A stretch of DNA of 64,000 nt from a phage, in assembly GCA_025832235.1 (NCBI GenBank), contig GCA_025832235.1_3649.1. The stretch is one strand, 5' to 3'. Made by a program: the position numbers and the translations under genes. Positions 1 through 64,000 of this stretch are shown here, in pieces (within the stretch, counting starts at the first letter, position 1; the number at the start of each line of letters is the position of its first letter). The notes under the pieces were generated by a model, which had not been told where the DNA came from, did no database searches, and was given only the letters and a program-made list of their open reading frames with translations.

Positions 1-122
1 CGCACCTAAAACTGTTTATACTGTTCTTAAAGAGATTGCGTTCTACGCAGATCTTAGCCCGGCACCTTTATGGGAAAAGAGCATGTATTTAAAATGGTGC
101 GTTAATTTAGGGAGGCCTTCCA

Positions 123-242
123 GTGTTTCAAGCCATGTTTATTGAGATGCTATCTGGGGTATTGTTACTGGTAGCCATCTTAGGTGGTGCAGTTCTGATG
201 TATAACTATCTTGAAAAAGGAGACAGCAATGGTAAAAAATAA
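123..242 (+). CDS. small hydrophobic peptide (about 39 aa, single predicted TM segment)
   Basis: Hand-translated ORF below the 60-aa track cut-off; GTG start 9 nt after GGGAGG (108-113); hydrophobic core LSGVLLLVAILGGAVL; overlaps next gene start. Confidence 0.3.
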   Translation: MFQAMFIEMLSGVLLLVAILGGAVLMYNYLEKGDSNGKK

Positions 243-414
243 ATCTTTAGAGCAGGCTGAAAACCTTCTCCACGAGCTGGTAAAGGAGTGGAAAGTTGAA
301 TACTCAGATTTTAATGCACGAGAGGGTGAAGATTATTGGCCTACGGAGCGCTCAGAGGGCGAATGGTATCAAGATTTTATAGAGTGGTTATATCAGACGT
401 GCGATGAGGGGTGA
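229..414 (+). CDS. hypothetical protein
   Basis: ORF track 211..414; ATG at 229 preceded by AAGGAG; no recognisable domain. Confidence 0.5.
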   Translation: MVKNKSLEQAENLLHELVKEWKVEYSDFNAREGEDYWPTERSEGEWYQDFIEWLYQTCDEG

Positions 415-881
415 CGATGTTTGTTAAATATGTAAAAACGTGCCTCAACAGTCTTGGCAGAGAGCATTGGTACACCTTGCTTGAAAAAGGGGAAATTTTA
501 ACAAAATCTGGAAAGATAACTTTGATACCTCTTGATAGTAAAGGTAAAGACCCGTCACGACTTGTTATAGATGATTACGTTACAGGTGTGACGTTCGAGG
601 TCTCTGTGGAGAGGTTAATACGCAGAGCTGGCGGCCCTTATGACCGAAGAGAGTATGTTTTCGATTCCGTTACAGAGATGGGGGAGCATCCGTCTTTAAT
701 GTTCAGGATGGTAATCAGAGATATGAGGTCATCTATAGATAGGATCGTAAAGGACATTAAGGAACCTTTTAGAGTAAAAGTTAAGAAGTTTTTCGATTCT
801 AAGATTAACATACTCGCCGTTGCACTAGGTGTAGTTCAACTTCTGTTAATTTTGCACTATTTTGAACTACTATTTAAGTAG
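411..881 (+). CDS. hypothetical protein with C-terminal hydrophobic segment
   Basis: ORF track; start overlaps upstream stop; C-terminus ILAVALGVVQLLLILHYF is TM-like. Confidence 0.55.
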   Translation: MTMFVKYVKTCLNSLGREHWYTLLEKGEILTKSGKITLIPLDSKGKDPSRLVIDDYVTGVTFEVSVERLIRRAGGPYDRREYVFDSVTEMGEHPSLMFRMVIRDMRSSIDRIVKDIKEPFRVKVKKFFDSKINILAVALGVVQLLLILHYFELLFK

Positions 882-943
882 TAGTTGAGATATGGCACAA
901 AGGATGTGCCATAGTGAAATAAACTAAGAAAGAGGTAGAGAGA

Positions 944-1291
944 ATGCCAAAGATTAAAACGTTATTACTGTGGGTAGCTGTTTTAGCTTTTATAGGGTAC
1001 TGGACTTGGGAAACTGAATTAAAAGATATCGGATATACCAGTCTTGAGAGCAAGGCGTGCATTGGCATAACCGATGCGTTCAGGCAAAATGCTATGGATC
1101 ACGAATGTGTTGATGCAGATATAGATGAGAAACTGTCTAAGGACAAAGATTTTTACCATGGGCATGCTTTACTTGATAGTGGTGACACTGTAGAGTTCTG
1201 GTCGTGGTTTCGTGAAGATGGAACAATAAAAACAGCAGTAAAGATTTCTAACAAAGAGTTAATGCTGTTGCAGCAAAAGGAGGCTCAATGA
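944..1291 (+). CDS. hypothetical membrane-anchored protein
   Basis: ORF track; SD GAAAGAGG upstream; N-terminal TM-like LLLWVAVLAFIGYW. Confidence 0.6.
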   Translation: MPKIKTLLLWVAVLAFIGYWTWETELKDIGYTSLESKACIGITDAFRQNAMDHECVDADIDEKLSKDKDFYHGHALLDSGDTVEFWSWFREDGTIKTAVKISNKELMLLQQKEAQ

Positions 1292-1575
1292 TTTGGATAT
1301 CCTATGCTGATGGCACCATGCTGTATACTGCAGGTACCAGATATGAAGTTCAGGAGAACGATAAAAAATTTATCGTAAAAACATTTGACAAGGACGACAA
1401 CCTTTTGCTAGAATTGACTTACAAAGTTGGAGAGGTATCCAATATCCAGTTGGATTGTGGTCATAAAGATAATCCACTCAAAAAACCTGGAGTAGGTAAG
1501 GCTTCAGAAGAACGTCTGTCTCGTATTGCAGAAAGCGTTTCTCCCCAAAAATCTAAGAAGAGGACTAGAAAATGA
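1288..1575 (+). CDS. hypothetical protein
   Basis: ORF track; start overlaps upstream stop (translational coupling). Confidence 0.55.
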   Translation: MIWISYADGTMLYTAGTRYEVQENDKKFIVKTFDKDDNLLLELTYKVGEVSNIQLDCGHKDNPLKKPGVGKASEERLSRIAESVSPQKSKKRTRK

Positions 1576-1766
1576 AAAACTTACGTTTTAACACTTATTA
1601 CTACAACACATTGAATGATTTGTATTATATTGTTCGAAGTAAAAGTCCTGAAACAGTCCTATTCTGCCGCGAACCTTTCAAAGGGGAGGAAGTAGAGTCT
1701 GAGATGAATGTTAGCCAGATCACCTCTTTGTTGCTCTCAGGCGCAATGGAAGAAGCAATATTCTAA
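1572..1766 (+). CDS. hypothetical protein
   Basis: ORF track; overlapping start/stop with upstream gene. Confidence 0.5.
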   Translation: MKNLRFNTYYYNTLNDLYYIVRSKSPETVLFCREPFKGEEVESEMNVSQITSLLLSGAMEEAIF

Positions 1767-1784
1767 ACCAGGCGGGAGGGTTTT

Positions 1785-1970
1785 ATGAAGCACTATTGCC
1801 TGTCTGGTAGAATGGGTGCAGATTGTGATTGGGTTTTCTTAAAACTTGTCAGCATTCGAGAGTTCATCCCAGAGGAAGAGCAAGAAAGCGAGCTGATGTC
1901 ATGGATCAACCATTACGGTAACACTTTTCGGCATGTTAAGGTAGAAGAGTTGCCAAGCGAGGCTGATTGA
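1785..1970 (+). CDS. hypothetical protein
   Basis: ORF track; SD GGGAGGG upstream. Confidence 0.5.
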   Translation: MKHYCLSGRMGADCDWVFLKLVSIREFIPEEEQESELMSWINHYGNTFRHVKVEELPSEAD

Positions 1971-1972
1971 CT

Positions 1973-2062
1973 ATGATTGCATCAATATTAACGTTTATGG
2001 GTGGCGTGGCATTCGGATTCATTGTTTGCCTGTTTATAGTGATTATGTCTATGCGAGGCTGA
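1973..2062 (+). CDS. small hydrophobic peptide (29 aa)
   Basis: Hand-translated MIASILTFMGGVAFGFIVCLFIVIMSMRG; fills the gap between 1970 and 2066; GAGG upstream. Confidence 0.35.
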   Translation: MIASILTFMGGVAFGFIVCLFIVIMSMRG

Positions 2063-2065
2063 ATT

Positions 2066-2362
2066 ATGAAACTTTTTGAGTGGTTTAAAAAGTTTAAATA
2101 TAAAGCTGTAGCCATCGTGCCGTGGTCCATTCAGTGGGTTGATGAAGGTGGTCTACCGATACCTGGTGACAAAGATACTGGGTACTGGATTATGATGGAG
2201 AACGGGTTTGGAAAGCGAAAGTATACGTGCACAAACTCTACTCGATCTGCACTTAATAGAGTGCCTGGTTACAAACTTATGGTTGTGTGGAAAATGTCAG
2301 GCGTGCCTCCAGCCAATGCTCAATTTCTTACTGACAATCCTACCACGGTAGAGGGAGATTGA
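2066..2362 (+). CDS. hypothetical protein
   Basis: ORF track. Confidence 0.55.
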   Translation: MKLFEWFKKFKYKAVAIVPWSIQWVDEGGLPIPGDKDTGYWIMMENGFGKRKYTCTNSTRSALNRVPGYKLMVVWKMSGVPPANAQFLTDNPTTVEGD

Positions 2363-2364
2363 TA

Positions 2365-2646
2365 ATGAAAAAGATTAACAGTAGTGAAGTCGAGTTTAAA
2401 CTTGTCGGAAAAGGCACTTACTGGGAAGTTCGTCAAAAGGTATATTTGTTCGGTCTTATTCCTTACTGGTCTAAATTCTACTGGGGAGCTAACGAGTGGG
2501 GAAGATACGCCACCAAATCAATGGCACTTATTGGTATAGCAGAGTACATTGCAGCCAGAGATAGGGTTGGAGACACTTATTACTATACTGCGGACGATAT
2601 TCGTAACAGTGTTTACGTCCCACAACCACCTGATGGAGACCGTTGA
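2365..2646 (+). CDS. hypothetical protein
   Basis: ORF track 2359..2646 (TTG); ATG at 2365 is 7 nt after GAGGGAG. Confidence 0.55.
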   Translation: MKKINSSEVEFKLVGKGTYWEVRQKVYLFGLIPYWSKFYWGANEWGRYATKSMALIGIAEYIAARDRVGDTYYYTADDIRNSVYVPQPPDGDR

Positions 2647-2870
2647 TGAAAGTTAAAGTTTTAGATTCGAGCTTCTATATTGGTCAGGAGCCCTTAGTGG
2701 GGAAAGTGTTTACTGCTGTCCCTAACGAAGATTACCCCGACCTTTTAAAAATAAAAGGGGCAGATCTTATTGCCGCTGGTGCATCTCAGGAATGCTTTGA
2801 CAGTCAGTGGACCTACAACTTTGCCCTAGGTGAGGATGTAGAGATAGTGGAGGACAATCATGAAGGTTAA
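2643..2870 (+). CDS. hypothetical protein, small early family A (MKVK-LDS...GADLI-AGA)
   Basis: ORF track; paralogous to 2860..3114 (shared MKVK(V/I)LDS, GKV, GADLI(A/T)AGA, acidic VE tail). Confidence 0.6.
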   Translation: MMKVKVLDSSFYIGQEPLVGKVFTAVPNEDYPDLLKIKGADLIAAGASQECFDSQWTYNFALGEDVEIVEDNHEG

Positions 2871-3114
2871 AATTCTTGATTCTAACGTCTACTTGGGACA
2901 ATCCTTCCTGAAGGGAAAGGTCGTTCCTGCGGTATACTTTGAAGGGTTGCCGTGGGATGATCCTGTTCGGCAACATCACAGTTATGTAGGCCACAACGTA
3001 GTGTTTATCTTAGGAGCAGACCTGATCACCGCTGGTGCACCTGAATATTATTTCGGGGAAGAGTCCTATTATGCCTTTGGGGTAGGGTCAGATGCAAATA
3101 TTGTAGAGCTGTGA
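2860..3114 (+). CDS. hypothetical protein, small early family A paralog
   Basis: ORF track; paralog of 2643..2870. Confidence 0.6.
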   Translation: MKVKILDSNVYLGQSFLKGKVVPAVYFEGLPWDDPVRQHHSYVGHNVVFILGADLITAGAPEYYFGEESYYAFGVGSDANIVEL

Positions 3115-3126
3115 TGGGTAACCGTT

Positions 3127-3525
3127 GTGAAAAATAAACTGTTTAAAGTTACAATGAAAATTCGCGGAGCTTGGAGCATAAAGCAAGGGCGTATTCCAGA
3201 ATTTGAGAAAGACTTCTACGTAGTCTCCACCTCGGAGGAGGCTGCATGCTGGCAAGCTGGCTATGCCTATGCAAGAACCTGGTACGAAGGATACCAGACT
3301 GGGGGCTATGACGGAGAAATTATCAGCAAGGGTGTAGAAGAAATTAATGTGTTGACAAGTGAAAAAGTTTTTGTTATAGTGCATCCAGATTCCAGAGTGA
3401 AGCATTACTGGAATGCCAGAACAAAAACTTGGACACCGTTTGCAGATTCTGCTACACCACTTTTAAACCAGAAAGCTCTTGACTCTGTCCCGAGCTATGG
3501 GGTTGTTGAAGAAAAGCTAAACTGA
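3127..3525 (+). CDS. hypothetical protein, family B (HYWNARTKTWTP motif)
   Basis: ORF track; paralogous to 5332..5727 (YYWDVLNNEWTP). Confidence 0.6.
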   Translation: MKNKLFKVTMKIRGAWSIKQGRIPEFEKDFYVVSTSEEAACWQAGYAYARTWYEGYQTGGYDGEIISKGVEEINVLTSEKVFVIVHPDSRVKHYWNARTKTWTPFADSATPLLNQKALDSVPSYGVVEEKLN

Positions 3526-3542
3526 AACAGTGGGGTACTAAC

Positions 3543-3833
3543 ATGATGGATTTAGTTCTGGACACTGATAACACCGGAGCGTTTAAAAAGGATGGTGTAA
3601 CAAGCGTTGACCAATCCTTCCCTGCCAAGATTGACTCAAAATGGACCTACAAGTTTGATGGAGAGATCTTCGCAAATGATGAGAAGGTTGTAGATGCTGC
3701 AGCCATTTTGAACGCTCTAGGGTACGACCCTGTGAATTCTTTGATCAAGGATCCTGTTGAGTTTGCAGAGTATGTTCGAAAAATGGCAGATCTTGCTGTG
3801 GATATTTTAAAAACTATCGACAACAATCTGTAA
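3543..3833 (+). CDS. hypothetical protein
   Basis: ORF track. Confidence 0.55.
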   Translation: MMDLVLDTDNTGAFKKDGVTSVDQSFPAKIDSKWTYKFDGEIFANDEKVVDAAAILNALGYDPVNSLIKDPVEFAEYVRKMADLAVDILKTIDNNL

Positions 3834-3839
3834 AAACTG

Positions 3840-3868
3840 TTGACACAACGCTTCAGATTTAGTATCAT
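3840..3868 (+). promoter_or_regulatory. sigma70-like promoter (TTGACA-N17-TATCAT) for the HPF-like gene
   Basis: TTGACA at 3840-3845, 17-nt spacer, TATCAT at 3863-3868. Confidence 0.5.
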
Positions 3869-3876
3869 TGTTTTCA

Positions 3877-3897
3877 AAGAGGGTTTGGTTCCCTCTT
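3877..3897 (+). promoter_or_regulatory. 5'-UTR stem-loop (AAGAGGG-7-CCCTCTT) followed by CTTT; possible dual terminator/leader hairpin
   Basis: Perfect 7-bp inverted repeat between promoter -10 and SD of 3916 gene. Confidence 0.45.
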
Positions 3898-3915
3898 CTT
3901 TAAAAGGAACACGTT

Positions 3916-4233
3916 ATGCAAATTGAAATCACTGGCAACGTAGAAATCACTGAAGGTATGGTGTCTTTCATTTCCAACAAAATGTCTAAACTGGAGCGTT
4001 TGCACCCCTCTGCCAACTATGCACGTGTGAGTGTAAAAGTTGAAAATGATCACCAGGAAGTTATGGCGTTCATTTTTGACAATTCTGGAAAAGAAGTTAT
4101 TGCCAAGGCTAAAGGTAGTGATGCTTACGAGGCAACTGACCGTATGGTAGATGTTGCAGCACGTCAGCTGGCTAAATGCGGTGGAAAGAAAGGTAAGGGG
4201 AAAGGCAAAGTAAAGATTGACTTTGGAAAATGA
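3916..4233 (+). CDS. hpf: ribosome hibernation-promoting factor / YfiA (RaiA) family homolog
   Basis: 105 aa; MQIEITGNVEITEGM...KLERL...VSVKVE...AKGSDAYEATDRMVDVAARQLAK parallels E. coli HPF (MQLNITGNNVEITEAL...KLEQY...VLKVE...AEGQDMYAAIDGLIDKLARQL) recalled from memory; Lys/Gly-rich tail; own promoter and SD. Confidence 0.75.
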   Translation: MQIEITGNVEITEGMVSFISNKMSKLERLHPSANYARVSVKVENDHQEVMAFIFDNSGKEVIAKAKGSDAYEATDRMVDVAARQLAKCGGKKGKGKGKVKIDFGK

Positions 4234-4242
4234 GGTGCTACA

Positions 4243-4344
4243 ATGGGTGTGATTAAGAAATTAGTCCCAAATGTAGAGATTGCATGCTTTGAAATTATGT
4301 TTGCAATCGCAGTTGTAGTTAATGTGTTAGGTTACGGCTATTAA
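4243..4344 (+). CDS. small hydrophobic peptide (33 aa)
   Basis: Hand-translated MGVIKKLVPNVEIACFEIMFAIAVVVNVLGYGY; GAGGTG SD 6 nt upstream. Confidence 0.35.
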   Translation: MGVIKKLVPNVEIACFEIMFAIAVVVNVLGYGY

Positions 4345-4370
4345 TATCAAATAATTGAGGAGACCTCTAA

Positions 4371-4640
4371 ATGAAAATTAAATTATTCAAAACTGAGCTG
4401 GCAGACAAAAACTGTGGACTGGTTGAAGGCATGATTGTTGAAGCACAACCAGTGGACTATATGAAGGTGGTTCGTGATGCCCTGGGTGAAGGTTTTGATC
4501 TGATGGAGCCAGCTCTGCGAGAAGATGTTATCGAGATGGCTAAAAAGCACACACCTGAAGGTTTGGTGGTGTTTGTTGCACCGGGTAACGGAGAAGAATT
4601 GATTGTAACTCCTGATGTGTATGAGATTGTAGAGGAATAA
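4371..4640 (+). CDS. hypothetical protein (acidic C-terminus ...VYEIVEE)
   Basis: ORF track; SD GAGGAG; C-terminal motif shared with 5000..5332, 5807..6064 and 6065..6415. Confidence 0.6.
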   Translation: MKIKLFKTELADKNCGLVEGMIVEAQPVDYMKVVRDALGEGFDLMEPALREDVIEMAKKHTPEGLVVFVAPGNGEELIVTPDVYEIVEE

Positions 4641-4731
4641 TCCTGCTTGGATTAGCATACTTCCTCGATAAGGAAGATTTGTAATTATTTGTGGGAAAGG
4701 AATCCCAATCTCTTACCAGAGGTGATACTAT

Positions 4732-4995
4732 ATGATTGTTTATTTTAAAACTTCAGGTGGATACCCTGATTCTCAAAGCTTGATCGGAAAAACGTGCACA
4801 GCATACTCACCTCTTGATGAGGAGGTAAGCGATATTCTACGAAATATGTATCGGATTGACCCCCAAGAAGCCTTTGATCAAAACCTTGTATTTGTCAAGG
4901 GTTCAGATATGAAGTCTTTGGGAGCATTCCCTGAAGCAGATGATGATGCCGTTTATTCGTTCATGACTCCTTTTGAAGCTATGGTTGTTGGGTGA
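4732..4995 (+). CDS. hypothetical protein
   Basis: ORF track; SD GAGGTG upstream. Confidence 0.55.
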   Translation: MIVYFKTSGGYPDSQSLIGKTCTAYSPLDEEVSDILRNMYRIDPQEAFDQNLVFVKGSDMKSLGAFPEADDDAVYSFMTPFEAMVVG

Positions 4996-4999
4996 TAAT

Positions 5000-5332
5000 A
5001 TGAAAGTACGCTTTATTGGTGAAACAATTCCTGTGCATCTCCGGTCTCCTGAGGATTCTGCAGATCTTGCATCTCAAAAGGCGAGAGGTTATGATAAGAA
5101 AGTAACCTCAACCGATGTAGTGCTTGAGGCTACCAGTCTACCTGACCCTGCTGCATTCTTTAATCATTATGGGTACTATTTCAGCAATCTGATGAATATC
5201 GGTGAGCTTGTGTTTATTAGTGGTGGAGAGATTGTTAGCAAGCTTGGCGGCGATCCAGATGTCTTTCATGAAACCTGTCCTTTTGCATTTGTGGTAGGTT
5301 CAGATGTGGAAGTTATTGAGGAGGTGCGGTAA
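5000..5332 (+). CDS. hypothetical protein (C-terminal ...VGSDVEVIEEVR)
   Basis: ORF track 4973..5332; in-frame ATG at 5000 avoids overlap with upstream gene. Confidence 0.5.
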   Translation: MKVRFIGETIPVHLRSPEDSADLASQKARGYDKKVTSTDVVLEATSLPDPAAFFNHYGYYFSNLMNIGELVFISGGEIVSKLGGDPDVFHETCPFAFVVGSDVEVIEEVR

Positions 5333-5727
5333 TGGTAAGCCTATACCGTGTTGAGTATAGCTCAGATACTGTATACAACGTAAGAAGCAAAGATCGCAGC
5401 GACAGAGTGCAAGAAATGTATGTTCTTGCCGACAGTCCGTTATCTGCAGCGTTCAAGGCAGGGGCTCTTGCATCTCGTTGGAAATTTGAAGGGGGATCTT
5501 TCTATGAAGAAACCCTTGAAGATTCTGTTGTTATTTCTTCTGTAGAGGTTTCAGACGACTACGAAGGGAAAAAGTTCGTAATGCGGCACCCACACAGCAA
5601 CATTGCGTACTACTGGGATGTTCTGAACAACGAGTGGACCCCAGATCTTCAGAAGGCTACTGTGCTAACACCGTTTTTGGCAGATAAGTTCCCACCAGAA
5701 GGTAATTTATCCGCACTGTTTCAGTAA
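5332..5727 (+). CDS. hypothetical protein, family B paralog (YYWDVLNNEWTP)
   Basis: ORF track; paralog of 3127..3525. Confidence 0.6.
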   Translation: MVSLYRVEYSSDTVYNVRSKDRSDRVQEMYVLADSPLSAAFKAGALASRWKFEGGSFYEETLEDSVVISSVEVSDDYEGKKFVMRHPHSNIAYYWDVLNNEWTPDLQKATVLTPFLADKFPPEGNLSALFQ

Positions 5728-5745
5728 TTTTCTTGCACACAGGTG

Positions 5746-5776
5746 TTGACAACGCCAACCCTGTGTGAAATAATAC
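5746..5776 (+). promoter_or_regulatory. sigma70-like promoter with -35 TTGACA embedded between an 8-bp inverted repeat (CACACAGG/CCTGTGTG)
   Basis: TTGACA 5746-5751; AT-rich -10 region AATAATAC 5769-5776; IR arms 5736-5743 and 5760-5767. Confidence 0.45.
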
Positions 5777-5806
5777 CTTCATCTTAACAAGACAGGAGAC
5801 CGATTG

Positions 5807-6064
5807 ATGAAGATTAAATTGAAAAACCTTGAAACGGCAGAGATTCAGGACGGTGTTGATTTCCGTTCTAAAGATGGTGACATCTTAGAGGTAAATATTC
5901 CAACCTACGAGCTGATTAAAGGTTTTGGCAACGTTCCGGAAGAGGATATTACAGAAATTCTTATGATGTTGATTCTTGACGGAACTGTGTTTGTAGGTGA
6001 AGGTGAGAACGCTATTGCAATCCCAGGCCATTTTTATGAAGTAGTTGACGAAGAGGTGCTGTAA
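5807..6064 (+). CDS. hypothetical protein (C-terminal ...FYEVVDEEVL)
   Basis: ORF track (TTG 5804); ATG 5807 after SD CAGGAGA. Confidence 0.6.
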   Translation: MKIKLKNLETAEIQDGVDFRSKDGDILEVNIPTYELIKGFGNVPEEDITEILMMLILDGTVFVGEGENAIAIPGHFYEVVDEEVL

Positions 6065-6415
6065 ATGAAAGTAGAAATTACCGGTTTTGATGTGAATGTG
6101 GTTCCGGAAGATATTTTAGCTAAACTTCCAGAAGGTTTTGGTAACGGCGTTGTGGTGGATGCTGTTCCTCCTACCAAAGACATTCTGCTGCAGTATGGTG
6201 TAGCAGAGGAAGATGTCGATAAAGTTCTTACAATGATGGCAATCGATCGTGTTGTCGTTGTTAAAGGTCTCGATAATTTTGAGAGTGATCCCCTGATTAT
6301 TCGTGGAGATGACTACAAAATCATCGATAATGAAGGCCAAGAGTTCTATGAACCTTGTGCAGAAGATATTCTTAACTTATTACTGGAAGCAGGTACCGAA
6401 GAGGAGGACGAATAA
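6065..6415 (+). CDS. hypothetical acidic protein
   Basis: ORF track; tightly coupled to neighbours. Confidence 0.6.
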   Translation: MKVEITGFDVNVVPEDILAKLPEGFGNGVVVDAVPPTKDILLQYGVAEEDVDKVLTMMAIDRVVVVKGLDNFESDPLIIRGDDYKIIDNEGQEFYEPCAEDILNLLLEAGTEEEDE

Positions 6416-6744
6416 TGAAGATTGACCCGTTACTGAAGGCTCGTGCAGAAAAAGCGTACACCATTAAGCTGACCAACCTGGTTCCTACTTGTCATCCAGA
6501 TGTAGGTTGGCCTGAAGGTCTGGTAGAGGGGACTGTAACAGCTGCATACCTCCCTAACATCAAATACCTTATGGAAATCTTGGAGCTGGATGAGGAAACG
6601 GCAGAAGAGTTCCAGTTGGACATGAAACAAAGTGGGACTCTGGTTATTCACGGGTGGTATAATACTAAAGACGCAGAAGACCCTCTGGTAACTTCTAATC
6701 TGGCATATGAAATCTTAGGGCCTTTGAACCTGGAGGAAGACTAA
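6415..6744 (+). CDS. hypothetical protein
   Basis: ORF track; ATGA overlap with upstream gene. Confidence 0.6.
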   Translation: MKIDPLLKARAEKAYTIKLTNLVPTCHPDVGWPEGLVEGTVTAAYLPNIKYLMEILELDEETAEEFQLDMKQSGTLVIHGWYNTKDAEDPLVTSNLAYEILGPLNLEED

Positions 6745-7031
6745 TGAAAGATCTGGTTAAGATTAAGATTAAAGATACCAATGGAGAACTCAGCCATTTT
6801 GGAATTAATGATGGTGACGAGCTGATCGCACACCTGCCTACCAAGGAGGTTGTAAGCAAAGCAGTTGCCGGAGAAGAAGCTGCAATGCAGGCTGCAGGTG
6901 TGGATGAAAACTATGTAGCTATGTGCATGTGCCGAGATCAGGTTGTTCTGTATAAAGCGTATCGACCAAACGGAGCCACGGAGTGGCTTGTATTCCGACC
7001 CGAAGGATATGAAATCTTAGAGGCACTATGA
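6744..7031 (+). CDS. hypothetical protein
   Basis: ORF track. Confidence 0.6.
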   Translation: MKDLVKIKIKDTNGELSHFGINDGDELIAHLPTKEVVSKAVAGEEAAMQAAGVDENYVAMCMCRDQVVLYKAYRPNGATEWLVFRPEGYEILEAL

Positions 7032-7111
7032 TAAATCTTGCCAAGGTTGCAACGGCACTGTTAATTATTTGCTGGTCAGTAACCTTAACACTGTGTCTTG
7101 TATTTCAGTGA
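7028..7111 (+). CDS. small hydrophobic peptide (27 aa)
   Basis: Hand-translated MINLAKVATALLIICWSVTLTLCLVFQ; ATGA overlap with upstream stop. Confidence 0.3.
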   Translation: MINLAKVATALLIICWSVTLTLCLVFQ

Positions 7112-7120
7112 GGTGCTTGT

Positions 7121-7384
7121 ATGAACATCCTGATGTGGGTTATAGCAGTGGCGTTTGTTGCATGTTTTTGCTGCTGGGTTGCGGTGAGGATTTCTGTAGC
7201 TACCCTTCGGAAGTTGGGGTTCTCAGAATGGGATATTAATATCCTTTCTTTTCGCAATGAAACAATCTCAGCCGCCCTGCTTTGTAAGAAATTTAAGTGG
7301 GAACCTTGTGAGGTCATGAGCTATCTAAGAACAGGCGATATCCCTGAAAGATTTAAAAAAGTTCTTGACGGCAAGGATAAATGA
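7121..7384 (+). CDS. hypothetical membrane protein
   Basis: ORF track; N-terminal TM-like WVIAVAFVACFCCWVAV. Confidence 0.55.
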   Translation: MNILMWVIAVAFVACFCCWVAVRISVATLRKLGFSEWDINILSFRNETISAALLCKKFKWEPCEVMSYLRTGDIPERFKKVLDGKDK

Positions 7385-7437
7385 CAGTATAGTGACTAAC
7401 AAGAGGTGAGGGGGTGACTGATTTTACTGAAGCTTTA

Positions 7438-7554
7438 ATGATGGCCTTGTCTGTTTTAGCGCTATCGGTGTGTTTTGGGGCGTTATTCACATCTCTGGTT
7501 AAAGTTTTACATACAGTATTATTACCCAAGGAGCGCAGTAATGACGAAGATTGA
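7438..7554 (+). CDS. small hydrophobic peptide (38 aa)
   Basis: Hand-translated MMALSVLALSVCFGALFTSLVKVLHTVLLPKERSNDED; overlaps start of 7541 gene. Confidence 0.3.
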   Translation: MMALSVLALSVCFGALFTSLVKVLHTVLLPKERSNDED

Positions 7555-7792
7555 CTTGAATGCTGGTGATCATGTTGTTGTCAAATGCATTGGAGATTAT
7601 CTTGGATTCACAATCGGCAATACTTACGAGGCGGTAGTGGCGAAGGTTTATCATGATAAAGTCCTCAGTCTTGTATTTGACTGTGATGATGACGGAGATG
7701 ACCGTTACGTCTGTGAGGTGCTGGCTCGTGACGATAGTGAAGACCAGAAATTCCTGGTTATTGAACTGAACGGTATTTTTGTAGAACGTTAA
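7541..7792 (+). CDS. hypothetical protein
   Basis: ORF track 7475..7792; ATG 7541 (MTKIDLNAG...) follows AAGGAG. Confidence 0.55.
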   Translation: MTKIDLNAGDHVVVKCIGDYLGFTIGNTYEAVVAKVYHDKVLSLVFDCDDDGDDRYVCEVLARDDSEDQKFLVIELNGIFVER

Positions 7793-7820
7793 TTTAAAAC
7801 AACATAAGGAGACTCTTACT

Positions 7821-8126
7821 ATGGCTAAATCTAAAGTTGAACTGTTCACCTCTCTTCCTTCTGACACTGCAGAACGTGATCGCCTTCGCAAAACAATTGA
7901 AGAACTGGTGGAACTCCAGCTTCAGATTAAAGATTTGAAAGATGCCATCAAGGATATCATTCTTGTTGAGAAGCAGGATCATCTGTATTCTCCTAAATTC
8001 ATCAAATCTTTGGTGGCTACAGAGTTTGATATCCGCTACGAAGCTGAAAAACGTCGCGCTAAGATTGAAGAAGAGGTTGAGCACATGTCTGAGGCAGACA
8101 TTCTGTTCAAACGCTCTGTAGAATAA
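7821..8126 (+). CDS. hypothetical protein (predicted coiled coil)
   Basis: ORF track; SD AAGGAG upstream. Confidence 0.6.
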   Translation: MAKSKVELFTSLPSDTAERDRLRKTIEELVELQLQIKDLKDAIKDIILVEKQDHLYSPKFIKSLVATEFDIRYEAEKRRAKIEEEVEHMSEADILFKRSVE

Positions 8127-8178
8127 TATGGCAGAGGGGCTACGGCCCCTCTTTCACTATTTGCAAAAGGAACCAGCT

Positions 8179-8505
8179 ATGAGAATGCCAATCACTGTGA
8201 AAGAGCTAAATGAACGTGATGCAGGTGGTCTATGGCCTGCACGAAAAATCCGCTGCGTCTATATGAAAGAGAATCTTGAACATCTTGATCAACAGATCAA
8301 GGTCGGTGATATTTTCGAGGTCTTCTATTCCAATCGTCGCAACTGGGAAACCATTCAGCCTTCTGGTTTTGTTCTTGCCAAACTTGACACTGGAGAAGTG
8401 ATTATTCCTGGGTTGGATATTGTCTTCGAAATTATCCAGGAGTGGGATCCGGATAAGATTAGATATGAAGAGTTATTCGGTGAAGGTATTATCAAACCTG
8501 TGTGA
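8179..8505 (+). CDS. hypothetical protein
   Basis: ORF track 8128..8505; ATG 8179 follows AAGGAA. Confidence 0.55.
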   Translation: MRMPITVKELNERDAGGLWPARKIRCVYMKENLEHLDQQIKVGDIFEVFYSNRRNWETIQPSGFVLAKLDTGEVIIPGLDIVFEIIQEWDPDKIRYEELFGEGIIKPV

Positions 8506-8513
8506 GGTGGATT

Positions 8514-8813
8514 ATGTCTACAAAGGCGGCTAAATACTCCTATATGCCATCAACCTCTGCAGAGGTAGACTTTAGTTTCGATGTGTTTCCACTGTTTGAG
8601 GTGGTTCTGGCATACCCAACAATACTATCTACTCCTGAATCACTTGTGCCTGTTAAGTTGCAGAACGCTATGCATTCCATGCACTACAACAACAAATGTA
8701 GGCACAGATGGTGTCAGGACGAGGAAAAAGATTTGGATAGTTTGAGAGATTTTGACAGTCACCTTTTGACACCTTTCAGCTACTCCAACCTTGATAAGCC
8801 CTCGTGGGTATAG
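8514..8813 (+). CDS. hypothetical protein
   Basis: ORF track 8502..8813 (GTG); ATG 8514 follows GAGGTGG. Confidence 0.55.
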   Translation: MSTKAAKYSYMPSTSAEVDFSFDVFPLFEVVLAYPTILSTPESLVPVKLQNAMHSMHYNNKCRHRWCQDEEKDLDSLRDFDSHLLTPFSYSNLDKPSWV

Positions 8814-8837
8814 CAAAATATCAAATTTAAGACACCT

Positions 8838-8865
8838 AGGACGCTCTGTGGCGTCCTTTTCTTTA
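8838..8865 (+). terminator. rho-independent terminator (AGGACGC-loop-GCGTCCT + TTTTCTTT)
   Basis: 7-bp stem, 6-nt loop and T-tract immediately after stop of 8514..8813. Confidence 0.6.
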
Positions 8866-9026
8866 TCTGGTGCACGATTGCATACCTTGGGTAGTTAATC
8901 TCATTACAGAGCGTTTAAGAGCTCCCTACAAACAACTCCATATTTCGAGCGTAGCGAGAACGCACGTCCGTTTTGACCCAAATCACCATACGCTCGGATT
9001 TTAACCAAACCCTCGCGGCGTTTCTG

Positions 9027-9055
9027 TTGACACATTACCGCTCTCGTGATAGTAT
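9027..9055 (+). promoter_or_regulatory. sigma70-like promoter (TTGACA-N17-TAGTAT)
   Basis: TTGACA 9027-9032, 17-nt spacer, TAGTAT 9050-9055, about 20 nt upstream of 9076 start. Confidence 0.5.
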
Positions 9056-9075
9056 CCACACATCGTTTGGAGAAT

Positions 9076-9177
9076 ATGGGATACACAATGAGAACATTGT
9101 CTGAAGTTTTAGTGGTGATCCTGATGATCATTACGTCCATAGCGGCTGTTGCCGGAATACTCACGGGTGGAACATGA
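9076..9177 (+). CDS. small hydrophobic peptide (33 aa)
   Basis: Hand-translated MGYTMRTLSEVLVVILMIITSIAAVAGILTGGT; SD GGAGA; ATGA overlap with next gene. Confidence 0.35.
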   Translation: MGYTMRTLSEVLVVILMIITSIAAVAGILTGGT

Positions 9178-9386
9178 TCAACACACATGCATCTGAAGAG
9201 ACATCCGAAGGAGTGACCATATGTCCCTTGGATGAGCCAGTTAAAGAGGAAAACTTCGATTCTGAAGATTCTCCATCTTCGCTCCAGGTAGATCCTGAGG
9301 CTGATGACTTGACGTGGGGAGACATCGTAGATATCTGGTTCTCTATTATGCCTGAGCACGAAGAGTTCAGAGGTGGTAGACTATGA
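9174..9386 (+). CDS. hypothetical acidic protein
   Basis: ORF track; coupled to upstream peptide; preferred over antisense ORFs 8904..9359 and 9161..9400. Confidence 0.45.
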   Translation: MINTHASEETSEGVTICPLDEPVKEENFDSEDSPSSLQVDPEADDLTWGDIVDIWFSIMPEHEEFRGGRL

Positions 9387-9507
9387 AGCACCGAGCCCAC
9401 ACAGGTTCCTCATGCTAAAGCATGGCCTGAAGAGGCAAACGTGCATAATTCCTGTGCATCGGAGCGTATAAAACCCTGTTCACACTCTCATTTCCAGAGG
9501 AGATTTC

Positions 9508-9723
9508 ATGAAGATAGAAATATTTGGTGGAGCTGACAACACTCGTGGCCTGATTTACCTTGAATTCGATGAATCATACCTGCCAGAGGTGTTAAATATA
9601 GACTCTGTTGCTGAGGCTTTGGGAGTAAACCCTAAAGAACTCCACTCTTGTGCTGAGATCGATGGTTGGGAAGAGACCATGAACATTGATTTCAGTGAAG
9701 TAGAGGATGAACCGCTGGACTGA
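9508..9723 (+). CDS. hypothetical acidic protein
   Basis: ORF track; SD GAGGAG upstream. Confidence 0.55.
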   Translation: MKIEIFGGADNTRGLIYLEFDESYLPEVLNIDSVAEALGVNPKELHSCAEIDGWEETMNIDFSEVEDEPLD

Positions 9724-11220
9724 CACACAATATTAGCTGCCCGGCTAAAGTGCTGGAAGCACCTATAACACATCTTTCAACTAAATTTCCTACCACCACA
9801 ATCACTTACCTCCCATACATGACTGTTTGCTTGTTTAGTGAGCAGTCATGCCTTGACATTCTTGCCTATCCTGATAAAATTAAGTTCTTCTCTTTTCTTT
9901 TACCGAGTAATTCGGGTTTTCTGTTCTCTTCGGTTTGAAGGGGTATGGAGATACACCTGAGTGAACAGGGTGAACAACCGAACCATTGGCTATGGCATTA
10001 GCATGGCGAAGCGGACGGGTGACGAAAGAGGGGCCGGAGGACACCAGTCACTGCCATATGATATATGGGTGATAACCTGAAGAGTCTGAATAAGTGTTTA
10101 AGTACCAGTCAGAGGAAAAGGTGAATGGTAGCCGAAGGGGGAGGGGGGTTTCTTGTATCTTTAATTTGTATATTATGTATACACTTGTAAACCAATTTCA
10201 TCTGAATCTGTTTACCACACAAAGTGGATAGAGACAAATATTACCTATTAAACTTGAATTATTTATAGAAAATACCACAACACCACTTAAGTCTTTGATT
10301 TTACACACAAATCTTACAGATATTCAACCTCCATATTTAACATACCTGTAACATATTCCATACTCTACCTGTCTGATCAATCTACCCAACCACATCCTTC
10401 ATATTTTCCCTGTCTGTACCACCCCTGCCCCGCCGGGAGTCCCGTCATATCTGGCTTTCCAGCAAATATCACACCCACAAATATCATTGCCTGAAGAGGG
10501 TTTCATCCCATAATACATGCCTTACCTGAAGAGCGCTTCATACACCACGTAAATTTTTTAATTGACCTGCAATTTTCCCGTCATGACCCCCTGCCCCGCC
10601 GGAGAGGTTGGCTTTTCCCACACAGACCTGAAGAGTCAGCCAGAAATATCTGAACAGGCCCAATTCTACCACGATTTTGACCTGACCTACAGGAGTGCTG
10701 CCAGGCGGACGAAATGGGAATACTTCTCATTCTTATAACAATTCTCAAATATCAAGGCAGTGAGGCAAATTAATAGGCTAGGCCGTTCACACAGTGGCAC
10801 AACATTTGCAATCTATTTTGTGTGGGGGAATGAGAATACATATCATTGTGAGAACCATTATCATTACGGGCAATTTAACATAATACCCATTATGCGCACC
10901 ACTGGCGATACATACAGGGATTGATAACATGAGTTACTGTTTACGCATATAACAATTATATTTATTACTATTTGTGTGGGATATAGTTAGCAGCCGATAG
11001 ATTAGATATTGACCTGCGGACTTCTGACCGTCTAGACGTCTAAACGCCCACACAGCAAGGGTTATACATACATCGCTGAATGTAAACAGGGCCGCAAAAA
11101 TGCTACCATACCAGTTTGTAAATTTTCAATGCAGCACTTGACAAAGAGGAGAAAAACTTGTCTGACACCTTATACACTTTCGATACAATAACGACTGTTA
11201 TTATTTCATGTTTCACTGTT

Positions 11221-11295
11221 CACGTATAGATTGTTCCCGCATAGACTGTTTACGCCTGGATAGTTTACACCTTGACAGTTTACGCATAGATGATA
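11221..11295. repeat. five tandem 15-bp iteron-like repeats (consensus NNCGCATAGAcTGTT)
   Basis: cacgtatagattgtt / cccgcatagactgtt / tacgcctggatagtt / tacaccttgacagtt / tacgcatagatgata in perfect 15-bp register. Confidence 0.6.
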
Positions 11296-11297
11296 AG

Positions 11298-11544
11298 CCA
11301 TGCCATTCGTTTGCATGAAAACAATTAGCAAGTTAACAATTAACAAGTTAATAATATATGACATAATATAAAAGCAGGGCAACTATTATTAGATCTATAG
11401 TTGCCTTGCTTATTATGTCATGATTAACTGAATATAAGGCAACTATGATCTGATTAATAGATTGCAGACAAACTATCACGGGGGTGATGGTTACTGCTTT
11501 TATATTATGTCGCGACTCCGTCGCGCCATGCCATTCGTTTGCAT
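11298..11544. repeat. 19-bp direct repeat CCATGCCATTCGTTTGCAT (11298-11316 and 11526-11544) bracketing an 18-bp inverted repeat
   Basis: Exact direct repeat; inverted arms GACATAATATAAAAGCAG (11360-11377) and CTGCTTTTATATTATGTC (11494-11511); inner palindrome GGCAACTAT/ATAGTTGCC (11378-11405). Confidence 0.55.
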
Positions 11545-12170
11545 AGTTGCCTTATTGTTACAGGTAAAACAATTACATTGTTAACTATTTCTTATCTTTC
11601 TCTTAGTCATCTAATGATTCCAGTCAGTATAGTTATGTGCAGTAAACATTAGACGACTAAAGATTTCTCTGATTATAGTAACCTATCGTGACAATTTCGA
11701 ACTGTTTACGAAAAATGTTGACACCTGGGCAGGTTTATGTTATGCAGTTTGTACGAATAATTATTTTGTACAGGTATTGACTATTCCGTTATTCTGTGGT
11801 TGGAATAAATACTTTGCAGGCTATAGAATGGTGATCGTACGTGGATTCTGAGATCTGTCGGCTATAGTTACACCCGATTTTTCACGTAGGACACGCTTTT
11901 TGGTTTGTGTAAGTGTATGACTTATAAGGGTTTTTAATTGTTGACAGTATACTGAAGATGTGCATCAGGTTAAATTTTGTGCAATAGCTGCATTACGTGC
12001 AATTTTGGGAGAGAAAACGGGTAAAAATAGCACCGCTACCACACAATGAAAGGTTATGCAATAGCTATTTTACATGTATATTTGTACAGTGTGCGGGATT
12101 GATGGCTCGTCAATTATTCCACTTGTCAGGTAGGGCCGTTTATGGTAGGAAAAGAGCAAACAAAAAGAAA

Positions 12171-12185
12171 GGGGCCTAAGCCCCT
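12171..12185 (-). terminator. rho-independent terminator ending the leftward unit
   Basis: GGGGC-CTAA-GCCCC stem-loop; on the minus strand it is followed by a U-rich tract; just downstream of stop of 12199..12462. Confidence 0.55.
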
Positions 12186-12198
12186 TGATAATGTTGTA

Positions 12199-12462
12199 TT
12201 ATTTGTTGCTCATCCAGTTTTCCCAAGCTGCCTGATAATCTGCCTCACTGCGGCGGATCTCTTCTTGTTCTTCAAGCCGGATCTCTTCTTCCAGGTACCC
12301 AAGGATGTCGGATTTTTTGGTCTGGCGTAACATCCAATCATCTTTTTTACGAGTAAAGATCTTGTACGCTTTCTCGCAAACCTCTTTTTTACTACCTTTT
12401 TGTACTTCAAGAACTTTGTAGGCCATGTACTGAACTAGTTTGAGCTGATCAAGACGTTTCAT
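12199..12462 (-). CDS. hypothetical protein
   Basis: ORF track; SD AAGAGG before ATG. Confidence 0.55.
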   Translation of the reverse strand: MKRLDQLKLVQYMAYKVLEVQKGSKKEVCEKAYKIFTRKKDDWMLRQTKKSDILGYLEEEIRLEEQEEIRRSEADYQAAWENWMSNK

Positions 12463-12494
12463 GATGTTTACCTCTTTATGCGGTTCTGATTAGT

Positions 12495-12508
12495 GGGCCT
12501 TTTGGCCC
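12495..12508 (-). promoter_or_regulatory. 5'-UTR stem-loop (GGGCC-4-GGCCC), member of recurring hairpin family
   Basis: GC stem about 30 nt upstream of start codon. Confidence 0.4.
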
Positions 12509-12522
12509 GTGTCATTATCTTA

Positions 12523-12795
12523 TTACTTATGGCGGCAGAATTCAAGCGTTTTTAATTGATAATCTTCCTCAGCCTGGAGTACGACCGCCTCGATCATTTC
12601 GTTGGCATTGTTAAAGCCATAACCTTTAGCGAAATCATCCGCGCCACCTTCGTGATCATGTTCTGCGTTCATCGCTTCCACAAAATGGAATTCAAGATTA
12701 TTGAGGTAAGGGCTTGATGTTCCGTCCTCTTTTTCGATGAGATTCCAAATAGCATTAAAACGTGATTCGACTTCTTGATTAATCCAGCTTGACAT
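12523..12795 (-). CDS. hypothetical protein
   Basis: ORF track; SD AGAGAGGAAAAC before ATG. Confidence 0.55.
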   Translation of the reverse strand: MSSWINQEVESRFNAIWNLIEKEDGTSSPYLNNLEFHFVEAMNAEHDHEGGADDFAKGYGFNNANEMIEAVVLQAEEDYQLKTLEFCRHK

Positions 12796-12824
12796 GATGT
12801 TTTCCTCTCTTCTGGTTGTTGTGT

Positions 12825-12838
12825 GGGCACTTTTGCCC
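12825..12838 (-). promoter_or_regulatory. 5'-UTR stem-loop (GGGCA-4-TGCCC)
   Basis: Hairpin followed by CA-rich spacer and SD. Confidence 0.4.
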
Positions 12839-12848
12839 CTTCAAGATA

Positions 12849-12877
12849 ATGTTACCCCACCCCCTGGCAGATGTCAA
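12849..12877 (-). promoter_or_regulatory. sigma70-like promoter (TTGACA-N17-TAACAT)
   Basis: TTGACA (plus-strand TGTCAA 12872-12877), 17-nt spacer. Confidence 0.35.
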
Positions 12878-12902
12878 CGGTTTTTATAGTTCTTATATGA
12901 CA

Positions 12903-12945
12903 GGCAGGCCCGGTGATTGTCTCCACCCGTCGCCAGGTGCCTGCC
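12903..12945. repeat. GC-rich element copy C: GGCAGGC...GAGACAATCACCGGG...GCCTGCC (7-bp terminal inverted repeat)
   Basis: Reverse-complement matches copies at 21536-21571 and 21688-21716. Confidence 0.5.
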
Positions 12946-13005
12946 GTGTAATAAGTATAACAAAAAACAGGACCATAGCAAGCCCTGTTTTGTAGTTTAT
13001 AAATA

Positions 13006-13197
13006 TTATATTTTTTCGCCTATGTAGTCCGGTCGGTTTTTCTCTGTCATGCGCTTTAGCAATTCTTGCATGTTACTTATGGCTTGTAGCGTATCCTCTT
13101 CCAGACTTGAATCAACATAATCAGGATCGTCTATAACCTTTCTATGATTATGATAACGCAGTACCGCCAATACCTTTCTAACTTGTTCGGTATTCAT
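13006..13197 (-). CDS. hypothetical protein
   Basis: ORF track. Confidence 0.5.
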   Translation of the reverse strand: MNTEQVRKVLAVLRYHNHRKVIDDPDYVDSSLEEDTLQAISNMQELLKRMTEKNRPDYIGEKI

Positions 13198-13346
13198 TTT
13201 TATCGCTCTTTAAAACAAGGTGCCAACCGTTTCCAATAGATCACTGACTATCAGGACAATACTGATCAGCACATACCTAACCATAAAGGGAAAGATCGCC
13301 AACATTGCCGCCACGATTCCCATGGTGATAATTATCTTTCTCATGA

Positions 13347-13631
13347 TTAACGGGTCACGTAAGTTTTCCCGTTTACGGTTATCTGCAGATCCTCCAGGTC
13401 TGGATCTTCTTTAAGGTCGCGAGCAAGCTCACCGCACCGGATACCCTCGAATCCGTAGTACTCTGTTGTACCGTCATTAAAAGTTTTAGCGGCAAGGCAT
13501 AAGCGATAAGTAACCCCGATTTGATTGACGGCATGAATATCCGTTAGATTAACCTCTTTTGCCAGCTCTTTAGCCATTACAGGCGCATTAAGTCCAACAA
13601 CCAGGGCAACCACTGCGATCATCTTTTTCAT
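13347..13631 (-). CDS. hypothetical secreted/periplasmic protein
   Basis: ORF track; N-terminal signal-peptide-like MKKMIAVVALVVGLNAPVMA. Confidence 0.6.
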   Translation of the reverse strand: MKKMIAVVALVVGLNAPVMAKELAKEVNLTDIHAVNQIGVTYRLCLAAKTFNDGTTEYYGFEGIRCGELARDLKEDPDLEDLQITVNGKTYVTR

Positions 13632-13722
13632 TGTGTCTATCCTCTTTCTGCTACGTTTAAGGCGGCGGTAACCGCCTGTTTAAGCTTTGTTGGTTAATTT
13701 TCGGGTATCGGTATAAATTAAA

Positions 13723-13938
13723 CTATGCTGTACGCTCAACTATAACAACGGTTTGGGGGATCTCCCCCTCCACCACTAGTAAGGCCTTTTTCTGCGTGAT
13801 AGATATCTTTACCCGTTGCAGCGTGGCGGTGAAGTCTTTCATTTCGTCACGCGGTGTTTTAGTGCAGTACCAGATCTCAGGCTTGCCGATCTGTAAGTTG
13901 CGTAAAAATTCTGTTTTGCCTGTTTTGTTAGTGATCAT
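13723..13938 (-). CDS. hypothetical protein
   Basis: ORF track. Confidence 0.5.
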   Translation of the reverse strand: MITNKTGKTEFLRNLQIGKPEIWYCTKTPRDEMKDFTATLQRVKISITQKKALLVVEGEIPQTVVIVERTA

Positions 13939-13947
13939 TTGTCAACC

Positions 13948-14052
13948 TCACCCGATACCGTTGGAAGACAAGATCACATTAGCCATGGTTGCAATCAGGC
14001 CAATACCCAGGGCAATAACCAGGATCACCGCATCAATTAATTTCTGTTTCAT
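13948..14052 (-). CDS. small hydrophobic peptide (34 aa)
   Basis: Hand-translated MKQKLIDAVILVIALGIGLIATMANVILSSNGIG; SD GAAGAGGAAAAC. Confidence 0.3.
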   Translation of the reverse strand: MKQKLIDAVILVIALGIGLIATMANVILSSNGIG

Positions 14053-14142
14053 TTTGTTTTCCTCTTCTTGTTCCAGGTGGCGGACCATTCCACCGCCTTA
14101 TGTATTATGCTTTGTAAGATGGTTGTTTGTTTTCAAACTATT

Positions 14143-14322
14143 TTAACGATAATCATCGTACGCTTTATTAACCTGGCGAATATAACATTCAAAAGCCAGA
14201 TCAATAGATTTATATTCACGGATATACTCACCATAGGAAACCACATACATTTCTATAGCTTCCTCATATGCGAGGAGAATAGAATCCAAGCCTACGATCT
14301 CAGTCTTTGCAATAATAGCCAT
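14143..14322 (-). CDS. hypothetical protein (59 aa)
   Basis: Hand-translated ORF just under the track cut-off; SD AAAGAGGATAAAAATC before ATG. Confidence 0.4.
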   Translation of the reverse strand: MAIIAKTEIVGLDSILLAYEEAIEMYVVSYGEYIREYKSIDLAFECYIRQVNKAYDDYR

Positions 14323-14369
14323 GATTTTTATCCTCTTTGTGGTTGGTGGGGCTTGCCCCTTTGATTTAT

Positions 14370-14397
14370 ATACTACAGTCTTATATGGTCATGTCAA
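14370..14397 (-). promoter_or_regulatory. sigma70-like promoter (TTGACA-N16-TAGTAT) followed by 5'-UTR hairpin at 14348-14359
   Basis: Plus-strand TGTCAA 14392-14397; hairpin GGGG-CTTG-CCCC. Confidence 0.4.
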
Positions 14398-14627
14398 CTA
14401 TTTTCAAAAAATTTTTCTGCTGTAATATTTTTCCCGGTAGGGTTCGCTACTTTCAAAATTCTATCATGCACCGGACGCCCAAAAGAATAAGCGCCGTACA
14501 CAGTAAACCAATAATCGCCGTCAGGCTGTACTATTACCGCCGCATATGGTACGCCTTTTTCGTTTTTGCTGACAAAATAGATCACATTGCCATTAATAAC
14601 CTCAGCGCGTTTAATTTGTTCCATCAT
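14394..14627 (-). CDS. hypothetical protein
   Basis: ORF track. Confidence 0.55.
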   Translation of the reverse strand: MMEQIKRAEVINGNVIYFVSKNEKGVPYAAVIVQPDGDYWFTVYGAYSFGRPVHDRILKVANPTGKNITAEKFFENS

Positions 14628-14681
14628 GATGATTTACCTCTCTTTATTTTCATAATTGGGGCCTTTTCGGCCCCGCCAGGT

Positions 14682-14966
14682 TTATTTATTGATAGCGTGC
14701 AGCGGGAAAGCTACGCCAGGTTGATAGATAACCTTTACAACCTCATCAGGACAAAAGAAATTGCAGAACTCACCGCAATAGGCCTCATCCTCTTTTAATT
14801 CTTCATCAGCATACTCAAAAAAGTAGTCGATGCTTGGATAATCCTGCCCTGGGTTATAGTCAACCATTGTCAAGACCAGTTCAAGATCGTTGCGCAGGAT
14901 ATGCATACCCGCTTTTAAGTATTTTGCTTCCATTTCTACTACATCGCCAGCGGTAACAATAGCCAT
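14682..14966 (-). CDS. hypothetical acidic protein
   Basis: ORF track 14682..15014; internal ATG at 14966 (MAIVTAGD...) follows AGGAG. Confidence 0.5.
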   Translation of the reverse strand: MAIVTAGDVVEMEAKYLKAGMHILRNDLELVLTMVDYNPGQDYPSIDYFFEYADEELKEDEAYCGEFCNFFCPDEVVKVIYQPGVAFPLHAINK

Positions 14967-15107
14967 AGTTTTAACTCCTGTTTCTGTTAATGATTGGGGG
15001 CCGCCCCCTGACACGTACTATTATCCATATTGTAGGGCTTGATGCAAGTACTTCTTTAAAAAAATTTTTAAGCGCCTTGGAGGCCGTTGTAACGCCAAAA
15101 TAATAAA

Positions 15108-15127
15108 GGCCATGCGGTTGCATGGCC
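15108..15127 (-). terminator. rho-independent terminator (GGCCATGC-GGTT-GCATGGCC)
   Basis: 8-bp stem; on minus strand followed by UUUAUUAUUUU; downstream of stop of 15189..15494. Confidence 0.5.
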
Positions 15128-15188
15128 TTTATGTGATTATATCGCTGTAGGCCCTGCTAGGGGCCTTATTTTGCATCATTTGCCGGAA

Positions 15189-15494
15189 CTATACAGAGAA
15201 AACATCGTTCACAATAGCGATCACAATGCCGCCCACCTTGTCACGGTCAACAATGCACAAATCACCATAGATCATGTGGTAGTCTGGATGATCTTTCACG
15301 GAATAGTCAATGAGCGTTTTCTTGTCGTCCAGCTTTGTAACTTCCATTCTCATAACGATATGAGAATCATCAAAGGCATTATTCCGAAAAGTCATAGCCT
15401 GACCACCAGGGCACCCAGTGATCTCCACTTCCACACCATCTACGATCTGACCATCAAAGAAATAAAGATTATTAGCCTGGATAAACATGATCAT
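15189..15494 (-). CDS. hypothetical protein
   Basis: ORF track; SD AAGGAG. Confidence 0.55.
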   Translation of the reverse strand: MIMFIQANNLYFFDGQIVDGVEVEITGCPGGQAMTFRNNAFDDSHIVMRMEVTKLDDKKTLIDYSVKDHPDYHMIYGDLCIVDRDKVGGIVIAIVNDVFSV

Positions 15495-15535
15495 TACTCC
15501 TTGTTAACTGCGTGGTATTTTAACAGGGTTTAAAT

Positions 15536-15579
15536 TTACTTTATTGATGGCCCTAGAGTCAAGGCCATCTAAAAATAAA
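15536..15579 (-). promoter_or_regulatory. conserved 45-bp element, copy 1: hairpin GATGGCC...GGCCATC with TTGACT in the loop, then TAAATT (-10-like)
   Basis: Near-identical to copies at 19248-19292 and 19868-19912. Confidence 0.5.
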
Positions 15580-15581
15580 TT

Positions 15582-15782
15582 TTACAGGCCTACAATCTCT
15601 TTGATTCGTTTAACCGCCGCCTCAGCGCCTTGGGGGTAAAAATTATGGTAACCAATCACGCGAGTGATACTAATCGCCGTTTGATGATCTTCATAGTCGC
15701 CCTTGAAGATTTCTTGACCGTCAATCAGCACGGCAATTTTTTCTTCTTTTTTGAAGTTAATAACGCGGATATTGTTGCTCAT
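15582..15782 (-). CDS. hypothetical protein
   Basis: ORF track. Confidence 0.55.
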   Translation of the reverse strand: MSNNIRVINFKKEEKIAVLIDGQEIFKGDYEDHQTAISITRVIGYHNFYPQGAEAAVKRIKEIVGL

Positions 15783-16040
15783 TTTTGTTTCTCCTTTCTG
15801 GTTTTTGTGTTGGTGGGGATGTTTCCCCGTTGATTGTTATTATCCATATTCAGGACCGGATTGCAACACCCCGGAAGAAAAATTTTTTGAAAAAAGTTAG
15901 GCCCCCAGGGATCGGGGGCCGTTATCAGTTACTTACAGAGATAAAATACATCCCTACGCCTAACAATATTTCAAGGGCGATGATCTCAAGCCATACCATA
16001 ACACGGCGCACCTTATCGGTGCGGGGCTTATCCTTGGGTG

Positions 16041-16286
16041 TCATCGTCTCCCCCTTCCCTCCTGGTAGTAGTGACGTGGTTTACAATGGCCCCCAGGAGT
16101 ACCATCACCACGCACATCACAAGAAAAATTATCTCCGCTGTTGTTCGATCCATTGTTATAAAATTCCTCAAGATCAGGCCTGAAAATAAAGCGTTCGTTA
16201 TTGAATCCGTCACGCCAGGCGGCTGGCTTCAAATCTTCACTAAAGGGATTAATTAACGTGGCATTATTTAAACGGTTGGCCCACAT
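16041..16286 (-). CDS. hypothetical protein
   Basis: ORF track 16041..16304 (TTG); ATG at 16286; overlaps 3' end of 16264..16635 in another frame, so uncertain. Confidence 0.35.
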   Translation of the reverse strand: MWANRLNNATLINPFSEDLKPAAWRDGFNNERFIFRPDLEEFYNNGSNNSGDNFSCDVRGDGTPGGHCKPRHYYQEGRGRR

Positions 16287-16635
16287 ATTTTCTATTCCTC
16301 TCAAATAGGCGATCCGCCTCAGTTAAACATATCTCATGGGCTTGATCTCTGGTTTTAGCTTCATCGAAAACTTGTTGTGCAAGGCTGCAACGCAAGGAGA
16401 CCGGAAGATCACTATAATAGGCGTTGACAAACGTTTGAGCGTCGTACAGGTCTGAAAATACTTTACCCTTTCTATTATTCCCCTTGTCAACAATTGCAAG
16501 GATAACCAATACAATAGTTGCAACCACCCCCAGGAAAATAGATATAATAAACCATAAAAAGGCGGATCTACCCATCTTGCCAGCGATCCAGGCGTTAAAC
16601 AAGGCAACCAATACAGCCAAAATAATAAATTCCAT
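16264..16635 (-). CDS. hypothetical membrane protein (two predicted TM helices)
   Basis: ORF track 16264..16668; ATG 16635 follows AAAGAGG; TM-like MEFIILAVLVALFNAWIAG and FLWFIISIFLGVVATIVLVILAIV. Confidence 0.55.
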   Translation of the reverse strand: MEFIILAVLVALFNAWIAGKMGRSAFLWFIISIFLGVVATIVLVILAIVDKGNNRKGKVFSDLYDAQTFVNAYYSDLPVSLRCSLAQQVFDEAKTRDQAHEICLTEADRLFERNRKYVGQPFK

Positions 16636-16699
16636 TCTATGTACCTCTTTTGCAGTTCTGTTTAACAATAAGGCGGCAAATATGCCGCCTGTTACCTGA

Positions 16700-17080
16700 T
16701 TAAAAATTATCGCCGTAAATCTTTCCGCTTTCTGCCCACACCACCACGCGGGGCATACTATCCCACACGTCTTGTTTTAGATTGAGCGCGTGCAATTCTT
16801 CGGTGGTGCCCATACCTGGCACGGGCTGATTGTATACTGCAAAACGACCACCCGCATAGTCATAGGCCAGAGTTAAATCACACTGGATCATCTTTTTGAT
16901 CATGGCATTAAGCATGGCATTAGCCGCATACTGATCACGTTTTAAAGGCAACTCTTTGATTAGTTTGCGATAGTTTTCAATGTGATCGCACACTGTTTCA
17001 CGTGGAAGATCTTTCATATCCTCGCGAAAGGTAACCAGGTTAAACATGACGGTGTCAATAGCTTTAGTAGTGTTTTTCAT
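16700..17080 (-). CDS. hypothetical protein
   Basis: ORF track 16700..17113; ATG 17080 follows AGAGGAAAAC. Confidence 0.55.
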   Translation of the reverse strand: MKNTTKAIDTVMFNLVTFREDMKDLPRETVCDHIENYRKLIKELPLKRDQYAANAMLNAMIKKMIQCDLTLAYDYAGGRFAVYNQPVPGMGTTEELHALNLKQDVWDSMPRVVVWAESGKIYGDNF

Positions 17081-17171
17081 GATGTTTTCCTCTTTGTTTT
17101 GTGTGGGGGGCAAACGTCTTGCCCCCTTGAGTTTTAATATAGCAGGTTTTTAGGTTATTGCAACACTTTAT

Positions 17172-17795
17172 TTATGAAAAAGTCATCTCGCCATATTCAT
17201 CCACATCAAACCGCCAATCATTGGCCTCGATAAGGCCGATCAGGTTTTCGGTAGTGAATTGTTCAAGATAGGCTTGCTCCAGGTCTACGTAAACCTTGCG
17301 GGATAGCTCCCGTACCGTCTCGGTGATCAGCTCTTCCAGCTCTTCAACTTTATCCTCTTGCTTGGTGGTCAGGTCTAGCCAATTGGTATCGATGCACCCG
17401 CCTATTGTGTTTTCGTGGTGATAATGGCTAAACGGGATACGCTCAACGCTTGCGGATAGCTCGCCATCGTGCATTGTGCCGAACAAGTGACGAATTGAGC
17501 GGAATTTAGTCAAAGACTTGACTTTACGCAAGAATTTTTCTAAGTTTACATTTTCAGCGCTAATTGACGCGCCGTCACCCTGGCACCAAAAGCCGGACCA
17601 ATGTACATCTGTATCTTCAAGCCCGTACTCTGGAAAAACATATTCTTTATAGTATTCAATTACACTTTCTGCAAAAAAGTTATCCCCGCTGTGTTCTTCT
17701 CTTTCGCGGACCATTTCAACGGCTTTTTCTTTTTGTTCGTCGGTCAGCACGTCGAAAGATAAATTGTAACCTGTGGTAATGTTAACGGTGGTCAT
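17172..17795 (-). CDS. hypothetical protein
   Basis: ORF track; own promoter and hairpin; no motif recognised. Confidence 0.6.
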   Translation of the reverse strand: MTTVNITTGYNLSFDVLTDEQKEKAVEMVREREEHSGDNFFAESVIEYYKEYVFPEYGLEDTDVHWSGFWCQGDGASISAENVNLEKFLRKVKSLTKFRSIRHLFGTMHDGELSASVERIPFSHYHHENTIGGCIDTNWLDLTTKQEDKVEELEELITETVRELSRKVYVDLEQAYLEQFTTENLIGLIEANDWRFDVDEYGEMTFS

Positions 17796-17823
17796 GATAT
17801 TTTCTCCTATTTTCTTTGTTGGT

Positions 17824-17842
17824 GGCGGGAAGTTTTCCCGCC
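17824..17842 (-). promoter_or_regulatory. 5'-UTR stem-loop (GGCGGGAA-3-TTCCCGCC)
   Basis: 8-bp GC stem a few nt downstream of the predicted -10. Confidence 0.5.
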
Positions 17843-17852
17843 TGTGTGTTTA

Positions 17853-17880
17853 AGTATACTTATCGAGATTTACTTGTCAA
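17853..17880 (-). promoter_or_regulatory. sigma70-like promoter (TTGACA-N16-TATACT)
   Basis: -35 overlaps last codons of upstream gene 17870..18130; -10 TATACT. Confidence 0.55.
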
Positions 17881-18130
17881 CACTATTTTTTAAATTATTG
17901 TGGCGCAAAATGTTTAAAATCTCTTCAACGTCATCAACACGGCGGCAATTTTTAAACGCTACCAATTGCCCCATGATTTTAATCACTGGGCGGCCTTGCC
18001 AGTGCCCCTGAAGAAAGCGCGCCTTGACTTTATCGGTGGAACTATCACGCCACCAAATAGCCTTGTTGTTGCAGTAGTAAAAATTATTCAGGATAACATC
18101 AACTTTATCAAAATTTTTTAATTTACGCAT
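17870..18130 (-). CDS. hypothetical protein
   Basis: ORF track. Confidence 0.55.
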   Translation of the reverse strand: MRKLKNFDKVDVILNNFYYCNNKAIWWRDSSTDKVKARFLQGHWQGRPVIKIMGQLVAFKNCRRVDDVEEILNILRHNNLKNSVDK

Positions 18131-18535
18131 GGCGTTTACTCCTTTCTCTCTTTGATGTGGTTAGTATAGCTAACCTGTTGACGATGTCAATGATATTTTT
18201 AACGCCATAAAACGGCCCTGGGCGATGTTTTCAGGTTAAAGGGGGCGATTGCATAGGTGGGGGCCTTTTTGGCACTTACAGGGCCAACCAGGGGCGCTAT
18301 TCGTAGGATAGAAATAAAAAGCCCCGCACAATGGCGGGGCGTTGGTTGTTATTTGTCTTTATGGCGGTACCGTTCCGCCTGTCGTTCACGTTCCAAAAGC
18401 AGGCCCGGCAGTTTACGATCATAATGATTCCGCCAGATCTTCCCAAATCTTTTTGGCTTATTCAGTTTATTGTTCCGCTGGCGGCGTTCCGGCAGCTCTT
18501 CGGAATCATGAGATCGCTTTAAAATCTTTTCAAAA

Positions 18536-18883
18536 TTAATCTTCATATATTCCCCCCTTGCTAACTTCAATATTGGCCTGAATAGCCCGGATACGGCGCT
18601 TTATAACTTCCTGATCTGTGTGATCGTATCCCCAAAAGTCTACAATTTTTGCGCCCCCAGCTTCCAGGCGGTACAGTGTTTCCTGCATTTTGTAAGCCGG
18701 GATCGGTCGCGGTGTTACTTGGTCACCTTCTTTATTTTTATACTTTATAATATAATCTTCATTATCGTTGAATGTCCAAAATGGATATTCTGCAAGGGCG
18801 GTACTTTCCTTTTTATCCTGGATCTTGTTTACAATTAAAGCCGTAGCAATAGCGCCAATAATAAAACTAGCCCCGCTGATCAT
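18536..18883 (-). CDS. hypothetical membrane-anchored protein
   Basis: ORF track 18536..18946; ATG 18883 follows GAAAGGAG; N-terminal TM-like ISGASFIIGAIATALIV. Confidence 0.55.
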   Translation of the reverse strand: MISGASFIIGAIATALIVNKIQDKKESTALAEYPFWTFNDNEDYIIKYKNKEGDQVTPRPIPAYKMQETLYRLEAGGAKIVDFWGYDHTDQEVIKRRIRAIQANIEVSKGGIYED

Positions 18884-18958
18884 GTACTTTCTCCTTTCAT
18901 TGTGTTGATAAACTATCTTTATAGATGGCCCTGCTACCAGGACCACCGAAAAACCAGC

Positions 18959-19204
18959 TTATTTGACGATACCGACAAAACAGATCCCGCCTTCCCCTAT
19001 ATAGGCGATATCGGTAATTTGATAATTTGTCAAGATCCGCGTGTTCAGATCATTAATAAAATCGGTCATCGCGTTGGTGTAGTTGTCTTCCGTGTCTAAG
19101 GCATAATCCCAGGTGTAAACCTTTTTACGTCCGAAGCCTTTTACCATGATACGGGCGCTTTTGGTGTTGGTAGGGGCATAATATTTGGTAATTAGTGCGG
19201 CCAT
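18959..19204 (-). CDS. hypothetical protein
   Basis: ORF track; SD GAGGAG. Confidence 0.55.
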   Translation of the reverse strand: MAALITKYYAPTNTKSARIMVKGFGRKKVYTWDYALDTEDNYTNAMTDFINDLNTRILTNYQITDIAYIGEGGICFVGIVK

Positions 19205-19247
19205 TGTTTTAACTCCTCTGTATTAGTTCAGTGTTAACAGTGTAAAG

Positions 19248-19292
19248 TTTACTTTATTGATGGCCCTGGAGTCAAGGCCATCTAAAAATAAA
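19248..19292 (-). promoter_or_regulatory. conserved 45-bp element, copy 2 (hairpin with TTGACT in loop + TAAACT)
   Basis: Immediately downstream of stop of 19294..19635 and about 45 nt upstream of 18959..19204 start. Confidence 0.5.
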
Positions 19293-19293
19293 T

Positions 19294-19635
19294 TTACTCG
19301 TTTTCTTCCAGTTCTGCAAGCTCTTCTTTCACTTCTTCAAGCTCTGTTTGCAATTCCTGGTATTCTTCATCGTCCTCAATATCCAGGCTGTCGATGTAGT
19401 CGCTAAATCCGCAGCGGTAAGCGATAGGATCTAACTCCTTGAGGATACGCGACGGAAGAAAAGAAATGTTTCCGATCATAATTTCGCCATAGATCTCGTC
19501 TAACCATTCATCATAGTTTTCGTCGTACTTGTCCTCGTCGATTTCAAAATTATCGATCTTGTTCTCAAGGTCTGCGATCTGTTTTTTCAGCGCGGCGATC
19601 TGCATGGCTTTTTCTGTGGCGGTCATAGTAGTCAT
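19294..19635 (-). CDS. hypothetical highly acidic protein
   Basis: ORF track; about 30% Asp+Glu with acidic C-terminal tail; own promoter/hairpin. Confidence 0.55.
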   Translation of the reverse strand: MTTMTATEKAMQIAALKKQIADLENKIDNFEIDEDKYDENYDEWLDEIYGEIMIGNISFLPSRILKELDPIAYRCGFSDYIDSLDIEDDEEYQELQTELEEVKEELAELEENE

Positions 19636-19660
19636 AGTGTTTTCTCCTTTTGTGTGCTTT

Positions 19661-19673
19661 GGGAAGTTTTCCC
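19661..19673 (-). promoter_or_regulatory. 5'-UTR stem-loop (GGGAA-3-TTCCC)
   Basis: Same hairpin family. Confidence 0.45.
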
Positions 19674-19686
19674 GTTTACGTGTTTA

Positions 19687-19714
19687 AGTATACTGATTTA
19701 AGTTAGCTTGTCAA
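19687..19714 (-). promoter_or_regulatory. sigma70-like promoter (TTGACA-N16-TATACT)
   Basis: Plus-strand TGTCAA 19709-19714 and AGTATA 19687-19692. Confidence 0.55.
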
Positions 19715-19834
19715 TTAAAAGTTTAAGAAAAATTTTGCTACACCGTTGGCACTACCCATCAACATTTGCGCCAGGATGTAACCAATGATGCAAACGATAA
19801 TAGTTACCTTTGTGTGCTGGCGTGTAGTACTCAT
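19715..19834 (-). CDS. small hydrophobic peptide (39 aa)
   Basis: Hand-translated MSTTRQHTKVTIIVCIIGYILAQMLMGSANGVAKFFLNF; SD AAGGGGG; preceded by element copy 3. Confidence 0.4.
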   Translation of the reverse strand: MSTTRQHTKVTIIVCIIGYILAQMLMGSANGVAKFFLNF

Positions 19835-19867
19835 CTTTAAGCCCCCTTTCCGCTCAACTGTGGTTAG

Positions 19868-19912
19868 TTTACTTTATTGATGGCCCTGGAGTCAAGGCCA
19901 TCTAAAAATAAA
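19868..19912 (-). promoter_or_regulatory. conserved 45-bp element, copy 3
   Basis: Directly downstream of stop of 19914..20309. Confidence 0.5.
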
Positions 19913-19913
19913 C

Positions 19914-20309
19914 TCAGTAAGTTTTCAGTACTTTCCCGTCCAACCTGTCTAACTGAATCTCAATAGCTGCAGAAAACCTATTGTAAACCACATCGCCCAG
20001 GGAGTCCAGCCAATCTATGACGTTATACACCTGCTCTTTATTCTTGCAAGTCCGGATCCGTTTCATTACGTAAGACGGATCAATATTAGCGCTCTCGTTG
20101 TTGTGGTCATGCGCCTGGCCTGCTGCGCTAGTTATAGATTTTACAACCACCTGAAAGGGCTTTAAGGTGCCTTTTGCGTTCATCTCACGCGCTTTCGCGG
20201 CGCGGTTGTTGTATGTTACACAACGGCGGCAAATGTTGACCAAATGCATATCAATAATTTTTTCATCGTTTGCCAGTTCGTTCATGATGCGGCGTACGTT
20301 CTTATTCAT
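19914..20309 (-). CDS. hypothetical protein
   Basis: ORF track; SD AGGAAAAAAG. Confidence 0.55.
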   Translation of the reverse strand: MNKNVRRIMNELANDEKIIDMHLVNICRRCVTYNNRAAKAREMNAKGTLKPFQVVVKSITSAAGQAHDHNNESANIDPSYVMKRIRTCKNKEQVYNVIDWLDSLGDVVYNRFSAAIEIQLDRLDGKVLKTY

Positions 20310-20329
20310 GATCTTTTTTCCTTTGTGTT

Positions 20330-20348
20330 GGCGGGAAACATTCCCGCC
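20330..20348 (-). promoter_or_regulatory. 5'-UTR stem-loop (GGCGGGAA-3-TTCCCGCC)
   Basis: Same stem as 17824-17842 with a different loop. Confidence 0.5.
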
Positions 20349-20358
20349 TTTTGTGTAT

Positions 20359-20386
20359 AGTTTACTTGAATTTTGCAGCGTGTCAA
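20359..20386 (-). promoter_or_regulatory. sigma70-like promoter (TTGACA-N16-TAAACT) abutting an A18 tract
   Basis: Plus-strand TGTCAA 20381-20386; homopolymer immediately upstream on the minus strand. Confidence 0.5.
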
Positions 20387-20389
20387 TAA

Positions 20390-20407
20390 TTTTTTTTTTT
20401 TTTTTTT
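20390..20407. repeat. 18-nt homopolymer (T on plus, A on minus strand)
   Basis: Uninterrupted T run; overlaps stop codon of 20406..20804. Confidence 0.7.
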
Positions 20408-20804
20408 ATTCGTGGGCACATGTTACAATGTGCTTTTTATATCCCAGGCGGTCAGCAAGTGCCGACAAAAACTCTTCTTCGTAGATCCAGCCGTCGGCAG
20501 TGATCCCCATAGCATTTAATGCGCTCTCAAGTGCTGCGTTAGCTTTATCATAACCGTGACCGCTCGCCTTGCCGCCAGTATAGCCGTACTTATTGTTCTT
20601 GTTGTCGTGTATCCAAAAAACGCAGTAGTGAGTGTTCCCACTGGCGGCGGCATAATACCGGATCTCAGCTACTTCGTGCAAATTATTGTCATCGTCCAGG
20701 CCCACCAGATTATAAGCCTTATAAAATCCACGATCACGGCGGCAGTTCTTGACATCAGAAAAAGAAAAGTCCGCATTGTCAAAATTAAAGGTAGTGGTTT
20801 TCAT
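20406..20804 (-). CDS. hypothetical protein
   Basis: ORF track. Confidence 0.55.
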   Translation of the reverse strand: MKTTTFNFDNADFSFSDVKNCRRDRGFYKAYNLVGLDDDNNLHEVAEIRYYAAASGNTHYCVFWIHDNKNNKYGYTGGKASGHGYDKANAALESALNAMGITADGWIYEEEFLSALADRLGYKKHIVTCAHE

Positions 20805-20868
20805 GATTTTATCCTCTTAGTGTTTTTTGTGCTTTTAGTGTATTTTGTGTCAGGCTATATGTCAATAC

Positions 20869-21066
20869 TTATTTTTTATTAAACCAGTGGTTGATCTGGC
20901 CTTTTGTCAGGGCGCAACGATTAAGCTGTTGCAGGGTATAGCTATGACCGCGACGAAATTTATAAAGGCCTTGCCCGTTGTTGATGGTTACATCCGCCCG
21001 GCAAATCACTTGATTGGTGACCACCTGGCGAGTGTTGCGACGTGCTTTGATTCCGTATGCGTTCAT
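20869..21066 (-). CDS. hypothetical protein
   Basis: ORF track; SD GAGAGGACAAG. Confidence 0.45.
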   Translation of the reverse strand: MNAYGIKARRNTRQVVTNQVICRADVTINNGQGLYKFRRGHSYTLQQLNRCALTKGQINHWFNKK

Positions 21067-21144
21067 GATTTCTTGTCCTCTCTGTTAATTAGTGGGGTGT
21101 TGTTCACCTTGCGAGAATAAGAATAACAAGAACTGTCCGAGCTG

Positions 21145-21327
21145 TCAACCATTAGTTAAAATTATTTTTTGGGTAGAATTCTCCAGCCGCCGCCCCTGCC
21201 AGGTTAACCACCGTTTTTCGTACTCTTCTTTATGTTCCAACGCTCCCGCCATAGCCTTTTCAACCAGGGCGATAGCCTCAGCGTCATTAATCGCTACATT
21301 TCCCAGGTGAGTAGCATTACCTTTCAT
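21145..21327 (-). CDS. hypothetical protein
   Basis: ORF track; SD GAGGAGG. Confidence 0.4.
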   Translation of the reverse strand: MKGNATHLGNVAINDAEAIALVEKAMAGALEHKEEYEKRWLTWQGRRLENSTQKIILTNG

Positions 21328-21535
21328 TTTTGTACCTCCTCTTCAATTGTTACCTATCCTATAGCATAGGCCCACCAGGTTTGCAAGCCTTCATTCTCTC
21401 CTACCTGGTCAGTTAGGCCCTGCCAGGCTGGCCCCGCCAGGTTGCAGCGGTCAGCGCATCAGGTTAGAAATTTTTTTTTTTGAAAAGTGTTGACAGCGGC
21501 CCCGCCAGGTGGCAAAATATACCTATCGAAAGGAC

Positions 21536-21716
21536 GGCAGGCACCGGTGACGGGGGAGACAACCACCGGGGATGGGCGCTGCATAAAATGAGAACGGTTA
21601 TCATTATCATTTAAAAATTTATGCAAAAAAAAAAATCCTTGCTTTCTTTGTCCTGTGTGATACTATAATAACAAGCCGGGGCAACAGGGGCCGGGAGACA
21701 ATCACCGGGCCTGCCC
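21536..21716. repeat. GC-rich element copies A (21536-21571) and B (21688-21716), each followed by a conserved AT-rich tail
   Basis: Shared core GGGAGACAA(C/T)CACCGGG; third inverted copy at 12903-12945. Confidence 0.5.
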
Positions 21717-21957
21717 GTTATTCTGCAAACGAGAATGATTATCATTCAAAATTCTAAATGAGAACTCCTCGCATTTAATAAATTTAATTAGCATGCTAAT
21801 TACCTTCCGTAACAATCTCCTATAAAATAGTGCCCCATAAAATATTCCCATATAGAAATTTTAAAAATCCATTTCTGAAAACGAAAAATCGATTTCGTCC
21901 CCAAAAATTTCAGGTCGAGAGCTGGAACGATTTCCAGAAAATCCGATTCAGAAAACG

Positions 21958-22039
21958 AAAAACAGATCGAGTACTGAGAAATTTGTCGAGAAAAATTTTC
22001 AGAAAATCAGGTCTTTGAAATGAAAAACAGATCGAGTAC
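21958..22039. repeat. 17-bp perfect direct repeat AAAAACAGATCGAGTAC (21958-21974 and 22023-22039)
   Basis: Exact repeats 65 bp apart; related GAAAACGAAAAATCGAT at 21877-21893. Confidence 0.55.
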
Positions 22040-22351
22040 CGAAAGAGATGTGCCGAAACTTTCTGATAATAATGGACTTATTGTTATAAAAGGTCAGAGG
22101 TAAGCTGGGAAAGTTCTGGTAGAAGGGTGAGAGTATGTGCGGAAAATCTGGAATAGTGACTTAAAGTACGGTGCGAACGATAGAATGAGCAGCACATCTT
22201 ATCGTGCCTGTCTTGAAAAATCCATTTTAGTTTTCGATCCATTTTCTGATTTTCTAAGAATTTTAAAATATCTGGCCCGGTGAAATATCAAAAGGAGGAA
22301 ATCCATTTTAGAAATCCTCCTTACACTTGATATGCCAGGGATTTTCAAGTA

Positions 22352-22681
22352 TCAGCTGTCTTTGTTTTTAGGTTTGTACATGCGCAGAGGTATGGTCTTT
22401 GTAACATTCCATTTCCTCAACCCTTCCCAGCTCCAGTTGTGGGCGTGATACCCGGTTATGCATGCACTGCTGGCGTGATCATAAGCATAAGAGAACGCTA
22501 TGTGCACCAGGTGGGGCCAGTCCTTCCACGGCTGTGGACCGTAAGCCTTTCTCCAACACCGACACAAACTAATTGTCTCAAGAATAGGGAGAATAACAAT
22601 TCCATATACCACCACCAGAATGGTCAGTGCAATGATTGTCAGGAACACATACCCTGCAGTTGAAATGATGATCTCTGTCAT
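22352..22681 (-). CDS. hypothetical membrane protein
   Basis: ORF track; N-terminal TM-like ISTAGYVFLTIIALTILVVVYGIVILPIL. Confidence 0.5.
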   Translation of the reverse strand: MTEIIISTAGYVFLTIIALTILVVVYGIVILPILETISLCRCWRKAYGPQPWKDWPHLVHIAFSYAYDHASSACITGYHAHNWSWEGLRKWNVTKTIPLRMYKPKNKDS

Positions 22682-22875
22682 TTGTCGTCCCCTTTCTTAC
22701 GAATATAGATGTGAGAGCCTGCCTGTATATAAATTTCTCGACCATCTTCTGCAAAGATATGAAATACACGATCACCTTCGTACTCGATACGAGATATCTT
22801 CATAATGGTCTTTCCACCTGGGATGCGGATCTCGTCCCCCACAGCGATGTTCCATGCAGATTTAAGCTTAAACAT
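22678..22875 (-). CDS. hypothetical protein
   Basis: ORF track 22678..22941; ATG 22875 follows AGGAGGG. Confidence 0.5.
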   Translation of the reverse strand: MFKLKSAWNIAVGDEIRIPGGKTIMKISRIEYEGDRVFHIFAEDGREIYIQAGSHIYIRKKGDDK

Positions 22876-23113
22876 CCGCACCCTCCTTTGGGAGCTCGAA
22901 CTCTGGCATAGCCATATACGCCACAACAGGGTTGTAATCAAAGTAGAAATGACCGTTAATTATCCCAGTTTTGTGAGCATAGTCACCAGATCCTGCAAGA
23001 ACAACCTCGCAAGCTCCGAAATCTACATTGCCATCCTCATCAGCCATGGCTACGATATACTTTCCTAGAGGCATGTTTTTAACGCCGTCTACAAATGTCC
23101 ACCCTTTGTTCAT
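22868..23113 (-). CDS. hypothetical protein
   Basis: ORF track. Confidence 0.5.
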   Translation of the reverse strand: MNKGWTFVDGVKNMPLGKYIVAMADEDGNVDFGACEVVLAGSGDYAHKTGIINGHFYFDYNPVVAYMAMPEFELPKEGADV

Positions 23114-23133
23114 ACTTTATCTCCTGCACTTTC

Positions 23134-23466
23134 TTAAGGTAACCAGTAAACAATCTCGCCTTTCAGCTTCATGTCGTTTCCAACATAAATTTCCCAGCCA
23201 TCCATCTTAGCAACTGTAGGCCCAAAGTCATCCGCACCCCTTACCTCTTTCCAGGCTCCGTAGTCAGGTTGCCAGATATAGAATCCACCTTCTTTGTCCC
23301 ATGCTCCGTACACTACGTTTAACAGGTTTCCCATTGCAACAATGGTGGGCCGTGGGAATAATACATCTACAGATGCGCCACAATTTCGGGTATCTTTTAA
23401 GTTGCAATCCCAAAAGATGTCTGCCAGTGTGGCGGCGATAGCTTTACGTCTTTCCAATGTTACCAT
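23134..23466 (-). CDS. hypothetical protein
   Basis: ORF track. Confidence 0.5.
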   Translation of the reverse strand: MVTLERRKAIAATLADIFWDCNLKDTRNCGASVDVLFPRPTIVAMGNLLNVVYGAWDKEGGFYIWQPDYGAWKEVRGADDFGPTVAKMDGWEIYVGNDMKLKGEIVYWLP

Positions 23467-23476
23467 GGCACGATAC

Positions 23477-23668
23477 TCACTTGTTGTTAATAAGTTCTAA
23501 AACTTTCTGTCTTACTTTGTCAAGGTCTGTTGATTCAAAAACTGTGCGATATCCCCAACTTTGCCCATAGGAGTGACTGCAATCTCCGTAGCACCATTGC
23601 TCAATTTGATAGTATTCAAGGAAGGGGTGCTGTCTAACTATGATGCCATCCCGGTTAAAAATTACCAT
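23477..23668 (-). CDS. hypothetical protein
   Basis: ORF track. Confidence 0.45.
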   Translation of the reverse strand: MVIFNRDGIIVRQHPFLEYYQIEQWCYGDCSHSYGQSWGYRTVFESTDLDKVRQKVLELINNK

Positions 23669-23731
23669 AATACGTCGCTCTCTGTTAGTCTGTGCGTATA
23701 TTATACACTGTAGTTTTCAGATGTCAATCTT

Positions 23732-23983
23732 TTACAGGTTACTCCAGTATACTCGGCATTTACATTTCGGGCAATGAGGCTCTTTTATGTAATAACCATC
23801 AGTCTTTGGAACACTTTTTGGTGCAGTTTTAAGATTGTACCGAGTAAAACACCGGAAGCAGGTTACCTCTCCAACCTGTTGATCGTTTATCCACTCGCCA
23901 GAGTAAAGCTCTCTCTTGTTTCTCATAATTCTCTCCCAAATCCTCTGCAATCTTATACCAAAATCTCCAGCCAGAAAGCACAC
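23732..23983 (-). CDS. hypothetical protein with Cys-rich zinc-ribbon-like motifs
   Basis: ORF track; CFRCFTRY ... CPKCKC. Confidence 0.5.
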   Translation of the reverse strand: MCFLAGDFGIRLQRIWERIMRNKRELYSGEWINDQQVGEVTCFRCFTRYNLKTAPKSVPKTDGYYIKEPHCPKCKCRVYWSNL

Positions 23984-24176
23984 GGGAACACTTTGATGAT
24001 TGAATCTTTACCTGGTTCAGCAGTTCTTTTTCCGTAGGGTAGGTAGAAATACCCTCCTGCAGATTCGAACACAGCCCCTTCGGTTGTATCTATCACAGCC
24101 AGAATTAAGATTTTAGTCTCCATAGTGCTCCCTCTCTCAATCGTTGTGGTGACTATACCATCTCAAAAACCCGCTG

Positions 24177-24635
24177 TCAACACTTTTTGTACTCCACCAC
24201 GATAATATTCATATCAAAAGTGGCAAGGTTAATAACGTCCTCTACGTGCTCCCACTTCAAACCGCCTATGCCGCACCCGATCTTAGGGATGTAGAATGGT
24301 AAAGTCGATCCACTGAATACCTCATTGACTAGCTCAAAGCCTTTCAGGATTGAGAAATATTCAGCATTAGGTCCTGGGTAGAACTGAGTATACAGATTGA
24401 TTCCGTAGACAATACCTCTCGGAGATAAGTGCTCCCATCGGGAGAACGCACCCAGTTTACTTAGGCAACCGTGTCTGGTCTCTTTGTCAGCTGCCAATGC
24501 TTGAGGGAACTCACGGGCAATCTGTTTTGCTATCCCCTTGCCCATTGTGTGGAAGCAGTTACAACCGTGGATCAGGTGACCAGCACCGCTCTTAAAAAGG
24601 GAGATTAAATCTCCCTCTACAGTATCAATAATCAC
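24177..24635 (-). CDS. macro-domain protein (ADP-ribose binding / ADP-ribosyl hydrolase family)
   Basis: HLIHGCNCFHTMGKGIAKQIA and IPKIGCGIGGL parallel the two glycine-rich ADP-ribose-binding motifs of macro domains such as E. coli YmdB; probable GTG start at 24635 (SD GAGGAG) rather than track start 24734. Confidence 0.65.
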   Translation of the reverse strand: MIIDTVEGDLISLFKSGAGHLIHGCNCFHTMGKGIAKQIAREFPQALAADKETRHGCLSKLGAFSRWEHLSPRGIVYGINLYTQFYPGPNAEYFSILKGFELVNEVFSGSTLPFYIPKIGCGIGGLKWEHVEDVINLATFDMNIIVVEYKKC

Positions 24636-25050
24636 GGTATGCCAGCTCCTCTTCCGCAATTTCAAAAAACTCAGTCCAGCACTGTGGCATATTGGAGTTA
24701 CCGAAGTGGCTTTCATAGTAAAGGTTCTCACCACTTGGAAGATAGAAATCTGTTACCTCATAGAATCCACAATCGTCGCACTCGCCTTCTTCAAACTTAG
24801 CCTCAACCTTAATACCGAGGAAGGTGAAAAGTTTATGGATATCTTCAGTTTCGAACTCCCAGTGAATGTTGTTTTCCGCATCGGTGTAGAACTGGATCAG
24901 CAGACCATTGTCCAGTTTACCAAAATACTCTGTGAAGTAACTTCCTTCCCAGAAATCTTTATGACAAATAATATCCATGCGTTTGCCCATAATAATGGTG
25001 TGAGCGTTTTGGGCATCGTCACGAATCAGTTTTGGCATTTCATAGATCAT
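24625..25050 (-). CDS. hypothetical protein
   Basis: ORF track; coupled to macro-domain gene. Confidence 0.5.
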   Translation of the reverse strand: MIYEMPKLIRDDAQNAHTIIMGKRMDIICHKDFWEGSYFTEYFGKLDNGLLIQFYTDAENNIHWEFETEDIHKLFTFLGIKVEAKFEEGECDDCGFYEVTDFYLPSGENLYYESHFGNSNMPQCWTEFFEIAEEELAYRDY

Positions 25051-25118
25051 CTTAGTTCTCCGGGTTCAACAGGTGGTGGTGCTACAGGAAGATCATAAAA
25101 CATGGCTATCACAGTCTC

Positions 25119-25316
25119 TTACACAGGAATTGCTTCAAACAGGCCGTTATCTATACCATCCTTCAGATAAAGATTATACTCTATGTCGGTATCTGTATAA
25201 AGGGCAGCATCCAGCATTCTATCTGTGAGTCCATCCATTGGGTGGAGAAACCACCACCCACGCCAGTCAAAGTAACAACCTGGTGCATCTTCTCTTACAC
25301 GGATTCGATAAATCAT
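25119..25316 (-). CDS. hypothetical protein
   Basis: ORF track. Confidence 0.4.
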   Translation of the reverse strand: MIYRIRVREDAPGCYFDWRGWWFLHPMDGLTDRMLDAALYTDTDIEYNLYLKDGIDNGLFEAIPV

Positions 25317-25412
25317 GGGCAGTGGCCTCCTGTTAGTTATACATCCCAGTTTTCTTCGTTCATCACGTCCTCCCGTTTTATGAAGTTATAATTGCACACC
25401 TTTCAACCTGTG

Positions 25413-25829
25413 TCAACAGAAAACTTCAACAAATTCTTCCACAGTTTTAATGTCATGGGAAAAAGGTTTACGGCTATAACGGGCAATAGCACTATCAACC
25501 ACCGCCCGGTACTCCAAATCTTCAGAATATTTCATGAAGCATTGCAGCGTCTCTGGGCAGATAGCTAAATAGCTCCACCACCCCTCTTCAGATTGGTAGT
25601 CGAATCCCATACTCTCCAACCATGAAGCATACACACCTGCACCCTCAAGCCAGTGAGTATTTTCATCCAGAAACTTGTTAATAGACATGTGAGCTTCTAA
25701 GCATTTATCCAGCTCTTTTCCGTTAACCATCCACGCACTGACCGTGGCGCATCCAAGGTCTACAGATTGAGTTGACAGGTTGTATTGGTCATAGTTCTCA
25801 GGTTTAACAATGATATCTTCTAATGTCAT
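25413..25829 (-). CDS. hypothetical protein
   Basis: ORF track. Confidence 0.55.
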   Translation of the reverse strand: MTLEDIIVKPENYDQYNLSTQSVDLGCATVSAWMVNGKELDKCLEAHMSINKFLDENTHWLEGAGVYASWLESMGFDYQSEEGWWSYLAICPETLQCFMKYSEDLEYRAVVDSAIARYSRKPFSHDIKTVEEFVEVFC

Positions 25830-25891
25830 TTTTCAGATCTCCTTATACAAAAATGCCCCACCCTTTCGGGCAGGGCTATGTTAGTTATGTG

Positions 25892-26470
25892 TTAAAAGTA
25901 TTCGTATAAGTATCCATCTGGAGCTGGAATTTTTTCATGAATGTAGTAACCAATATATATTCCGGTTTCTCTGCTACAAGAGTTGTGAGATACCCATTCT
26001 TCAAGAACGTTACCATTCATGTCCAACCTCCTTACATTTTTGCACCGTCTACCGCTGGTGCTTCTATGTAACAGAATATCCTCTGTCTGCTTGTCTTTAT
26101 TTTCTCCCCAAGTCGTTAAACGGATATTATCAAAAGAGTACCCTTTGAAATCATCTATCCTGTCACAAGAAGGCTTTTTCCTTTTGTCGTATCCGCTGGC
26201 TACCCACTGATCATACAACTCTTTGTAACCGTTAAGGTATAGCCACTCCTTAAACTCTTTTTTGGTGTAAGTCGGAGGAGGGTGACCTCTTTGCTTGCTG
26301 TTGCACTTTTGAGCCTTGTACAACACACGTATTACACCTTTTTCTGAAGAGTCTTTAGCAAATTGGTCAGCCTCCCTGCTGGCCTTCTTGCAACACTCTT
26401 TGCACGTTGATTTGTTACTGGTGTAGAAGTCGGAGGCCTCCTTGTCCTCTCCACAACGTTTGCATTTCAT
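25892..26470 (-). CDS. putative HNH-family (homing) endonuclease with N-terminal zinc ribbon
   Basis: CKRCG...CKECC zinc ribbon; SCDRIDDFKGYSFDNIRLTTWGENKDK resembles HNH-type motif; same motif in 48815..49795. Confidence 0.45.
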   Translation of the reverse strand: MKCKRCGEDKEASDFYTSNKSTCKECCKKASREADQFAKDSSEKGVIRVLYKAQKCNSKQRGHPPPTYTKKEFKEWLYLNGYKELYDQWVASGYDKRKKPSCDRIDDFKGYSFDNIRLTTWGENKDKQTEDILLHRSTSGRRCKNVRRLDMNGNVLEEWVSHNSCSRETGIYIGYYIHEKIPAPDGYLYEYF

Positions 26471-26478
26471 AACTGACC

Positions 26479-27705
26479 TCAGAAAGGGATCGAGTCATCG
26501 AACTCATACTGCGCCGGATTCTGATCCATCGGGTCATCTTCCTCATCATTTACAGGAGGAGCGTCTACAGTGTTTTGCTGTAGAGCTGTTTCCTGTTTGG
26601 CAGCCTGAGGTTCTTGATGGTCAGTTGACCCAGCACCGTTCTTGATCCAATCGTACAACGGCTCAGCCAGATTAGTCAAGACATCTTTTGCTTCTGCAGT
26701 AATTGCCGCTGCAAAATCATCAACTTTAGTTTTCTTGTCAATACGGCGACAAGCGTTCAACACCGCATTACCGACACTGGCACCTACTTCATCTTCAGTT
26801 CGGTTGGTGGCTTGAGCATACTCTTTCTTAAGCTCAATAGTGACTACGTGCAGTGTTTTAGCCACGCCTAGTGGGTCGTCTACCTTAAACCCGCGATCCA
26901 GGATGATTTGCAACGCATTGATGCTATGTCCCGTCTCCACACCAATAGGGTCGTAAGAGGATTTACGCTTGCCACCAGAGCCTTGAGTGCCGTTCTCTGC
27001 CTTAGGTGGGTAGGCTTTGAAACCACTGATAATGTTTCCGGTGTCTTTGTCAACAATGGCTGCAACACGACCACCTACCACCAGGTCTTTAAGCTGCTCA
27101 TCAGTGACAACCATAGCACCTTCGCCAATCTTGTGGTCATTAACAGTAACCACGTTGCCAACAATCTGAGTCACATCACCATAGATGCGTAAAACGTCCT
27201 GATTGGCATTCTGCTGAGGTTTCTGCTTCTGGCCTTGTGATTGTGCACCTTGTTGCTGTTTTTGCTGCTGAGTCGCTGCTGGAGCCTCTCCTGCACCCAG
27301 CTTGACCATCTTAGCCAGTGAGCCTTTGTAATAGGTCTTACCGTTATGCTCGTTTGCCTTCAAAGGGATATTTACGATCCATCCCGGTGTTACGGTTTCC
27401 CACTTGTCATCAATTTTAACAGAGACAGAGTCTTGATGACCCGGTTTAAGCAGTTTATCACCCATACTGATCCAGACTTCTTCACCACCTTGAAGTAGGT
27501 TATCAGAGGAATCCAGTTCAGAAATCAGTAAAGAGATGGTGTGGCTGGATTCAATTTTCTTACCTTGCCACACAGTGGTTTTAATACCTGTTGTAGGATC
27601 AGCACCTTTGATAGGCTTGATGCTGACACGTTTAATCATGCCGTGAGCCAGTAAAACAGTTTCACGCGGATTCATCGGGTTAGCGAATTGTTGAATAACG
27701 CTCAT
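26479..27705 (-). CDS. putative single-stranded DNA-binding protein
   Basis: Gln/Gly-rich linker and acidic C-terminal tail ...EFDDSIPF like bacterial SSB ...DDDIPF; sits beside the replication module; OB fold not verified. Confidence 0.4.
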   Translation of the reverse strand: MSVIQQFANPMNPRETVLLAHGMIKRVSIKPIKGADPTTGIKTTVWQGKKIESSHTISLLISELDSSDNLLQGGEEVWISMGDKLLKPGHQDSVSVKIDDKWETVTPGWIVNIPLKANEHNGKTYYKGSLAKMVKLGAGEAPAATQQQKQQQGAQSQGQKQKPQQNANQDVLRIYGDVTQIVGNVVTVNDHKIGEGAMVVTDEQLKDLVVGGRVAAIVDKDTGNIISGFKAYPPKAENGTQGSGGKRKSSYDPIGVETGHSINALQIILDRGFKVDDPLGVAKTLHVVTIELKKEYAQATNRTEDEVGASVGNAVLNACRRIDKKTKVDDFAAAITAEAKDVLTNLAEPLYDWIKNGAGSTDHQEPQAAKQETALQQNTVDAPPVNDEEDDPMDQNPAQYEFDDSIPF

Positions 27706-28070
27706 TATTTGTCTCCTTGTTCTTCGTTAGTGTTTGCCGTGTGTGCAAACCCTGCTTGAATTAATTTGTCCTGAACTTGAGCCAGCAGGCCCATTGCAAA
27801 ACTTGTGGTCCCAGAGAGGGCCATCAGCATATCTCGTTGTTGAGCTACCCAACCTAAGGCATAGTCCAAACGACGATATTTTTCTTCTTCACGCAAAGCT
27901 TGGAATAATTGTTCAGCCTCTGGCTGTTGTGTGAGCTCCTGAAGTCTTCCCATGAAAGAAGAAAGCACTAGCAGAAGAGACACTTGATCTTTACTTAACC
28001 CTAAGAAAAATTCTTGAGGTTGTTCTTGCTCGTTCATCGCAACCGACGCTTGATCGTTCATTTGTTCCAT
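27705..28070 (-). CDS. hypothetical protein
   Basis: ORF track; coupled to SSB-like gene. Confidence 0.5.
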   Translation of the reverse strand: MEQMNDQASVAMNEQEQPQEFFLGLSKDQVSLLLVLSSFMGRLQELTQQPEAEQLFQALREEEKYRRLDYALGWVAQQRDMLMALSGTTSFAMGLLAQVQDKLIQAGFAHTANTNEEQGDK

Positions 28071-28153
28071 TATGGAATCTCCGATTTTATTTGAACAACA
28101 TAGAAGGAGACACTATTTTAGCATCCCCTTCTGTAAATTACAATAGGTATTTG

Positions 28154-28399
28154 TTAGCCAATCACTTCGAAAGTTCCCCAATTCCCGTCCAGCAGGCAGG
28201 TGATCGGATCTCCATCGTCGTCAAAGATTTCAAAGTTTTCAGCATCCAGGATGTGGCCCTCGAACACAATACTCTCGTCGCCACCACCAGAAATAACAGC
28301 GTATTCCTTACCTTGAGTCAAGTTTTGACACCCTTTGCCACCAAAACCTACTTCCACACAACGTACTTTCTGTCCTGCGCGAGCAACTACTTCAGCCAT
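28154..28399 (-). CDS. hypothetical protein
   Basis: ORF track. Confidence 0.5.
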   Translation of the reverse strand: MAEVVARAGQKVRCVEVGFGGKGCQNLTQGKEYAVISGGGDESIVFEGHILDAENFEIFDDDGDPITCLLDGNWGTFEVIG

Positions 28400-28416
28400 C
28401 TTAAGGTCTCCTGATA

Positions 28417-28737
28417 TTAATCGTCAAGTTCAAAATAGATTTTAACAGCTTCATCAAAGATTGGAATCCCGATGTTGTTGATAAGCTGCCAAACTACCAT
28501 ATCTTTACCTGGATCTGGGAGAATGTCAACCTTTCTCCATGCGCTGTATATCCAGTTCGGACCACCTTCTGCACTAACTGGCAGATTTTCACCAGCTTCC
28601 TGTAGATACTTATACAGCAAAAGATATTCTGGATACTCTAGAACACTGTCCTCTGTAGTATATAGCAGTTCACGGTATACTTTTAAAAACCCTGCGGGGG
28701 TGATGTTTTCAGTCTTCATTTGCTGCTTCTCCTGCAT
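28417..28737 (-). CDS. hypothetical protein
   Basis: ORF track. Confidence 0.5.
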   Translation of the reverse strand: MQEKQQMKTENITPAGFLKVYRELLYTTEDSVLEYPEYLLLYKYLQEAGENLPVSAEGGPNWIYSAWRKVDILPDPGKDMVVWQLINNIGIPIFDEAVKIYFELDD

Positions 28738-29101
28738 TCATCAGATCTGCCATAGCGTCACCAACGAAGAGGACAACCACATCGTTGACAGCGTCAGCAT
28801 CATCTTTGTTGACGTTGCTGAATTTAGGACACACAGCAATGATCATATAGACACCGTTGCCCACCTGAACTGTCCGTGTGGTGCACATCATGGCGGTATT
28901 TGTGCCTTCTTTGAAGGCGAAGCCTTGAAGACGCTCCTCTAGAGTGTTACCGGTAGATTTCAGAAGCGCCAGCTCGTCCAAGGCATATATGATATCTCCG
29001 GAAGTTAGTGTTGCCTTTCCATCAGACACCATAATCACTCCATCAGCACCGTCAAGCTTAGAGGCTTCAAAGATATCAATATCCCAAATATTTTTCATCA
29101 C
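28709..29101 (-). CDS. hypothetical protein
   Basis: ORF track. Confidence 0.5.
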   Translation of the reverse strand: MMKNIWDIDIFEASKLDGADGVIMVSDGKATLTSGDIIYALDELALLKSTGNTLEERLQGFAFKEGTNTAMMCTTRTVQVGNGVYMIIAVCPKFSNVNKDDADAVNDVVVLFVGDAMADLMNAGEAANED

Positions 29102-29430
29102 GCTTCCTCGTCGTCTAAGTAATCATCAAGAGAGGTGAAGATTTCACCGAAGTATTCTAAGATTTCTAGCTCACGTGTGGTGCAGCAAACATAATCTCCT
29201 TGGTCGTCCTTAATAGTGGCCTCTTTACCCAGAATATCTACTTCAAGTTCATCGTTCAACAGGACGGCCCCTGTGTAAACTTTGTCAGCTGTGCAGTCCC
29301 GAAAAGCAGAGTCCTTCTCCAGATAGTCTGGCTTAACCTTGGCTTTAATTCGTTGATATTGTTTGGTCATTGCTGTGGTCCCCTTTCGTTTTGATAGGGC
29401 CATTATAGTAGGCCCTATCACTGTTGTCAA
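29098..29430 (-). CDS. hypothetical protein, Cys-motif family (D-AF-DCT ... DDQGD-V-CT)
   Basis: ORF track; paralog of 29434..29688. Confidence 0.55.
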   Translation of the reverse strand: MTTVIGPTIMALSKRKGTTAMTKQYQRIKAKVKPDYLEKDSAFRDCTADKVYTGAVLLNDELEVDILGKEATIKDDQGDYVCCTTRELEILEYFGEIFTSLDDYLDDEEA

Positions 29431-29433
29431 GTA

Positions 29434-29688
29434 TTAATGTTCAGGTTTTACAAAAACTACTTCATTAACAGTGCACCAGACAGAGTCTCCTTCATCATCT
29501 TTAAAGGTAAGGCACTGTGCTGAGTTTTCCAGCTCATCGATCTCTTCTTGTGATAAAGGGGCCCCTTCTTCCAGGAGGGCTTTTACCAGAGGGTTCTCAC
29601 AAAACTCTGCTTCATAAATTGCACCGACTGTGCAATCTTTAAAAGCTCGGTCATTTGCAACGCATTCTGACTTCAAAGTAATTTTCAT
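29434..29688 (-). CDS. hypothetical protein, Cys-motif family paralog
   Basis: ORF track; DRAFKDCT ... DDEGDSVWCT. Confidence 0.55.
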   Translation of the reverse strand: MKITLKSECVANDRAFKDCTVGAIYEAEFCENPLVKALLEEGAPLSQEEIDELENSAQCLTFKDDEGDSVWCTVNEVVFVKPEH

Positions 29689-29764
29689 CTTAGCAGTCTC
29701 CTTAGTTATTTAAAAATCAACGCTCTGTTTGTGTAAAGCATCTTATATCTAATCTTACTTCTTG

Positions 29765-30136
29765 TCAATGACTATTTTCAATCAGCCACACAGGGTCGAG
29801 GTAAATTTGTTGGCGTGTTGCCCAATGACAAACTTCATTGTACATCTGAACCTCTTTGTCCGTCAGTTCACGAATAGGCTCATCTATACCCTCATTTTTG
29901 TGGTAATCCCAGTCGGCATCGATTTCCCACAGCCATGACTTGTTGTCACCACGCTTACGCACACAGAAGTCACCAGGACGGCCTGCCAGTGCATTTAAGA
30001 ACTCGTTCTCCGCTCGCTCCTGAAGAATACTAAGGAGCAAAACGTTGGAGCATGACCGTAAAATATGCTTCAGCTCACAATCATCAATCTCAACTTCAAT
30101 ACGTTGTTTGACTGTGTGGGTACCTTTTACTAACAT
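29765..30136 (-). CDS. hypothetical protein
   Basis: ORF track 29765..30163; ATG 30136 follows GAGGAGG. Confidence 0.55.
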   Translation of the reverse strand: MLVKGTHTVKQRIEVEIDDCELKHILRSCSNVLLLSILQERAENEFLNALAGRPGDFCVRKRGDNKSWLWEIDADWDYHKNEGIDEPIRELTDKEVQMYNEVCHWATRQQIYLDPVWLIENSH

Positions 30137-30146
30137 ACTACCTCCT

Positions 30147-30341
30147 CTAAACGAACTCTGCAAGAGTTGTGTTGTTCACTGCACCGCAGTAAATGGAGTA
30201 TCCCAGCCCATTAGAGTGCAGAAACCACGGCGTGCCGAAATTATCTTTCACGTAGACATCACCGTTGTTTGTAAAGGGCCAATATTCTTCCCCAAGGGTA
30301 AAATACCTATTCATACCTTCAGCAAGATACTTTACTTTCAT
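30147..30341 (-). CDS. hypothetical protein
   Basis: ORF track. Confidence 0.45.
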   Translation of the reverse strand: MKVKYLAEGMNRYFTLGEEYWPFTNNGDVYVKDNFGTPWFLHSNGLGYSIYCGAVNNTTLAEFV

Positions 30342-30565
30342 AGGTCCTCTTCAACAACTACAAACTTGGCAAGCAAAGTGGTTCCGTAGATATGATACTC
30401 ACCGTTTGCCAGGTGAGAGATATACCAGGCAACCCCTTCCTCGTCTTTAATCATTTTGTTTGCACGAGCTTTATCGTAATAAACCTCGTAGGTCTTTCCT
30501 TCTTTAAAGAATGACAGGTCTGTCATCTTTTCTTCTACAAAGGTAGCTTTAACCAAAGTCGTCAT
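30338..30565 (-). CDS. hypothetical protein
   Basis: ORF track. Confidence 0.5.
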   Translation of the reverse strand: MTTLVKATFVEEKMTDLSFFKEGKTYEVYYDKARANKMIKDEEGVAWYISHLANGEYHIYGTTLLAKFVVVEEDL

Positions 30566-30969
30566 TGATCAGTCTCCTTCTTGTTAAGTCTGAATACTGC
30601 AATAATAGCATTCCCAAGGTGCAGTGTCAAGTCATTTCCAAGATACCACAGCATTCCACGGTCATCTTTGATGAAAGGGTAGCAATTTGGTGCCTTCTCT
30701 TTAATGAAAGGGTGACAATCTGGTGCTTTCCAGACATTGTACACTTTCCCAACCTGAAAGAAATCAGGCCCTGTTGGGATTTTAGTGCCTGGCCACACTT
30801 GAGATACCTGAACACACTCCACCTGCATAATAACAGGGATAGTCATGGATGTAAATGTTTTTGTTGGTTCTACTACCATAAAAGTCTCCTCTTTGCTCAA
30901 CAACACTTCCATGTGTTGATAGTTTACATTAGTGACAATCACCCCAGTTACGACCACACAAGTATTCAC
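30562..30969 (-). CDS. hypothetical protein
   Basis: ORF track (GTG start overlapping end of polymerase exon 2); true start uncertain. Confidence 0.45.
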   Translation of the reverse strand: MNTCVVVTGVIVTNVNYQHMEVLLSKEETFMVVEPTKTFTSMTIPVIMQVECVQVSQVWPGTKIPTGPDFFQVGKVYNVWKAPDCHPFIKEKAPNCYPFIKDDRGMLWYLGNDLTLHLGNAIIAVFRLNKKETDQ

Positions 30970-31282
30970 CTGTGATCTGGAACGGGACTCCCATCATTTT
31001 AGAAGCTTGCCAGAAGCAATGCACCACCATTTCACCCACAGGGCTCCAGATAAGTTCAAGCTTTCCGTCATCGTTCAGGATAGGATCGTACACCGTGTTT
31101 CCGTCTCTGTCAACCACTTCGTTTCCGTTTTCATCCTTGCGTGCCTTTTTGTACTTATGACCGTCGAACACATGAAGTTTGGCTTCCTGCTCTGCCTTAA
31201 ATGCTTCCAGTTCTTCAATTGTGTCGAAGGTGTACACAGTCTTATACTTCGGTGTGTCAGGCACTTGAAGTTGGTACTCATC
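30929..31282 (-). CDS. DNA polymerase (family A, T7 gene 5-like), exon 2 (C-terminal, begins with the DE of motif C)
   Basis: Translation DEYQLQV...GEYLCGRNWGDCH; C-terminus parallels T7 DNA polymerase ...TEGKMGPNWAICH; no SD or start codon of its own. Confidence 0.7.
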   Translation of the reverse strand, partial: DEYQLQVPDTPKYKTVYTFDTIEELEAFKAEQEAKLHVFDGHKYKKARKDENGNEVVDRDGNTVYDPILNDDGKLELIWSPVGEMVVHCFWQASKMMGVPFQITGEYLCGRNWGDCH

Positions 31283-31558
31283 CAATAGTTCAGGTAGGTC
31301 GTTAAGCTACCCCGCACCATTACGTGCATAGCCATACGTTTTCACGTAGGATCGGACCATCTCATATTCCTATGATAAGCAACCACAGGAATCCTCCCAT
31401 TTCGACCGCACTTGCTGGTCTACTTCCTTTCGGAATGGCCTCTGAGCGTTCGCTCTTTTGAGCGCTTCGTTGCGGATTACCTTGCCATAAGGTTTAGGCT
31501 TCCCGCAGTTAAAGAGGTTATTCGACATAGATTACTCTATGAAGCCACAATGTTATTT
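31283..31558 (-). mobile_element. group I intron (276 nt, ORF-less) in the DNA polymerase gene
   Basis: Splits H|DE of motif C; 5' exon ends in U, intron ends in G; IGS GUGG pairs with exon CCAU; P-like AACUGCGGGAAG (31499-31510), Q-like AAUCCGCA (31471-31478), R-like GCUCAGAGGCCA (31436-31447), S-like GAGAUGGUCC in canonical order; stops in all frames. Confidence 0.7.
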
Positions 31559-34500
31559 ATGGTAATAAATAATACGACGAACACCTTCATCGTACCACCC
31601 ACGCTTCACCATCTGGCGGTGCATGAGTATTCCAACTAAGTCACACAGCGATGCACCACCATTTTGTTGGTATGCATTAAGTAAAGAGTGTTTAGATCTG
31701 GTCCAGATAGCATGACCATCAAAAGAGTAGATAAACTTCTTACCCGTTGCTTCCCAGAATTTCTCCAGATCTTCTTTACGCCCCTTAAGACCAGGGTTGG
31801 CATCCCAGAGTGCATCGATTACCCTTTGTCCCAACTCTGGAGAGATGTCCAGCATATCTGCAACTTTATCTTTTTGTGCCCCATACATAACCCCATACGT
31901 GATAGGTTTACCGTCGTTACGGGAAATCTCCTTGCCTGCTACAGAAGAGTAAGCTTTGGCGTTATTACAGTTACCGCACACTGCCACTTTACCATTCCTT
32001 CTCACAATGATTGCTCCAGAAGGGACGGTAACGCAATAAACCAAAGAACCGCTCACCTCGACAGACTCTTTAGATAGTGTCAGCAACCCTGCTCTCTGTT
32101 TGCTACCAATTGTGATTCTGTGCTGCACGGCACGACCTTTTTTGTGAATCGCCACCGTATTATTCCGTAAACCACACTGAGTAGCCAGCGCAGACACCAC
32201 CTCTACAGATTTCTTCCTGCACTCGGCCTGGGAGTAGTAAGCAACCTTTCCACCTTCGGAAGATACCCACCCGTCCCAGTTAGATAAAGAAGCTATAAAC
32301 AGGTTTTTAGATTCTTTATCAAGGTTCATCAGGTTATAGGTGAAATCCTTATTGTTGTCCAAAAACTCAAATACCCAGGACGGAACGTGGAATTGGAACC
32401 TTCTCGCCAGTAAGCCTCCTTTTGTGGTTTTCCCGCTCTGCTCTACATAACTAAGGCTTAGAGCAGAAAAAGTATCTAAAAGCGTTGCAACTTTTCTTCC
32501 CTTTCCGACCTGAATCCTGCACACGATGCTGCCGTCCTTATTTGTATGCAAGTGCCCATCATCGTGAATAGCAATAAGCAAATTAACCTGGGCAGGAGAT
32601 AAGGTTGTATTCCCATAAAACTCTGCCGCATGGATAAACCTTCTTCCTGAATTAGACCCTTTACCTGCTTTCAGGTCTTTTGCCAAATCTTCAAACAATT
32701 TATTGCTTCTGTGATCCACAGTCAGCATCCTGTGTTGATCTGTAACCATAAAATCCACACTACTGTTGTGGAAATGATACATATCCCCACAATAACTACG
32801 CTTAACGTAATTTAATGGAGTAACAAGGTTCATTGACGAGGTGTTGTGATCGTACTGGAACACTTGTGTTCCCGGATCAAGATCTTCAAACCTCACCCAC
32901 CCTTTCTCCGTGAGAATTTGTGTATCTCCTGAATAACAGTGTGCATCGCCGTTACTTACAACATCGTAATACAGGCCGTTGTCGAACTCAAAGGCACCCC
33001 AAGCCCCGATAAGCTGCTCTAAGTTGGACCCGTCAATACCGATCTCAAAGTATCCTGGAGGAACACCCCACAGACTACGCATCTCTTTACCCATAACCAC
33101 TTTAGGAGATGGTTTAGGCATGTTTGCACAAATACTGTGTTTCTGTCGGGAAGTGTTTGTTAATCCAGAACTTTTAGCAGGAAGCTTATGGTCAATCTTC
33201 AAACGTGGGTGATTAAGAAGACCAGTATCAACCTTATCCTCCTTGATTGGATCAAGGACCGATCTGCGGTTTCGCAATGATAACCACAAGACGATATCTT
33301 TAGCCATCTCTCCGTTCAATTTTTCAAGATTCGGGCATAGGTGTCCAAACGTATCTTTCAGTTGCGGAGAAGTAATAAGTGCCCTAGCTTTTCTACGTAT
33401 TTTCCCGAATACTTCCTTTTTAATCCTTTCGGAGTTAGGAAAGCTTCTGAACTTGTGCACGGTTGTCTGGAACTTAGCATCAGTTTTGTTCCAGAAGTTG
33501 ATAATTAGGTCACAATACTCTGACTCTAAAAGCTCGTCCATATATGCATACACTCGTGCATCAACATCTGCATCAGGTAGAGCTTTCTTCTTGCTGTCTT
33601 TAGTTACATCCTTAGTTCTCCACATTGTCGGAAGCCAACCAGCACTGATCAGGTATCGCTTAATATCGTCCTGATTGCTGATTTTCATAGGTATCTTGCA
33701 GTCAGGCATTCGCTTCTGCTGTAGATCACTTATTGCCTGATCCATTAGCTCTTTAGGTAAAGGTTGTGGTGTGGAGGTGCCCTTGATATAGCCCCTCAAG
33801 AAATCCGCCATCTTATCAGGGTCTTTACAGCCCATCTCTTCACACCATTTTATCCCCATCTTACTGACATCTCCTGTGGAGGTAAATGCTCGCTTAGGAG
33901 GAGCTTTGAATTCTAAAGCACTCATGTCCACAGGGTAGCCAAGCTTGTCTTTTAACCATTTCCAACCATTATTGGAGATTGTCCCATCCTGGTTAAACGG
34001 CTTTTCAGGGAACTTAGGCCGCTGAGACATTGATAACTCTTTTAAAGGAAGTTGTGGTTCAACACGATCAGCGATCTCTTTCATCCACGCATCGCAGCGG
34101 TCACGTAAAGCAATAGCCCCATCTATGTCGAAATACACACCCTGTCGAGCCTGCAGCTCCATCAGGAAATGTTGCAGCATGCCTCGGCGTAATGCATTCT
34201 TCCAGGTAATCTTCTTGAATCCTTTAGGCTTCTCTTTGGCAGGGTCATACATAAAGTTCTGCATGTCAGATTTGCCGTAGAATACACCTTTTGATTCCGC
34301 TACCAACTCTTTCCAGAGCAACTCCTGGATGATAACGTCCTCGAACACACGATCCACATATTTCCACAGCGGAAGATCGCGCCAGTCATCAATTTGAACT
34401 TTCTGGTTACCAAGGGCGTAGCCCCATGCCATAAGGCCGTGAGGACCAACAGGTTGCATTTTCTTAGTAACCGGGTTGAATACAGCGTCCGGACAACCTT

Positions 34501-34951
34501 TTGGTAAAGGGCGATCAGGCCACAAGATTCGGCTCATAGCCAACGTATCAAACAGGTTAACCTGGTGGTCGTTGATAGTCCCCATGCATTTAGGATCACG
34601 GAACATATCAAAATGAATACCGGATAATCTTTCCATTAGCATAAAGTCATAACTGTAGCAGTTATGGCAGTTCAAAGCTGTTGGTGACCAGTCAGAATTG
34701 CCTGTAAGCCAACCTTCCAACTCCGAAAAATCTGCTATGCGAACTTCAAAATCTTTATAAAGAGTTTTCTTTGCCAGAATGAAGTTCTTAGCCTTTTCTA
34801 TATCCTCCTCGGAGTAGTGTGTGCGGTCATTTAGAGGAAGGAACAGCATAAAACGGTTCTTATTCAGCTCTTTAAACAGACCGCAGTGATAATAAAGATC
34901 TGGGTCTTCCAGCAAACCGGATGACTCAAAATCGAAAGACCACATACTCAT
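31559..34951 (-). CDS. DNA polymerase (family A, T7 gene 5-like), exon 1, containing an in-frame intein
   Basis: N-terminal 3'-5' exonuclease motifs (FDFESSG, CHNCYSYD, GPHGLMAWGYALG); motif A IDGSNLEQL; motif B KPITYGVMYGAQK; ends ...RRIIYYH where HDE is expected. Confidence 0.85.
31970..32938 (-). mobile_element. intein (323 aa) with LAGLIDADG-type homing endonuclease domain
   Basis: Block A CYSGDTQILTEKGW, block B LTVDHR, LAGLIDADG-like LLIAIHDDGH and FIASLSNWDGW, C-terminal VYCVTV...VAVCGN followed by +1 Cys; flanking exteins NGDAH|CNNAKAY restore a T7-like NGDIHTKNQIA segment. Confidence 0.75.
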
Positions 34952-35009
34952 ATACAGTTCTCCTTAAAGGGGAGGCGGTTGTACTACCCCTCCCACTCTT
35001 TGTTAAACA

Positions 35010-37088
35010 TTAAAAAGGCGTTTCATCATCCTCAAAACCAGGGACCGGGTCAGAGGATGGATCATCGTACTGGAGGTCTTCCTGCGTGTCAACAGGCTTA
35101 ACAGTAGGAGTTACAACCTTATCAGCCACAACCTTGCCCATAGGTGTTTCTACAACTGCATGCTCCTGATCCTCAAACATAGCCTGAGGTCTCCAAACAA
35201 CCTCCCCACCTTCTCCGTCTGTAAACATTTGCATTTCTTTGTCCCAGTACCAATTACTGGCATCATGGAACTTACCTGTATGCGGATCCATAACTAAAGT
35301 GTCAGCAATACCTAAAGTTTTTGCTGGACGGTTTTTAAGACCTACCAGACGGACACGTCCACGAGAACGATCCACCATTTCTTCAGCCTCGACACCTATG
35401 ACTACCCAACTCAACTGTTCAAGCCCAGCCGATCCTCGCAAATTCTCTTTTCGCACAGGATACCAGAAAGGTAACGGGTTACCATCCTTGTCCTTAGGAG
35501 GCACAATCTCTGTACGTTTGAGGTGAGCGATCACCAAGATAAACACGTTAAACTGCTTACAAAACGCAGCCAGCTGAGTCATAGCCATGTCCAGTTCTTT
35601 TCGCTCATCCTTAACATTAAGCCCTGAAATTACCATGGACAGGTGATCCAGCACAATATAACGGCAATGGTACAGGCAAACCATTTGCTTAAGCTTGGTA
35701 ATCAACTCGTCCACCGGAATAGATCCGAAATGTTTGAACACTTTGATTTTTCCAGCTTTTGCCCATGATTGGTGAATCTCTGCGTGTTCTTGATCAGTTA
35801 AAAACTGGCTAGGATCTTCAACAAACTCTTTAACATCAAACCCTAACTGGTTTGCATACAAGGAGTTAATTGCTTCCTCTGGGTCCTCCTCAAGATGGAT
35901 CATACATAGACGATCATCCTCTTCATAGTCATCAGCCTTCGGGCATGTCGGGTCCATTAGGTATCTTGCAATACAATGTTCCAGTTTTTTAGCTACAGTT
36001 GTTTTACCGCCCCCTGATGGCCCTGTAAGCATTACGAGTGTCCCTTTGTGCAAGCCTTTTAGCATTTTTTGCAGTTTTGGGAACTCTGCGCTGATATCTA
36101 CCCCGTTGGAAGTCTTTTTCCGCAAAGACTCGATAGAGAAGTCTTCTAAATCCGACACAGCATCAGGCACATATTTAACAGGGTGCCGGAACATGTTGAC
36201 AATATCTTCCAGCTTTTTAGCCTTCAGCATGTCACGGATATCTTTTACCCCGTCAGGGTCATTTACTTCACCAGGGTATTCTACGTGGTAAACGTTATCA
36301 GCCATCAAAAATGCTGCGATATTGTGCGTGGCCTCAACACCTTTAATGACGTGTTTTTGCTTCTCTACCTCGTTAGCTGCATCGTTATCCATTGCCAGCA
36401 CAACTGTTCCATAGCTACGGATAAACTTCTCATTGTTTGCAAAAGTATCTACTGCGTTTGCACATCCACAGTTAATTCCAACAAAAGGCAGGCAGGGTTT
36501 TCCTGCCAGATCACCACCGTTGATAACTGCGTCGATCCCGTCCTGGACCTCTTTAGCCCACTGCTTCACCTTTGCCGGGGCTTTAGCGTTGGTGAGAATC
36601 CCTTTTACTTGTATCTGATATGCAGCCTGCCATGCTGCAATAACATCACCTTCCCCCTCACAAACGTTAATCTGCTTACGGTTGTTGGAAGATGCACACA
36701 GCTTTTGACCAAACATCTGGGAGTTGGCCTTTACGATGCCAACAACGGAGAAGTGGCCCCTTTGTTCTTTAGGAATAGTCCAGTCACGCTTTTTGAAACC
36801 GGACAGATTTCCGTAGCGGTCGTAATATGGGAAATATGTTGCAGTGACTGTCACACCGTCTTCTTGTGACAATGCTGATCGCACACCAAAATATTGTGCA
36901 GCCATCAGACCGATATTTTGTTGTGGGACAGGGACAATTTTAGTATTTTCTAAAACAGTCTCTACAGTTTCAACTTCTTTTTCATCACGATAGTCTCGTT
37001 TCACACTTCCCCCACTTTTATACTTAGTTGCTTTCGGGTTTGGCTCACCGAAACGGTTGTATGCAGATGCCATAAATTTACTTCCCAT
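35010..37088 (-). CDS. primase-helicase (toprim domain + DnaB-like helicase; T7 gp4-like)
   Basis: Toprim motifs CEGEGD and LAMDNDAANE; Walker A LTGPSGGGKTT; Walker B IVLDHL; AHLKR; acidic C-terminal tail ...FEDDETPF. Confidence 0.8.
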   Translation of the reverse strand: MGSKFMASAYNRFGEPNPKATKYKSGGSVKRDYRDEKEVETVETVLENTKIVPVPQQNIGLMAAQYFGVRSALSQEDGVTVTATYFPYYDRYGNLSGFKKRDWTIPKEQRGHFSVVGIVKANSQMFGQKLCASSNNRKQINVCEGEGDVIAAWQAAYQIQVKGILTNAKAPAKVKQWAKEVQDGIDAVINGGDLAGKPCLPFVGINCGCANAVDTFANNEKFIRSYGTVVLAMDNDAANEVEKQKHVIKGVEATHNIAAFLMADNVYHVEYPGEVNDPDGVKDIRDMLKAKKLEDIVNMFRHPVKYVPDAVSDLEDFSIESLRKKTSNGVDISAEFPKLQKMLKGLHKGTLVMLTGPSGGGKTTVAKKLEHCIARYLMDPTCPKADDYEEDDRLCMIHLEEDPEEAINSLYANQLGFDVKEFVEDPSQFLTDQEHAEIHQSWAKAGKIKVFKHFGSIPVDELITKLKQMVCLYHCRYIVLDHLSMVISGLNVKDERKELDMAMTQLAAFCKQFNVFILVIAHLKRTEIVPPKDKDGNPLPFWYPVRKENLRGSAGLEQLSWVVIGVEAEEMVDRSRGRVRLVGLKNRPAKTLGIADTLVMDPHTGKFHDASNWYWDKEMQMFTDGEGGEVVWRPQAMFEDQEHAVVETPMGKVVADKVVTPTVKPVDTQEDLQYDDPSSDPVPGFEDDETPF

Positions 37089-37872
37089 TAATTCTGCTCC
37101 TTACTACAGGCTCGTTTGCTAGGAATACGGCTTTTGCCCAGCCACGTGGTGTGAGGCTTCGAATCATCTTCGTTCTTGCACTCTTTCCACCCAGCTTGGC
37201 GTGTTGCATGGAATACCCGCTAACCGCGTCAACTATTTGCGGGACAGGTTTTGTGGCTGGGATTATAAATCCATTACCTATCCAGCCGCAAGTTATTTTT
37301 GGATAGGCATCACGTGGAGCTATAAATTCAGGAAACCATGGGTTTACATCATCTTCCGGTAAATACCCGCCATAATCCGAAGGGTGAAAACGGTAATCAG
37401 GTTTGCGCCACAGTGTGGACATAACACCCACAGGATTCTCTACATGCCACGGGCAATCGTAAATCTCTCCCAGCTCTTCCGCAACCCGAGCATCCTTTAC
37501 AGCATTAATTTGGATCATGGGGTCCTTAGCCAGCTTTTTCTTAAAATGTGCAGCACCTGATACCGCTAAATGCGTGCACGGAGGAAATGCAAGAATAAAA
37601 TCTGGAGCCGGATACATGCAAAAAGTTTCCTGAGGGAACCACGGGTCAATCCAATAGTCCACATAGTGAATGTTGGGATGATCGGTGATCACCTCTGCAT
37701 AACTGCCGTGATCAGCGCCTTCTGCATTAAAGCACAGGCACAGGTACCCAGCTTTTGCCCAGTCAATGGCTGCACCACCAGACCCGTCAAATAGACTCCA
37801 CACAACACCTTTGTGGTAGTGTTCTTTGTAGATAAATTTCAATTTGCTGTCTCCTAATGCAAAAAGCCCCAC
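37078..37872 (-). CDS. DNA (cytosine-5)-methyltransferase-like protein (tentative)
   Basis: Motif I-like LFDGSGGAA, motif IV-like FPPCTHLAVSGA (PCT instead of PCQ), motif VI-like HVENPVG, in canonical order; only 264 aa. Confidence 0.4.
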   Translation of the reverse strand: MGLFALGDSKLKFIYKEHYHKGVVWSLFDGSGGAAIDWAKAGYLCLCFNAEGADHGSYAEVITDHPNIHYVDYWIDPWFPQETFCMYPAPDFILAFPPCTHLAVSGAAHFKKKLAKDPMIQINAVKDARVAEELGEIYDCPWHVENPVGVMSTLWRKPDYRFHPSDYGGYLPEDDVNPWFPEFIAPRDAYPKITCGWIGNGFIIPATKPVPQIVDAVSGYSMQHAKLGGKSARTKMIRSLTPRGWAKAVFLANEPVVRSRINGK

Positions 37873-37893
37873 CCTTTCGGGCAGGGCCTAGTG

Positions 37894-38376
37894 TTAAACC
37901 CGGATACCTATTGTATACTCGGTGGATACCAATGTCAAATCTAAATTTAAAATTTCTTGCATCTCATAATATGCGTCCAGGGTTAGATACATTTCCCCAT
38001 CCTTTTCTGCATACTTGTCCAAGTGCTTAAGGCATTTCGGATAACTATCGAGTGCAGCTTTCAGACACTCAAATTCTGTGCTGTTAATGAATCCTTCCAT
38101 CTTAGCTACCCGTTCTGGAGTAACGATAGCACTGTAGTGAGATTTAGCTTCCTGAATGCAATGGGTCCAAGCATCAACTTTCTCTTCGAAAAGCCCGAAG
38201 AACTTCTTTTTGGTGAGCTTCAGATTCTTTAAGTGCTTAAGCACTCGGTTGCCGATCACAGCCACATCACGAAACTTAAGGATCACTTTGTCGATATCCT
38301 CGCGGCCTATTTTCACAAAGCAAGCCTCGCACATTTCAGGAGTGGCATAGCCTACTTTCCACATAAAATCTGACAT
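37894..38376 (-). CDS. hypothetical protein
   Basis: ORF track. Confidence 0.55.
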   Translation of the reverse strand: MSDFMWKVGYATPEMCEACFVKIGREDIDKVILKFRDVAVIGNRVLKHLKNLKLTKKKFFGLFEEKVDAWTHCIQEAKSHYSAIVTPERVAKMEGFINSTEFECLKAALDSYPKCLKHLDKYAEKDGEMYLTLDAYYEMQEILNLDLTLVSTEYTIGIRV

Positions 38377-38388
38377 AACACCCTCTCC

Positions 38389-38784
38389 TTATTCCTGAAA
38401 AGCAACGATATCATATGAACTTGCAGATGATCCTGGTGAAGAATGACTCCAGTCTAGGTCATCAGAGTAGTCAGCGTACTGTGCACCACTACGTAGTTTG
38501 TATTTTACCCACTTACCTGGTGCAGGGTTTTCACCACCTTCCCATACTTCCCAGCCTTCTGGCAGGCCGTCCTGAGAGTAGTCATCCACCTCACTAATGA
38601 TCTTAGGGTTTGGCACCAAGATCCCCGCAGGCTCTTCCTTCCGGATAAGTGTCCACACAGCGTAGGTGTCGGAGCAGGCGCACGATAGCAAAGTATATCC
38701 ACTGTTCAGAACTTCTGCAATCTCTTTTTCAGCATCTTCCAATTTAGTTAAGTGGTATTGGAGAATCTTCACACCTGTAATCAT
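38389..38784 (-). CDS. hypothetical protein
   Basis: ORF track. Confidence 0.55.
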   Translation of the reverse strand: MITGVKILQYHLTKLEDAEKEIAEVLNSGYTLLSCACSDTYAVWTLIRKEEPAGILVPNPKIISEVDDYSQDGLPEGWEVWEGGENPAPGKWVKYKLRSGAQYADYSDDLDWSHSSPGSSASSYDIVAFQE

Positions 38785-39086
38785 CAGAAACCTCCCACTT
38801 CTTCGGCAAATGCAGCTGCTGTCGTCGCTGCATCCAGATAGGACTCTAGTTCACGGGCTGCACGTTTGTAAATTGAGTGGCGCATATCGTTTGGCAGTTG
38901 GTGGAAGTCCACCTCTTCACCGTTGTGGTAAACATGCACATCGGTAATTTGTCTAAATCCGTAATAGTCAACATCAGAATCACGGCACTCCGGGTCTGGC
39001 AACTGGACAACTGCCTGAGCTTCCACAGTAAACATATCGTCAAGTTCGAAATCGATTTCAAAAGTGTATGGTTTATAACGTTTCAT
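38784..39086 (-). CDS. hypothetical protein
   Basis: ORF track; overlapping start/stop with neighbour. Confidence 0.55.
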   Translation of the reverse strand: MKRYKPYTFEIDFELDDMFTVEAQAVVQLPDPECRDSDVDYYGFRQITDVHVYHNGEEVDFHQLPNDMRHSIYKRAARELESYLDAATTAAAFAEEVGGF

Positions 39087-39146
39087 CGTTTAGTGCTTCC
39101 TTAGTTTTTGTGGGGAGGAGTGCCTCCCCTTTAGACCCACATCTTA

Positions 39147-39488
39147 CTACTCAAGGTCTTCAGAGTCAAGCTCAAAAAGAATCAAACTGTGCATACCTGC
39201 AGAGAGATCAACACACCCTGCAACAATAAGGGTCTGATAGTAAGGTTCAGTACCCTCGATGTCTTCGTTAAAATCCACAACAAGGTAGTCACCTTTGTTA
39301 AAGGTGTATTTGTCCGATGTAAATGCAAAACCTGCCCAGTCCCCTACTGCAGGATCTTTATCAGTCACCTTTGTTAGCAGTAGATCTTTTTCACGAGATC
39401 TTTTAGTAAAATCGTGAATCACAACATCCTTCTCTTCAGGAGTTGGATTTCCACACACGTAGTTAACTATATTTCTCCACAAACTCAT
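39147..39488 (-). CDS. hypothetical protein
   Basis: ORF track. Confidence 0.55.
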   Translation of the reverse strand: MSLWRNIVNYVCGNPTPEEKDVVIHDFTKRSREKDLLLTKVTDKDPAVGDWAGFAFTSDKYTFNKGDYLVVDFNEDIEGTEPYYQTLIVAGCVDLSAGMHSLILFELDSEDLE

Positions 39489-40855
39489 ACGTCCCCCTCT
39501 TCGGCTCTGGTTTCAAAATCTTTCCTGACAATTTTGTCTAAGTCAGGGAATGTTGTATTGTAAAACTCTACGACTCGCGGGTCAACAATAATGTCAACTT
39601 CTCTTAGTGGACGCAACAAGTTTATTCCTTGTATCGTCTTAACTCTACTCAAAGCGACATACGTCATCCCAGGAGAGAAAGCTCCGTTCTTTCCAAGGTC
39701 CAGGTTGTAACAATCTAGCGTAAGTCCTTGACTTTTATGAGATGTTACGGCGTACCCAGATTTCAGAGGGAGTTGCTTGTATGATCCAATCACTACCCTC
39801 TCTATAAACTTCTCCATCTTCCTTTCTGCAATGTTGTATCTTTGAGATGGCTTATACTCGTTATTCTCCCACAACCTTTGTTCTATGTCAACCTGTGTTC
39901 CATCTTCAAGCTCCACCACCACCGCCTTGTTCTTAAATTTAACAATTGTGGCACGTGTTCCGTTAACATAATAAGGTACTTTGTGCGTCGGGTCAACATC
40001 GTTGGCGGTTATCATAACTTTCATGCCAATTTTCAACTTCATCTCCTGCTCAACTGGCAAGGTGGAGGGAAACTTACCCTTCATTTCACCAGTGTATACC
40101 TTCTCTGGGGCGTTGATGGCATCATAGAACCTTCTGTTCACTTCCTCTGCTTGTTTGTTGGTGGCGCAAATTGTGAGAGCGTCTGTTGGTACACCTCCTT
40201 TGTAACAGCGAGCATTAAGTTCTGCTACAACCTCTTTTATACGACGACCCTCACGAACACAGTTGAGCATTGTAGCAAATCGAATAGACTCCTGTCGGAA
40301 CTGATCTATTAGGGCTATGTTGTGGAGGTCAAGCTCTTTCCAAGATTCGGTATAGCAACACAAGTCCGTATGGTAGAAATTGAAGTAGGCTTCCTTCTCC
40401 ATAGAAGAGACAACAGGAGGTGCCTGGTAAAAATCGCCAAACAATATGACCTGTATGCCTCCGAAAGGTTTGTCATTTTTTCGAAGGAAGCGGAGTTTCC
40501 TATCCATCTCTATAAACTTATCAGCACGGATCATAGAGATTTCATCGATAATTAGGATGGTAAATGCCTTGCTCTTCAAAGGCTTTGCTGTTTTTGCCCT
40601 TATTGCGGTCCAGTCTGACTCCATGCTCACACCTGCTGCAAGATCGAAGGTTCGGTGTGCTGTTGCTCCATTAACGTTTAAAGCGGCTACCCCTGTCGGG
40701 GCAACCGTTATGCAAGAGTCTCCATACATTGACTGGATCATGTTGATGAGGTACGTCTTCCCACAACCTGCGGGTCCTGAAACGAAGACATTCTCACCGC
40801 TCATGATTGCAACGAGGGCAGCATCTGTGCCTACATCATACTGCCCTTTTTCCAT
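39485..40855 (-). CDS. dda: SF1B DNA helicase (Dda/RecD/Pif1-like)
   Basis: Walker A GPAGCGKTY; Walker B ILIIDEISMI; AVTSHKSQGLTLD; YVALSRV. Confidence 0.8.
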   Translation of the reverse strand: MEKGQYDVGTDAALVAIMSGENVFVSGPAGCGKTYLINMIQSMYGDSCITVAPTGVAALNVNGATAHRTFDLAAGVSMESDWTAIRAKTAKPLKSKAFTILIIDEISMIRADKFIEMDRKLRFLRKNDKPFGGIQVILFGDFYQAPPVVSSMEKEAYFNFYHTDLCCYTESWKELDLHNIALIDQFRQESIRFATMLNCVREGRRIKEVVAELNARCYKGGVPTDALTICATNKQAEEVNRRFYDAINAPEKVYTGEMKGKFPSTLPVEQEMKLKIGMKVMITANDVDPTHKVPYYVNGTRATIVKFKNKAVVVELEDGTQVDIEQRLWENNEYKPSQRYNIAERKMEKFIERVVIGSYKQLPLKSGYAVTSHKSQGLTLDCYNLDLGKNGAFSPGMTYVALSRVKTIQGINLLRPLREVDIIVDPRVVEFYNTTFPDLDKIVRKDFETRAEEGDV

Positions 40856-42060
40856 TACGCCTCCTCGTAAAGAATGTCGATAGTGTTACCATCACGGTCA
40901 ACCACGTATTCAATCGGATCGCCATCTTTGCGTGATTCCGGTGCTGCTACGATTTCGTAGCGGCATGCACGGCACTTAGCACTGTTGTGTTGGTATGGCA
41001 CACTAACCACATCCGCAGGGTCAACCATAACCATCATTACGGTGCCATAGCCCGCTGCATACTCTTTGCTGGCGCAGTGCAGGCCATAAGAACACGCAGC
41101 TTCCGGATCATCTTCTACAAAGTTACGAGGCATGGATACAAAAGCACCCTGGTATTGTGGAACTTTACCGCTGTGCCAATCCACCCACTTGCTTCCGTTA
41201 AACTGAACCCCCTTATAGCAAATGATTCGACCATCTTCTGCAACCTGGATGTCATTAGCCTGCATGAAATCGTAGAGCATGTTCACAGATTTTGCAGACG
41301 GGTTGCGTAGCAGACGGACAAGGAATTTAACATATCGGTCGTCCAGTGTTCCATCTATATAATCTTCCTCAATTTTCTTTGCAATGGTAGATTGCATCTC
41401 TACACCGTAGTAATAGAGCTTACCATCTTTCATAATCAGGTTGTCTGCAAGTGTAGTGAACTCATTCTTGCGTTCCAACCAGACAAGGATTTCACCAATT
41501 GCCTCGTCATATTCCTGAACAGAGATATGGTCGAAGACTTTCTGGTAAACTTCCTCACTTTCGCTGCGGCGAATTTCAAAAATGCCTTCGTTGCAGGTGA
41601 TCTGGAGGAGTTCCCCACAAATAACCACCAAAGGCTCGATGTTTCGAGTCTGTTGCTGAGACACACTGCTCACCACCTCCAGCACCGGATCTTTGACTTC
41701 TACTAAAGGTTCTTCTGACTTGATTGCCACCCCAGTGAACCCCACACCGTGAACAACACACAGTGGGTATACCACGCCCCAACGTTTAACGGAACCTTCG
41801 CCTAAATCTAAGATCATAGCGTACTTACCGTTATCTTCCAGACCGTATCGAAATAAACGGGCCTCTTCGCGGGTTTCAAAATCCTCACGGGTGTAGCAGA
41901 CGCTGTCACGGTCAGGATTGAACAACTCTGGGGCACCAACTGCCAGTGTCCAGGTTGTGTCGCCTTTCTCAATGGCACATGTGAAACCCTTCTTCTCAAG
42001 TTCTGCACGGCGGTCTCGTGCTTCTTTACGGGTTTTGAAATGTTCGTAGATGAAAATCAT
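40855..42060 (-). CDS. rIIB: rIIB-like protein
   Basis: Immediately downstream of rIIA-like gene (T4 order); SAKSVNMLYDFMQANDIQVAEDG and MPRNFVEDDPEAACSYGLHCASKEY...VDPADVVSVP...NSAKCRACRYEIV parallel T4 rIIB as recalled from memory. Confidence 0.6.
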   Translation of the reverse strand: MIFIYEHFKTRKEARDRRAELEKKGFTCAIEKGDTTWTLAVGAPELFNPDRDSVCYTREDFETREEARLFRYGLEDNGKYAMILDLGEGSVKRWGVVYPLCVVHGVGFTGVAIKSEEPLVEVKDPVLEVVSSVSQQQTRNIEPLVVICGELLQITCNEGIFEIRRSESEEVYQKVFDHISVQEYDEAIGEILVWLERKNEFTTLADNLIMKDGKLYYYGVEMQSTIAKKIEEDYIDGTLDDRYVKFLVRLLRNPSAKSVNMLYDFMQANDIQVAEDGRIICYKGVQFNGSKWVDWHSGKVPQYQGAFVSMPRNFVEDDPEAACSYGLHCASKEYAAGYGTVMMVMVDPADVVSVPYQHNSAKCRACRYEIVAAPESRKDGDPIEYVVDRDGNTIDILYEEA

Positions 42061-42070
42061 CTTGGTCTCC

Positions 42071-44053
42071 TTATTTGATGTTATTCTTTGTATCGATCAG
42101 CTCACGGTATTCAATCATAGCAGGGGTGTCCCAATATTTCAAGCCCACATGCTTCAAAAGTGGATATTTCTTTTCCAATCTTGCAATATAGGCCTTCCCG
42201 CACTTAACCCGGTTGGTGATTAAGATTTTGGCACGATGATTTAGCTCACTGTGCTTCCACGCGGTGTTACCTTCCCACTTGTGGAAATGTGGCCGATAAT
42301 TTCCAAAATCCTGCATGGGGATAATTTTCCCTAATTGTCTATACAAGCTGTCATATGAAGTTTCATTTGCTGCGCGAGTCAGTAAGAATTTCCAAGCATC
42401 CTCTTTCAACAAATGTTCCACATTCTTCTCTGTAACATACTGGCAATCAGGATCAGTCCAAAGCAGACGAGATTCTGATACCAAGTACAGATCTTCACCT
42501 TCAGGAATCTGGAGTGCAGCACGCACACGGTCATAATTTTGCTGGTAGATGTTACTCAGCTGTCCCAGCCAACAACTTCCACGTTGGATATCACCCTCAT
42601 AAGGAATGCAGTGCTTAATCTTCTTGAACTCTGCCTTAGTAATACGTTCACGACGGAAGTAACCATCCTTCTCAAGCTTTTTAACCCAATAACCTGGCTC
42701 GTAATGAGTTTTTGTTTCACCTTTCTTCGCAGGTCGGCGAGGGAGCTCTGATAACAATTTGACAGTATCTGCAAAGAACGGATGGTGTGCCGCCTCTTTA
42801 AACTCTTTCACCAGATCCGTGTTCCGGCAATAGAAAACGTTGCGTCCGGTGATTTCGCTTAAGTAGTTACACTTATTTCGGTTATATTTGCCGTCTCCGT
42901 CGTTAAATACAAGGTATACACCTCGTAAGAACTCCGACTTTCCGTAACAAGCGTAACCTATGCGGCCTTTATTTAAGCCGCCAGCGAAGATCTCACAGTC
43001 CCCCAAATTTCCTAGGCCTGTCTCTTCCCATCGTTCCCACATAAAATTCTTACCGAAGATGTGCCCGAACACTCCACTGTTCTTCATCATCTCGCGTGCT
43101 TCTGAGGATGTTTTTGCTGTCTCCAATTCCGCAACAACTTCTGCCCCACGTAAACGGATACCCTCTTTGACAAAAGCCTCCAGGCGATCCTGGAATCCAC
43201 CGTCGTCATGGCCCTCTATGGTCCATTCGCGCCCAGGGTTAATATTGCAATCCCCAATAGGAATCTCTACACAGATTGCAGGGTAGTCTGTCAATGTTTC
43301 CAGGAATTTAGATCGGTAAGGTTGGTGACCCATTACCACGCGACTCTCGTCAGAGCTGGTATAACCTTTCAGGATAGTCATTTTCCAACCATCTTTCTCG
43401 TAGCGATACTGAGCCTCAACCTTGTCACCTTCCAGCATCTTACTGGTCATAGGGTCGGTAACGGTAAACGGAAACTTTGCATAGCGTAGGCATGACGCAA
43501 TAGCAGTGCGATATTTCAGAACATGCTCTTTCTTAACATGGAACTGAACTTTTACCCCGTTGTGCTCTTCAGTCTTCCGCTCGCGGATCTTGGTAACGTT
43601 TGGGATACCCTGATCCAAGAACAATAGATATGTGCTTTCAACACCGTTGTGCACACTAATCACATCGAAAGTGTCCACCATGCTGAACGGGGCCTTTGAA
43701 CCTACACCTTTATTACCTACCAGAGCGTTGCTGTTGCGCTTGGTTGACTCCCCGAGGTTCATGAAAGTGTTGCGGACCATCTCTTCTGACATACCCAATC
43801 CAACGTCCTGCACAAAGAAGTATGGTTCAAGGTCTGTAGGAGAGTGAATGATGATCGGTACATCACCCCGTCCAGACTCAACATGGGAGTCCACAGCATT
43901 GAAGATTGGTTCACGGCAGCTTGCCAGCACCTTATCTTCGTAAATCCCTTTAATGATTAGCCCAAAAGTCTCTTTGTTCAGAGAAATTGAGCCCCTGGTG
44001 ACCTCCATATTTCCGGTCAGCACTGCTTTAGTTTCATTACTGTTTACAATCAT
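42071..44053 (-). CDS. rIIA: rIIA-like protein (N-terminal GHKL/HATPase domain)
   Basis: Bergerat-fold motifs: N-box IFNAVDS, G1 VQDVGLGMS, G2 VGNKGVGSKAPFS; 660 aa; upstream of rIIB-like gene. Confidence 0.7.
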   Translation of the reverse strand: MIVNSNETKAVLTGNMEVTRGSISLNKETFGLIIKGIYEDKVLASCREPIFNAVDSHVESGRGDVPIIIHSPTDLEPYFFVQDVGLGMSEEMVRNTFMNLGESTKRNSNALVGNKGVGSKAPFSMVDTFDVISVHNGVESTYLLFLDQGIPNVTKIRERKTEEHNGVKVQFHVKKEHVLKYRTAIASCLRYAKFPFTVTDPMTSKMLEGDKVEAQYRYEKDGWKMTILKGYTSSDESRVVMGHQPYRSKFLETLTDYPAICVEIPIGDCNINPGREWTIEGHDDGGFQDRLEAFVKEGIRLRGAEVVAELETAKTSSEAREMMKNSGVFGHIFGKNFMWERWEETGLGNLGDCEIFAGGLNKGRIGYACYGKSEFLRGVYLVFNDGDGKYNRNKCNYLSEITGRNVFYCRNTDLVKEFKEAAHHPFFADTVKLLSELPRRPAKKGETKTHYEPGYWVKKLEKDGYFRRERITKAEFKKIKHCIPYEGDIQRGSCWLGQLSNIYQQNYDRVRAALQIPEGEDLYLVSESRLLWTDPDCQYVTEKNVEHLLKEDAWKFLLTRAANETSYDSLYRQLGKIIPMQDFGNYRPHFHKWEGNTAWKHSELNHRAKILITNRVKCGKAYIARLEKKYPLLKHVGLKYWDTPAMIEYRELIDTKNNIK

Positions 44054-44550
44054 TTATTGCGCTCCTTGTAGTAGATATGGCTCCCGAATTGAGCTGTCCT
44101 CTGCATCTTTTTTGCCCATTTCGGTCGTACTTTGGTTGTATGGTAGTGTGTTGCTCCACCTGTTATGTCCATAGCCATGTATGCAACATGGTTGTTATTA
44201 TAGACCTTTAGAAGCATCTTTGCAAGACTTTTAGCGTGATCCCATGAATCTTTTTCTGTCACCTTAAAAGTTTTGCCGTGGTTTGTCCACGAAAACTGGT
44301 TAGGTTGGTAGACAATCTTTCTTATAGTGTCTGGGTATTTGGGGTGAGATTTCCTGTTTAGTGTGGCAAACCCTGATGCCAGCATACCCATCGTGCCATC
44401 CCCTCTAGCCTCCCTGTAGATATTGCATGCCAGAATGTTTTCCTTAGTATCTGAGGGCTTGCAAGTATGATATACTTTTTGTTTTGGTGCTGCAACAACA
44501 GGCAGCGATAAAAATGCGCTCAAAATAATAGCAAAGATCTTAATTTTCAC
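44050..44550 (-). CDS. secreted cell-wall hydrolase (SleB/Hydrolase_2-like); candidate endolysin
   Basis: N-terminal signal peptide MKIKIFAIILSAFLSLPVVAAP; motifs NIYREARGDG and YQPNQFSW; start overlaps rIIA stop. Confidence 0.6.
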   Translation of the reverse strand: MKIKIFAIILSAFLSLPVVAAPKQKVYHTCKPSDTKENILACNIYREARGDGTMGMLASGFATLNRKSHPKYPDTIRKIVYQPNQFSWTNHGKTFKVTEKDSWDHAKSLAKMLLKVYNNNHVAYMAMDITGGATHYHTTKVRPKWAKKMQRTAQFGSHIYYKERNK

Positions 44551-44599
44551 AATAACTCCAAATAGAAAATCCCCGCCGAAGCGGGGGAGGTCTTAGAAA

Positions 44600-44980
44600 T
44601 TAATCGTAGTGTGCCAAAATCTCTCCATCGTTGCAAGTTCCCTCTACAAAGTTATGAAGATTCATGCACTCATCTTGATAGAAGAATTTACCGCTTTTCA
44701 GCCGTAAGCCAAACAACTCCGCATCTCCACGATGGCAAGCCTCTACAAGTTCATAGATTTCATACGGCAACTCTCCGTCGTCATGGAAGAACCCAGCCTT
44801 ATCGTTGACATAGATGAAGAAATAATCACTGCTATCGCAAGCGTCCAATATTTTAAACCAGATTTCATCTACATCTTTTTCTCGGATATCAATCACGCAA
44901 GTGGAGCTGCATTCGTACTCCTTCTCCGGCTCCTCGGTCAATACCACCCGGTAATTTCCCCGCTTACCTACTTTAGCCAT
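44600..44980 (-). CDS. hypothetical protein
   Basis: ORF track. Confidence 0.55.
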   Translation of the reverse strand: MAKVGKRGNYRVVLTEEPEKEYECSSTCVIDIREKDVDEIWFKILDACDSSDYFFIYVNDKAGFFHDDGELPYEIYELVEACHRGDAELFGLRLKSGKFFYQDECMNLHNFVEGTCNDGEILAHYD

Positions 44981-44989
44981 ACAACCCCC

Positions 44990-46174
44990 TTAAGCTTTAG
45001 CTAAAATGGCGCTAAACTCTTCACCAAACTCTTTTACAATCTTCATCAGGTTTGGGTACGCTTTGATCAGTTGAGCAACGATCTTGTCACGCCCTTTACC
45101 GATAAGCAAGGCATTTCCTAAGGCGTTAGGTTTCATCATCGCCATAAAGACTGAGAATACAAAATCTCGGTTCTCGTCCTTGAAATTTTCCCAAAGGAAA
45201 TCGAGGAAGTTTGCCACACAGCTAACAAGATCTTCGTCAGAGATACTTGCATTTTCCATCATATTACGAATAGCGATACAACCTTCAGATCCAAGAATCC
45301 ACAAGATGTCTGGCTGCTTAGGCCCTACGTATTCTTTGCAACCCCCTGCCATAATCCGACCGATTTCCGGTAAATTGCGTTTCTTGGTGTGGTAGGTCCA
45401 GATCTCTACCGCTGCAGTGTGACCAATAGCACCTTGCAGAAGAACACGGGCCATAGCGTCAGAAATAATACCGCTGTCAAAATCGTGCAGGATATCAGAT
45501 GCAGCAACCCAAGATCGCGGTGTGGCAAAAGATGGGCAATTAATTTCAGCCATAGCCTCATAATTATCAATAGCTGATGGAACTCTTTTCAGATACCCAA
45601 TTACAGAGGAGTGAACCCCGTTGAGGAATGCGTAGTCCTCAATAAACACCTCTGCATTGCTTGTAACCTCTACAATGATAAAACGGTTAGCCAGAGGGGC
45701 TTCGAGCGCCGAAAGAACCGCACCATCTGTAGAACGGTTACCCGCAGCCACAAAAACAGAACCCTTAGGGAATGCATAGGTGCCGCACTTGTGGTCAAGC
45801 ATAATTTGCATTGCAACCTTTTGCAGGTAGTTATCTGCATGAGTGAGCTCATCCAGAAAGATAATTCCGCTCCAGTCAGGATCCGCAGGCCAAAATTCTG
45901 GAATTGCAAACACTGTACGTGTAGTTCCATCCGCTTCTACAGGGATAGGTAGCCCAGATAAGTCGGCAGGATCTTTATCTGACAGTCGCACGTCAACAAG
46001 GTTGTCATCTCGCTCACCGAACATATTATCAGCGATCTGCTTCATCACCTGGCTTTTACCCACACCCATTGGTCCCAAAATTAGGACAGATCGGCTATGA
46101 CGTTGGGCAAACTGAATAATAGCTGGCAACTCACGGACAGTGATTTGACCACTTTCGAATACGTTTCTTGACAT
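44990..46174 (-). CDS. AAA+ ATPase (MoxR/AAA_5-like)
   Basis: Walker A LILGPMGVGKSQ; Walker B IIFLDELTHA; 394 aa. Confidence 0.6.
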   Translation of the reverse strand: MSRNVFESGQITVRELPAIIQFAQRHSRSVLILGPMGVGKSQVMKQIADNMFGERDDNLVDVRLSDKDPADLSGLPIPVEADGTTRTVFAIPEFWPADPDWSGIIFLDELTHADNYLQKVAMQIMLDHKCGTYAFPKGSVFVAAGNRSTDGAVLSALEAPLANRFIIVEVTSNAEVFIEDYAFLNGVHSSVIGYLKRVPSAIDNYEAMAEINCPSFATPRSWVAASDILHDFDSGIISDAMARVLLQGAIGHTAAVEIWTYHTKKRNLPEIGRIMAGGCKEYVGPKQPDILWILGSEGCIAIRNMMENASISDEDLVSCVANFLDFLWENFKDENRDFVFSVFMAMMKPNALGNALLIGKGRDKIVAQLIKAYPNLMKIVKEFGEEFSAILAKA

Positions 46175-46443
46175 TAGTAAAAGTCCTCTACTTGTGTGTA
46201 AGTGTTTTCAAAGTTTTCCAAAACAGATATCACATCGGATCTGTCAATATTATACGTGACTTTCCAGTTGAACGCAACCCTTTCTGCTGTTGCCTCTTCT
46301 GGCGCTAGTCGTCTGCTGGCATAAAAGAGTGTTGGAGTACACTTTCTTGCTTGCCCTCTAACTTTCCCATAATAATATCTGTGAATATCTTTGTCAAAAT
46401 TTAACTCTTTTTCTGCACGAAGTTCATATTGCTGGTATAACAT
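46174..46443 (-). CDS. hypothetical protein
   Basis: ORF track; ATGA-type coupling with upstream gene. Confidence 0.55.
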   Translation of the reverse strand: MLYQQYELRAEKELNFDKDIHRYYYGKVRGQARKCTPTLFYASRRLAPEEATAERVAFNWKVTYNIDRSDVISVLENFENTYTQVEDFY

Positions 46444-46487
46444 CTCTACTACTCCTTAAGCAGCATCCTTGCCGCCATTCCTGCCCA

Positions 46488-46868
46488 CTAGAATGCAGTC
46501 CGAATCCAGACAAGGTTCTTATCTGCCCAATCATAGAGGCAAGTCATTGCACTATTGAATTGCTCACACGGAGGATAATCTTCTTCCATCTGGCGCATAG
46601 CAGAGCCTTGTGGGTAAAGCTCCCGTGCTGCAAACCACGCATCGTAGTCATCCACGGTATCGAAGTAGTATACAACATCCTCCAACTCAGGATCGAACTT
46701 TGAACTATCAGGATCCAGTTGTTCAGGGAACTTGGAGCGTAACTTACCAGCCACAATACTTGCCAACTCGCTAACATGCTTATTGTCCCACTCCACTAGC
46801 TTCCCGTCTTCAGTGATGCGTCCTAACCACTGATCATGCAGGTCAACTGTTGTCTTCCACCGGGCCAT
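46488..46868 (-). CDS. hypothetical protein
   Basis: ORF track. Confidence 0.55.
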   Translation of the reverse strand: MARWKTTVDLHDQWLGRITEDGKLVEWDNKHVSELASIVAGKLRSKFPEQLDPDSSKFDPELEDVVYYFDTVDDYDAWFAARELYPQGSAMRQMEEDYPPCEQFNSAMTCLYDWADKNLVWIRTAF

Positions 46869-46870
46869 TA

Positions 46871-47128
46871 TCAGTCCACCTCTTCTTCTCGTTGTAGTTC
46901 AAGATACCCGTAGGTCTGGATATCTTCAAGAGTGTGGAACTCCCCATCTGCCGCTAAGGCACGAACAACTTGGCACAAAACCTTATGAGGAACTTCATCC
47001 AGACCCATATTCAGTGCAGGGAACACCTTATCTAAGTCAACAAAATAAATGAACTGTAGCTCACCAGCTTCAAAAGGTGTATCTTCAATAAACATCTTCT
47101 CGGCATTGGTCAAGATCTGCACTTTCAT
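46871..47128 (-). CDS. hypothetical protein
   Basis: ORF track. Confidence 0.55.
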   Translation of the reverse strand: MKVQILTNAEKMFIEDTPFEAGELQFIYFVDLDKVFPALNMGLDEVPHKVLCQVVRALAADGEFHTLEDIQTYGYLELQREEEVD

Positions 47129-47505
47129 TATTCTACCTCCTCTTCTTTTTCTTCGGCATTAGTTTCAGAGCTACCCCACTCTGGAGTTTCCACCTCGATA
47201 GTGAACTCACGCACTACACGGTAATTGCCCATGAAGCGCTCCACTTCGTCAAGGTTTATGGAGAGGCCATTGGCAACCAGGTCTGCAGCACCCTCTTCTA
47301 CCAGGTAGTCCAGATTGGCTTCCAAAGCTTCAGGCTCAAACCCTGTCAATGCAATCAGATAACCTTTCCCTTCATCAGGGAGGACAATACAGCCCAACTG
47401 ATTTTCTTTAAAAAGACAGTGACCATCATTATTGATTGGGTGTTCATTGCAGTAAATAGCTGCACGATAAGTAACTTTAGACATCGGTAAGGCCTCCTTA
47501 GGCAA
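47128..47505 (-). CDS. hypothetical protein
   Basis: ORF track. Confidence 0.55.
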   Translation of the reverse strand: MPKEALPMSKVTYRAAIYCNEHPINNDGHCLFKENQLGCIVLPDEGKGYLIALTGFEPEALEANLDYLVEEGAADLVANGLSINLDEVERFMGNYRVVREFTIEVETPEWGSSETNAEEKEEEVE

Positions 47506-47776
47506 TTGTCATTTTACATTCTTGAAATTTTAACACAAGACGGTGATTGTGTCTAGTGTCTAAAAAGATTTTTTCAACCATCAGGCACACGGTATAACCG
47601 TCCATCTTGTTAACAACAAAATCTCCAGGGTGAGGGAGGATGTCTCCCGGGTTGGGGAAACATAGTCCGCTCAAGAAGGCATCGTCGGTGGTAGACTTAA
47701 TAGATTTCCACACGCTATCTGCCTGAACATTCTCACCCACATAGTATACGCTACCACATGTCTTCATCATAGTCAA
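47498..47776 (-). CDS. hypothetical protein
   Basis: ORF track. Confidence 0.55.
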   Translation of the reverse strand: MTMMKTCGSVYYVGENVQADSVWKSIKSTTDDAFLSGLCFPNPGDILPHPGDFVVNKMDGYTVCLMVEKIFLDTRHNHRLVLKFQECKMTIA

Positions 47777-48672
47777 ATCTCCGCGTAAATTAAACTGGAA
47801 TCAGTATACTTCTTTAATGGGTAAATATCCTGTCCATAGATGCAGTCATTAAACACCTCATCTACCCAAAGGCTACACTTATATCCCATCATTTCTAAAA
47901 CGCCCATCTCTTCTTCGGTGAACTTATCACCGCTCTTGCAAGATGTCAATACCTCATTCTGTACTCTTGCTACCTCGAAGCGGTTATTGGCAATATCACT
48001 ATTGGCAATCAAATACTCACCTAAAGGGTGTGCAGCATTAAAGATGCACAGTGGACGGTTGACGTAATAGTCTCCCGGTGTATAAAAATTGTTGAGATCC
48101 TTCACCAGAACATTCTTATCAGTCACTTCATTTATAACATCATGCATATCACACATCTTTATATGTTTGAGGATTCCATCCCCCATCACAAAATAAAAAC
48201 TTGCTGAGACACTCTCGGCATAGATCTTACTAGATCCGTTGTAGTTGTATTTTACGCGAATGCTTACAGGGGTTTTGCCTGTCGCGTTAGCCATCATCCA
48301 AAGGAACGGAAGTTCAAACCTCTCCTCTGAGGAAACAAAAGGTGAAGTTGCCAGAGATCGGAAACCTCCAGAAAAGTTGAAAGTTACAGAGCCGCTCCGG
48401 CGATATGATACCGCATATTCTACTTTTATATCGACATAGCCGTTGGAGTAAGTGTGGCCTCCATTATCCAGATATGTCCACTTATCAGATCCGGATACCA
48501 GCCTACGCTCAATAACCTTCATTACTATAGGAATTAGCGGGTTGGTACAAACCGATTTTGAAGTAGCTTTATCATCCAAAGCCTCGTAAATTGCAGAAAG
48601 GATATCACCTGCTGAGAGATTGGTTGTGATATCTTGTTTCCACCGAGTGCTAAAGCTGTTAAGATTTGCCAT
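47773..48672 (-). CDS. hypothetical protein (first gene of the leftward operon)
   Basis: ORF track 47773..48714; ATG 48672 follows CAGGAG and lies downstream of the predicted leftward promoter. Confidence 0.55.
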   Translation of the reverse strand: MANLNSFSTRWKQDITTNLSAGDILSAIYEALDDKATSKSVCTNPLIPIVMKVIERRLVSGSDKWTYLDNGGHTYSNGYVDIKVEYAVSYRRSGSVTFNFSGGFRSLATSPFVSSEERFELPFLWMMANATGKTPVSIRVKYNYNGSSKIYAESVSASFYFVMGDGILKHIKMCDMHDVINEVTDKNVLVKDLNNFYTPGDYYVNRPLCIFNAAHPLGEYLIANSDIANNRFEVARVQNEVLTSCKSGDKFTEEEMGVLEMMGYKCSLWVDEVFNDCIYGQDIYPLKKYTDSSLIYAEI

Positions 48673-48712
48673 GATTAAGTGCTCCTGTGTTCGTTTTCTT
48701 TCGAATGGGTGC

Positions 48713-48741
48713 ACTATATCGTAGATTTATAGTAAAGTCAA
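48713..48741 (-). promoter_or_regulatory. leftward sigma70-like promoter (TTGACT-N17-TATAGT)
   Basis: Plus-strand AGTCAA 48736-48741 and ACTATA 48713-48718; -35 lies in one arm of palindrome GTCAAC-N11-GTTGAC. Confidence 0.5.
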
Positions 48742-48754
48742 CACGTTTTTGAGG

Positions 48755-48783
48755 TTGACATCTGTCGAGGCACTTGATAAGAT
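48755..48783 (+). promoter_or_regulatory. rightward sigma70-like promoter (TTGACA-N17-TAAGAT)
   Basis: TTGACA 48755-48760 in the other palindrome arm; TAAGAT 48778-48783. Confidence 0.5.
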
Positions 48784-48814
48784 TTCTTCACCTACAGAGC
48801 ACGAGAGACAACTC

Positions 48815-49795
48815 ATGAATCTTGAAAAATATTATACACCAGAAGAGTTAGAGCGCCTGCTCAAAAAATACAGACGCAAACAAAATAATGCACGGAAACG
48901 AGATATAGAGTTCAACCTGTCATGGGAAGAATACCTCCTATTTGGTAAAAAACTTTTAGGAGAGGGGGTATGCGACTATACCCTTATACCTTTCGACATG
49001 CACACAGATGAAAACGGGCTGGGGAATCCTTTCTACCCATCTCTGGAGCGGATAGATGATGAAGGTCCTTACGCAATTGACAATTGTTGTGTGGTAGGGT
49101 TGAGGTGCAACGCTCTGAAAGACTGTCTGGTAGATAAAAAGACTGCAATATTGATAAAAGACAAAACTGATCGAAAAATTGTCCAGCAGATGATGCTTCA
49201 CCTGAGCGAAGAGCGTATGGAGAAATTGAAAGGTGATTATACTTTTGAAGATTTCATCTTGCAATACGGGACAGAAGAAGATAAACTAGCACTTTTTGAC
49301 GAAGAGGAAGAAGATATGTCACCAATGCAGGACTTTAAAAATTTCATGGCTGATCGTGCAGCCAACAAACACATTTCAGACATCGTAAACGAAACTGTGA
49401 CAGAAGAAATTGGAGAACAGAACTCTGAAGAGGAAAAAGAGCCTCAGGAGGTCGAAGAGGAGATTGCAGAAGAGGTTCCTGCACTGCCTGACGATGTTGA
49501 GATTGCCAAAGCTTACACTTTCTATTGCCAGACGTTCTACGATGCAGGTATGAAAGTTGATCTGTCATTCAGCCAGTTTAAGAGCACATACATTCGAAAA
49601 TGTTGTGCTTTAACTGGTGAACGTCTCGGTGCCGGACTTAAACCCCTATTAGTTACCGACTGGAACAAAGGTTTCACCAAAGGTAACTTCATGGTAGTAT
49701 CTCCAATCATGGAGAAGGCTATGACAGACCTTATGAAGACCACTCGCATGACAATGACCGAGTTGGCTGGTATTTTCAAGCACGTTAAACAATGA
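48815..49795 (+). CDS. hypothetical protein with HNH-like motif and acidic linker
   Basis: ORF track 48749..49795; ATG 48815 is downstream of promoter; PSLERIDDEGPYAIDNCCVVGLRCNALK shares motif with 25892..26470. Confidence 0.45.
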   Translation: MNLEKYYTPEELERLLKKYRRKQNNARKRDIEFNLSWEEYLLFGKKLLGEGVCDYTLIPFDMHTDENGLGNPFYPSLERIDDEGPYAIDNCCVVGLRCNALKDCLVDKKTAILIKDKTDRKIVQQMMLHLSEERMEKLKGDYTFEDFILQYGTEEDKLALFDEEEEDMSPMQDFKNFMADRAANKHISDIVNETVTEEIGEQNSEEEKEPQEVEEEIAEEVPALPDDVEIAKAYTFYCQTFYDAGMKVDLSFSQFKSTYIRKCCALTGERLGAGLKPLLVTDWNKGFTKGNFMVVSPIMEKAMTDLMKTTRMTMTELAGIFKHVKQ

Positions 49796-49804
49796 CAGGG
49801 GCCA

Positions 49805-51286
49805 ATGGCCCCTTCTGGAGTTTTAATGGATAGCAGAAGTTCAGAAATCATTACCGCACAAAAAGATGATGCCTTGCGAATGCTGCAGGCCGCTCGCATG
49901 TACCTTCTTGAAAAGCTGCCGTTTTATGGCACACTGTTGTCAGGGTTGCAGTTCGTAGAAAACCACACATGGTGCTCCACCATGGCAACAGACCATAAAC
50001 GCATCTACTACAGCCCTGAGTTCATTATGGGGTTGGCAGATGAGCGTAAAACCATTCTTAAAGCATCTCTGACTGACAAGCAGTTTGAGATGGCTGAGGT
50101 TTTCTATTCCCCAAAATCTGTGAAAGAGGTGGCCTTTCTTCTGTCACATGAGGTGGGGCATATTATCTGTGATCATCTGGTCCGTGGTAAAAGCTTTGAG
50201 CCGGAACTGTTCAATATTGCTTGTGATCACGTTATCAACACAGGTCTTGTGGTTGACTTTAGCAAGCCTCCTTGTGTTTTCTTCCCGAAGGGGAAAAGCA
50301 CTGAGTTCGTAAAAGGTAAGCCTTTTGGCTTCTTAGCTAATTGCTACTGCGACATGAGGTTTCATGGATGGATTGCTGAGAACGTCTATGCAGTTCTTGA
50401 TAAACAAAGAGATCAGAATGGCGGTAAAAGTAAGAACGGTAAAGGTGAGAACTCCCAAGGAGATAAACGACAAACCGATGATCACATGAGCGGGAACGGT
50501 GGCACTAGTGATGATCTTGGAAAGGCTATGGGGTATGATCAGCCGCAACCAGTAATCAGTCAATCTGACAAAGATCAGGCCATGCAGGACTCTGGTGACA
50601 TGTTGGAAGCAGCAATGCAAGCTTCAGGAGGTCGTTGCCCCGAGGCGGTGCGCGAGTTTGTCAAAAACAGAGGCAAGCCTGTAATCAATTATATAGATAT
50701 TATTAAGCAACGTATGTTATCTAAAAGAAAGGCTGAGTTAACCTACAGAAAACCTGGTCGCCGATCTGGGTCTTTGACCACCACAATGCGAAAAGTTGGA
50801 GCTATAAACAAGAATCAACACGTTATTGTTCCTGGTCGTAATCCGGAAAACACTATAGATATTGTAGTGGCTTTAGACGTTTCTGGGTCGATCTCACAAA
50901 GAACTTTAAAGAAAATGTTCAATGAGATCACCGGGTTGTGCAATTTGTATAAAGAGTTTAAGGTTACTATGTTCTGTTGGTCAACGGAGGTTGGAGAGGT
51001 TAAAGTATACACTCGCGGTAACATCGATGAGATGATTAACTATGAGGTCCACTCAACATGGGGCACAACAGCCGCCTGCGTGTTCGAGTATCTGGATGCT
51101 AACATACCGAATGCAAAAGATGTCATCGTCCTTACCGACCTCTACTTTGAGCATAACTTTGAACAAAAGGCTGTTGACAACAAGTGGAAAAAGTACGATA
51201 CTTTATGGGTTCTCACCGAAGGGTATAATAAAAATTATATCCCGAGCTTTGGGAAAACTGTGGAATTAATCGAGTACGCTAAGTAA
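49805..51286 (+). CDS. VWA-domain protein with N-terminal zinc-metallopeptidase-like HExxH motif
   Basis: SHEVGHIICDH (HExxH); VWA MIDAS-like IVVALDVSGSIS; 493 aa. Confidence 0.6.
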   Translation: MAPSGVLMDSRSSEIITAQKDDALRMLQAARMYLLEKLPFYGTLLSGLQFVENHTWCSTMATDHKRIYYSPEFIMGLADERKTILKASLTDKQFEMAEVFYSPKSVKEVAFLLSHEVGHIICDHLVRGKSFEPELFNIACDHVINTGLVVDFSKPPCVFFPKGKSTEFVKGKPFGFLANCYCDMRFHGWIAENVYAVLDKQRDQNGGKSKNGKGENSQGDKRQTDDHMSGNGGTSDDLGKAMGYDQPQPVISQSDKDQAMQDSGDMLEAAMQASGGRCPEAVREFVKNRGKPVINYIDIIKQRMLSKRKAELTYRKPGRRSGSLTTTMRKVGAINKNQHVIVPGRNPENTIDIVVALDVSGSISQRTLKKMFNEITGLCNLYKEFKVTMFCWSTEVGEVKVYTRGNIDEMINYEVHSTWGTTAACVFEYLDANIPNAKDVIVLTDLYFEHNFEQKAVDNKWKKYDTLWVLTEGYNKNYIPSFGKTVELIEYAK

Positions 51287-51292
51287 GAGAGG

Positions 51293-51559
51293 GTGGTATT
51301 TATGGCAACAGAGGTAGTAATTAAAGCTGAACGCCCAGTTAAAAAAGCTATCAACACGTTCCCTGTAGGAACCATTGTGAGCATGATTACAGAGTCAGGC
51401 CGTGTATCTACACTGCTAATCGTGAAATCTGCATGCTCATCTTGTGTGTGGGCATACGATCTTGACGAGAAAGAACTGAAAGATTTTGTTGGGGAGCTGA
51501 AAGCAACAGAGCTTGACGCTCGTATCGAAGTATTTGGTGAAACTATGAAGGAAGAGTAA
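51293..51559 (+). CDS. hypothetical protein
   Basis: ORF track; SD GAGAGGGTGG. Confidence 0.55.
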   Translation: MVFMATEVVIKAERPVKKAINTFPVGTIVSMITESGRVSTLLIVKSACSSCVWAYDLDEKELKDFVGELKATELDARIEVFGETMKEE

Positions 51560-51822
51560 TGACTACAAAAATCACTATTGCAGAACCAAAAGCTAACACG
51601 CAACCTATCGAAAAGTTTAAATGCGGTGAGGTGGTAACATTCACACCGGATAATGAAGATGCTAAGATTTTTGCCATGGTCACAGCCGAGTGGATGTGTG
51701 ACAATACCACACAGGTGCTGCGTTTTGACACCTATCTTACAGATGAAATCAGGAACGACAAGATCGTGACTGGTGTGGATACTGAGATTATTTTCTACAA
51801 GAGCTTTTTAGAGGGTTTCTGA
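51559..51822 (+). CDS. hypothetical protein
   Basis: ORF track. Confidence 0.55.
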   Translation: MTTKITIAEPKANTQPIEKFKCGEVVTFTPDNEDAKIFAMVTAEWMCDNTTQVLRFDTYLTDEIRNDKIVTGVDTEIIFYKSFLEGF

Positions 51823-51823
51823 T

Positions 51824-52057
51824 ATGGCAAAAATTCGTAAATTATCCAGCAATCAGGTTGTGAAAGACTTTGAATCTGGAGAGATTTTGTATGTTCGTGA
51901 TGCAGATGAGGAAGGTGAAGATCTTGTTATGCTGGTAGGGCACGCTGAAGACGGATGCATACAGGCTGTTTTTCTTGAAACAGCTATGGTGCACTGGATA
52001 GAGCTGGACCTGAAAGCACGAAAACCTAAAGCAGAGATCCTGATTTACGAAGATTAA
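51824..52057 (+). CDS. hypothetical protein
   Basis: ORF track. Confidence 0.55.
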   Translation: MAKIRKLSSNQVVKDFESGEILYVRDADEEGEDLVMLVGHAEDGCIQAVFLETAMVHWIELDLKARKPKAEILIYED

Positions 52058-52073
52058 CAAAAAGGAGATAGCC

Positions 52074-52523
52074 GTGTTGAGCAAGCGTGAATGCGACAGC
52101 ATTAGCCGGAATTCTTATAAGAAACAATGGTTTGGGGTAGAAGTTTGCCGACTGCGGCTAGGCTCCTACCTGAACTTCGTTTATTATGAGAGCGATAGTC
52201 GTATCGTTTCTTATGAAGTGTTCTACACTAAGAACACCTTCGAACTGCGCCGTAAAGTGGAGGGTGGGAGAACTACCCCCCAGAATAATTGGGAAACTAT
52301 CCTACCTACAGATGTTATAGGAAGTCCCCTGAATGTATCTGAAGATGAAAATCTTATGGTTCATGCTATGATGGGACTTGACAGCTTAGAGCTGGCGATC
52401 TATGATATGTCCATCGAAGCAGTTAAGCTGGACTACATCGAAAACACTTTAGAGGAAGGTATCAAGAGGTTTCTCAGTGAGAAATTAAAAGACCACTTTC
52501 ATAAGGAGCTATACCTGTTATGA
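52074..52523 (+). CDS. hypothetical protein
   Basis: ORF track; SD AAAGGAGA upstream. Confidence 0.5.
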   Translation: MLSKRECDSISRNSYKKQWFGVEVCRLRLGSYLNFVYYESDSRIVSYEVFYTKNTFELRRKVEGGRTTPQNNWETILPTDVIGSPLNVSEDENLMVHAMMGLDSLELAIYDMSIEAVKLDYIENTLEEGIKRFLSEKLKDHFHKELYLL

Positions 52524-52765
52524 AGACCCGTAAAGAACGTAACAAAATTTTACCTGGAGCTCTAGAACACCTGATGAAGTGCAGATCTATCTGGCACTCT
52601 GCCAAGGAAGGGCAGAAGGTGGTTGTGGTTAGTGACAATACCAACCCGTTTGGAGATTATACCACCATGATGGCCCCATATGTCCGTGATGGCGTTGTGG
52701 AAGTGGTCCCTTACAACGGTCTGCATGAACGGCACTTTGAAAGCACTTTGCTAGTGGAGCTATAG
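52520..52765 (+). CDS. hypothetical protein
   Basis: ORF track. Confidence 0.55.
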   Translation: MKTRKERNKILPGALEHLMKCRSIWHSAKEGQKVVVVSDNTNPFGDYTTMMAPYVRDGVVEVVPYNGLHERHFESTLLVEL

Positions 52766-52767
52766 TC

Positions 52768-53334
52768 ATGGCGGTCAATGTGGCTTACAACACAGGAAAG
52801 CTTGACAGAGACATTGGGTGTCTTGTCCTTTCAGATACAGAAGAGTATTGGGGTTATGGGTTGCTGTCAGACCCACACCCGAGCAACCTTGTATCAACAG
52901 TGCTATACCGCTACGACCCTGTGCCAACGGTACACGACAAAGACATTCACGACCTTCGGATCAAGTGTCTGGAAGATCTGCTGAACAATGGTTGCAATGA
53001 TCTGAGGGTAGCCAAAGAGAAGCTTACAAACATTCACAAAGAGGAAGTGATGAGCACCCTCAGTAAGAGATCAGTGCACAAAAAGATGATGCTGAACTTT
53101 GCAATGGGTATCTACATGGACGGGTATAAGGGAGGTGATCCGATTCTCAAGCTTCGCTGCCCAACACTGTGGGAAAGGGTGGTTGACAGTAAGGACGGCA
53201 CTGCCCTGCTTGAGCTTCACACTGCAGGTTGGATATGGCGGTATGTTGATGGATACCCTCTATGGGCATGTGGGCCTGGGGAATTTGTTGACAGGCCTAG
53301 TGCGGTGGTGGACTTGCTATTGCAGTTTGAATAA
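52768..53334 (+). CDS. hypothetical protein
   Basis: ORF track. Confidence 0.55.
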   Translation: MAVNVAYNTGKLDRDIGCLVLSDTEEYWGYGLLSDPHPSNLVSTVLYRYDPVPTVHDKDIHDLRIKCLEDLLNNGCNDLRVAKEKLTNIHKEEVMSTLSKRSVHKKMMLNFAMGIYMDGYKGGDPILKLRCPTLWERVVDSKDGTALLELHTAGWIWRYVDGYPLWACGPGEFVDRPSAVVDLLLQFE

Positions 53335-53389
53335 AAGTGAGATATAAGGTGTTCATGCACCTACTAACAATACAACAAGAGAGACTGAG

Positions 53390-53665
53390 ATGACGAAAGA
53401 AGAAGCTGACGTATTAGACTTTGCACTGGAGGCTACGCAAGAGGCTCTGGTGTTAGCTTGGAAAATGAACCAGCGTGCTGCAGAATGCAACCGCCGAATC
53501 AATGAGATCCTGGGCATGTCTATGTATGATTTCACCATGCATGCTGGAGAGATTCCTGAATTAACTGCTGAGATGAATGATCTTGACGATAAAATTAATA
53601 TCATTCTGAAGACAGCAGAAACAACTCACCAAACCGCCCGTAAATTTATCAACGAGAAGGTGTGA
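53390..53665 (+). CDS. hypothetical protein
   Basis: ORF track. Confidence 0.55.
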   Translation: MTKEEADVLDFALEATQEALVLAWKMNQRAAECNRRINEILGMSMYDFTMHAGEIPELTAEMNDLDDKINIILKTAETTHQTARKFINEKV

Positions 53666-54132
53666 ATATGGACTACAGCTACTGCGGGGAAGAGGTCCCT
53701 TTTAACTACAGCAATCTTACCACAAGCAATCCATATGAGACACGCCACGGCACACACATCATTGCCATTGACTTTGATGGAACATTTAATGCGAGTCCTT
53801 TCATCTTCTCCCGCCTGATCAGGGACCTGAAGAAGGAGAGGTGGACAGTATACCTTGTGACTTTCCGATTCATTACTCAAGACAATGTGGACATTGAGTA
53901 TTGGCGCAAGGAGCTTGATGTTGGTGTGTTTTATACTGGAGGTATTCAGAAGGCAGCCTATCTGGCGCAGTTTGATATCTACCCAGATATTTGGATTGAT
54001 GATTCTCCGGCATGTATTCCGGCTAAAAATCAGTTAGAGTTTGCAATGAAGGAGATCGAGTATAAGTCTGAGGCTAAGCGGAACGGATGGCCTTTTATTA
54101 TTGAAGATTACCCAGATCCTGAACCGGAGTAA
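53662..54132 (+). CDS. HAD-superfamily phosphatase-like protein (possible nucleotidase)
   Basis: Motif I HIIAIDFDGTF (DxDGT) and motif IV-like IWIDDSP. Confidence 0.5.
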   Translation: MNMDYSYCGEEVPFNYSNLTTSNPYETRHGTHIIAIDFDGTFNASPFIFSRLIRDLKKERWTVYLVTFRFITQDNVDIEYWRKELDVGVFYTGGIQKAAYLAQFDIYPDIWIDDSPACIPAKNQLEFAMKEIEYKSEAKRNGWPFIIEDYPDPEPE

Positions 54133-54137
54133 GAGCC

Positions 54138-54308
54138 ATGAGGCGAAGATATCATTACCTGATGTGGAAGTTATATCATGGTGCTGCTAAAGCTTACCGC
54201 ACCGTGTTTAGTAATGACAATCACTGCATTATGTTACGCCTTGCCGCCATTGGACATCACAATGAGTGGATTCGTGCAATCGTAATAGGTGACAAAGATT
54301 TTAAGTAA
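54138..54308 (+). CDS. hypothetical small protein (56 aa)
   Basis: Hand-translated ORF below track cut-off; GGAG 8 nt upstream. Confidence 0.3.
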   Translation: MRRRYHYLMWKLYHGAAKAYRTVFSNDNHCIMLRLAAIGHHNEWIRAIVIGDKDFK

Positions 54309-54338
54309 AGTATTGCTTTCTAGATGGAGACTGATTAA

Positions 54339-54719
54339 ATGTGCAAGTGTAAATCCTATAATTGGAAAGTGAAAGGTGCCAAGCATCAAAATGTTATCGT
54401 TGATGTGCCTAAAAAGCTCCGTGACGGCAAAAAACATGTGTGCCTTGATAAGTGCATGGCTAAGCCTATCATGAGTCTATGGGCGGCAGGATTGAAAACT
54501 CTAAACTGCTGCTGTGGTCATAACAAAGATGTTCCAAGTATCATTATCCCAGAAGATGCAGACCCTAAAGCTTATGCCAAAATACTGACCCGCTACCCCA
54601 GCACCTTCCTGATCGGAAAATGGTGTCACGATGAACTTCAATGGTGGGTAGCATACGGTAGTATAGGTACTGCTTTTGGCTTTCCAGCCCTGTCAGAGCG
54701 CTACGTAAAAGTGTCATAA
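54339..54719 (+). CDS. hypothetical Cys-rich protein
   Basis: ORF track; CKCKSYNW...CLDKC...NCCCGHN. Confidence 0.55.
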   Translation: MCKCKSYNWKVKGAKHQNVIVDVPKKLRDGKKHVCLDKCMAKPIMSLWAAGLKTLNCCCGHNKDVPSIIIPEDADPKAYAKILTRYPSTFLIGKWCHDELQWWVAYGSIGTAFGFPALSERYVKVS

Positions 54720-54884
54720 TCGATTTTAAGGCCTCAAACGAGGCCTGTGCCTTCATAAATTGTCCTACCCTATGTGATTACCCACCCTGAACAAAATACC
54801 TCTCCAAAATCGTTTAAAATTAAGCTTGACCCCAACATCAGATCTATGTATGATTACCTCACCAACCAAACAGAGGAGATCGTC

Positions 54885-55292
54885 ATGAACAATCTTGCAG
54901 ATGTAAATGTCGAAATTGTTAAACTAAAGTTCTTGGGCTTTCGAGACCCTTATTCTTTAACAGCTATACTAATGGGCACTCACTTCACACCAGGTAAAGA
55001 GTACACAGCCTTCCGTTATATTTGTGGAGATCACGAATCAGCTTATAGTGTGAATACAAACCTCGGCGAGGGATATTTCATCAGAGATATCACAGATCAC
55101 TTATGGGGAATGTGGGAGTTGGTGGAAGAAGAGAATAAATCCCTTCCTAAAGAGATTTGGGTGCACACCTTCCACACAGGTAAGTTTGGAGGTACGGAAC
55201 ATAAGTCTATCCACTATGATGAAGAAAGTGCCATCAAACAACAAGCTGTGCTTGGTGGATCTGTAGAAAAATTTTTTAAATGCGAGGACTGA
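54885..55292 (+). CDS. hypothetical protein
   Basis: ORF track 54774..55292; ATG 54885 follows CAGAGGAG; upstream hairpin AGGCCTC-AAAC-GAGGCCT at 54731-54748. Confidence 0.55.
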   Translation: MNNLADVNVEIVKLKFLGFRDPYSLTAILMGTHFTPGKEYTAFRYICGDHESAYSVNTNLGEGYFIRDITDHLWGMWELVEEENKSLPKEIWVHTFHTGKFGGTEHKSIHYDEESAIKQQAVLGGSVEKFFKCED

Positions 55293-55295
55293 GAA

Positions 55296-55496
55296 ATGGC
55301 TGATTTTTGTAAAGATTGCTCTGAAGAGTTGTTTGGCTTTGACTGCAAAGATTTGGAAGGTCTGATCACTGAGGATCAGTGGAAGGAAGGCTATGCAGCA
55401 CCTGTTATTTGTGAAGGTTGTGGCTATACCTATGTTGACCATAAAGGTAAGCGCGTCAAGCCGTCTGAAGATGGGGCATGTTGGGAGTATTACTAA
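55296..55496 (+). CDS. hypothetical Cys-containing small protein
   Basis: ORF track; CKDC...CEGCGY. Confidence 0.55.
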   Translation: MADFCKDCSEELFGFDCKDLEGLITEDQWKEGYAAPVICEGCGYTYVDHKGKRVKPSEDGACWEYY

Positions 55497-55508
55497 CTAT
55501 AAAAAGAA

Positions 55509-55526
55509 AGGGGCCGTTTGGCCCCT
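55509..55526. terminator. bidirectional rho-independent terminator between convergent units
   Basis: AGGGGCC-GTTT-GGCCCCT flanked by A-rich (left) and T-rich (right) tracts. Confidence 0.65.
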
Positions 55527-55542
55527 TTTTATTTACCCCTTG

Positions 55543-58500
55543 TTAACGAGAAAAGGTTGCGTAGGCTTCTAGACGATACTGCTGGTCACCAGGGAACATA
55601 ACACCTATAGAGGCTGTCCCTAGAATCCTGCCTTCCCTTCCAGACTCCATTCTGAACCCTACCCATCCTGAACTCCTTGCAGCCTCGATGTTGTCGCTAT
55701 ACCCGAAAGTGGCAAGATCGTCAACACCAGCCCCAAACAGCAACTGAAGCTGACTTCTCGGAAGCCCTATAATTTCAGGAATATACGCACCAAAGTACAC
55801 CATCTGCCCTACCTTAGGACCGCTGCCGTACTCCATCGGTTTGCTTGTAGAGAAAGTCTTCATACCAGAAGTACCTGCCGGATTAGGGTATGCCCCGTTT
55901 GTTGCTGTACCTATCCACATTCTCCACTGTGGTGCCATCTGTTTAACAGTAAAAGATGTTGAGGACGTTTTGCGGCCTGCATCATCTGTAACTACAAACT
56001 TTATGGTGACATTCCCAGTAGCTTTAAATGTTACCAGTCCTGTGGTAGCATCCACTGTTGCAATGTTGGTATTGCTACTTTCCCAAGTCTTTCTAATCCC
56101 AGATACGTTGGAAGGGGTAATAGAAGGTTCCTGCATCTGCAGTTTACCGCCCACAATCCCTATGCCGTTGCCAGGATTATACAGTGCACCAACCTCGTCT
56201 ATAATGTTCCCTGCTTTGAGACTATACTTCCTTGAGAAATTGTAGGTTCCGTTATAAGTGTGTGTCCCTGAGAAGGTGACATCTGCCTTCCCGTAAGAGA
56301 TGCAAACCAACGCATACTTCCTGTCAGGCAACGTTTCTCCAGTCTCTGGGTGAGTTTTACCTACCTGGAACACACTCGGGTCAGCAGAGTCGTGACTATC
56401 ACTAACGGAGCTTGGACCGCCCATCAACTGTGACAAACAATTCCTTACCCATGTCCAGTTATTATCGCTGGAGAAGTCCACAGTCAAATCAAACACAACC
56501 CACTCATTTGGCTTCCACACAGGTGTTGTAATGGACTTGCCTACACCACCTCCTTGGAGTGTTGCCGACTGTTCAGTGATCAGGGCCGCATAGGCCAGAG
56601 TTCCTAAACTCAGAGTCTGGCTTGCTGTCCTCACTACCTTAGAATCAGCATCTGTGAAGTTGTTGATGATTTGGAATGTGCCATAAGTGTTTTTACAGGT
56701 AATTCTGGCGTTCAGTGTGTCAATCTTCCTCACATCTGCCATAGCAGTGTTAGACACAGAGAAGTCAGAAGCTTTAGCTGAGTTTGCCGCAACAGCAGGA
56801 TCAACGTTAAGAGTTGCGTTGAACTGACAAGCAGGAGTAACCAGTAGCTTGTTATCGCCTATTTGCTTCCATGAAACACTTTGAACAGGGAGATTCCATT
56901 TAATACCTGAGAAAACCTTAGCAACCCTTGGCCCCAAAGCTCCAGCCCTGTTGTCTTTACAGCACATAGACATGGTGATCGTTGACGGAGTGGCCTGACC
57001 AAATAATTGCTGTGCTTTTGCAGAGGACATAGTGTAGAAATTGTCCTTAACAAACTCATCAGCAGCTAAAGATCCATCAGCTCTCCACCACTGAACCTGA
57101 TACCCTGTTTTGTCCCAACCACCGACCTGCTTCAAGTCCTCCCAGGAGATTTCCAGATCCCCGGTGGTAGGATTGATTGCAGCAGTTCCTGGTGTTCCAG
57201 ATGACCATATTGGAATATCGAACCACGCTGGTTTAACCGACTGCACTGCGCTGGGACCTATTGCGGCAGCAAGTTGCTGGCCCATCAATACGCGAGCATC
57301 TTTCACATAACCCCACTCGATCATAGACCCAGAGTAACCCTCTTTCTTATACGCGGATGACCCATTCAAGTGAATAAGTCTACTTGTGCCGAAGTTATAC
57401 GCCCCACCACCATTATCATCTGCAAAATTGTATATGATTCTATCCCTAATATCTTTCCATGCCCTACCGCCAATCTCGTAGTCATGGTCATAGCATCTTT
57501 GCAGCGTTGTCCAGCAGATGATTGCCATCCTTCTACCGTTACTGAAGCCGAAAGCCTGATCGTTAAGCTCTCTCCACAAGTAGCAGTTGGTGGTCCACAT
57601 GGCTCTGTGAATGTTGTACCAGTTTATAGATTTGGCAGAGTTGTTCCACTGAGTTCCGGGTAATTCAGGCCATACTGCATTAACCAGCATGTCCTCTGTC
57701 CCTGCATCTATCAAGAAGCCTCTCACCTTCTTACCCATACCTACTCTGTCTTTGGCAATCCATGTGCCAAACAATCTCAGTTTTGGACCGTAAACATCCT
57801 CTTCGCGATGCTCAAGAGAAACATACTTTAGATATACCGTAGGGTCACCGTAGGTACCATCACAAACACTTTTATGCATGTTCTCACCAAGGTCCAGACG
57901 GATACCTGTGAGAGTTTTGGTATCATCTGTGAACTTATCTGTCAAATCAAACTCGTACCACCACCACCCGGCTCCAAGTAAAACTTTCTTACAGCGCTTA
58001 GAGTCTGTGTCGGATATTCTTTTATCCCCTGCATATGGTGAGTCTGCAAACTGGTAGTGCAGAGCAACTTCAAAAGGATGTGTGGATGTTCCGTTTTCTG
58101 CAAGAACTTGCTTCCCGATCAGATCGCATTTAATAATCATCACGACACGTTTGTACCCCCAGGTTAACGGAACAACAAACGGATATCTCCCTCCATCCAT
58201 ATTAGCATGTATAGCTGCGAAATTTATGTACGGGTCAACAGCATTACCTAAAGTTTCAGGTCCAGGAATCATCTTGTACTTCTTGACCTGACCCATAATA
58301 TAGTCACTGCCATAGGTTGCAGCCTCGAAGCAAGAACCACTATCAGGCAGTTCACCAGGTCCCCAAAATATTGCTCCGGAACAGTTGTAGAACCACTTGT
58401 TAGGATCATAGTTGTTCTTGAAGGTCTGAACCTCGTTTGCCTGTTTCAACAAGAAAACATGAGTATCTGTGAAGATTGCAGGATTCACTCTTGCCTGTCG

Positions 58501-61179
58501 ATCAGCATATCCAGGTTGGTTAAACCACTGATTGCAAGAATAGTCCCGCATATAGTCATAATCAGAGTATTTGTTGTTTGCATCCTCGTTCCAACACAAG
58601 TTCAGGTTGGTGCCGCCCATGCACACAATATATTCTTCAACGTATTTATCACTTCGGGTGGGAATACCTATGAACCATCTGTTAACAGGTTCGTCCCAAG
58701 CTGTGCGCTCATCTTTAACGCAGATAGCAATCCAGTCATGTGTTCCTGTTTTCTTGCACACATCGCGCTTCATACCGTAGTAGAACTCTTTAGTATTTGG
58801 CTCAGGTGCGCTTATCAGGTAGCTCCACGCCTGGTCTGCATAGGTTCCGTTGGTGCGAGGGTCATGATCAAAGGCATACATGATGATCCTTTCCCCACCA
58901 AGATGTTCGCCAAGAGTAACTTTGACATTCACATCGCCGTAACCGTTGCGAACAACATCCATATTGTCAATAGAGATGCCTCTAGGGGTGTAGGCAATTT
59001 TCAGTGAGTTATCCTCACTAGTGCCACCAAGGGTGATCCCTATGTTATTTGTTGTCCCGTCGGCATATCTTACTGTAGCTTCCCAGCGTATTCCGAAATA
59101 TCCTGCATCATGGCTAACAATTTTCAGTGTACGAGCACCAGAGTTAGGTTTTCCAGGATCAGGCCAAGGGTTTGGGTGTTCGTGAACAGTCAACGATGTC
59201 CCGTTTTGTTCATTGACCTGCAACATTTTACCACCTCTGCCGTTTGGGTTGAACTCCCATAAGGCCTGTGTCTGCACCAAGTTATCATAGGTATTTCGTC
59301 GCTGATTATAAATCTCTTGGGTAACATCATAAGTTACTGATCCAGCATCCATTCTGTGGAGTCTGACCATATACGATGTATCCCCTTCTACTGCAGGCTG
59401 AGCCGCATTCAGCCCAAAGTATACAGTATCATTAACATGGAACTGTTTGTTTCTACCGACAGTATGCCATTTACCATCAGACGGGTACGCTGGGACGATA
59501 GTGTTCCAGTTCAAAGTCCTTGTTGTGTGGGTTCTGCCTGTGCCATGTTTGTCATGATAGGTTATTTTTACAGAGTACAGTCCACGTCTGTTAACATTTC
59601 TGTTATATTGGGTAATAACAACTTCGTTGGCCCCGCCGTGGTTCCAGTTGGTGGAGAATTGGTAATTTGCATCTGTAACAACCGTGCCTGCAGCATTTAC
59701 CAGTTCAATCTTGTCAATAATGAACGTAGCCCCCTCTGGCTGAGGCTTCAATTTCATCTTGACCGTGTCACCAATGTAAATATTGCTAACGCTGCTAACA
59801 CCGTTAACTTCGAAAATATCATCAACACCCCAACTGTCTACTGGGACATTTTTATACCAATTCTCAGGAACCTCTGTGAACCCCTGGCTATTAAGTCTGC
59901 CGCCAAACAGGTTGTTAGATCCTGCAAAACTTCCCCTTGGGATGCCTGACCACCAAAGTTTACCATTAACAACAGTAAAGGTTCCTAAGAAACCTTCTCT
60001 GTGGATGCCTTGGAAATAAACACTCTCTGTCCAGCTAACTGGCAGGCGTTGCTCAACATATTTAGCTGTAGCAAGAGCTTGATAGTGGATAAAATTAGCC
60101 CTAGGGCTATTGTTTGCAGATTGTGCACCAATATCATTACACAAGTTGCGAGAGAATCCACGATACTGTTTAGTGCCATTATTGAAGAAAATGCCACTTG
60201 TGCCATATCCACGAGCCATTATCACCTCATGGGTGTAGGTGATATTTAAGGAACGCCATGTGTCATCTCCCCAGACGTCTTGCCCGTAGAATACGTTAAC
60301 AAGCTGCTGGTCATTGGGTTTGTGCATCCTCTGTGTGGCAATTATTGCCCCGTTAGGGCCACACATAAACCCTTTCCACTCCTCATCTGCAGGAATGCCC
60401 CTCAAATCGTTACGAGTAATCTGCACAGGGGGCCAAACAAGGTCGTTTCTACTGTTATTTCTCAGAAAGTCGTATCCAGCAATCCAGAAACCCCTAGGAC
60501 CACCGAAAATAACAGAATTGTCATGCACCTCGCAGTTGATGCTTGGGTTTTTCCAAGGTCCTGTTTCAGGATTTTCCGATGTCTCACCAATCTTCACAGG
60601 GGTTGCATGCTGATTTTTATCTACATGTAAAGATCCGTAGGTGTTGTTACCAGATCCATACAGGTTAAGTATGCCAGTACCTTCTGCCTCTGCAATAACC
60701 CAGACAGTGTTGTTAATACCGCCCATCACCTCAATAAGGCGTTCTGGGTGGGTGTCAAGGTGCAATCCTTTAACAATCTGCTCTGGGAGTGGTGTCCACT
60801 CGTTTACGCAAACATCATTACCGCCTGCAGCAGTGGATCCGATAAGACCTGCAGTGCAGCCGATGTAGAAAAACTGGTTATCAAAAGTCCGGATCACAAA
60901 CGCGCGGTCTGCTCTCCACACATGATCAACATTCCAGGCTGTTTCGCTCGGATAGTTTATAGGGCTACGATCCCCAGTGCGGCACTCTCCGAACTTGTTA
61001 TAGCCGGTAATATTAAGCTGACCATCATCAAAAAGTATAGCTAAGCTATTTACATAGGATACTGTGTTGCTTGTACCATCACTGTTGTCTATTGGGTATG
61101 ACAGAACAGCAAGTTCCTTAATTCCACCCCTCTTATCGAGGAAATGACGACCAAGTTTTAGCAAAGGGATTGGAAGCAT
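55543..61179 (-). CDS. large structural protein, probable tail fibre / host-recognition protein with Ig-like domain
   Basis: 1878 aa, Gly/Asn/Thr/Trp-rich; Big_2-like segment SNTNIATVDATTGLVTFKATGNVTIKFVVTDDAGRKTSSTSFTV. Confidence 0.5.
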   Translation of the reverse strand: MLPIPLLKLGRHFLDKRGGIKELAVLSYPIDNSDGTSNTVSYVNSLAILFDDGQLNITGYNKFGECRTGDRSPINYPSETAWNVDHVWRADRAFVIRTFDNQFFYIGCTAGLIGSTAAGGNDVCVNEWTPLPEQIVKGLHLDTHPERLIEVMGGINNTVWVIAEAEGTGILNLYGSGNNTYGSLHVDKNQHATPVKIGETSENPETGPWKNPSINCEVHDNSVIFGGPRGFWIAGYDFLRNNSRNDLVWPPVQITRNDLRGIPADEEWKGFMCGPNGAIIATQRMHKPNDQQLVNVFYGQDVWGDDTWRSLNITYTHEVIMARGYGTSGIFFNNGTKQYRGFSRNLCNDIGAQSANNSPRANFIHYQALATAKYVEQRLPVSWTESVYFQGIHREGFLGTFTVVNGKLWWSGIPRGSFAGSNNLFGGRLNSQGFTEVPENWYKNVPVDSWGVDDIFEVNGVSSVSNIYIGDTVKMKLKPQPEGATFIIDKIELVNAAGTVVTDANYQFSTNWNHGGANEVVITQYNRNVNRRGLYSVKITYHDKHGTGRTHTTRTLNWNTIVPAYPSDGKWHTVGRNKQFHVNDTVYFGLNAAQPAVEGDTSYMVRLHRMDAGSVTYDVTQEIYNQRRNTYDNLVQTQALWEFNPNGRGGKMLQVNEQNGTSLTVHEHPNPWPDPGKPNSGARTLKIVSHDAGYFGIRWEATVRYADGTTNNIGITLGGTSEDNSLKIAYTPRGISIDNMDVVRNGYGDVNVKVTLGEHLGGERIIMYAFDHDPRTNGTYADQAWSYLISAPEPNTKEFYYGMKRDVCKKTGTHDWIAICVKDERTAWDEPVNRWFIGIPTRSDKYVEEYIVCMGGTNLNLCWNEDANNKYSDYDYMRDYSCNQWFNQPGYADRQARVNPAIFTDTHVFLLKQANEVQTFKNNYDPNKWFYNCSGAIFWGPGELPDSGSCFEAATYGSDYIMGQVKKYKMIPGPETLGNAVDPYINFAAIHANMDGGRYPFVVPLTWGYKRVVMIIKCDLIGKQVLAENGTSTHPFEVALHYQFADSPYAGDKRISDTDSKRCKKVLLGAGWWWYEFDLTDKFTDDTKTLTGIRLDLGENMHKSVCDGTYGDPTVYLKYVSLEHREEDVYGPKLRLFGTWIAKDRVGMGKKVRGFLIDAGTEDMLVNAVWPELPGTQWNNSAKSINWYNIHRAMWTTNCYLWRELNDQAFGFSNGRRMAIICWTTLQRCYDHDYEIGGRAWKDIRDRIIYNFADDNGGGAYNFGTSRLIHLNGSSAYKKEGYSGSMIEWGYVKDARVLMGQQLAAAIGPSAVQSVKPAWFDIPIWSSGTPGTAAINPTTGDLEISWEDLKQVGGWDKTGYQVQWWRADGSLAADEFVKDNFYTMSSAKAQQLFGQATPSTITMSMCCKDNRAGALGPRVAKVFSGIKWNLPVQSVSWKQIGDNKLLVTPACQFNATLNVDPAVAANSAKASDFSVSNTAMADVRKIDTLNARITCKNTYGTFQIINNFTDADSKVVRTASQTLSLGTLAYAALITEQSATLQGGGVGKSITTPVWKPNEWVVFDLTVDFSSDNNWTWVRNCLSQLMGGPSSVSDSHDSADPSVFQVGKTHPETGETLPDRKYALVCISYGKADVTFSGTHTYNGTYNFSRKYSLKAGNIIDEVGALYNPGNGIGIVGGKLQMQEPSITPSNVSGIRKTWESSNTNIATVDATTGLVTFKATGNVTIKFVVTDDAGRKTSSTSFTVKQMAPQWRMWIGTATNGAYPNPAGTSGMKTFSTSKPMEYGSGPKVGQMVYFGAYIPEIIGLPRSQLQLLFGAGVDDLATFGYSDNIEAARSSGWVGFRMESGREGRILGTASIGVMFPGDQQYRLEAYATFSR

Positions 61180-61227
61180 TGTGTTCTCCAGATAAGAAAA
61201 CCGCCCCGTCAGGAGCGGTTAGATATA

Positions 61228-62973
61228 TTAACGTTGTGCAATTACTACGTCTACGATATCACCAACACCACAATACGTTAATTGCAGCAAGGTAACACTG
61301 TTAGCCTTGTTGTTAATAACAGGTGTTGCCGACAGGATAGCATACTTATCGTGCAAAGTCACGTTGTGACCTACAGCATCCTGAATTACATAGATAACCG
61401 CAGTGAATGGATAAGGTTTATCTTCCGCTGATGTCCCAGGCCACTGTCCTATTGTAAAATCCCCTTTCGCGTGAACAACATACATACTGGCCTGCCCGTT
61501 AGGTGTCCATGTCCCACTGGACGCGTCAACCTCCTCTAAATCAAAATCTACCTTTCCTGCGTGGAAAGTAGGGGCAGTAATGGTTTTACCCGCCTCAATT
61601 TCTTGAGAGGTGGTTATCTTGCCACTGGAGTTAATGCCATTACAGACAAAGTTGACATTAGAGAAGTCAGGCAACCACCCAGTCACCGTGCCGGATATTT
61701 CAAGGTTGTGAACAGAGGTGGTGCCAGTCCCTGCTGCGTTTAAACTGACATCTCCATTTACCTGCAAGTTGCGGGTAACGTTGCAGTTTTCAGAGTTTGC
61801 AGTTGTTGCAGTTAAAGTGGTTGTTGTCAGCTCGGTAATTACACCTTTGTTGGCTGTAAGCCCTTCTCCTTCAAAAGTTGCACGCTCATTGACTCTTAAG
61901 GTATTCAGAGCTATGTTTTGGATAGAGGCCGTACCTCGAATAACTACAGACCCGCCAATCTCCAAATCGCCATTTATCAATGCATCACCAGTGCTTTCAA
62001 TATAGCTAGGGTAGATCATGGTGCCATCGACAGAGTATGTTATCCCTGTAACGGTACCTGTCACCTCAAGGTTCTTAACCCTGGTGGTCCCATCGACCTG
62101 CAATGTCGGTTCGGTTGCTGCCTTCATGGCATTACCACGAATGTACACGTAGTCAAAAAAGTTATTACCCAGACCATCAAAATGCACATCGTTATTATTA
62201 GCCACTGGTTTCCCAGAAGTTATAGTGTCAGCTATAACCCTGTGGGTGGACACTTCATGAGGTTGCAGCTCTGTACTTCTCCAGTCTGCATGCTTAGGAT
62301 CGCTCCACGCAAAAGTAAGTGTAGAAGTATTTGCCGTGAGGATTAGATTCCTAAAGCGTGCAGTAGAATCTGCCCCATTAACAGGTCCATGTAAGGTAAG
62401 GGTGCCACCAACTATAGTGTTAGCGAGTTCTGTAAGACCTTTTACCACCAAAGATCCTACAGTAACTTTCATCCCCTCCATGGCTTTAAATATGCTATCA
62501 ACATAGTCAACAACAAACTCTGTGTTTGCTATGGACTCTGACTTATCGTCCATTGGAGGTGTAGGTACTCGCGGGTCACCTTCGAACCTTGGGCTGTTAA
62601 GTTTTGCGTAGTATTTTGCCATTACTGCAGAGTCGGTGTATAATCTCCAGTTTGGAGATTGTGAAGGATCTGCTGGCATTCTAACCGGGTTAGATTTTGA
62701 TGCTGCTGGGGCGTACCACCACTGAGTGCCTGTATCCCCTTTAAACTCATACAACTGGTTAAAAACTGTTGTGGATGCACCATACGCCCAAGGGATTGGT
62801 GGCGTTTTAAAATAAAGGGTGTCAAGCATGGCTTTTCGTACCGTAGGGATAGTGGTCCCATCCTCTACGACAACTTCATCCACAGCGTTACCGTTGACAA
62901 TCAAGTGCAAACGTTCAGAATCAACAATTACTTGATCTACCGCCTGCTCGAAGCTTGTCATGTCTTGCGCCAT
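61228..62973 (-). CDS. tail fibre-like protein
   Basis: 581 aa; repetitive beta-rich Thr/Gly/Asn segments. Confidence 0.5.
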   Translation of the reverse strand: MAQDMTSFEQAVDQVIVDSERLHLIVNGNAVDEVVVEDGTTIPTVRKAMLDTLYFKTPPIPWAYGASTTVFNQLYEFKGDTGTQWWYAPAASKSNPVRMPADPSQSPNWRLYTDSAVMAKYYAKLNSPRFEGDPRVPTPPMDDKSESIANTEFVVDYVDSIFKAMEGMKVTVGSLVVKGLTELANTIVGGTLTLHGPVNGADSTARFRNLILTANTSTLTFAWSDPKHADWRSTELQPHEVSTHRVIADTITSGKPVANNNDVHFDGLGNNFFDYVYIRGNAMKAATEPTLQVDGTTRVKNLEVTGTVTGITYSVDGTMIYPSYIESTGDALINGDLEIGGSVVIRGTASIQNIALNTLRVNERATFEGEGLTANKGVITELTTTTLTATTANSENCNVTRNLQVNGDVSLNAAGTGTTSVHNLEISGTVTGWLPDFSNVNFVCNGINSSGKITTSQEIEAGKTITAPTFHAGKVDFDLEEVDASSGTWTPNGQASMYVVHAKGDFTIGQWPGTSAEDKPYPFTAVIYVIQDAVGHNVTLHDKYAILSATPVINNKANSVTLLQLTYCGVGDIVDVVIAQR

Positions 62974-62982
62974 GATTTCTCC

Positions 62983-63249
62983 TTAAGCTTTTTGCTCTTC
63001 GTTTTTAACGTGGTCAGGGTGCTGGCAACCCCACCGGAGCGAGATGAATTTGCTAATAAGCTGGGGGCAGGCTACTGAAGGTGCATATATCCACGCATAC
63101 CATTCAGGAAGCGTATCATTATACCCCATATGAATAAACACCCCAGTCATCACCGCCATGCCTATGTTCGACCATAGCTTAGATTGGGATACTTTCGTAG
63201 GGTCATCAGATGCCGCAACCAGTCCCCATAAAAACTGAGTTAGTTTCAT
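62983..63249 (-). CDS. hypothetical protein with hydrophobic segments
   Basis: ORF track; 88 aa. Confidence 0.45.
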   Translation of the reverse strand: MKLTQFLWGLVAASDDPTKVSQSKLWSNIGMAVMTGVFIHMGYNDTLPEWYAWIYAPSVACPQLISKFISLRWGCQHPDHVKNEEQKA

Positions 63250-63260
63250 TTACCCTCTTT

Positions 63261-63998
63261 TTAAGCATAAGATATAGTGATCCATTGACCGTTTACAAGT
63301 TTTTGGATAGCACCTGTCCAGTAATCACCTTGATAAGGGTGTTTATAAGCGTAGTTACCAGAGCACATCACATGTCCAGGGTAGACTCTTGACTCTCTGT
63401 AGGTGGTTTTGAAACGGTTTGCTATCCTTACATCGTCAACCCCTCTACTGGGCATAGGGACAGTAAGGTTACCACTACCGTCTGCGCTGTTACCGTTTAC
63501 CCTGCGGACCACGTTTCTTCCACCAACGGTTGCATATTGGCCTCTAACGGTTTCATCGTTACAATCAACTCTTCCACCTATTTGAGCGCTTCCGCAGGAT
63601 TGTTGTCCGTTAACAGTGGCTCTTGGTATCGTGACCGCATTGGCATTTGCAGAGGAACTTTTTGCATCGTTGCATTCAAGATTTCCTTGGATAGCCAGTC
63701 TTGCACGGTTGGCAGTTATAGCATTGAGCTTCATAGCCGAAAACACAGGCTGCCCACCAGAAGGTTGAAATCTCCAACGGAACCCGTCTATTTGGTGAGA
63801 AGGATCATCAAGGTCTGTGCCGTCAGCACCACCGATGTTGTCCATAATCCAGAAATCCATCGTCGTCTTGTCTGGCGTTATGGTGGTATATATTGCCGCA
63901 CTGTCTGTTGACGCAGATGCAAACTCGATTCTTTGGAGACCTAAAGTTTGAGTCTGAGTCATTATGTCTCCAGACTTGTCAACATATAGATCGTCCAT
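63261..63998 (-). CDS. tail fibre-like / structural protein
   Basis: ORF track; Gly/Asn/Ser-rich; transcription unit continues past window end. Confidence 0.45.
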   Translation of the reverse strand: MDDLYVDKSGDIMTQTQTLGLQRIEFASASTDSAAIYTTITPDKTTMDFWIMDNIGGADGTDLDDPSHQIDGFRWRFQPSGGQPVFSAMKLNAITANRARLAIQGNLECNDAKSSSANANAVTIPRATVNGQQSCGSAQIGGRVDCNDETVRGQYATVGGRNVVRRVNGNSADGSGNLTVPMPSRGVDDVRIANRFKTTYRESRVYPGHVMCSGNYAYKHPYQGDYWTGAIQKLVNGQWITISYA

Positions 63999-64000
63999 TT

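Follow-up and report, generated by a model that had tools for sequence, protein, structure and literature searches.

Pairs of a MoxR-class AAA+ ATPase and a VWA-domain protein have been described from viruses as well as cellular systems. The N4 genes gp24 (AAA ATPase) and gp25 (vWFA) belong to the set of 14 core genes that N4-like phages share; they are long known, have no assigned function and are expressed in N4 as middle transcripts (PMC4193335). Iyer et al. (2021; Viruses 13:63) reported a MoxR and metallopeptidase-vWA 'chaperone-cochaperone' pair in group 2.2 jumbo phages (e.g. ASV44729.1 and ASV44728.2), for which they proposed a role in virion assembly and peptidolytic processing, citing as a precedent Acidianus two-tailed virus (ATV), whose own MoxR-vWA pair is reported to act in tail development (PMC7824862). 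The ATV pair, likened here by description, functions in tail development outside the cell and is devoid of a peptidase domain. NorQ/NorD and CbbQ/CbbO, of the MoxR CGN subfamily, also work with VWA partners, and midasin (Rea1) is an AAA_5 ring with its own MIDAS domain.

A window of 64,000 nt from an rV5-like Escherichia phage (Vequintavirus) was examined in the present study. The pair encoded in this window is not new: it represents the two halves, now split, of the module already described. The same two families occur in N4-like podoviruses (Schitoviridae), where tblastn with the window proteins matched genes annotated as gp24-like and gp25-like at about 22-29% identity (ATPase, E 1e-17 to 1e-20 in the N4 relatives compared; VWA protein, E 4e-15 in LIT1). 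In the N4-like genomes both genes point the same way inside the replication module, with at most one small ORF between them, whereas the rV5-like genes are divergent with seven genes between them. The window proteins also match Rak2/PBECO4/Muenster-type jumbo phages (E 1e-26 to 1e-42), and the pair of Iyer et al. has an identical architecture, namely a MoxR ATPase plus a vWA protein whose N-terminal part is a metallopeptidase. The preliminary description considered such a phage-borne pair to have no obvious assigned role. This holds in part, in that we found no biochemical data or experimental study of any module member in the literature, but the pair itself has been described, a virion-assembly role has been proposed for it (PMC7824862), and N4 gp24 and gp25 are established conserved core genes (PMC4193335).

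Organisation of the locus

The two genes lie 3.6 kb apart in the window on different transcripts, flanking a pair of divergent promoter candidates. The main features are:

44990-46174, minus strand: MoxR-class AAA+ ATPase gene, 394 aa (ORF, motifs, homologues and structure)
48713-48741, minus strand (read 48741 to 48713): sigma-70-like promoter candidate TTGACT-17-TATAGT, predicted to drive the ATPase arm
48755-48783, plus strand: sigma-70-like promoter candidate TTGACA-17-TAAGAT with an extended -10 TG, predicted to drive the arm carrying the Srd-like and VWA genes
48815-49795, plus strand: Srd-like gene, ~325 aa (348-aa ORF), first gene of the plus-strand arm and directly 5' of the VWA gene
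49797-49813: GC-rich hairpin AGGGGCCAATGGCCCCT, lying after the Srd-like stop codon and before the VWA ribosome-binding site
49826-51286, plus strand: gene for a zincin-like (DUF2201_N) and VWA (DUF2201) protein, 486 aa (Pfam, motifs)

The ATPase ORF was recovered as first described, while two details of the layout required revision. The VWA gene had been placed from 49805; the ATG at that position sits within the GC-rich hairpin, right behind the upstream stop codon, and the start is probably the ATG at 49826, preceded at 7 nt by a GGAG and adopted in GenBank records for the 486-aa protein. The pair had also been described as separated by six small genes. The actual number is seven, six on the ATPase arm, one of which encodes 313 aa, and the Srd-like gene as the seventh. 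The Srd-like gene, labelled 'anti-sigma factor' or 'HNH' in various records, adjoins the VWA gene in all loci where the pair is split and is not part of the ancestral module. Phage JohannBauhin and other close relatives of the phage in the window can be grown on E. coli K-12.

The divergent promoter pair noted previously was found again, each candidate agreeing with the consensus at 10 of 12 positions. Across the whole region promoter-like sites are not strongly enriched (21 observed versus 15.5 ± 3.5 expected). A perfect TTGACA -35 box is present at the equivalent site 5' of the Srd-like gene in six related loci, down to ~40% protein identity, and this conservation supports a real promoter on the plus strand.

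The MoxR-class ATPase

The ATPase carries Walker A (GPMGVGKS, 46052-46075) and Walker B (FLDE, 45848-45859) motifs, followed by AGNR (sensor 1), PLANRF and ATPRSW. Conservation across 43 sequences covers Walker A, Walker B, sensor 1, the Arg finger and sensor 2, with G37, G39, K40, S41, D108, E109, N146, R147, N163, R164, P219 and R220 being invariant; we take R164 to be the Arg finger and R220 sensor 2 by their likeness to the MoxR 'ALLDRF' and 'SPRA' motifs. Residues 66-101 form the conserved helix-2-insert beta-hairpin region, and residues ~265-394 a helical C-terminal extension.

The window ATPase itself falls below the Pfam gathering thresholds (AAA_5, 16.7 bits versus a cut-off of 22; AAA_3 not listed), so that the MoxR assignment relies on homologues and structure. 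Four homologues (P0048, P0057, P0071 and P0084; 34% identity to the window protein at 85% coverage) pass both models, with 29.8-35.3 bits versus 27 for AAA_3 and 26.9-37.7 versus 22 for AAA_5, and membership of the window ATPase in these families is therefore transitive rather than direct. In a Foldseek search the first 18 ranks were NorQ and CbbQ2 (E 7e-8 to 5e-6; target-normalised TM 0.56-0.67), NorQ being on top (E 7e-8), with MCM, ClpC and RuvB further down the ranking. The best PDB match of the ATPase family profile was midasin (E 5e-10), in an alignment that extends from Walker A to beta5. The AF2 model (pLDDT 85.7), read from its secondary-structure string, places strands 75-81 and 84-90 between beta2 and beta3 as a hairpin (75-90) before Walker B, and short hairpin strands at 129-134 ahead of sensor 1/beta4; both the helix-2-insert and the pre-sensor-1 hairpins of AAA+ clade 7 are thus predicted. 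Together these results identify the gene as encoding a MoxR-class AAA+ ATPase, consistent with the MoxR/AAA_5-like assignment made initially and with the GenBank name of the rV5 gene, "MoxR ATPase". Sequence identity to the NorQ/NorD and CbbQ/CbbO systems is 16-20%, and the ~130-aa C-terminal extension is additional in the phage protein. Midasin differs from the phage pair in being a eukaryotic single chain of ~4,700-4,900 residues in which six AAA modules are fused and a peptidase domain is absent.

The zincin-like VWA partner

Domain searches support the VWA and metallopeptidase-like assignments of the partner directly and that of the MoxR ATPase indirectly. The partner matches DUF2201_N (PF13203; E 2e-28, 100 bits versus a cut-off of 23.2) and DUF2201 (E 4e-11), and both motifs recognised earlier were located, HEVGH at 50147-50161 and the MIDAS DVSGS at 50876-50890. 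The C-terminal domain has the VWA fold, and its MIDAS is completed by T414 and D438. Among 174 diverse relatives DxSxS (D351, S353, S355) is kept in all, T414 in 169 and D438 in 173; HExxH is kept in 161, and D134 and N138 in 173. H117 is also conserved. These sequence matches, far above chance level, identify a protein that combines an HExxH-bearing DUF2201_N domain with a DUF2201 VWA domain having a full MIDAS. No solved-structure relative of the N-terminal domain was detected, and its zincin fold and third metal ligand are putative. The domains are joined by a disordered linker (residues ~200-228), as in NorD, and a conserved basic segment (residues 303-345) directly precedes the VWA domain. 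Neither NorD nor CbbO has the HExxH N-terminal domain, and their clients (cNOR and Rubisco) are absent from phages. A chelatase-type pair (CobS/CobT, the kind behind the phage 'cobS' auxiliary genes, or BchI/BchD) was considered and rejected: neither protein matched CobS/CobT or Mg-chelatase models in Pfam or NCBIfam, and BchD is alike only in its generic VWA fold.

Pairing across phages and cellular genomes

Co-occurrence of the two genes is essentially obligatory, in agreement with the pairing suggested at the outset. An ATPase homologue was found within 10 kb in 29 of 30 VWA-seeded viral loci (in the 30th it lies elsewhere on the same contig) and a VWA homologue in 36 of 37 ATPase-seeded loci; over both seed sets, which share contigs, the partner is nearby in 66 of 67 viral loci. 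In cellular loci the partner is nearby in 69 of 72. Beyond these two, no gene is conserved throughout the viral loci. The module is widespread, with 25,492 representatives matching the profile (50% identity clustering) and 600-800 sequenced phage records containing it.

All relatives with ≤36% identity have a co-directional pair, ATPase first and usually adjacent; the divergent arrangement with 3.6 kb between the genes is derived and is found in rV5 and its closer relatives. Evolutionary distances of the two proteins co-vary (Mantel r = 0.876, reached by 0 of 999 permutations; r = 0.67 with distant pairs only), and some of this correlation would arise from shared genome phylogeny by itself. 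Co-occurrence, gene order and co-varying distances establish the ATPase and VWA genes as a functional pair. Tight co-translation is not needed, because the rV5 genes are on different transcripts and in one related contig (L013/L042) the genes are at least 35 kb apart. These separations are the argument for supposing that in rV5-like phages the genes have been functionally independent since the split, their proximity being merely historical; we regard this as very improbable, since every rV5-like genome sampled keeps both genes with all motifs intact and their divergence is still correlated.

Proposed mechanism and alternative functions

The explanation that we favour, and think on balance probable as a whole, is that the pair is an ancient self-contained module with an intracellular target in the early or middle phase of infection. 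On the model of NorQ/NorD, CbbQ/CbbO and midasin, the MoxR-class ATPase would assemble into a hexamer and hold the partner with its conserved helix-2-insert loops; the partner has a zincin-like HExxH domain at the N-terminus and a VWA domain at the C-terminus, joined by a flexible linker. A target protein may be captured through one of its acidic residues by the intact MIDAS, rotation powered by ATP would stretch the linker together with the bound target, and the HExxH domain would then cleave the target or at least bind metal there. In rV5-like phages the ancestral ATPase-then-VWA operon has been split, leaving one gene on each arm of divergent early promoters probably read by host sigma-70. 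The substrate would probably be met during replication set-up or host takeover rather than in the virion.

Gene neighbourhood is weak evidence on timing or target. The ATPase arm runs on into rIIA/rIIB, helicase, primase and DNA polymerase, and neighbours in diverse phages include ThyA/ThyX, RNA ligases, DNA polymerases, helicases, endonuclease VII and gp32. Judged from this context, the early promoter candidates and the middle-phase transcription in N4, an early or middle intracellular remodelling and cleavage role would fit better than the virion-assembly role that Iyer et al. proposed for the jumbo-phage pair. A chaperone/co-chaperone that folds or assembles structural proteins, with the metallopeptidase trimming them, has in its favour that published proposal for the same architecture together with the ATV precedent (PMC7824862), the core-gene status in N4-like phages, which suits an essential morphogenetic role, and the fact that in rV5-like genomes the VWA arm ends beside tail-fibre genes. 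We nevertheless consider it unlikely. A pooled neighbour scan of 19 diverse loci listed families of replication and nucleotide metabolism and no capsid or tail families, the rV5-like pair lies behind sigma-70-like early promoter candidates, and the N4 pair is transcribed in the middle phase (PMC4193335). The module is moreover common in cellular genomes, and no virion genes were present in the cellular contexts examined. Assembly chaperones can, however, be made early.

About equally doubtful is a host-takeover or anti-defence protease, whose MIDAS would pick out a host protein, for instance one that acts in defence or stress, to be remodelled and cleaved early in infection or at mobile-element entry. 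The Srd-like gene, rIIA/B and numerous small early genes share the early-promoter arms with the pair; a helicase matching the 'DarB-like antirestriction' PHROG (E 3e-193) stands immediately before the module in 12 Clostridia-type cellular loci; and both HExxH and MIDAS are strongly conserved. Anti-defence genes, however, tend to be accessory and variable, whereas this pair belongs to the core of N4-like phages and is conserved over very different phage groups. PADLOC defence models gave no match to the VWA protein or to the cellular homologues and P-loop-level matches only (E > 0.002) to the ATPase, and no host target is known.

A metal-cofactor insertase or activase for a phage enzyme, resembling NorQD, CoxDE or CbbQO and using HExxH as a metal-handling site instead of a protease, seems more improbable still. 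The closest solved relatives (NorQ/NorD and CbbQ) have this activity, frequent neighbours are metal- or cofactor-dependent nucleotide enzymes (ThyX, radical SAM and TSCPD proteins), and some homologues have weak VWA_CoxE matches. Set against these points, no candidate client enzyme is conserved beside the module, Pfam gave no matches to CobS/CobT or chelatase families, and the HExxH catalytic Glu is present in 93% of relatives (missing in about 7%), which favours hydrolysis over mere metal binding.

We entertain a further, more specific reading only tentatively. In it the pair would be a conserved, early ATP-driven targeted protease rather than a virion-assembly chaperone, the MoxR ring and MIDAS adaptor seizing and cleaving one specific intracellular protein, of host or phage, a step that would be required for establishing replication and that N4-like, rV5-like and jumbo phages would have in common with mobile elements carrying DarB-like helicases. 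We know of no MoxR-VWA system that acts as a protease.

Implications

The findings are conceptually unsurprising, and their value lies elsewhere. Firstly, they correct the annotation of the VWA protein, which is labelled 'HNH endonuclease' or 'anti-sigma factor' in PHROG 1314 and many GenBank records. Secondly, they provide a context-based argument against the sole published functional proposal. The rV5 genes also offer a tractable target, as they share their families with N4 gp24/gp25 and the jumbo-phage pair, their pairing is obligatory, and strong constraint acts on both the HExxH and the MIDAS site.

Identity of the region and gene models

The 8-kb region around the gene pair is 95–97% identical to >100 genomes of Vequintavirus (rV5-like) Escherichia phages, and a gene of phage V5 (rV5) labelled 'MoxR ATPase' in GenBank encodes a protein 100% identical to the ATPase of the window. 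Sixteen records named 'Campylobacter phage' (including MG065654, MG065659 and MG065666) share ~95% identity with E. coli rV5-like phages across the 8-kb region; these host labels look doubtful and perhaps reflect contamination or mislabelling. A search for tRNA genes across the window found none. Both ORFs of the pair are present, as the preliminary description had stated, and the features relevant to them are the following:

44990-46174, - strand: ATPase gene (394 aa), with GPMGVGKS at 46052-46075 and FLDE at 45848-45859
46174-46443, - strand: 89-aa ORF, labelled 'ATPase' in PHROG (phage protein family) 13164 and several records
47773-48714, - strand: gene named 'putative alpha 1-3 fucosyltransferase' in public records
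48741 to 48713, - strand: promoter-like site of the ATPase arm
48755 to 48783, + strand: promoter-like site of the VWA arm
48815-49795, + strand: Srd-like gene
49826-51286, + strand: VWA gene (486 aa, most likely start), with HEVGH at 50147-50161 and DVSGS at 50876-50890

The stop codon of the 89-aa ORF and the ATG of the ATPase gene downstream overlap (TAATG). For the VWA gene, the ATG at 49826 has GGAG 7 nt upstream and is also the start used in GenBank, while the earlier choice of 49805 falls on an ATG within a hairpin (49797-49813), directly 3' of the upstream gene's stop codon. Seven genes were counted between the pair instead of 'six small genes', and they include a 313-aa protein and the Srd-like protein (~325 aa), the latter encoded by the first gene of the + arm.

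The reported divergent pair was borne out as promoter-like sites, both being true sigma-70-like matches with 10/12 consensus positions each, in a region where the overall enrichment of promoter-like sites is not strong (21 found versus 15.5 ± 3.5 expected). In six loci, with protein identity down to ~40%, the Srd-like gene is preceded at the same spot by a perfect TTGACA, and the back-to-back -35 layout was seen in two further loci. The region's best sigma-70 match (TTGACA-17-TATTAT, 11/12; 46369-46397, - strand) falls within the 89-aa ORF, ~195 nt ahead of the ATPase start, and may represent either an internal promoter or chance similarity.

The 89-aa ORF, kept only in close relatives, is apparently labelled 'ATPase' solely because it adjoins the ATPase gene. 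The product of 47773-48714 has no Pfam or NCBIfam match and matches only a PHROG of unknown function, hence the fucosyltransferase name appears unsupported; the real start of this gene is probably the ATG at 48672. The Srd-like gene strongly matches a PHROG labelled 'HNH endonuclease' and weakly matches the endonuclease VII, 'Srd anti-sigma factor' and 'decoy of host sigma70' PHROGs; its protein has no Pfam match, and a possible internal repeat was not supported.

Domains and active sites of the VWA protein

In Pfam, the VWA protein scores above threshold for both DUF2201_N ('putative metallopeptidase', 100 bits) and DUF2201 ('VWA-like', 43.7 bits). In its AlphaFold model (pLDDT 80.9) the N-terminal domain is helical and includes a three-stranded sheet that precedes the HExxH helix; after this domain comes a disordered linker rich in Gly, Asp and Lys (residues ~200-228). 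Residues 303-345, immediately N-terminal to the VWA domain, form a conserved basic segment. No solved structural relative of the N-terminal domain was found, and the sole hint beyond Pfam membership and motif conservation is a sub-threshold Peptidase_M48 match across the HExxH helix.

Searching 1.84 billion representatives with a profile recovered 25,492 family members (E <= 0.001). Among 174 diverse members the MIDAS motif is kept almost throughout (DxSxS in 174, T414 in 169 and D438 in 173), as are residues of the HExxH region (H108 in 172, H112 in 171, D134 and N138 in 173 each), with the full HExxH intact in 161/174. This retention indicates that both sites are under strong selection; D134 could be the third metal ligand.

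Elsewhere the VWA gene is variously labelled 'putative metallopeptidase', 'VWA-like domain containing protein', 'hypothetical protein', 'HNH endonuclease' or 'anti-sigma factor'. The last two, found in several GenBank and RefSeq phage records, are wrong, an HNH nuclease identity having no support in the sequence; PHROG 1314, the zincin-VWA family, itself carries the label 'HNH endonuclease'.

Classification of the ATPase

The ATPase was harder to place, since its matches to Pfam and NCBIfam were only sub-threshold P-loop hits. A single-sequence search of PDB sequences gave only Walker-A-level matches (ClpB and p97), and we therefore classified it through its homologues, its family profile and its predicted structure. 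Four lines of evidence assign it to the MoxR group. At ~34% identity and 85% length coverage, homologues reach the thresholds of AAA_3 (the MoxR model) and AAA_5 over the full length of each model, and they also fall close to the bpMoxR threshold. In the AlphaFold model (pLDDT 85.7) a beta-hairpin is inserted between beta2 and Walker B, and another, short hairpin precedes sensor 1. Foldseek places 1–18 were all NorQ and CbbQ, both MoxR proteins. Searched against PDB sequences, the family profile matched midasin AAA modules best, from Walker A to beta5 (E 5e-10). The helix-2-insert is highly conserved (D66, K67, D71, G74, P78, A90, P92, W95, P96, P99 and W101). Both domain assignments of the preliminary description thus stand, VWA directly by Pfam and MoxR by these four routes.

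Pairing and layout across relatives

Whether the two genes co-occur in related genomes, on which the earlier reading had been staked, has a clear answer. An ATPase homologue lies within 10 kb in 29/30 VWA-seeded viral loci (in the 30th it is elsewhere on the same contig) and a VWA homologue within 10 kb in 36/37 ATPase-seeded loci, counts that are not independent because the two seed sets share contigs. Among bacterial and archaeal loci with enough sequence, the ATPase is on the same strand in 69 of 72 and immediately upstream in 55. Pairwise distances of the two proteins across 113 non-identical loci are correlated (Mantel r = 0.876, 0/999 permutations; r = 0.67 with distant pairs only), part of which is expected from shared genome ancestry.

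The divergent layout, with the genes 3.5–5 kb apart, is found in rV5 and its closer relatives (VWA identity at least 39%), and the Srd-like gene accompanies the VWA gene in all loci with this split arrangement. In all more distant relatives, among them ~150-kb myoviruses (35% identity), Rak2/PBECO4-type jumbo phages, N4-like podoviruses, metagenomic contigs and a 578-kb contig, the genes are co-stranded with the ATPase first, and mostly directly adjacent. The ancestral state was therefore a two-gene operon, and in rV5 this operon has been split across a divergent promoter region, a derived condition. No conserved third partner gene was found across the viral loci. In a single rV5-related contig (IMGVR_UViG_3300045988_163358; loci L013 and L042) the genes are at least 35 kb apart instead of 3.5–5 kb, a spacing that a rearrangement or a faulty assembly may explain.

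In cellular genomes the module occurs as three-gene systems, with a third partner that differs by lineage and is in no case shared with phages:

16 loci (L086-L117): unknown ~300-aa protein between the ATPase and VWA genes, no family match
12 loci, mostly Clostridia (L076, L132-L153): upstream helicase of ~1,090 aa, in the order helicase-ATPase-VWA
3 loci (L121, L141, L154): LRV/HEAT-repeat protein of ~950 aa between the two genes

The ~1,090-aa helicase matches the 'DarB-like antirestriction' PHROG (E 3e-193). The chromosome of the planctomycete Limnoglobus roseus (NZ_CP042425.1) carries three separate DUF2201-type gene copies (L120, L127 and L156).

Genomic context and possible function

In one well-annotated relative the ATPase arm continues into rIIA, rIIB, a DNA helicase, methyltransferases, a primase/helicase and DNA polymerase; on the VWA arm, some 13 small genes accompany the Srd-like and VWA genes. 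Recognisable families among 113 neighbouring proteins pooled from 19 diverse loci were thymidylate synthases (ThyA, ThyX), RNA ligases, DNA polymerases, helicases, endonuclease VII, gp32 and IMP dehydrogenase; the families listed included none for capsid or tail. The gene order in the N4-like phage LIT1 is gp24-like, a small ORF, gp25-like, helicase, DNA polymerase and dCMP deaminase. N4 gp24 and gp25 are among the 14 core genes of N4-like phages and belong to the middle transcripts (Chan et al. 2014, PMC4193335). A role in virion assembly has been proposed for the MoxR and metallopeptidase-vWA pair of jumbo phages (Iyer et al. 2021, PMC7824862); context makes an early or middle client inside the cell slightly more likely than a virion protein. 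On the 578-kb metagenomic phage-like contig (L074, 1-17434) the module sits in a cluster rich in proteostasis genes, amid genes for ClpX, ClpS, ClpP, HSP20, ribosomal protein S21 and RNA ligase.

Two other system classes were rejected: an anti-phage defence system, as neither the phage nor the cellular proteins match a PADLOC model, and a chelatase (CobS/CobT), no such Pfam or NCBIfam family matching the ATPase or the VWA protein.

By analogy with NorQ/NorD, in which a finger of the VWA domain would enter a pore lined by the helix-2-inserts, the phage ATPase hexamer may dock the VWA domain, the MIDAS site would hold an acidic residue of the client, and ATP-driven movement could present that client to the HExxH domain for cleavage. 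The conserved helix-2-insert of the ATPase and basic segment of its partner fit this docking picture. No functional data emerged from literature searches covering rV5 plus MoxR, the essentiality of N4 gp24/gp25, and papers on CRISPRi-ART and phage Tn-seq.

The preliminary finding was, overall, correct and well read. The MoxR-VWA module is already known (Iyer et al.), and the N4 pair has been listed since 2009–2014. The present analysis links the rV5 genes to these known pair families, provides motif statistics across the whole family and evidence that the split seen in rV5 is derived, and adds from gene context an argument that weighs, only weakly, against the virion-assembly proposal.

Follow-up and report, generated by a model that had tools for sequence, protein, structure and literature searches.

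In the Escherichia coli bioA/bioBFCD operon (BirA) and in tetR/tetA of Tn10, one symmetric site lies between or over two divergent promoters, and single operators governing divergent promoters therefore exist; both operators have a long dyad that is distinct from the promoter hexamers, and the cognate repressor is known. In phage lambda, the starts of PR and PRM are ~82 bp apart, and the pair has separate 17-bp operators (OR1-3) with a symmetry of their own and an adjoining repressor gene. Both the lambda pair and ilvY/ilvC, which has a LysR-type regulator, consist of two full sigma70 promoters that lie on opposite strands without overlap, their upstream regions side by side. Such back-to-back divergent promoters form a recognised class (reviewed by Beck & Warren 1988, cited in PMC4469952), and their coupling by supercoiling is established, for example for ilvY/ilvC (PMC4469952; PMC5175336). 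The bidirectional promoters described by Warman, Grainger et al. (Nat Microbiol 2021; NAR 2026, PMC12825309) are of a different kind: they share one -10 element, and 18 bp is the usual distance between their starts (10 and 23 bp also occur).

The closest described system is the same locus in rV5, the type phage of the genus Vequintavirus. Table S4 of Kropinski et al. (2013, Virol J 10:76; PMC3606486) lists P010 (6636..6681, minus strand, TTGACT...TATAGT) and P011 (6685..6713, plus strand, TTGACA...TACGAT). The rV5 promoters were predicted by a consensus search and MEME, without transcript mapping, and the palindrome was not remarked on (PMC3606486), although the rV5 sequence has the identical GTCAAC-N11-GTTGAC between genes 10 and 11. 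P11 is annotated among the GenBank features of rV5 (NC_011041), and the record of phage Gotham (MT682716) has both promoters as features, mapping exactly onto 48713-48741 and 48755-48783 of the DNA described here. Literature searches for Vequintavirus transcriptomes, mapped 5' ends or expression data found none. An RNA-seq lead (bioRxiv 10.64898/2026.01.13.699316) was discarded, as phage Bas33 is treated there as T5-like and the data are thus irrelevant to rV5-like phages; the Figure 2 legend of this preprint labels Bas33 '(Vequintavirinae)', while it is T5-like elsewhere in the same text.

The window, which is the whole stretch of 64 kb that was analysed, is by its sequence from an rV5-like Escherichia myovirus of the genus Vequintavirus; a 2.2-kb stretch around the site matches 118 phage records with 84-98% identity, nearly all of them Escherichia Vequintavirus. 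Sixteen GenBank records (MG0656xx, among them MG065672, which bears an UNVERIFIED mark) are named as Campylobacter jejuni phages, yet in this region they share 96-100% identity with rV5-like phages of E. coli; they probably represent mislabelled or contaminant genomes. The site (48713-48783) falls within a 142-bp non-coding gap (48673-48814), which is the sole divergent junction of the window. On one side lies the gp010 homologue (leftward, ATG 48672), on the other the Srd-like gp011 homologue (rightward, ATG 48815), and annotated relatives have rV5 gene 10 (leftward) and gene 11 (rightward) at the same position. Mechanically called open reading frames that start at GTG 48714 and TTG 48749 are too long and span the promoters; the real starts are the two ATGs. 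The features of the locus are:

47773..48672, minus strand: gp010 homologue, first leftward gene, 299 aa, with AGGAG 8 nt before the ATG
48706, minus strand: predicted leftward start, an A, 7 nt past the -10
48718..48713, minus strand: leftward -10 hexamer TATAGT, equivalent to rV5 P010
48719..48735, minus strand: leftward spacer, 17 nt
48741..48736, minus strand: leftward -35 hexamer TTGACT, equivalent to rV5 P010
48737..48759, no strand: perfect inverted repeat of 6 pairs, GTCAAC (48737-48742) and GTTGAC (48754-48759), separated by N11
48746..48750, no strand: A5/T5 tract at the dyad centre, candidate proximal UP-like element, at -44 to -40 of both promoters
48755-48760, plus strand: rightward -35 hexamer TTGACA, equivalent to rV5 P011
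48775..48783, plus strand: rightward extended -10, TG-A-TAAGAT (TG 48775-48776, hexamer 48778-48783)
48790, plus strand: predicted rightward start, an A, 7 nt past the -10
48815..49795, plus strand: gp011 homologue, first rightward gene, 326 aa, Srd-like / HNH-endonuclease-VII-like by PHROGs

A preliminary description of this DNA had proposed a divergent promoter pair, TTGACT-N17-TATAGT leftward and TTGACA-N17-TAAGAT rightward, together with the palindrome GTCAAC-N11-GTTGAC at 48737-48759. All these elements are present at exactly these coordinates, and the arms of the palindrome, which is perfect, contain the TTGAC of both -35 boxes. Each promoter matches the sigma70 consensus at 10 of 12 positions, has the A2 and T6 of the -10 hexamer and a 17-nt spacing, is oriented towards its gene and lies in non-coding DNA. 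The predicted leaders measure 34 nt to ATG 48672 (with the discriminator GCACCC) and 25 nt to ATG 48815, and the predicted starts (48706 and 48790) are ~84 bp apart, close to the distance between the starts of lambda PR and PRM. The -35 boxes face away from each other at a distance of 13 nt, with the -10 boxes outermost and 60 bp apart: the core elements of the two promoters do not overlap and their upstream regions abut. The site thus belongs to the ordinary back-to-back class of divergent promoters, like ilvY/ilvC and lambda PR/PRM. With ilvY/ilvC it shares a potential for coupling by supercoiling (PMC4469952), but it has no apparent regulator. A bidirectional promoter of the Warman/Grainger type also ties divergent transcription to the symmetry of promoter elements; a shared -10 is excluded here by the separate -10 boxes (48713-48718 and 48778-48783), and the A/T tract is the only element that the two promoters could share.

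Judged by hexamers, N17 layout and position, the pair is almost certainly the one already predicted as the early host-polymerase promoters P010 and P011 of rV5. The window differs from rV5 by a few substitutions, including changes in the spacers, and its rightward -10 is TAAGAT where that of rV5 is TACGAT. The promoter pair is therefore already known: it was predicted in 2013 and is annotated in GenBank.

The gp010 homologue belongs to phrog_12338 (function unknown) and matched no Pfam family; its public name 'alpha 1-3 fucosyltransferase' has neither Pfam nor PHROG support. For the gp011 homologue, Pfam gave no match, and PHROGs matches were to HNH endonuclease, 'decoy of host sigma70' and 'Srd anti-sigma factor'. 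The next rightward gene, the gp012 homologue (49805-51286, plus strand), has the Pfam domains DUF2201_N and VWA-like; naming is inconsistent in RefSeq, where NC_011041 and NC_019517 give 'HNH endonuclease' to both the gp011 and the gp012 homologues. This DUF2201 metallopeptidase/VWA-like protein and a MoxR-type AAA+ ATPase (44990-46174, minus strand) are encoded on opposite arms of the promoter pair. MoxR-type ATPases and VWA-type proteins are usually partners, and co-expression from both promoters would follow. Pfam gives no DNA-binding domain for either flanking gene, and no annotated DNA-binding gene lies beside the site in the Vequintavirus records compared. An Rfam scan of 48500-49000 (E <= 1) found nothing, and there is no terminator-like site at 48713-48783.

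We consider it very probable that the site consists of two separate back-to-back host sigma70 promoters at the one divergent junction of the window, each with its own -35, 17-nt spacer and -10. The leftward promoter (P010) would serve a unit of gp010, the MoxR ATPase, a cell-wall hydrolase and rIIA/rIIB, and the rightward promoter (P011), with its extended -10, a unit that comprises the Srd-like gp011, then the VWA/metallopeptidase protein and a series of small genes. Both would fire early with unmodified host polymerase; the exact starts and any role of the A/T tract are likewise predictions. This reading of the pair as divergent promoters, which was also that of the preliminary description, is supported by position, by enrichment over chance and by the pattern of conservation, and it matches the published rV5 predictions and the features of the Gotham record.

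Promoter-like sequences are enriched in the window. Matches to at least 10 of the 12 consensus positions number 53, compared to 18.1 +/- 4.4 in 100 dinucleotide shuffles (~3-fold), and at the density seen in the shuffles, chance would place a properly oriented divergent pair in this single gap with a probability of ~2e-4. The matches track gene orientation: plus-strand matches extend to about 11.3 kb, minus-strand ones occupy 12.9 to 48.7 kb, and from 48.8 kb onwards the plus strand takes over again, which agrees with the four transcription units that have been proposed for rV5. One strong promoter-like site elsewhere in the window (TTGACA at 20386..20381, minus strand) has a run of 18 A (20390-20407, minus strand) 3 nt (TTA) upstream of its -35, where the equivalent rV5 promoter P194 has only ATAAAAATCA; either the upstream A-tract has expanded here, or the run is an artefact of homopolymer assembly.

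For conservation, we aligned the window with 13 GenBank phages (spanning 84-100% identity) and two IMG/VR contigs (n=16); these relatives are close, mostly 90-100% identical at the junction, which limits the depth of conservation that can be seen. Variable columns are absent from both -35 hexamers (0/12) and restricted to the third base in both -10 hexamers (2/12, with A2 and T6 kept), but they make up 14 of 17 columns in the leftward spacer and 11 of 17 in the rightward one. Across all four hexamers, 2 of 24 columns vary, versus 25 of 34 in the two spacers (Fisher p = 7e-7, n=16); the hexamers also differ from the remainder of the gap (Fisher p = 9e-4, n=16). Spacer length is constant for both promoters in all 16 sequences. 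The two -10 variants are TACAGT for the leftward promoter in phage Aya and TACGAT for the rightward promoter in rV5, and the TG of the rightward extended -10 shows no variation in the 16 sequences. Fixed contact bases and fixed spacing combined with free spacer sequence are the pattern expected from selection on sigma70 promoters.

A further block, 48703-48715 (GAATGGGTGCACT), is invariant in the 16 sequences and more conserved than the adjoining leader. It includes the palindrome GTGCAC and corresponds to the GC-rich discriminator GCACCC plus the leftward start region; it is a matter of speculation whether such a discriminator may confer ppGpp/DksA sensitivity on the leftward promoter. Pattern scans with the leftward invariant block in IMG/VR and a metagenome collection returned mostly chance matches and only three further true homologues (L041, L043 and L050), with identical architecture. 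Among the resulting 19 sequences, the sole indel of the 211-bp region is found in the contig IMGVR_UViG_3300045988_173923 (L004/L021), which has T6 for T5 at the equivalent of 48746-48750 and thus N12 between the arms of the palindrome; this could be real variation or a homopolymer assembly error.

By tblastn, gp010 is confined to the 118 Vequintavirus records, and a related-locus search with gp010 gave just two loci; other genera were therefore reached via the VWA protein. Seunavirus 4MG and Mydovirus VIK251 keep the rightward promoter as GTTGACA-N17-GATAAT before the Srd-like gene (4MG: L006 2160-2205; VIK251: L007 2005-2050), and the promoter preceding this gene is thus conserved across genera. 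The leftward promoter is not clearly conserved beyond the genus: in both phages the best leftward -35 candidate, AATCAA (plus strand) at 3 bp from TTGACA, belongs to a weak match of 8/12 that was found by eye. In a Certrevirus relative, there is no divergent junction at the equivalent place. The promoter of the Srd-like gene of 4MG is preceded, at about -55 to -43, by AAAAATTTT-G-AAA, which we take to resemble the full UP-element consensus.

A further possibility is a coupling of the two promoters that needs no regulator, by a shared UP-like tract for the alpha CTDs and/or by negative supercoils that would arise behind each transcribing polymerase and stimulate the partner promoter, as in ilvY/ilvC. 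This refines the reading as two host promoters and is no strict rival to it; we regard it as tentative and, on balance, somewhat unlikely. Between the hexamers lie 13 nt, CACG-TTTTT-GAGG (4 nt, T5, 4 nt), which places the tract at -44 to -40 of both promoters; no base of the tract (48746-48750) varies in the 16 sequences, while positions 48745, 48751 and 48753 do. Judged from known footprints, the two polymerases would be expected to overlap in their upstream portions (about -55 to -36), and this favours coupling. The non-template strand of the leftward promoter reads AAAAA-CGTG-TTGACT; at the corresponding place the rightward promoter shows TTTTT. The proximal UP subsite is said to have been defined by Estrem et al. 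in 1999, with a consensus of AAAAAARNR at -46 to -38: the leftward AAAAA plus CGTG comes close to it, with the register shifted by 1-2 nt, whereas on the rightward side the strand is reversed, unlike the consensus, and this speaks against a shared element. For the leftward promoter the tract most likely provides an alpha-subunit contact, and it may do so for the rightward one as well; in the latter case the upstream DNA would be shared. In support of such a role, A-tracts at that position are typical of the promoters of this phage: among promoter matches in the window, the base most often found 4-10 nt before the -35, at -45 to -39, is A, and 23 of 48 matches have an A-tract there, compared to 14% in the background. 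The same pattern is visible in Table S4 for rV5 (PMC3606486). However, relatives as close as these make the invariance a weak argument, and the T6 variant indicates some tolerance.

We think it improbable that the tract is, more specifically, a shared upstream element that couples the promoters through competition for alpha contacts or through joint shut-off by a phage-induced polymerase change, or, in a weaker version, that some protein reads the G-TTGAC dyad. If the tract did couple the promoters, both operons would be switched together without a palindrome-binding protein; the polymerase changes meant are a T4 Alt/Mod-style modification of alpha or an anti-sigma factor that blocks -35 recognition. 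For a late joint shut-off, we speculate that a global change of the host polymerase would be more economical than a site-specific repressor, a preference which derives from the Srd-like nature of the first rightward gene and from the published late-promoter motif, which has no -35 box (PMC3606486).

The preliminary description had suggested that a single dimeric regulator bound to the palindrome could control both operons jointly. Under this reading, GTCAAC-N11-GTTGAC would be an operator at which one phage or host dimer occludes or recruits polymerase at both -35 boxes, and the data make this highly improbable. The repeat is indeed perfect and unique: with gaps of 5-20 nt, GTCAAC/GTTGAC occurs once in 64 kb, where 0.12 occurrences are expected. 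However, five of the six arm pairs are the TTGAC pentamers of the opposed -35 boxes, and as two opposite-facing TTGAC automatically produce a 5-bp inverted repeat, the palindrome is not independent evidence. The invariance of the ten core positions (n=16), which could be counted in favour of an operator, is fully explained by sigma70 region 4 contacts.

This leaves the sixth pair, the G just 5' of each box. In the window, 20 of 36 promoter matches have a G directly before TTGAC (56%), versus 44 of 156 other TTGAC sites (28%), and 'G-TTGAC' is likewise frequent in the rV5 promoter table (PMC3606486). The sixth pair is also the sole arm position that varies: of the 16 sequences, three (L005, ECP26 and Aya) have T at 48742, and one (Aya) has A at 48754. 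Symmetry is thus broken in L005 and ECP26 and preserved in Aya by a double change (GTCAAT...ATTGAC). The change on both sides in Aya would suit an operator, but it is one event, in the genome that diverges most, and the two other sequences changed on one side only.

Symmetry does not extend in either direction, as the flanks of the repeat are non-complementary (A/A outside, A/G inside), and there is no dyad distinct from or beyond the hexamers. A search of the window for further N11 copies with up to two mismatches found four sites (2.6 +/- 1.6 expected), a chance result, and a looser search of the window for TCAA...TTGAC also remained at chance level. Folding the palindrome as single-stranded DNA, for a hairpin or cruciform, gave an unremarkable -4 kcal/mol (z = -1.5). 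The centres of the arms are 17 bp apart, which corresponds to ~223 degrees round the helix and is a poor fit to a simple dimer on one face of the DNA; to our knowledge, arms and spacing do not fit the sites of CRP, FNR, LexA or Fis or the T-N11-A box of LysR.

The spacing of the arms has no net indel among the 40 listed of the 118 GenBank records, a point for the operator. Against it stand the N12 of the IMG/VR contig, the absence of the palindrome from 4MG and VIK251, which nevertheless keep the rightward promoter, and the other divergent junction of rV5, between genes 81 and 82, where the -35 boxes are 3 bp apart (TTTCAA-GTG-TTGACA). As the spacing at these junctions (81/82, 4MG and VIK251) differs from that in the window, what recurs is an arrangement of back-to-back -35 boxes and not a single conserved operator. 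Thus, neither non-promoter positions (48742 and 48754) nor half-site spacing are conserved, and there are neither extra copies beyond chance nor an adjacent gene with a DNA-binding annotation or Pfam domain. The differences to known operators point the same way: the bio and tet operators are longer than, and distinct from, the hexamers, and lambda OR1-3 have their own symmetry, whereas the window dyad consists of the -35 boxes only, has a variable non-promoter position and does not retain its spacing in the sister genera. On the sequence evidence, the palindrome is a by-product of two opposed 'G+TTGAC' -35 boxes, and the regulator proposed for it is not supported.

The rV5 81/82 junction has a feature of its own. 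At ~66730-66744 of NC_011041 (L019 431-445), the -35 of the published leftward promoter P081 lies 3 bp from an opposed perfect TTGACA. With TGg-CAGGAT after 17 nt, this second box may form a rightward extended -10 promoter of gene 82; bidirectional promoters were reported as not found at this junction (PMC3606486).

Least probable of all is that one or both promoters are chance look-alikes, with the true starts elsewhere (for example from read-through of internal promoters or from a phage-specific promoter type): matches of 10/12 do arise randomly (~18 per 128 kb of shuffled sequence), but both of these lie in the sole non-coding gap of the divergent junction, each facing its gene with the start codon 25-34 nt away, with a strong contrast in conservation between hexamers and spacers, and as the genes diverge here, there is no upstream read-through into either of them.

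With two separate host promoters as the preferred reading, the locus carries a lesson for similar cases: opposed -35 boxes always give an inverted repeat, and calling an operator needs symmetry or conservation beyond the hexamers. Knowledge of the site may be of use in the engineering of therapeutic or biocontrol rV5-like phages and in the design of reporter insertions, and it adds little beyond annotation. For the biology of rV5-like phages, the site would mark the origin of both early transcription units, as was already proposed in 2013.
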